21,172 bases of DNA, taken from assembly GCA_029856365.1 (NCBI GenBank), contig JAHQWW010000065.1, positions 1 through 21,172 on the forward strand, given 5' to 3'. The position numbers were made by a program, and so were the translations under genes. A model generated the notes under the pieces. It searched no databases, was not told the origin of the DNA, and was given only the letters and a program-made list of their open reading frames with translations. This document shows, piece after piece, positions 1 through 21,172 of this stretch. Positions within the stretch are counted from its first letter, which is position 1. Each line of letters opens with the position of its first letter. This stretch comes from Candidatus Hodarchaeota archaeon (GTDB lineage: Archaea; Asgardarchaeota; Heimdallarchaeia; Hodarchaeales; Hodarchaeaceae).

Positions 1-540
1 ATTATCTCCTTCAATAGTACTTATAATTTGAATAACCTTTTCAGTAAGGAAATATGCATAAGGATACAATTTTTCAGTTGATACTATATCTTCAACAAAT
101 AGGATAGATACATTTTCTTCCATAAAGTCAGCAAATTTTTCTTCGAAGACGGGGTCTCGATATTCCTTGAAGATACTCTCATCCTCGAAATCCCTAAGCT
201 CAGTTCGTGGTTTAATATAAGTCCAAGTAAAATCATCAATTTTGTTTTCTATAAGGTCAATTAACTGAAAGCCTCCACGAGCTACAAATACAACAATCCA
301 TCTTTTTTTCTCAAATCTTGGATATAATAATTTCCAATCATTTTCAGCCCAAAGAGACAAATCAGCAAAATGTAGAATTTGTGATCCTTCATCTGGAGGA
401 TAGGGTCCAGAATCATAAATATAGAGCATTAGTGCTTTTTCTAACCCTGATAAAATCTCATTATAGGCTTTTTTGGCCGCATGATCTTTCTTCAGAATGT
501 CAGGGACTTCATTTTCCTTTTGACTAAGGAAGAAAACCAT
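1..540 (-). CDS. Hypothetical protein, 3'-truncated by the window edge (>=180 aa)
   Basis: Not in the ORF track; translated by hand. ATG at 540 with GGAG upstream, then open for 180 codons to position 1 (MVFFLSQKENEVPDILKKDHAAKKAYNEILSGLEKALMLYIYDSGPYPPDEG...KVIQIISTIEGDN). No family recognised. Confidence 0.8.
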   Translation of the reverse strand, partial: MVFFLSQKENEVPDILKKDHAAKKAYNEILSGLEKALMLYIYDSGPYPPDEGSQILHFADLSLWAENDWKLLYPRFEKKRWIVVFVARGGFQLIDLIENKIDDFTWTYIKPRTELRDFEDESIFKEYRDPVFEEKFADFMEENVSILFVEDIVSTEKLYPYAYFLTEKVIQIISTIEGDN

Positions 541-1001
541 CCTAATTTCTCCATATAATTATTGTGGTTCGTAGCACTAAGTAATGATGAATATCAATTG
601 AGGGAGGATATGATATGTTTTTTCTTCAATTAACGCTGAAGCTGAAGTTGTCTTTTAAAGGTGTGTAAATTAACATTATCCTTGAAAGGAAGCTCCATTA
701 ATTTTTTTCTTTTTTCGATGAAAAAAGAACCTAGTGTTTCATTCTAACAAATTTATAGCCCATCTTTTAATCAGGAGAATTATCTTGATAAAAGAAATAA
801 ACATTCGATATTAAGAACAGCAGTTCTTTAGATCATACAATACAGTTTTAATACAAAGTCATTCTCATTGAAATTCCACAGTGTAGAGAAAGAAAATTAT
901 TAGAAAAAAATACAAAGGATTAAAAAGGTAAAATAAAAGTTAATCATAATTCGACTCGGTGAAATAACTCAGATATTAATAGTCAAGGAGAATGAAAGAT
1001 T

Positions 1002-2351
1002 ATGTCATTCGTGAACGAACTTTTCGAACGACTAAGTAAATCTACAACAGCGAATGATGTTCAAGAGGCCCTTGCCTCATTAAAGAGTATCCAAGATCCT
1101 ACTGAACGTGCTAGAGCGGCTAGTGAAACTATCTCTCTCATTGACAAGTATGCTCGTGAACTATTAGGGAGAGGGCAATATAAAAATGCTGCTTACCAAT
1201 TTTTTTCGGGTGCTCAACTTATTCAGCAGTTTTTATCAGATCCGAATTCAGAAAACCAGTGGTTAAGCGCATCTGCTGACGCACTTGCAAAAGCAGCACA
1301 AGAACACATTTCATGGAAAGATCTACTTGGTGGGGCTGCATGTATGGCAATAGCCTCATTACTGAGGATCCAGACTGGAGATTGGAATGTCAGTCAACAT
1401 TTAGATGCTTTTATCAAAGGTCATGATTTTTCAGCAGATCAACCTGCAACTGCCTGTCTATATATCCCCTATGACTTGGCTGCAGCAGTAAATCCCGAAA
1501 ATCCAAATCCTAGTTCTCTTCAACGAGCTTCAAATTATACTGAGAGTTATTTACTAAACACTAAACCAGCAGCGATGTTTTATGAGGGAATTAAAAGAGC
1601 TATTGAGACAACCAGACTGAAATTAATGGATTCCGTAAAATTCCCATCAATACGGGCTGTTTATGAGTTCGACCATGATGTTATTTTTGGAGAACAATTC
1701 ACGCTAACTGTTAAACTAGAGAATGTGGGAGAAGGCCCTGCGGCTGAAGTTTCAGCTAATATTAAAATCCCTTCAACCCTCACTATTATTAGTGGATCAG
1801 ATTCAATTTCTGTTCCCCAACTAGGTGTTGGTGCCCAAACAACAGCAGAATTCATTCTCCTCTGCTCTTCTGGAGAAGGGAAAGAAGAATTAAGCGTAGA
1901 AATTCCAGTTCATGTCGATTTCCAAGATATTTTGCTGAATAAGAACTCAGTTTCCTTAGGATCCGCATTTATACCAATTAGATCTGAGAAAAAAGCTCAA
2001 AAGATACTAGATCAACTACGTATTATCGAAAATGCTATTTCAGAAGGTATCTCTCCTCTTAAATCATTATCCATCTCAGAAATCCAACCACTTTCTAGTA
2101 GTCTCCACACAATTTTGTCCAATATTAGCTCCACTATAAAAGACAACATTCAGGAAGGGGATTTTTCTGTTGCTTCCAATGGTATAAACCAGCTGAAACA
2201 AATGCAAGGTTTTATAACTCCATTAGTTAAGTTTTTGAGCCAATATAGTGAACTATACCAAAAAATGGGAGAGGATTTTCAGGTTATCAAAGAAAACACA
2301 GAGAACTTAATCAAATCATTGGATGATATAGAAAAGCAATTATCATCTTAA
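1002..2351 (+). CDS. Hypothetical 449-aa protein: N-terminal helical repeats, central Ig-like (CARDB/DUF11-like) beta-sandwich, C-terminal helical/coiled-coil region
   Basis: Long ORF with AAGGAG upstream. aa ~214-327 reads as an Ig-like fold (GEQFTLTVKLENVGEGPAAEVSANIKIPSTL...VHVDFQD). The flanks are Ala/Leu/Gln-rich amphipathic helices. No signal peptide or TM segment. Confidence 0.75.
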   Translation: MSFVNELFERLSKSTTANDVQEALASLKSIQDPTERARAASETISLIDKYARELLGRGQYKNAAYQFFSGAQLIQQFLSDPNSENQWLSASADALAKAAQEHISWKDLLGGAACMAIASLLRIQTGDWNVSQHLDAFIKGHDFSADQPATACLYIPYDLAAAVNPENPNPSSLQRASNYTESYLLNTKPAAMFYEGIKRAIETTRLKLMDSVKFPSIRAVYEFDHDVIFGEQFTLTVKLENVGEGPAAEVSANIKIPSTLTIISGSDSISVPQLGVGAQTTAEFILLCSSGEGKEELSVEIPVHVDFQDILLNKNSVSLGSAFIPIRSEKKAQKILDQLRIIENAISEGISPLKSLSISEIQPLSSSLHTILSNISSTIKDNIQEGDFSVASNGINQLKQMQGFITPLVKFLSQYSELYQKMGEDFQVIKENTENLIKSLDDIEKQLSS

Positions 2352-2423
2352 TATCATCTAACTTGATATGTAGATAGGCAAAAACTCATCAATAGAATTT
2401 GTAGAAGATTGATGGTTTCCCTC

Positions 2424-3671
2424 CTAGCTAATGAATTCCCGAAACAAGCTTGAAACCGCTTGAGGGATAGCATGGAAGCTTTTCATAAAAACCCGAGGTC
2501 TTAATGCATGCTTGAGAAGGCCTATCCCGTGAAGATCTATATGACTCGTACTTAAGGATCCACCAATGTCAGTCTCTCTTCCGATTTTTATTATTTCATT
2601 CCAAGTTTCATCAGGAAGAGGGGTCAAAATACGTCGAAATAGTTTCATTAAGCTTAAGTTTGGTTCGAAAAGAGTACGCCATTGGTTTTGATAATCTCTA
2701 CACGCTTTTAAAGAAGGTAATTCTTCTAAAATTATCTTTCTAGCCATCAAACCAGCTAAACGACCACAATAACCTCCAATGTTAATACCCCCACCTGTTG
2801 TTGCCTTTGATTGCCCTGCAGCGTCTCCAATGACCATGAAGCTTTTATGATAAGTTATTTTCACTGGCCCTGAAACAGGGACGTATCCCCCATAGCTATT
2901 TGTAATTTTACTATTTTTAAAACGATCTTTTAAGAAAGGGTGTTTTCTGAATTGTTTCAAAAAGAGACGTCTTTTTCCTTTAAATCTTGGTTCAACAGCA
3001 ATACCAAGACGTACAGAGTTCTCATTGATTGGTATAAACCAACCAAAAAAACCTGGAGCATATTTTCGCCCGAAATACAGTTCTACACAATCTGGATCAA
3101 CATCTTGAGTGTCTTCAAATTCATATTGTAAGGCGGGAAAAAGCCAGTTCCTATCAGGAGGTGATAGTCCAATCGAACGCGTTAATCGAGCATGTACTCC
3201 CTCTGCAGAAACAAGCACCTTACTCCTGTGTATCTTTTTTTTCTTTTTATGATTAATGTAAAGGATCCACCCATTATCATCGAAGTGGATTTGATTTACT
3301 CTATGTTCAAGATGGTACTCACAACCATTGGTTCTCGCACGTTCTGCAAGATAATTGTCTAAGGCCACCCGATCTATAACAACCATTGAATCTTTGCCAC
3401 GATTTATATCGAACGAGCTGAAATTTGGGGCAATAAATTTAGCTCTTTTAATTTTGTTATAATTTAGTTTTGTTAAATTTAAACCTAAGTTTCGTAGTCC
3501 ATCAGTAGCAACGAGCCCAGAACATTGTAGTGGTCTTCCAATATTAGAATGTTCCTCAAATATTGACACAGATACCCCAGGTTTATATTTTACTGATTCC
3601 CAAGCTGCACATGAACCAGCAGGCCCAGCTCCAACAATCGCTAGGTCACTGTCAAAGTTAGTTGAGCTCAT
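2424..3671 (-). CDS. Geranylgeranyl reductase family FAD-dependent oxidoreductase
   Basis: FAD-binding DLAIVGAGPAGS, PLQCSG, DRVALDNYLA, PGFFGWFIP and IGDAAGQSKATTGGGI motifs. I prefer the ATG at 3671 (MSSTNFD) to the ORF-track TTG at 3692. It lacks the exact YxWxFP of characterised DGGGPL reductases, so it may be a paralog. Confidence 0.88.
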   Translation of the reverse strand: MSSTNFDSDLAIVGAGPAGSCAAWESVKYKPGVSVSIFEEHSNIGRPLQCSGLVATDGLRNLGLNLTKLNYNKIKRAKFIAPNFSSFDINRGKDSMVVIDRVALDNYLAERARTNGCEYHLEHRVNQIHFDDNGWILYINHKKKKKIHRSKVLVSAEGVHARLTRSIGLSPPDRNWLFPALQYEFEDTQDVDPDCVELYFGRKYAPGFFGWFIPINENSVRLGIAVEPRFKGKRRLFLKQFRKHPFLKDRFKNSKITNSYGGYVPVSGPVKITYHKSFMVIGDAAGQSKATTGGGINIGGYCGRLAGLMARKIILEELPSLKACRDYQNQWRTLFEPNLSLMKLFRRILTPLPDETWNEIIKIGRETDIGGSLSTSHIDLHGIGLLKHALRPRVFMKSFHAIPQAVSSLFREFIS

Positions 3672-3850
3672 TAGAGACTTTCCAAAATACAAGCACTAAT
3701 TATTACGAAAATATGAAAAAAAAAACCGTTGTTAATACATTGAACTAATAAATAAGAGTTCTTCCCTAGGAATAAGGAAAATGGCATACCTTAACTTTAG
3801 TCTTTTTACTCTAAATATTATCAGGGTTTACGGATAAGTTTGGAAGATAT

Positions 3851-3873
3851 AAAGAAAAAAGAAAGAGAAAAAG
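3851..3873 (-). terminator. Putative archaeal oligo-pyrimidine (T-rich) terminator of the giant pilin gene
   Basis: A 23-nt pure pyrimidine, T-rich tract on the minus strand starts 2 nt after the TAA at 3876. Confidence 0.55.
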
Positions 3874-3875
3874 TG

Positions 3876-6800
3876 TTAGATTCGCTTTGAAGTAAAGAAA
3901 TCCTGTTGTGTATTCACCATTAATTCTTCCCAAAGCAAAGACAACGGTGAAATATTGTTCATTGAAGTATCAATGCGTGATGACAGAGTATCTACTGGAG
4001 AAAATGCATTTAATGAAAGTACATTAGCTCCACCGCCGCCACCACCACCACAAAGCGTTGTGATCTTGAAGTTAGTAATTCGACTGTTGTAGCTAGTATC
4101 GCCCCAGTAGAAAATTCCCCTAGTTCTACGTTGGTTCCATTGGTCATTATAGTCACGCTCTGTATAATACCAGATCGTCCACGTACTGGCGACTAGATCC
4201 TCTGCATTTAGCTGTTCAGTTATGAAATTCACTGGTCCATAGCTATATGTTCCAATATCCATGTAGACTTCAACCATAATTGCATCAGTTGTCGTGAGGT
4301 CATATTTTGAAGACAAAACCCAAGTATTAGACTGAAGACCATTGCCATCAGTTGATCTAACAACCTGTGCTGATTTTCCAGAAGTTAATTCTGTCCTTGA
4401 TGAGTCACTATGCACAACATAGATCCTTACACTCCAAGTAACAGTCAATGAGCCACTCCATCTAGCAGTTTGTTCATTCAGAGTTTGAACGCCAGTAGAT
4501 GGAGTTGTACCTAGATTATAAGCGCCCCAACCATTAACATTATGCGAATCTGATCGGAAATACCTTATCTGAGTAGTAGTTTGATAAGCTGTAATCGTTG
4601 TGTTTGCTTTCATCTGACTTGAGTAATCATTTGAAGTGCCACCTGCATAGGTAAACCCGAATTTTATTCCAACAATCATATCGTTTACGTCGAAATACCC
4701 TCCGCTATCATTAGCATAGGTTAATGTCAGTGTAGCAATCTCATTTTGATCAATACTTATCGTATTTGTTAAATCCCTTTCAGTTCCGTTTGGAAATTCA
4801 GATGGAGTAGATACATTTGTCCATCTTGGATTGATTCCTCCTATGCCTGCTGCATCTATTTGAGTTAGCAGTGGTTCACCTAAATAGGAGAGTTTGGTAT
4901 TGTCATATAAATACACAGTCATGTTGGTGACGACAGCATCCCCACCCCCATAATTTTTGATACTAACCTCAATTTGATGGTCATATGTTCCCGTAGTGTT
5001 TGCAGTTCCCATTACATGGAAGAGAGGTTTTCCTGCTTCAGATACATCAATATCTGTTTGTATAGTAGATGTCTGGCCGCTTGTATCCTCTGCTTTAACT
5101 TCAATAGTAACAGGTGTGAGCTCTATAAAATTCGTACCAGCTATAGTGCCTTCCCAAATTGCATCTGGCTGGGGGTCAATGGAGGAATCTCCCGATGTAT
5201 GCGATAAATCAAAATAATTACTCCAACCACCTTTATCAATATCGTAACGCATTTTCACAGTTCCTCTTTCAGTTATATACCTCAAAGTACTAAATGAGGG
5301 ATCATTGTCTTTCACTTTCACTCTGACTGTAACATCTTGGCCAGGAATTGTTGGGGAAGCTATTTTAGGGTCGAATGCTAGTACGTGAGGTGCTAATTCA
5401 TCTTGAACTGTAATATGATAGGGTGAACTAGCTTCTCCATCATTTGCGTTTCCAGTTGGATCAGTCGCGTTAAAGTAGTAGTCTATACCATCTACTGTTA
5501 CATTTTCTTTAGGGATAGTAAATGTCCATGAATCACCTGATTGGCCGATAAAATTTTCGACTTGCCATGAATCTGGAGTTAATAGACCCGTATCATTTCT
5601 CTCACGCCACACAAGATTTACCAAATCTACTGTATCTTTATCTTCAACATTTATAGAAAGTTCGATTGATGGGCCTTCTAGTGTGTCTGATACAACAGTC
5701 ACTGGTATGTGTCCATAGAGATTCGGTTTTGTTGTATCCAGTACCCCAGCGTCTTGATTTGCTGAAGTTTCAGGGTTATCATCGTCATCTTTTGCAGTAA
5801 CATAATAAGTAATATTGTATTGAAGAGTACTTGAATCAACAAAATCAGCCGGCATATTGCCTTCCCAGGTATCACCTGAAGGATTAGTCATTTGTGTTGG
5901 AGTATATGTAGTACTGGAATCATTTAACTTGTAATAAATATAAGCTTCTTTGACAGCAGAAACCGAAGAACCACTATCAGTAATTGTTGCATTAACTGAG
6001 AAGGATGTTCCCACCTCAGCCAGATCTAAACCATTTGTTTTACTTGCCCCTGTAATATCCGCTATTTTTGGCTTTATATAATCATTATCAATCGTAAAGT
6101 CAATCTCGGCATCTGGATAGGTACTAGCTGAAAGTCCTGCATAATCATAAACAGTCATTCTCAAGTAATATGAACCGTTGTCCAGTCCCTCTCCCTCTGC
6201 ACTATCATTAACTGTATTCCAACTCCATGGGTACCGACCTGTACCTGCCTCTGTGATACTTTTCGTTGGACGGACAATATTATTGAATTCTGAATCACTA
6301 GCAACTTCATAAGTCACTTTCTTGATCGCTGAGTTGTCCGATACCAAAGTTGGATAAATATCTTTTTTTCTTCGAATAAAATCTAATGTTCCTGTAAAAG
6401 AAATGTCAGGGCGATCTTTTGCTAGTTGCATTTCAGTTTCTACAACATTCTCCTCTCTAGTAGTATCTAGTACAGTTCCGTCATCGGTAGTAACAGTCAT
6501 TCTATAATAAATATTATTGTCATCATTTTCCTCTGGAATAGCAAATCCAGTAGATAGTAATTTTTCTGTTGTTAAGGGATCAATGACATAAGGATTATCT
6601 TTAGTAATATCTAGCCTGTCGTGAACTTTGATTTCTGTCCAGTTACCACCAATAACACTAGTAGCGTAATAGACTCTAAAAGAAATTATTTCGATTTTTC
6701 CTGTACCAGCATTTGATAGTGTTAAAGACCCTTTTCCATAGCCTTCTCCTTCGTCCGCAGCGGTAGTATAGGCATCATCATATTCAACTTCGGCATAATC

Positions 6801-6953
6801 TAACTGAAGATTGCTTGTTGGTTCTAAGAGTGGAAGAATAACCAGAAAGATAGCAGCAACTGCAGCTACCGCAAGTCCAATTAATAAAATAACAGCAATG
6901 ACGGGGGAGACAGCACGTTTCTTATTTGATAATAAAGTGCGTAATTTCATCAA
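3876..6953 (-). CDS. Giant type IV pilin/archaellin-like surface protein (class III signal peptide plus multiple Ig-like domains)
   Basis: N-terminus KKRA|VSPVIAVILLIGLAVAAVAAIFLVI matches the archaeal prepilin (PibD/FlaK substrate) consensus. The body is T/S/D-rich and beta-rich, with ~15 N-x-S/T sequons and repeated YY.(T/A).D..(G/N) strands. GGAG precedes TTG(6953)/ATG(6950). Confidence 0.85.
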   Translation of the reverse strand: MMKLRTLLSNKKRAVSPVIAVILLIGLAVAAVAAIFLVILPLLEPTSNLQLDYAEVEYDDAYTTAADEGEGYGKGSLTLSNAGTGKIEIISFRVYYATSVIGGNWTEIKVHDRLDITKDNPYVIDPLTTEKLLSTGFAIPEENDDNNIYYRMTVTTDDGTVLDTTREENVVETEMQLAKDRPDISFTGTLDFIRRKKDIYPTLVSDNSAIKKVTYEVASDSEFNNIVRPTKSITEAGTGRYPWSWNTVNDSAEGEGLDNGSYYLRMTVYDYAGLSASTYPDAEIDFTIDNDYIKPKIADITGASKTNGLDLAEVGTSFSVNATITDSGSSVSAVKEAYIYYKLNDSSTTYTPTQMTNPSGDTWEGNMPADFVDSSTLQYNITYYVTAKDDDDNPETSANQDAGVLDTTKPNLYGHIPVTVVSDTLEGPSIELSINVEDKDTVDLVNLVWRERNDTGLLTPDSWQVENFIGQSGDSWTFTIPKENVTVDGIDYYFNATDPTGNANDGEASSPYHITVQDELAPHVLAFDPKIASPTIPGQDVTVRVKVKDNDPSFSTLRYITERGTVKMRYDIDKGGWSNYFDLSHTSGDSSIDPQPDAIWEGTIAGTNFIELTPVTIEVKAEDTSGQTSTIQTDIDVSEAGKPLFHVMGTANTTGTYDHQIEVSIKNYGGGDAVVTNMTVYLYDNTKLSYLGEPLLTQIDAAGIGGINPRWTNVSTPSEFPNGTERDLTNTISIDQNEIATLTLTYANDSGGYFDVNDMIVGIKFGFTYAGGTSNDYSSQMKANTTITAYQTTTQIRYFRSDSHNVNGWGAYNLGTTPSTGVQTLNEQTARWSGSLTVTWSVRIYVVHSDSSRTELTSGKSAQVVRSTDGNGLQSNTWVLSSKYDLTTTDAIMVEVYMDIGTYSYGPVNFITEQLNAEDLVASTWTIWYYTERDYNDQWNQRRTRGIFYWGDTSYNSRITNFKITTLCGGGGGGGANVLSLNAFSPVDTLSSRIDTSMNNISPLSLLWEELMVNTQQDFFTSKRI

Positions 6954-6999
6954 TAAATTTCTCCAAACAAATTTTTTGAATATTATTACTATGGCGTCC

Positions 7000-7096
7000 C
7001 CAAGATTCTAAATTGTATAAATCTTGGAAGATATTCATATTTGAATGATTTATATTCCCTCAATATAAAAGAATTTTGAAACCCTATTTTCTAGGG
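7000..7096. promoter_or_regulatory. Divergent promoter region with four consecutive inverted repeats and TATA-like boxes
   Basis: CCAAGATT-N12-AATCTTGG (7000-7027), ATTCA-N4-TGAAT (7033-7046), TTTATATT-N5-AATATAAA (7049-7069), CCCTA-N5-TAGGG (7082-7096). The repeats are seen directly; their function is inferred. Confidence 0.4.
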
Positions 7097-7236
7097 AATT
7101 GTTTTGAAGACCTCACATTTTTCCATATTTTATATTGTCAAGTGTTAAAAGGATTTTTTTCCTTATCTTCAGCAGAAATAATTTGAAACATCAATAATCT
7201 TTAGTAAAGCAAGGTCAAATCTTTTAATGTATATAG

Positions 7237-8925
7237 GTGTTGCCTTTTTTGAATGATCATTTCTCATCATTATTGGGAATCTACCGTACAGCCGCATTGG
7301 GTCATCCCAATGAGCTTAGTAAAGATTTATGGGGAGAAGTTCCCTCTTCCTTCCGAAAGCTGAAAACAATGATTGAACATCAACAACAAACAACTAATTT
7401 CACAGTTTTCAGCGAGAATGTTGAAGCTTTGCGGCGTCTTGCCACCGATAAGCATCGTAAAATGGGCACTTTGACTGAACGAGTGAAAGAGGCAATCGAG
7501 CGTCTGGATCAAGGTTTTTTGGACTTAGGTCATCAACCTCTTTTATTTGGTGGACCATTATTTTTAATTAACAAGGTTTCATTAGCTGAGTGGTTGGGAA
7601 ATTTGTTAAGGATAGGAACTTTTTTTTTCATTGGTGATCATGATTCAATCCAGAATGAACTAACCATTGCACGATTCCCTCAAGTAAATTCTCCTACTGG
7701 TCTGATTATCACACCATCATCTTGGGGTGTACCTGAGGGAACACCAATGCATCAAGTACCAGTTCCAGAAGAGGAGTGGTTACTAGAGATTAAACTGAAA
7801 ATTCAGGAGAATTTACGCTTACTTATGAAGATTGCAAAAGTACGTCTCGAATATCGAAAATTATTCCTGGAACGTTTTTTTTCTTGGTTCGATCTAATTT
7901 ATGATAACGCTATCACAGCTAGCAATTTTTCTTCTTGGACACAGCGGATTTGGAGCCAACTTTTCAATATTCGCAACGATCTAAGGCTGTTTCTTTGTCC
8001 CTTGAGTGATCCTCGATATCGGCAGCTTATTTTACCAGCCTTTGAGTTTTTACTCTCAGAAAACAACCGTTCCTGTTATGTGGATTCATTAAACAAGATT
8101 TATGATCAGCTGATATCTCAAAACATTCATCCAGGGCTTCCATATCGGGAAGAAGATTATGTCCCCTTTTTTCTAGAATGTCTTGAGTGTACCAATAAAA
8201 CACGAGTACAGTTACATGTATCTAGCCCAGGAGTGTTGGAGGGAGAGTGTCCTATTTGTTTAAAAAAATTCTCATTTTCTTATAACTCGAGTCATCCTGA
8301 CCTCAGTGAAATAGGCTCTCATATCACTCCCCGCTCAGACTCAAGGGCTGTAGTAAATAACTTTACTTTTCCTCTATTAACGCATATTGGAGGTTCAGGC
8401 GAAACAAAATACTATTCTGCAGTGATTCCTGCAATGAAAAGACTGAAAATCCCCCCACCAATTCTTATTCGCTCAAATAGAATTTATTACAACTCACCAT
8501 GGGCTGAAAGATCCGCTGAAAGTATAAATACCCCTATATTAGATAATAAGGTGTATTCTAATTTTAAGGAGTTCAACATTGGTAAGGAAATTCACGATGT
8601 TCAAACCACACTAGAAAAAATGAGAACTTTAATTCAGTCTAAATACGAGGAGGGAATCACTAACCTGAATACACAGCAGGAGGAGCTTAAAAACAATCCT
8701 CAAGATCATCGCTTAAGAAGTGAAATTAGAAAAACAGAGTTGATGCTTTCGCACAATTTTGGTAGATTTACTCCAGGAAAAAAAGCTCAAGAAGTTTCTT
8801 GGAATTGGTTAGATCTGGCAATTCTCACTGGTATCCATAGTATTTGCGATATTTTCCAACGGCAGCTTAAAGAGGAGGCATTTCCGGGTTACACTTGGTA
8901 TATCACAGCTGGAAAGTTTACATAA
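7237..8925 (+). CDS. bshC: BshC-like protein (bacillithiol cysteine-adding enzyme family) with zinc-ribbon insertion
   Basis: Motifs are colinear with BshC: GHQPLLFGGPLFLINK (cf. GQQAGLLTGPLYTIHK), FFIGDHD (cf. FWVAGEDHD), PLLTHIGGSGETKYY (cf. PTLAFIAGPGEINYW), a C-terminal coiled coil, and AQEVSWN (cf. PQERIWN). Length is 562 aa. The symbol denotes the family, not a proven function. Confidence 0.82.
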   Translation: MLPFLNDHFSSLLGIYRTAALGHPNELSKDLWGEVPSSFRKLKTMIEHQQQTTNFTVFSENVEALRRLATDKHRKMGTLTERVKEAIERLDQGFLDLGHQPLLFGGPLFLINKVSLAEWLGNLLRIGTFFFIGDHDSIQNELTIARFPQVNSPTGLIITPSSWGVPEGTPMHQVPVPEEEWLLEIKLKIQENLRLLMKIAKVRLEYRKLFLERFFSWFDLIYDNAITASNFSSWTQRIWSQLFNIRNDLRLFLCPLSDPRYRQLILPAFEFLLSENNRSCYVDSLNKIYDQLISQNIHPGLPYREEDYVPFFLECLECTNKTRVQLHVSSPGVLEGECPICLKKFSFSYNSSHPDLSEIGSHITPRSDSRAVVNNFTFPLLTHIGGSGETKYYSAVIPAMKRLKIPPPILIRSNRIYYNSPWAERSAESINTPILDNKVYSNFKEFNIGKEIHDVQTTLEKMRTLIQSKYEEGITNLNTQQEELKNNPQDHRLRSEIRKTELMLSHNFGRFTPGKKAQEVSWNWLDLAILTGIHSICDIFQRQLKEEAFPGYTWYITAGKFT

Positions 8926-9013
8926 ATTCCTATCGGATAACTAAAGACATCTTGTGGTTTTCCGTGAAGATGACTCTAAGCTGAGACTATGAATTGACTC
9001 TGATGAGCTAACA

Positions 9014-10270
9014 TTAAGCTTTTTCTTGCAACAATTTCCCGAGTCGTTCCATACCATCCTCTATTATTTGGGTTGATGTGTATGAGAAGCTTAATCTCAT
9101 TCCATTCGTTTTAATCCTGTTTCCATGTAACTTGGAATCAAATCTACTGATTGAGTAGCCTTTTATAGGATAAAACGCTTGACCTGGTACATAGAGAACA
9201 TCATTAGGAATCGCTACGTCTTGTAAAAACTTTGCTGAATCAAAATTTTCACTTTCCATTTGGAACCAGAAGAAGAAGCCTCCTGTAGGATTGGTTCGCT
9301 GGCCATTGGAGGGAAAATGTTCATCAATTGTTTTCTGCATTTCATCACGACGTTCTTCGTAAATTTTTAGATTATCGCCCAAGACTTGGTCAATGTACTT
9401 TGAATAATAAATTTCAAGGATTTTTTGGTTAAGGCTGGAGGTACAGAGGTCTAAATACCCTTTATCTTTAATCATAGGGACCATTATTTCTTCTGGGAGA
9501 ACCGAATAACCAAGTCGAAGAACAGCAGCCTCTTTGCTACTTGTACGTAAATAAGCGACCCATTTATTCTCTGAATCGTATTTCTTAATTGGGGGTGGAA
9601 TTTTAGTAAACTGGATTTCACGGTAAGCTGAGTCTTCGATTAGGAGAATCTCGTGTTGTGTTATCAATTCAAAGAGCTTTTTTCGTCTTTTTTCAGTGAG
9701 TGTTGTGCCTTTGGGGTTATCGGATTCTGAAACAACGTAAATAGCTTTCGGGGTTCGATTTAATTCTCTTTGACTTATTTCAATTGCTTTTTCCACATAT
9801 TCTGGAATGAGGCCGTCCATATCTGTAGGTACAGTTAACACATCCCCTCCTAATTTCGTAACTGGTACAACGAATCCCAAATATGAGGGACGAGCCATAA
9901 TAATTACATCTTTAGGCCTCAGTATTACATCTAAAATGCCATAGAGCATTTGTTGAGATCCTGTAGATATAAGGATGTCATCTAATCCCTTGGGGAGAGT
10001 TACTCCATCTTTTTCCCTCATTCTCTTTCCTAAAGTTTCTTTCAAAGAAGCCAGACCACTTGTTGGACCATAATTCAAAGTGTCAATACCATCAATGTCT
10101 AATTCGTCTGCAATTTGATAAAGAATCTTTTTAAAAGCTTCAATAGGGAGACTACCAGGTTTTCCGCCACCAAAATAATACTTAACATTTGTTAAAAGAA
10201 GACGACGGATCTCGCTTTCGGGGACAAATTCAGTCCATTCAGCTAGTTGTTCATAGTAAGGGGGACTCAT
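9014..10270 (-). CDS. PLP-dependent aminotransferase class I/II (LysN/Aro8-like, 2-aminoadipate/aromatic transaminase type)
   Basis: SEIRRLL, FGGGKP, LNYGPTSG, STGSQQ, NPKG, IEDSAY, PLP-lysine motif TSSK...LRLGY, GGFFFW, YVPGQAF and MRLSFS. Confidence 0.92.
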   Translation of the reverse strand: MSPPYYEQLAEWTEFVPESEIRRLLLTNVKYYFGGGKPGSLPIEAFKKILYQIADELDIDGIDTLNYGPTSGLASLKETLGKRMREKDGVTLPKGLDDILISTGSQQMLYGILDVILRPKDVIIMARPSYLGFVVPVTKLGGDVLTVPTDMDGLIPEYVEKAIEISQRELNRTPKAIYVVSESDNPKGTTLTEKRRKKLFELITQHEILLIEDSAYREIQFTKIPPPIKKYDSENKWVAYLRTSSKEAAVLRLGYSVLPEEIMVPMIKDKGYLDLCTSSLNQKILEIYYSKYIDQVLGDNLKIYEERRDEMQKTIDEHFPSNGQRTNPTGGFFFWFQMESENFDSAKFLQDVAIPNDVLYVPGQAFYPIKGYSISRFDSKLHGNRIKTNGMRLSFSYTSTQIIEDGMERLGKLLQEKA

Positions 10271-10614
10271 TTGAGTTTCTTCCTTTTTCTACTTTAAAAA
10301 CTAAAGAAAAACTAGACTTTAAGGGATATTCCTCAATGTAATTTATAACACTAACCCAGCGTTTACAGATGGGTGTAATTCTATCGTAATACATTCTTCA
10401 GAAGTTTCCTCTTCTAAGATCTATGGTCTTTCATTTGAACTTGAAAGAAGATAATTCATGGATTATTATTTTAAAAAACTCTCACAGCTTTCACAGAGAA
10501 AAATTCAGGTTTTTTTTTCACTAGGCCTTCCATGATGAATCTCCTATAATAAATACTAAATTTAAGAACTGTTGAATACCAAAATACAGTAACATCAAGA
10601 ATATGCCAGATAAT

Positions 10615-12318
10615 TCACATGGTATTCACTGTATTTATACCAAACATATATAGACAATTTCTCATAACATCACGGAAACATCTTACCAATAAGAGCCTTG
10701 CATTTTGCATTTCTTCATCTGATTCTCCTATAACTCTATATTTTTCATAGAATAAATTGAAGGAAGACGCGAGTTGATGAGTATATTCTGCTAAGATGTG
10801 TGGAGAATAGGATAGGGAAGCTTGTTCTAGGACATCAGGATAATCCTTTAATAATTTAATCAATGAAATTTCTTCTGGTTTATTTAGTAAACCGAAATTC
10901 ACATCCAATGATGGTTTTTTCTTTATTTTCTGAATAATTCTATTTGCTCTAACATATGAATATTGTAAATACGGTCCTGTTTTACCGTATAATGACACCG
11001 ATTCTTCAGGATAAAAAACAAAATCTTTTGATGATGCAAATTTGAGTAAAAAAAACTTTAGTGCTGCCATAGCAATGTCTTTTGCGCTTTTATTCATCTC
11101 TGATTCAGCAATTTTTCCTCTTGAGATAATTTCTGTTTTAACCATTTCTATTAATTCTTTAATTATAGTATCAGCGTCTATTACAGTTCCTTCTCTTGAT
11201 TTCATTTTTCCTTCAGGTAAAAATATCATACCATGGCTTAAATGGTAACAACCATCAGCAAATTCAAAATTCATCATCTTTAAAATTTCAAATAGGACTT
11301 GTAGATGATAATTTTGTTCACTTCCAATAACATAGATCGATTTTGAATATTTAAAATCCTCATATTTTTTCTTAGCAAGATATAGATCCTGTGTTATATA
11401 AACAGAAGTACCATCAGCCCGCAGTAAAACTTTTGTACCTAATTGTCCTCCAAGATCAACTACAATGTTTCCAACTTCATCCTTATGGAATAAATTGTTT
11501 TTCAAACCTTCCATAATGATGTCTTTCCCCTTCTCCCATAAATCACTCTCCCGATAGGTCTTGTCAAAACTGATACCAAATTTTGTAAAAGTCTCAGTAA
11601 ACCCATTTATAGCCCAATTGGTCATTTTTTCCCATAAAGCTATTGTTTCAATATCTTTAGCTTCCCATTGCTTTAATAGTTCTTGAGCTTCCTCCTCAAG
11701 TTTAGGATTTTCCTTTAATTGCTTAGAAAATAGAACATAGAAATCACCAACAAAATGATCTTCTTTCTTATCGGGTTTCCGCTTATTTCCCCATTTTTTA
11801 TATGCCAACATTGATTTACAAATATGAATGCCCCGATCGTTGAGTAGATTAACCCTTACGACATTAAATCCTTGACTCTCGAAAATTCTAGAGGTGGATT
11901 CCCCGAGGGCCATATTTCGAAGATGACCTAGGTGTAATTGCTTGTTGGTGTTAGGAGAGGGAAATTCGAGGAGAACAGTTTTTTTATTATCCTCTTTATA
12001 TCCATATTTATCCCTCTCATTCCATATTTGGCTTAAAGTCCTTTCTGTTAATATTGGAATATTGAAGAAAAAATTAAGAAAAGCACCAATTGCTTTGATT
12101 TCTCTGACTATCGAATCTTCAGGTATTTTTATTGCTTTTTCTAGCTCCTTTGCAATCAGTTGAGGAGTTTTATTAAGAATTTTACTTAATTTAAAGCAAG
12201 GAAAAGAAATATCACCGAATTTTGGATTGGGAGGTATATCTAATAACTCTGAAATCTCCTTTTCAGAAAAACTTAAAGCTTGTTGTAATAGCTGGGTAAC
12301 TGTAGATTCATATTGCAT
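10615..12318 (-). CDS. argS: Arginine--tRNA ligase
   Basis: FGDISFPCF, EFPSPNTNKQLHLGHLRN (HIGH), LRADGTSVYITQDL, YVIGSEQNYH, GKMKSREG, GKTGPYLQYSYVRA, DALR-type anticodon domain, C-terminal Met. Confidence 0.97.
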   Translation of the reverse strand: MQYESTVTQLLQQALSFSEKEISELLDIPPNPKFGDISFPCFKLSKILNKTPQLIAKELEKAIKIPEDSIVREIKAIGAFLNFFFNIPILTERTLSQIWNERDKYGYKEDNKKTVLLEFPSPNTNKQLHLGHLRNMALGESTSRIFESQGFNVVRVNLLNDRGIHICKSMLAYKKWGNKRKPDKKEDHFVGDFYVLFSKQLKENPKLEEEAQELLKQWEAKDIETIALWEKMTNWAINGFTETFTKFGISFDKTYRESDLWEKGKDIIMEGLKNNLFHKDEVGNIVVDLGGQLGTKVLLRADGTSVYITQDLYLAKKKYEDFKYSKSIYVIGSEQNYHLQVLFEILKMMNFEFADGCYHLSHGMIFLPEGKMKSREGTVIDADTIIKELIEMVKTEIISRGKIAESEMNKSAKDIAMAALKFFLLKFASSKDFVFYPEESVSLYGKTGPYLQYSYVRANRIIQKIKKKPSLDVNFGLLNKPEEISLIKLLKDYPDVLEQASLSYSPHILAEYTHQLASSFNLFYEKYRVIGESDEEMQNARLLLVRCFRDVMRNCLYMFGINTVNTM

Positions 12319-12610
12319 TTATGCCAATCACCAAGTATTTATTAGTCATCTATTCCTCTAAATCTCCTTAATTTTAACAAGATTTGCGTAGGCATCTTTC
12401 TTTCATTTCTTTATATAATCTTCAGTTAGTTTTGAAATTGCCAAGACCAATCATGGCAAGTAATAAAACCAATATATAGAAAAAAAGGAATTAAGTATTA
12501 GATATTTTAAAGCTTTCATGTCGCTTTATTAAAAATGTTTAGAGTAACCATGAGCAGTTATCTCCATGTAATCGAAGTTTCAATTATCTATGCGATGTGA
12601 GGAAGTTAAA

Positions 12611-13741
12611 ATGACGTTTCGTGAGAAATTACCCTCAATTCTGATTTACACGATCACTATTGCTGTTTTAATTGGAATAATTCTATTTATCGGACTTCAA
12701 AGATTAATCAATTACTTTACAGACCTAGATTTTGAGGGGATCTTAATGTTGGTTTTACTACTATTTCTACTGTATCTTGTAGATATGCTAATCAGAATAT
12801 ATCGATGGCAACTTTTGCTCAATATTCAAGGCGTAAAACTCCCCTATAAATCATTAACTTTCCCTGTGGTCTCAGCATTGGCAATTAATCTGTTTACCAT
12901 CGCCCGTGCTGGCGAAGCTATTCGTATGTATGCATTAAAAAGGAATTATGATACAAAATATTCTGATACACTCTCATCTATTGTCATTGAACAGGTTTTA
13001 AGCATTGTTGGCTTGCTTTTTGTGATTATCGGAAGCTTATTTTTTGTTGGTAGTACTTTATTGCAAATCGAGAATTCAGAGATTATTCTACAATTAGTAC
13101 TAATTATTTTTCTTGTCTCAGTATTTGGATTGATAATCTTGTTACTAATGATGGTAAAACCCGATATAATTGAAAAATTTTTCCATATTTTTCCTCTATT
13201 TATTGAAAAAAAACTAGATTCTGCTTATCAAGCATTTCAAGCAGGAATAAAGGGTCTCCGTTCTCAACCACTCCATCTCTCTCTTGGAATTATCACTTCT
13301 GCTTCTATATGGGTGATTGAAGGGATTATGATATATGTAATAGCAATCACTGTATTCCCAATTCTCACCCTAATAGATTTTCCTTATGTGATCGCTGCAT
13401 CATGTGTAGGAAATATCACATTCATTATACCTATTCTTCCAGGAGCAATGGGGCAATATGAGGTTATATTAGCATTAGTGCTCATAAATTCTCCAAATTA
13501 CCCAGGACACGATGCTGCTCTCATAGCTTTCATTGATCGTATTGCAAAATCTGTAATGCTAGGTATTTTTGGTGGATATGCAATACTTAGACTTGGAGGA
13601 AAGGAAATTATACGACTGAGAAAAGATTTTTTTTCAATTTCGAAAAAACCAAATGAACTTAAGAAAAAAAAGGATGTTAATGTTGAAATAGAACCCACGG
13701 AAAAGACTGATGAGAACAAACCTAGAAATAAGACTGTATAA
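12611..13741 (+). CDS. UPF0104 / lysylphosphatidylglycerol-synthase TM-region (AglD2 flippase-like) membrane protein
   Basis: About 8-9 hydrophobic segments with IRIYRWQLLL, ARAGEAIRMY, SSIVIEQ and PILPGAMGQYE motifs. The ATG at 12611 has GAGG upstream; the ORF-track alternative start is 12590. Confidence 0.88.
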   Translation: MTFREKLPSILIYTITIAVLIGIILFIGLQRLINYFTDLDFEGILMLVLLLFLLYLVDMLIRIYRWQLLLNIQGVKLPYKSLTFPVVSALAINLFTIARAGEAIRMYALKRNYDTKYSDTLSSIVIEQVLSIVGLLFVIIGSLFFVGSTLLQIENSEIILQLVLIIFLVSVFGLIILLLMMVKPDIIEKFFHIFPLFIEKKLDSAYQAFQAGIKGLRSQPLHLSLGIITSASIWVIEGIMIYVIAITVFPILTLIDFPYVIAASCVGNITFIIPILPGAMGQYEVILALVLINSPNYPGHDAALIAFIDRIAKSVMLGIFGGYAILRLGGKEIIRLRKDFFSISKKPNELKKKKDVNVEIEPTEKTDENKPRNKTV

Positions 13742-13745
13742 AGAA

Positions 13746-13752
13746 AGGAGGT
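13746..13752 (+). promoter_or_regulatory. Shine-Dalgarno sequence for egsA
   Basis: AGGAGGT lies 7 nt before the in-frame ATA at 13760. Confidence 0.7.
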
Positions 13753-13759
13753 CTTAGTT

Positions 13760-14848
13760 ATAGATTATATCCAGGAGATACATGTTCCTAGAAGAGTTGC
13801 TTTTGGACCCAAGGCTGTTCAAAGAATCCCCAGCGTCTGTAAGGATATTGGAATAAAAAAGATCAAAATTTTCAGTGGAAGAACTCAAACAAAGAAGCTT
13901 ACATCTAATGTTATCATCCCCCAAGTAGAGGGAATTTTAGACTTTTCTTATACTGTATTTCCTGAGAATGTGGACTTAAAATATCTTCATTCTCAAGCAT
14001 CTACTATTCAGGATAAACAAACATATCTCGTGGCAGTTGGAGGGGGGAAAGTTATAGACTATGTAAAGGTCATCGCACGTCTTTCTCAGACAAAATATGT
14101 AGCTGTACCCACTAATGCTAGTCATGATGGTTTTTCTAGTCCTTATGTTAATTTCCTCTTAAGAGAAGAAATTGCTAAAGAGGAAAAAAATCCAAATTCT
14201 CCCATATATACACCAGTTTCTCCGATCGCGATTGTTGGAGATACATCATTGATTAGTCAGGCTCCTAAAGAGTCATTACAAGCCGGAGTAGGGGATATCC
14301 TCGCAAAATGGGTCGCTGTGAGAGATTGGAAACTCGCTCATCGTTTAAAAGGAGAGAAATTTGATATTTACGCTGCAACGTTCTCTGAAATGACAGCAAA
14401 CATGGTTGAGGAGGGGATTAGCTCGTTGGGAAGATTTTTTTTTAGTGAAGAAGGGATTCGTGTTTTAATGAAAGCATTGGGAAGCAGTGGGGTTGCCATG
14501 TGTATTGCTGGATCTTCTCGTCCCGCTAGTGGCTCGGAACATCTTGTTAGTCATGCCTTAGATAAACTATCTAAGAAATATAACTTTCAAGTAGCTCACG
14601 GCCATCAAACAGGTATGATGGCCATTTTGATGATGTATCTTCATGGAGGTAACTGGAAACGAATTCGAGATATCCTTGTTGGAGTTGCTGCTCCAGTCAC
14701 CCTGCATGAAGTGGGAATTGAACGTGAAATACTGCTAGAAGCTGTGCTAGAAGCCCATAAAATTCGTCCAGAACGCTATACTATACTAGCTGAGGGCTTA
14801 TCTAAACAGGCTGCAATAAATGCAATTGAAATGACTGGAATCGACTAA
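13760..14848 (+). CDS. egsA: sn-glycerol-1-phosphate dehydrogenase (362 aa if started at ATA 13760)
   Basis: VGGGKVID, VPTNASHDGFSSP, AGVGDILAK, AGSSRPASGSEHLVSHALD, HGHQTG and AHKIRPERYTIL. The frame stays open upstream of the ORF-track start (13970) and encodes the family N-terminus (EIHVPRRVAFGPKAV...VCKDIG). The product call is firm; the start codon is uncertain. Confidence 0.93.
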   Translation: MDYIQEIHVPRRVAFGPKAVQRIPSVCKDIGIKKIKIFSGRTQTKKLTSNVIIPQVEGILDFSYTVFPENVDLKYLHSQASTIQDKQTYLVAVGGGKVIDYVKVIARLSQTKYVAVPTNASHDGFSSPYVNFLLREEIAKEEKNPNSPIYTPVSPIAIVGDTSLISQAPKESLQAGVGDILAKWVAVRDWKLAHRLKGEKFDIYAATFSEMTANMVEEGISSLGRFFFSEEGIRVLMKALGSSGVAMCIAGSSRPASGSEHLVSHALDKLSKKYNFQVAHGHQTGMMAILMMYLHGGNWKRIRDILVGVAAPVTLHEVGIEREILLEAVLEAHKIRPERYTILAEGLSKQAAINAIEMTGID

Positions 14849-14850
14849 AA

Positions 14851-15654
14851 TTGCATTTGATGGTCTCAGGTATTGATGAAGCTGGCCGGGGGAGTGTTTT
14901 TGGACCCCTTATCATAGTAGGGGTTACTTTGGATCAAAAATCATTGAACAGCCTTGTGAAAAATGGTCTAAAAGATTCTAAGCTTTTTTCAGGCTCACGA
15001 GGCCAAAAAAAGCGTACAGAATTAGCTTTGAAAATACAGGAATTAGCCATGGAGTCAAGAATAATAGAAATTCCTGCATTTATAATTGATAGAACACTTG
15101 ATAACCGTCCTGCAGATAATTTAAATTTATTAGAAATTCGTAATATTGGACAAATTGTATATGAACTTACGTCAAAAGAAATTACAATAGATTCTATTTC
15201 AAAGCCTCAGTACTTCAAAAAACAGCTTATAAAGCATTTAAATGGGTTAGAAAAATCTTTAACTATTAATATGGAGTTATATAAACTTGGAGTCTCTAGT
15301 TTCATTATTAGAGGAGCCAGTAGCGATATTAAAAGGATAGTGATCTCAGAGAAGGCTGATCGAAAATATCCCATTGTTTCTGCAGCATCCTGTGTAGCAA
15401 AATATATTCGGGATAAAAAATTACGAGAAATTGAGAATGAGTGGGCCCTTCCTCCATTTTGTTTAGGTCAAGGATATCCTAATGAAAAGGATTCTAAAGT
15501 GATGAATTTTCTCCAAAAATATCACGATGACATTAAAAACCACTATTTTCCATTTATTCGCTATTCTTGGTCGTGGTTACCTTTACAAAAGATTATTAGG
15601 GCTCCTCTCAAAACACTAGAAGAATTCTTAGAAGATCAGAAAAATGGAAGCTAA
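14851..15654 (+). CDS. rnhB: Ribonuclease HII
   Basis: GIDEAGRGSVFGPL, LKDSK, NLNLLE, ITIDS and KADRKYPIVSAASCVAKYIRD carry all four DEDD acidic residues. GQGYP is present, and the C-terminal KTLEEFL resembles a PIP box. The start could be ATG 14860. Confidence 0.95.
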   Translation: MHLMVSGIDEAGRGSVFGPLIIVGVTLDQKSLNSLVKNGLKDSKLFSGSRGQKKRTELALKIQELAMESRIIEIPAFIIDRTLDNRPADNLNLLEIRNIGQIVYELTSKEITIDSISKPQYFKKQLIKHLNGLEKSLTINMELYKLGVSSFIIRGASSDIKRIVISEKADRKYPIVSAASCVAKYIRDKKLREIENEWALPPFCLGQGYPNEKDSKVMNFLQKYHDDIKNHYFPFIRYSWSWLPLQKIIRAPLKTLEEFLEDQKNGS

Positions 15655-15661
15655 TTCAAGC

Positions 15662-15668
15662 TTATATA
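15662..15668 (+). promoter_or_regulatory. Possible TATA box upstream of the phosphohexomutase gene
   Basis: TTATATA in the 48-nt gap, ~35 nt before ATG 15703. Confidence 0.3.
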
Positions 15669-15702
15669 CACCAAATAATGAAGATAGCTCAGTGGACTTT
15701 AA

Positions 15703-17106
15703 ATGAAGATTTCTAAATATTTATTTCGAAACTATGATATCCGTGGGAAATTTCCTAAACACTTCTCTTCAGAAACAGTTTTAAATATAGGTCGGGCCTT
15801 TGGAACTTTTTTCGGTTCAGGTAAAGCTATTGTTATTGGAGGTGATGTCCGTATTTCAACCCCAATTATTAAATCAGCTTTATCTACTGGTCTGATGGAA
15901 ACAGGATGCAATATACAAGATGTGGGAGTTTGTACAACTCCAACCATTTATTTTCTTGCTGTCAGAAATCCAGAAATAGATGGTGGAATAATGGTGACAG
16001 CTAGTCATAATCCGATTGATTATAATGGAATTAAAGTATGCGATGGGAAGGGAGTCGCATTTCATTTCAATAATTTTTTTTCACACATAAAACAGATGTT
16101 AGAGCAAAATACTATTGTCACTGTTAAGAATACAGAATATGGTCATCCTGCTTTTCTACAAGATATTAATACATCCCAATACTGGCAATTTCAGAAAGAA
16201 CTTTTTAAGCCAAAGACATCGTTGAATTTAGCTATTGAAATCGGAAATGGAACCTGTTATCCAATCATTGAATTATTACAGTCAAAAAAAATGAATGTTC
16301 AAGCATTCCACTCTGAACCAAATGGTCATTTTCCAATAATGATTCCTGATCCCACAAAACCAGCAAGCTTGAAATTTGTACAAGATGCTGTGATACGGGA
16401 TAAACTTGATATAGGGATCGGTTTTGATGCTGATGGTGATAGAGTTGGTTTTGTGGACGATCAAGGGCTAATTATCAGTCCTGACCAAGTAATAATGATA
16501 TTTGGAGAGCAATTATTACAAAAATACCCGAAAGCTGAGATTATGGTGGATATTAAAACCTCAAGAGCTACTTTTGAATATCTTTCTGAATATGGTGCAA
16601 AAGTGAAATTTACAAGGGTCGGCCATTCATGGATTCATGAAGCTCTTTTAAAGAGTGGAGCTGTTTTTGCAGGTGAATTGAGTGGTCATTATTACTTTGG
16701 GGCAGATTACTATGGATTTGATGATGCAATATATTCTGCCTTAAGGATGTTGGAAATAATCTCAAATCAAGAACAAGCTCTCTCCACACTAGTTCAGAAC
16801 CTTCCTCGCTATCCTGTTACAGAAGAGCTTCGAATACCTTGTTCTGAAGCAATAAAATCAGAAGTTGTTTCGAATCTCAAAGACTTATTGCAAGAGGAGG
16901 CATTAGAATCTATTACTATAGACGGAATCAGAGCAGAATTTGAAGATGGTTGGGTATTAGTTCGAAAAAGTGGAACTGAACCAGTAATTTCTATTCGAGC
17001 TGAAGCTACAACATTTCAACGAATGCAGTTCTACAAAGAATATGTTAGAAAATTAGTTGTTGATGAAATTGAGGAAGTAACCAAAAAAACAAAAGATCCT
17101 ATTTGA
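15703..17106 (+). CDS. Phosphomannomutase/phosphoglucomutase (alpha-D-phosphohexomutase)
   Basis: FRNYDIRG, catalytic TASHNP, metal loop FDADGDR, sugar loop GELSGH and VRKSGTEP. Confidence 0.95.
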   Translation: MKISKYLFRNYDIRGKFPKHFSSETVLNIGRAFGTFFGSGKAIVIGGDVRISTPIIKSALSTGLMETGCNIQDVGVCTTPTIYFLAVRNPEIDGGIMVTASHNPIDYNGIKVCDGKGVAFHFNNFFSHIKQMLEQNTIVTVKNTEYGHPAFLQDINTSQYWQFQKELFKPKTSLNLAIEIGNGTCYPIIELLQSKKMNVQAFHSEPNGHFPIMIPDPTKPASLKFVQDAVIRDKLDIGIGFDADGDRVGFVDDQGLIISPDQVIMIFGEQLLQKYPKAEIMVDIKTSRATFEYLSEYGAKVKFTRVGHSWIHEALLKSGAVFAGELSGHYYFGADYYGFDDAIYSALRMLEIISNQEQALSTLVQNLPRYPVTEELRIPCSEAIKSEVVSNLKDLLQEEALESITIDGIRAEFEDGWVLVRKSGTEPVISIRAEATTFQRMQFYKEYVRKLVVDEIEEVTKKTKDPI

Positions 17107-17159
17107 TATAGTTCGTACAAACTTGAATGATTGTGTTTTGAATAAAAGAGGAGATAAAC

Positions 17160-17351
17160 ATGGATGATCGCGTAATTGGGGCAGCTCTGATCATTATAGG
17201 ATTAGTATTAGTAACTCTTTTTGGGGGTACAATGAGCACTATTTCTGAGGTAATCTTCTATATTAGTGGATTCTTAATCGCTTTTGCAGGATTAGGTGTC
17301 TTCGTTGTATATTATCGGAAATCTTCTGCAACAAATGAAGTAGAAAACTGA
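17160..17351 (+). CDS. Small two-TM membrane protein (63 aa)
   Basis: GAGGAG SD 5 nt before the ATG. Two hydrophobic helices followed by a basic YYRK. Fills the gap between PMM and the helicase. Confidence 0.75.
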   Translation: MDDRVIGAALIIIGLVLVTLFGGTMSTISEVIFYISGFLIAFAGLGVFVVYYRKSSATNEVEN

Positions 17352-17365
17352 ATTTTAACCATTAT

Positions 17366-19927
17366 TTAACTTGATAAAGGAGTCTCGATTTTATTAATTA
17401 ATATAGAAATCATTTTTTCAAGTTTGGGGTTTCTCGTGGCTTTTACAATTCGCTGAATGCCTTCAAGTTCATGGACTAGTCCATTTAAGAAGGATAGAAT
17501 GTCCCCAGGATAGATTAAGAGTTCAAAACGGGTAATACTAGCTGAAATTTGATTGATATTCTTACCACGAAGTCTTTCATTAACAATTTCTCTCCCAATT
17601 TTCTCCACTCCATGATGACAATAAGGATTTTCTGTACATTTACAGTTAAAAAAATGTTGGGTCCATTTTGAAAAAACGTTTAAACACCATTTATTAACTT
17701 CAATTTTTTCTTTACCTTTTAAGGAAGCACTCATAACATCTAGAACAGGACTATCTATCAATCTAGTGGAAAATCTCATGTGATACTTCTGTTCAAGGTA
17801 TCGATGAAGTTTCTTTGACAGGTAAACGTTTTGAGGCGGCATCATCTCGAGAGCAATAGATAGAAAGTGCTTTTTACTCCTAAGAAGTGATAAAATTGAC
17901 AATGCTTTAGCTGGAGAGAAAAACGACAGAACTGCTGCTCGACCTAAAGGAGTTAATTCCAAAGATCTTCTCTGTGGTGTTTCAACAATTCCAAGTAAGG
18001 AACTCTTGATAAGCTTGTTTGCGCTTAACATAAAGTCAAAACTAGTGGTTCCTATCATTCTTTGGTAGATCTCATTAGCCCTTCTTGGTGATATATGCTT
18101 TTTTGAAGAACAAATAGACAGTATTTGTTCACCACAAGAATCAGCATCATAATTTGGTTCTATTGGCAGCAAATCGGCATTAAGAAGTTCAAAAGCAATC
18201 TCAACTTCTGATCTAGGATCTAAAGAAGAGATTGATTCTCCCAAACATAGAAGAACAACTCGCCCACGATCATGTTTTCCCAATCTACCAGCTCTCCCTG
18301 CCATTTGGGTGAAATTATTTGGTTCTAGAACAGTATTACCCATCATTAAAGATTCAAAAATAACTTGTGACGCCGGAAAGTCAACACCAGCCCCCAATGC
18401 AAATGTACTTATTACAATTGAGCATTTTCCGGTAGAAAATTTCATTTCAATTCGTTTTCTTAAAGCATAAGAAAGTCCTGAATGATAGGCATGAACGTCA
18501 TGAACACCTGCATGACGTAAGGACTCTGCAATTTCTGTTGTTTTCCTCCGTGAGTTAGTAAAGACAATTGTTTGACCTCGATAGCCACAACTCGAAGTCA
18601 GTTGGAATTCTTTTTGTGTTAATTTGAGAATCTGGCGTAATTTTTCATGTTCACTTCGTGAGAGGAGCAAATGTTTCTCTAATGGAATAGGTCTTTGATC
18701 AAAGGTTACTAAAGTTAAGAGAAGATCATTTGCAAACTGTATTGGATTTCCAATCGTTGCTGAGAGCGCTATTACTTGAGCTTTTTGTGCATAAACCCTA
18801 ATTTTTGCTAACAGACAATCTAAAGTCGGCCCTCGATCAGAATCAGCTATTGTTTGCACTTCATCAATGACAATACAGCCAATTTTGTCAAAATCAACTT
18901 GGCCCGCTCTGATCAAAAGATCTAACCCTTCATATGTAGCTACAATAATATCGGAATCTTTAATGGAATATCTAACGCGATAGAAAGCTCTTTTTTCCGC
19001 TTGTGAGTTGAAGATTCTTGAACGACCAGTTCGCAACCCAACTTTAAATTTGGCTCCGTAAAACTTCTTAAAATCTTCGAATTTAGTGTTAGCTAGAGCA
19101 ACTAGAGGAACGGTAAAAATAAATTTCCTGTTTTTCAACACATGAGATATTCCTGCTATTTCACCAATAAGTGTTTTACCTGCACTCGTATTAGCAATGA
19201 TTAATTGGTTATTATTCTTTAACAATCCCTTTTGAAGTGCTTGAACTTGAATGGGAAGAAATACCTCTATTCCACGAGATTGTAAGGAATTCAAAAGAAA
19301 TTTCGGAATTGAGAACTCTGTGACGTCTCGGATTAAGGATTGTAATAAGGCTTCAGGAGCTTTTTTAATTTTCTGAACGAGAGTAAAATCTCCAATAGAG
19401 GCTTGGTCTCCAGTAAAAACAGCTGAAACTTTTTGAATGTCGTGTAATTTTTCTAAAAGAGATAATGTATACTTTTTAAAACCTGGATTTGTGAAAAGAT
19501 TGATTTTTTTATTCTTAAGCTCATTTTCCAGTTCGAGAATTGCACATGATTTGCAAACCTCACGATCAAAAACGAAATAATTATTTGTTGGTGGAAGAAG
19601 TGTTACAATATCACGTATTAAACAAAATGGACAGAGCTCTCTTTCCTCAAGAGAGGTTTTGATATTGAAATCTTTGCAAAATCCCTTTATCCCTTCTTTT
19701 TCGTTGGGTAAGAGCCTTTTACTTAATAAGATATACCTTGATTTTATTAGAATCTCCTGAATCATTTTTTTGGGAGGATAAGGCTTCCATTTACCTTGTT
19801 CTTCCCAAAATATCCTCCATGGTCGCCACAAATTTCCCTGTTTGAAACGATATTCGATTTTTCCTCGAAAAGTAGCCTTTCTTTGTGTCATTCTTCCCTT
19901 AGAGAAACAAAGTATGTATAATGTCAT
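17366..19927 (-). CDS. Archaea-specific Ski2-like SF2 DExH/D helicase (COG1202 / ASH-Ski2 type)
   Basis: Q-motif FLPIQ, motif I ANTSAGKT, VPLVALAN, ATYEGLD, DEVQ, LSAT, YHSGL, GAGVDFPASQVIFESL and QMAGRAGR. N-terminal CPFC...CKSC and C-terminal CKCTENPYCHHG Cys clusters. I prefer ATG 19927 to TTG 19990. Confidence 0.9.
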   Translation of the reverse strand: MTLYILCFSKGRMTQRKATFRGKIEYRFKQGNLWRPWRIFWEEQGKWKPYPPKKMIQEILIKSRYILLSKRLLPNEKEGIKGFCKDFNIKTSLEERELCPFCLIRDIVTLLPPTNNYFVFDREVCKSCAILELENELKNKKINLFTNPGFKKYTLSLLEKLHDIQKVSAVFTGDQASIGDFTLVQKIKKAPEALLQSLIRDVTEFSIPKFLLNSLQSRGIEVFLPIQVQALQKGLLKNNNQLIIANTSAGKTLIGEIAGISHVLKNRKFIFTVPLVALANTKFEDFKKFYGAKFKVGLRTGRSRIFNSQAEKRAFYRVRYSIKDSDIIVATYEGLDLLIRAGQVDFDKIGCIVIDEVQTIADSDRGPTLDCLLAKIRVYAQKAQVIALSATIGNPIQFANDLLLTLVTFDQRPIPLEKHLLLSRSEHEKLRQILKLTQKEFQLTSSCGYRGQTIVFTNSRRKTTEIAESLRHAGVHDVHAYHSGLSYALRKRIEMKFSTGKCSIVISTFALGAGVDFPASQVIFESLMMGNTVLEPNNFTQMAGRAGRLGKHDRGRVVLLCLGESISSLDPRSEVEIAFELLNADLLPIEPNYDADSCGEQILSICSSKKHISPRRANEIYQRMIGTTSFDFMLSANKLIKSSLLGIVETPQRRSLELTPLGRAAVLSFFSPAKALSILSLLRSKKHFLSIALEMMPPQNVYLSKKLHRYLEQKYHMRFSTRLIDSPVLDVMSASLKGKEKIEVNKWCLNVFSKWTQHFFNCKCTENPYCHHGVEKIGREIVNERLRGKNINQISASITRFELLIYPGDILSFLNGLVHELEGIQRIVKATRNPKLEKMISILINKIETPLSS

Positions 19928-20085
19928 CTCTTGCTTGGTTGGAAGGAATAATGTAGTATATACGGATTGAAATGAAAGCAAAGGAATCAACGATTTTGTT
20001 TTCTACCCAACAAATGAAAGATAGGCAATGAAAAAACTTTTTTTATGAGGCAAATAAAAAAGCAAAGTGTTAAAATAAAAGAGTC

Positions 20086-20097
20086 TATATATATATA
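20086..20097. promoter_or_regulatory. (TA)6 run, probable TATA box of the zinc-ribbon/coiled-coil gene pair
   Basis: TATATATATATA is preceded by an A-rich BRE-like tract and lies 17-28 nt before ATG 20114. It is self-complementary and sits in a divergent intergenic region. Confidence 0.5.
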
Positions 20098-20131
20098 ATT
20101 CCAGAAACTCAAAATGAAAAGAGGAATCAAC

Positions 20132-20605
20132 ATGCCTACCTGTCAAAAATGTGGTGCTTATTATAGTGAGATATCTTGTCCATTTTGTACTCCAGATGAT
20201 TCACCTGAGTCACCTGTAACAACAATAAAAGCAGAAGAGAGTAGATCTGTCCGAATAATTGATCCTCTAGAATTGATTGAATCTATAGATGATGTTGAAG
20301 GTCAGATAAATAAACTCCAAGAAGAAAAAGAGCTTGAAATTCAAAACTTAACTGAAGATTTAGCAAAACAGGAAGAAATAGAAAAAAAAGCAAAGATTGA
20401 ATTAGATGAATTAAATTCTCAGGTCAATGAACTAGAGTCGTCCCTAAAAGATCAGCAAGAAAGAAGACAACAACTTATTCAGGAGAAGGAAAAAATGGAA
20501 CAAGAGATAGAAGACTTAAAAACAAAGTTTTCGGGGTTGAAAGCTGAAGTTTCAGCAAGAGAGGCTGAAACTTCCAAGTTAAAAGAAGAATTGGGAGTGC
20601 TGTGA
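20132..20605 (+). CDS. Zinc-ribbon (Cx2C-x8-Cx2C) plus coiled-coil protein, paralog 1
   Basis: MPTCQKCGAYYSEISCPFCTP, a Pro/acidic linker, then ~110 aa of heptad-rich E/K/Q/L sequence. Start 20132 chosen from the GAGGA SD and alignment with paralog 2; the alternative is 20114. Confidence 0.85.
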   Translation: MPTCQKCGAYYSEISCPFCTPDDSPESPVTTIKAEESRSVRIIDPLELIESIDDVEGQINKLQEEKELEIQNLTEDLAKQEEIEKKAKIELDELNSQVNELESSLKDQQERRQQLIQEKEKMEQEIEDLKTKFSGLKAEVSAREAETSKLKEELGVL

Positions 20606-20607
20606 AG

Positions 20608-21172
20608 ATGCCGAAATGTTCTCGTTGTGGATCTTACTTTATTCGTGCCCCTTGTCCAGTTTGTTCACCTCCGGGTGTAGAACAGTTAGTGGAGGACTCT
20701 CCAGTAGTTAAAGGGAAGTCTGTAGATGAACTCCAAGGTGATTTGAAACAGTTACAGGAAACATTGAAAAAAAAGGAATTAGAGTATGATACGCGTATTG
20801 AAGAATTAAAATCACGTTTAGATGCAATTAATAACCAAATTTCTGATTTAGAATTCTCTAAAGTGTCATCGGTAGAGAAAAAGCGATCTTTGGACAAAGA
20901 AATCTCAGGTTTTACAGATGAACTAAACTCAATCAGAGTTTCAACAGAAGAACTTGAAAGAGAAAAACAAGCCCTGTTAAACAACATTCAGAAAGCTGAA
21001 GATGAAAAACAAAATTTAGATTCAGAGATTTCTGTTTTAAAAGAGAGAATTGATCATCAGCAGCGTGAGGAGCAGGAGCGTCGGCAGCGTGAGGAACAGG
21101 AGCGTCGGCAGCGTGAGGAACAGGAGCGTCGGCAGCGTGAGGAACAGGAGCGTCGGCAGCGTGAGGAACAGG
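20608..21172 (+). CDS. Zinc-ribbon plus coiled-coil protein with QREEQERR repeats, paralog 2, 3'-truncated
   Basis: Not in the ORF track; translated by hand. ATG lies 2 nt after the previous TGA, giving MPKCSRCGSYFIRAPCPVCSPP...KERIDHQ(QREEQERR)n. Open for 188 codons to the window end. Confidence 0.88.
   Translation, partial: MPKCSRCGSYFIRAPCPVCSPPGVEQLVEDSPVVKGKSVDELQGDLKQLQETLKKKELEYDTRIEELKSRLDAINNQISDLEFSKVSSVEKKRSLDKEISGFTDELNSIRVSTEELEREKQALLNNIQKAEDEKQNLDSEISVLKERIDHQQREEQERRQREEQERRQREEQERRQREEQERRQREEQ
21061..21172 (+). repeat. 24-nt coding tandem repeat, >=4.7 copies
   Basis: Unit CAGCGTGAGGAACAGGAGCGTCGG at 21061 (one A>G), 21085, 21109, 21133 and a partial copy at 21157. No spacers. 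In frame as QREEQERR. Confidence 0.97.

What the first reader, a model, noticed from the sequence alone, without database searches (positions are those of the whole stretch)
7237..8925. Orphan archaeal BshC-like ligase: candidate for an undescribed archaeal thiol or aminoacyl-sugar pathway
Seen: a full-length protein with all BshC motifs in order, but with altered conserved positions (EDHD to GDHD, QER to QEV, GPGE to GSGE). No BshA-type glycosyltransferase or BshB/PIG-L deacetylase is present in the window. Known: BshC adds cysteine to glucosaminyl-malate in bacterial bacillithiol synthesis, and bacillithiol is not an established archaeal metabolite. Inference: either this archaeon makes a bacillithiol-like thiol from dispersed genes, or the enzyme ligates an amino acid onto a different amino-sugar acceptor, such as a glucosaminyl lipid head group or a surface glycan.
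Basis: partly seen in the sequence, partly recalled or inferred. Interest (0 to 1): 0.78.

Follow-up and report, generated by a model that had tools for sequence, protein, structure and literature searches.

The report
Asgard zinc-ribbon BshC-like enzyme without BshA
This Asgard archaeon has a well-conserved distant relative of the bacterial bacillithiol enzyme BshC; related Asgard lineages keep the same gene inside a complete bacillithiol-type gene cluster, but this genus has no BshA, the enzyme of that pathway's first step, so what the protein modifies here is unknown.

Summary
ORF 7237-8925 (+) encodes a 562-aa protein of the BshC superfamily. It passes Pfam PF10079 (37 bits, cut-off 27). 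A family profile hits B. subtilis BshC (4WBD, E 2.5e-8). The AlphaFold model (pLDDT 95.7) superposes on 4WBD at Z 35.4 over 464 residues. It is not a BshC equivalog (TIGR03998 39 bits, cut-off 265.8) and carries an invariant Cys4 zinc ribbon that canonical BshC lacks.

The family is present in 194 of 399 Asgard genomes and splits into three provisional clades:
- Clade B lies beside true BshA equivalogs and PIG-L deacetylases.
- Clade A lies in a GT2/PIG-L/BshC-like operon.
- Clade C, which holds the window's gene, stands without either.

BshA is absent from all 22 genomes of the window's genus. The gene is still under purifying selection (dN/dS about 0.1), and a BshB1-like deacetylase is present in all 22.

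The likeliest reading is BshC-type chemistry on a glucosamine-bearing acceptor that BshA does not make. A giant pilin-signal surface protein is its conserved neighbour.

A 2020 review already listed Asgard BshC homologs, and this scan has first-reader notes on the family in other genomes. I rate it a new variant of a known kind, of moderate interest.

The parts
7237..8925 (+). BshC-like gene (562 aa; alternative starts TTG 7240 / TTG 7249), Asgard zinc-ribbon type, clade C
   Evidence: ORF. PF10079 37.1 bits vs cut-off 27. TIGR03998 39 bits vs 265.8. Profile hit to 4WBD. AF2 model pLDDT 95.7. Z 35.4 to 4WBD. dN/dS 0.09-0.15 within the genus.
7528..7539 (+). GHQP motif (aa 98-101) after the first Rossmann strand; aligns with GQQ/HQP of canonical BshC
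   Evidence: H99 and Q100 are invariant in the 15-sequence alignment. Q100 is conserved in all four groups. Aligned to 4WBD and canonical representatives.
7633..7644 (+). GDHD motif (aa 133-136); canonical BshC has (S/G)EDHD
   Evidence: D136 is conserved in all four groups and D134 across the Asgard family.
8158..8280 (+). Cys4 zinc ribbon insert (C315, C318, C338, C341; four short strands, aa 308-348); absent from canonical BshC
   Evidence: The four Cys are invariant. Canonical sequences have no Cys here. Strands appear in the model. The segment aligns with the zinc knuckle of the genome's own class I LysRS, but at low hhalign probability.
8389..8403 (+). GGSGE motif (aa 385-389), equivalent to GGPGE of BshC
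   Evidence: G386, E389 and Y392 are conserved in all four groups. Aligned to 4WBD.
8788..8796 (+). QEV (aa 518-520), equivalent to the C-terminal LQER of BshC
   Evidence: E519 is conserved in all four groups.
3876..6953 (-). Giant (1025 aa) protein with an archaeal class III (pilin-type) signal, 16 N-glycosylation sequons and 1 Cys; divergently transcribed; conserved neighbour of clade C BshC-like genes
   Evidence: Pilin_N and DUF7289 hits at the N-terminus, both below their gathering cut-offs. Orthologs (28-39% identity) lie next to the BshC-like gene in five deeply diverged contexts with varying orientation. Adjacent in the genus genomes listed.
6954..7236 (.). 283-bp AT-rich divergent intergenic region between the pilin-signal gene and the BshC-like gene
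   Evidence: Read directly. No promoter was tested.
9014..10270 (-). Class I/II aminotransferase (archaeal multi-substrate / kynurenine-aminoadipate type), convergent neighbour
   Evidence: PF00155. 1WST E 7e-49. Orthologs adjacent to the BshC-like gene in the window's genus, in the P0058 context and in family f31.

Best explanation
The gene encodes a functional Asgard-type BshC. It has a class-I-aminoacyl-tRNA-synthetase-like Rossmann enzyme core with connective-peptide inserts, one of them a Cys4 zinc ribbon, and a C-terminal helical hairpin. By homology and by the gene clusters of its Asgard relatives, it most likely does the BshC-type step: it joins an amino acid, cysteine by analogy, in amide linkage to the free 2-amino group of a de-N-acetylated glucosamine glycoside. 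In this genus the enzyme that makes the bacillithiol acceptor precursor, BshA (GlcNAc-malate synthase), is absent, while a BshB1-like deacetylase is kept. The acceptor is therefore probably a glucosamine-bearing molecule built by some other glycosyltransferase, not BshA-made GlcN-malate. Shown here: homology, fold, conserved core residues, purifying selection, absence of BshA, and cluster contexts in other clades. Inferred: the chemistry, the identity of the amino acid, and the nature of the acceptor.
For: Homology and fold. PF10079 is above its cut-off. The family profile hits 4WBD collinearly. The model has pLDDT 95.7. Z is 35.4 with rmsd 3.3 A over 464 residues spanning the whole chain; class I LysRS follows at Z 22.1 and MshC at 10.8.

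Core residues. Q100, G106, K113, D136, E141, F311, R323, G386, E389, Y392, P408 and E519 are shared with canonical BshC. No position separates the BshA-linked clade B from the window's clade C.

Amino-sugar link of the family. Clade B genes are adjacent to GT4 proteins that pass the BshA equivalog model (325-396 bits against a cut-off of 273.7) and to PIG-L deacetylases. In family f31 an archaeal GlmM is also adjacent. Across 399 genomes, BshA and the BshC-like gene co-occur in f3-f6, f12 and f31-33. Family f7 has BshA with a canonical BshC instead, so the two types are complementary. Clade A sits in a tight GT2/PIG-L/BshC-like operon.

This lineage. BshA is found in 0 of 22 genomes, including genomes 96-99% complete and single-contig assemblies. 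The BshB1-like PIG-L is found in 22 of 22 (158 bits against a cut-off of 182.5). dN/dS is 0.09-0.15.
Against: No enzymatic activity of any BshC has been reconstituted in vitro (PMC4360819), so even the reference chemistry is an inference from genetics. The protein scores only 39 bits on the BshC equivalog model. No glycosyltransferase partner was identified in this genome; the best GT4 (contig C18) is below every NCBIfam cut-off, and the PIG-L has uninformative neighbours. Bacilliredoxin, BrxC and YpdA equivalogs are absent, but they are absent also from the Asgard genomes with full clusters, so this does not discriminate. The genome is 83.6% complete. The three-clade split rests on a quick tree with SH-aLRT support of 88-100 and no bootstrap.
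Confidence: 0.55

Rival explanations
1. Ordinary bacillithiol synthesis from dispersed genes. A non-orthologous glycosyltransferase makes GlcNAc-malate, the BshB1-like PIG-L deacetylates it, and this protein adds cysteine.
For: A BshB1-like PIG-L is present in all 22 genomes of the genus and lies 38-53 kb from the BshC-like gene on the same contig in six of them. There are no fixed residue differences from the BshA-linked clade B. The shared aminotransferase adjacency and a nearby PGM/PMM gene in f31 suggest the region descends from a bsh-type cluster.
Against: BshA equivalogs are absent from 22 of 22 genomes, best score 158 bits against a cut-off of 273.7. They are easily found in 146 other Asgard genomes. 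No candidate malate glycosyltransferase was identified. Bacillithiol has never been detected in archaea (PMC7278568).
Confidence: 0.15
2. The protein has left amino-sugar metabolism. It keeps the fold but acts on another substrate, for example an aminoacyl-tRNA-dependent or nucleotide-linked reaction, or it has a structural or regulatory role tied to the neighbouring pilin-signal protein.
For: Clade C genes have no GT or PIG-L neighbours in ten contexts examined. The conserved neighbour is instead a giant surface protein. The fold is closest, after BshC, to class I LysRS, and it keeps a LysRS-like zinc knuckle. The BshC mechanism is itself unresolved.
Against: All residues shared by canonical BshC and the BshA-linked clade are retained, and no clade-specific replacements were found. 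The sister clades are firmly embedded in GlcNAc glycosyltransferase/deacetylase clusters.
Confidence: 0.2
3. A decaying relic left after loss of the bacillithiol pathway.
For: BshA is lost in the whole genus. Two of 22 genomes gave no match, one 91% and one 71% complete.
Against: The gene has intact full-length ORFs in 20 of 22 genomes, dN/dS of 0.09-0.15, and all invariant residues and the Cys4 site kept.
Confidence: 0.03

Closest known systems
BshC (YllA) of Bacillus subtilis, bacillithiol biosynthesis cysteine-adding enzyme (PDB 4WBD; NCBIfam TIGR03998; Pfam PF10079)
   Same: Same overall architecture and length. The superposition runs end to end (Z 35.4, 464 residues). The motifs are collinear: G(H/Q)QP...GGP...K, (E/G)DHD, SP(R/N)...R, GGxGE..Y and QE near the C-terminus. 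There is a long C-terminal helical hairpin. In other Asgard clades the genomic partners are the same, BshA and a PIG-L deacetylase.
   Different: Only 14% identity and 39 bits against a 265.8 equivalog cut-off. A Cys4 zinc ribbon sits where BshC has a Cys-free segment. No BshA occurs in this genus. The Pfam scan listed no second BshC domain for the C-terminal part.
Class I lysyl-tRNA synthetase (archaeal type; PDB 1IRX; Pfam PF01921)
   Same: Second-best structural match by a wide margin (Z 22.1 over 300 residues, against 12.4 or less for other synthetases). The PF..C..C ... C..C knuckle aligns with that of this genome's own LysRS.
   Different: Sequence similarity is marginal (hhalign probability 9%). 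There is no anticodon-binding domain match. GHQP and GGxGE stand at the sequence positions where I would expect the HIGH and KMSKS signatures; that placement is my inference and was not tested.
MshC, mycothiol cysteine ligase (PDB 3C8Z)
   Same: It does the analogous reaction, ATP-dependent ligation of cysteine to GlcN-inositol (established knowledge), and shares the class I synthetase Rossmann core (Z 10.8).
   Different: MshC is a CysRS paralog. It is structurally much further from this protein than BshC or LysRS-I.
Canonical BshA-BshC pair in Asgard family f7
   Same: Same phylum and class as the window's genome. It shows that bacillithiol-type genes do occur in Asgard archaea.
   Different: The f7 proteins pass the BshC equivalog model (376-386 bits) and gave no hit to the Asgard family profile at E 1e-5 or better (0 of 12 genomes). 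The window's protein is of the separate zinc-ribbon type.

Membership tests
BshC equivalog (NCBIfam TIGR03998, bacillithiol cysteine-adding enzyme) | Whole-protein score at or above the curated cut-off of 265.8 bits | tested here: not met
   39 bits over aa 227-487. Canonical representatives score 382-465 and the f7 Asgard copies 376-386.
BshC superfamily (Pfam PF10079 Rossmann-like_BshC) | Score above the gathering cut-off of 27 bits | tested here: met
   37.1 bits, E 3.2e-9, covering aa 220-411 only. A family profile matches 4WBD along the whole length in three pieces.
BshC superfamily | Fold: Rossmann core with connective-peptide inserts plus a C-terminal helical coiled-coil domain (as described for 4WBD in PMC4360819) | tested here: met
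   Z 35.4, rmsd 3.3 A, 464 residues, model 9-558 against chain 11-539. Helices 452-486 and 491-508 in the model. Dimerisation was not tested.
BshC superfamily | Conserved motifs G(Q/H)Q, EDHD, GPGE and QER | tested here: met
   Present as GHQP, GDHD, GGSGE and QEV. The residues conserved in all four groups are Q100, D136, G386, E389, Y392 and E519.
Bacillithiol pathway (BshA-BshB-BshC) | A BshA (GlcNAc-malate synthase, TIGR03999, 273.7 bits or more) in the same genome | tested here: not met
   Best hit 101.8 bits in the own genome (83.6% complete). 0 of 22 genomes of the genus are over the cut-off, maximum 158.5. 146 of 399 Asgard genomes do have it.
Bacillithiol pathway (BshA-BshB-BshC) | A BshB-type PIG-L deacetylase (TIGR04001, 182.5 bits or more) in the same genome | tested here: inconclusive
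   The PIG-L on contig C9 scores 158.1 bits, just under the cut-off. It is 36% identical to the operon-encoded clade A deacetylase and is present in 22 of 22 genus genomes.
Bacillithiol pathway (BshA-BshB-BshC) | Production of bacillithiol, or complementation of a bshC mutant | not testable with these tools
   Requires thiol LC-MS and genetics.
Asgard zinc-ribbon BshC-like family (defined here) | Full-length match to the 15-sequence family profile plus four invariant Cys at aa 315, 318, 338 and 341 | tested here: met
   876 bits. Cys invariant. The family is monophyletic at 98% SH-aLRT in a quick tree.

The most novel reading that the evidence does not exclude
In the BshA-less clade C, which holds this gene, the enzyme does not make a soluble thiol. 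It would instead aminoacylate a glucosamine residue on a membrane lipid or on the glycan of the giant pilin-signal surface protein that stays next to it across deep divergence. That would be an archaeal aminoacyl-glycoconjugate pathway with no described counterpart. Three observations are compatible with this. Clade A replaces BshA with a polyprenyl-phosphate-sugar-synthase-like GT2. The genus has a conserved lipid-type GT4. The neighbouring surface protein has 16 N-glycosylation sequons.
Probability: 0.15. Interest if true: 0.8.

Novelty: new variant of a known kind. Interest (0 to 1): 0.55.

Why it matters
Three points make this worth attention.

- BshC is the one step of bacillithiol synthesis whose mechanism has never been reconstituted. 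A second, deeply diverged type that keeps a LysRS-like zinc knuckle narrows the shared conserved core to about a dozen residues and offers new proteins to try in vitro.
- The gene clusters make 'Asgard archaea make a bacillithiol-type thiol' directly testable in lineages with BshA, PIG-L and the BshC-like gene. So far that rested only on a database count in a review.
- The window's lineage is a natural knockout of BshA that keeps the BshC-like gene under selection. By the labels on its closest homologs it belongs to the Heimdall/Hodarchaeales group. Either another route to the acceptor exists or the enzyme has a second, unknown acceptor.

Tried and rejected
- phmmer of the single protein against PDB found nothing; only the profile and the fold did.
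- Searching for the redox partners of bacillithiol (BrxA/B PF06491, BrxC PF11009, YpdA TIGR04018) found no equivalog in the window's genus. It also found none in Asgard genomes with full clusters, so the test does not discriminate.
- The neighbourhood of the genome's BshB1-like PIG-L holds a small GTPase, histidine-utilisation genes and an archaeosine transglycosylase, and no glycosyltransferase.
- PIG-A (PF08288) was not found in the three genus genomes searched besides the window's own, nor in the window's genome.
- The best GT4 of the genome resembles lipid glycosyltransferases but is below every curated cut-off, so it stays only a candidate.
- ArgRS next door is the genome's single copy, so I read its adjacency as synteny and not as a dedicated partner.
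- A search for residues that separate BshA-linked from BshA-less clades found none.
- The ESM Atlas gave no usable hit for the giant neighbour.
- The BshC structure paper (PMC4303302) is not held, so active-site residues could not be taken from it.
- Genomes behind five metagenomic clade C contigs are not held, so absence of BshA could be tested only in families f1 and f2.
- The careful tree did not finish in two runs, so only the quick tree is reported.
- No complex prediction was run.

Full report
**What is there.**
The window is AT-rich (31-41% G+C). It carries archaeal genes: glycerol-1-phosphate dehydrogenase, a geranylgeranyl reductase family protein, a Hel308-like helicase and a protein with an archaeal pilin-type signal. 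TTG codons at 7240 and 7249 are possible starts, and some homologs begin at the position of 7249. Homologs at 55-77% identity come from records labelled Hodarchaeales, Hodarchaeota, Heimdallarchaeota and similar, so the organism is an Asgard archaeon of the Heimdall group.

**Is it a BshC relative?**
Yes, but a distant one.
- Pfam PF10079 is passed (37.1 bits against 27), although only for aa 220-411.
- The NCBIfam equivalog model for BshC gives 39 bits against a cut-off of 265.8.
- A single-sequence search of PDB finds nothing.
- A profile of 15 family members hits B. subtilis BshC (4WBD) at E 2.5e-8 in three collinear pieces.
- An AlphaFold2 model built on 67 sequences is very confident (pLDDT 95.7, pTM 0.94).
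- Foldseek ranks 4WBD first (E 6e-17). VIA-align gives Z 35.4, rmsd 3.3 A over 464 residues spanning both chains end to end. Class I LysRS follows at Z 22.1, all other synthetases at 12.4 or less, and MshC at 10.8.

GHQP, GDHD, SPRxDxR, GGSGE and QEV align with HQP/GQQ, SEDHD, SPNVxLRP, GGPGE and LQER of canonical BshC. The 'substitutions' in GGxGE and QEV fall at positions that vary within the family, so they carry little meaning.

The real structural difference is a four-stranded insert with four invariant cysteines (C315, C318, C338, C341). Canonical BshC has no cysteines there. The insert aligns, weakly, with the zinc knuckle of this genome's own class I LysRS (hhalign probability 9%).

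**The family.**
An exhaustive profile search of 1.84 billion representatives gives 57 hits at E 1e-30 or better, which are the Asgard family. Below them lies a second tier of zinc-ribbon proteins that lack GGxGE; one is from an Anaerolineae bacterium and one is an Asgard paralog. Canonical BshCs appear only near the bottom of the 150 hits listed. No fused forms appear among the listed hits, the longest of which is 609 aa.

In 399 Asgard genomes the family is found in 194, usually as one copy. A quick maximum-likelihood tree (SH-aLRT only; the careful search did not finish) makes the Asgard family monophyletic (98) and sister to canonical BshC. It has three clades:
- Clade A: families f19 and f20.
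- Clade B: families f4, f6, f12 and f31.
- Clade C: families f1 and f2 plus several metagenomic sequences. The window's gene is in clade C.

**Context decides the reading.**
I fetched 20-kb neighbourhoods from 15 other genomes and clustered their ORFs.

In clade B the gene lies next to a GT4 that passes the BshA equivalog model (325-396 bits against 273.7) and to a PIG-L deacetylase. In f31 an archaeal GlmM (528 bits against 439) lies next to them as well. Across the phylum, BshA equivalogs occur in 146 of 399 genomes.

| Family | BshC-like gene | BshA equivalog |
|---|---|---|
| f4 | 30/31 | 30/31 |
| f6 | 12/12 | 12/12 |
| f12 | 17/19 | 16/19 |
| f31-33 | 79/89 | 75/89 |
| f7 | 0/12 | 10/12 |
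| f1 (window's genus) | 19/21 | 0/21 |
| f2 | 2/2 | 0/2 |
| f19 | 8/14 | 0/14 |
| f20 | 19/135 | 0/135 |

Counts are and exclude the window's own genome.

Family f7 has BshA without the Asgard-type gene. All five f7 genomes tested have a canonical BshC (376-386 bits), about 0.7 kb from BshA where both positions were listed. So BshA travels with either type, which argues that clade B does the BshC job.

Clade A has no BshA. It sits in a tight operon of a GT2 (similar to polyprenyl-phosphate sugar synthases), a BshB1-like PIG-L and the BshC-like gene, in six genomes of two families.

Clade C genes have neither partner nearby in any of ten contexts examined.

**This lineage.**
No BshA equivalog exists in the window's genome (best 101.8 bits) or in any of the 22 genomes of its genus (maximum 158.5 bits). 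The set includes genomes 96-99% complete and single-contig assemblies. The same search finds BshA in Bacillus and Deinococcus controls and in 146 other Asgard genomes.

A PIG-L close to BshB1 (158 bits against 182.5; 36% identical to the clade A operon deacetylase) is present in 22 of 22 genomes. It lies 38-53 kb from the BshC-like gene where both are on one contig, and its own neighbours are uninformative.

The BshC-like gene is under purifying selection within the genus: dN/dS is 0.146 at unsaturated dS and about 0.1 otherwise. A 60-sequence comparison finds twelve residues conserved in all four groups, including canonical BshC. It finds no position where the BshA-linked groups agree and clade C differs. 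The catalytic core therefore looks unchanged, and what differs is the supply of acceptor.

**Conserved neighbours of clade C.**
The divergently transcribed gene at 3876-6953 encodes a 1025-aa protein with a class III (pilin-type) signal, 16 N-glycosylation sequons and one cysteine. Orthologs (28-39% identity) lie directly beside the BshC-like gene in four other clade C contexts whose BshC-like proteins are only 31-41% identical to the window's protein, sometimes divergent and sometimes co-directional. They also lie beside it in the genomes of the genus.

With this query the protein is found only in f1 (17/21) and f2 (1/2) among 399 genomes. It evolves fast, so absence elsewhere may reflect sensitivity.

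The class I/II aminotransferase at 9014-10270 is adjacent in the genus, in the P0058 context and also in f31. A PGM/PMM gene is nearby in both. I read these as remnants of an ancestral bsh-type region from which BshA was lost, but this is inference.

ArgRS is single-copy and housekeeping.

**Mechanism.**
By fold, the protein is a class-I-synthetase-like enzyme. MshC, the analogous mycothiol enzyme, activates cysteine with ATP and transfers it to GlcN-inositol (established knowledge). BshC is assumed to act likewise on GlcN-malate, but its activity has never been shown in vitro (PMC4360819).

My best explanation (confidence 0.55) is that this protein performs the same amide-forming step on a glucosamine-type amine whose carrier in this genus is not made by BshA.

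The rivals are:
- Ordinary bacillithiol synthesis using an unrecognised glycosyltransferase (0.15).
- A role outside amino-sugar metabolism (0.2).
- Decay after pathway loss (0.03).

The most novel reading not excluded is aminoacylation of a lipid-linked or protein-linked glucosamine connected with the giant surface protein (0.15).

**Novelty.**
A 2020 review counted InterPro hits for BshA and BshC in archaea, mostly Asgard, and suggested they may make bacillithiol (PMC7278568). A 2025 preprint found no archaea with the full pathway by BLAST. The only other two papers in the library that mention bacillithiol together with Asgard are on other subjects by their titles and abstracts; I did not open them.

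The scan itself holds first-reader notes on the same family in other genomes, all unchecked.

What I did not find in the papers read is:
- the separate zinc-ribbon type;
- its three contexts;
- its complementary distribution with canonical BshC;
- the BshA-less but conserved clade that holds this gene.

I rate the finding a new variant of a known kind, with interest 0.55.

Noticed in passing
window 13742-14848 (+): The glycerol-1-phosphate dehydrogenase frame is open from 13742, and its conserved N-terminal ~76 codons contain no ATG, GTG or TTG. An AAGGAGG sits at 13746-13752, followed by ATA at 13760. The gene may start at a non-canonical codon; ORF callers give a truncated 292-aa product from GTG 13970.
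   Followed up: partly
L068-L070 (G082:C90:62215-65554 and relatives): Asgard family f7, in the same class as the window's genome, carries a canonical BshC (376-386 bits) about 0.7 kb from a BshA equivalog (over 400 bits). It gave no hit to the zinc-ribbon family profile. This looks like a separate, bacterial-type acquisition.
   Followed up: partly
L047, L048, L063-L066: Families f19 and f20 have a tight operon of a GT2 (polyprenyl-phosphate sugar synthase-like), a BshB1-like PIG-L and a BshC-like gene, with an Amidohydro_2 gene alongside, and no BshA in the genome. This suggests a third acceptor route.
   Followed up: partly
proteins P0119-P0189, e.g. P0142 (Anaerolineae), P0129 (Asgard): A second tier of BshC-superfamily proteins keeps a CxxC pair at the zinc-ribbon position but lacks the GGxGE motif. 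They match no NCBIfam model or only weakly. Their function is unknown.
   Followed up: no
window 12590-13741 (+), with 2424-3692 (-) and 13742-14848 (+): A stand-alone LPG_synthase_TM (MprF flippase-like) protein, a geranylgeranyl reductase family protein and G1P dehydrogenase all lie within 7 kb of the BshC-like gene. The same order recurs in a context whose BshC-like protein is only 41% identical (L077). Whether this lipid-gene company is functional or only synteny is open.
   Followed up: partly
window 8158-8280 and L082:1468-3120: After BshC, the closest structure is archaeal class I LysRS (Z 22.1), and the zinc ribbon aligns with the LysRS zinc knuckle. The BshC superfamily may derive from LysRS-I, with the knuckle lost in bacterial BshC.
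   Followed up: partly
window 17366-19990 (-): The Hel308-like helicase carries an N-terminal extension of about 220 aa before the helicase core, which matches from aa 221 onward. No family hit was listed for the extension.
   Followed up: no
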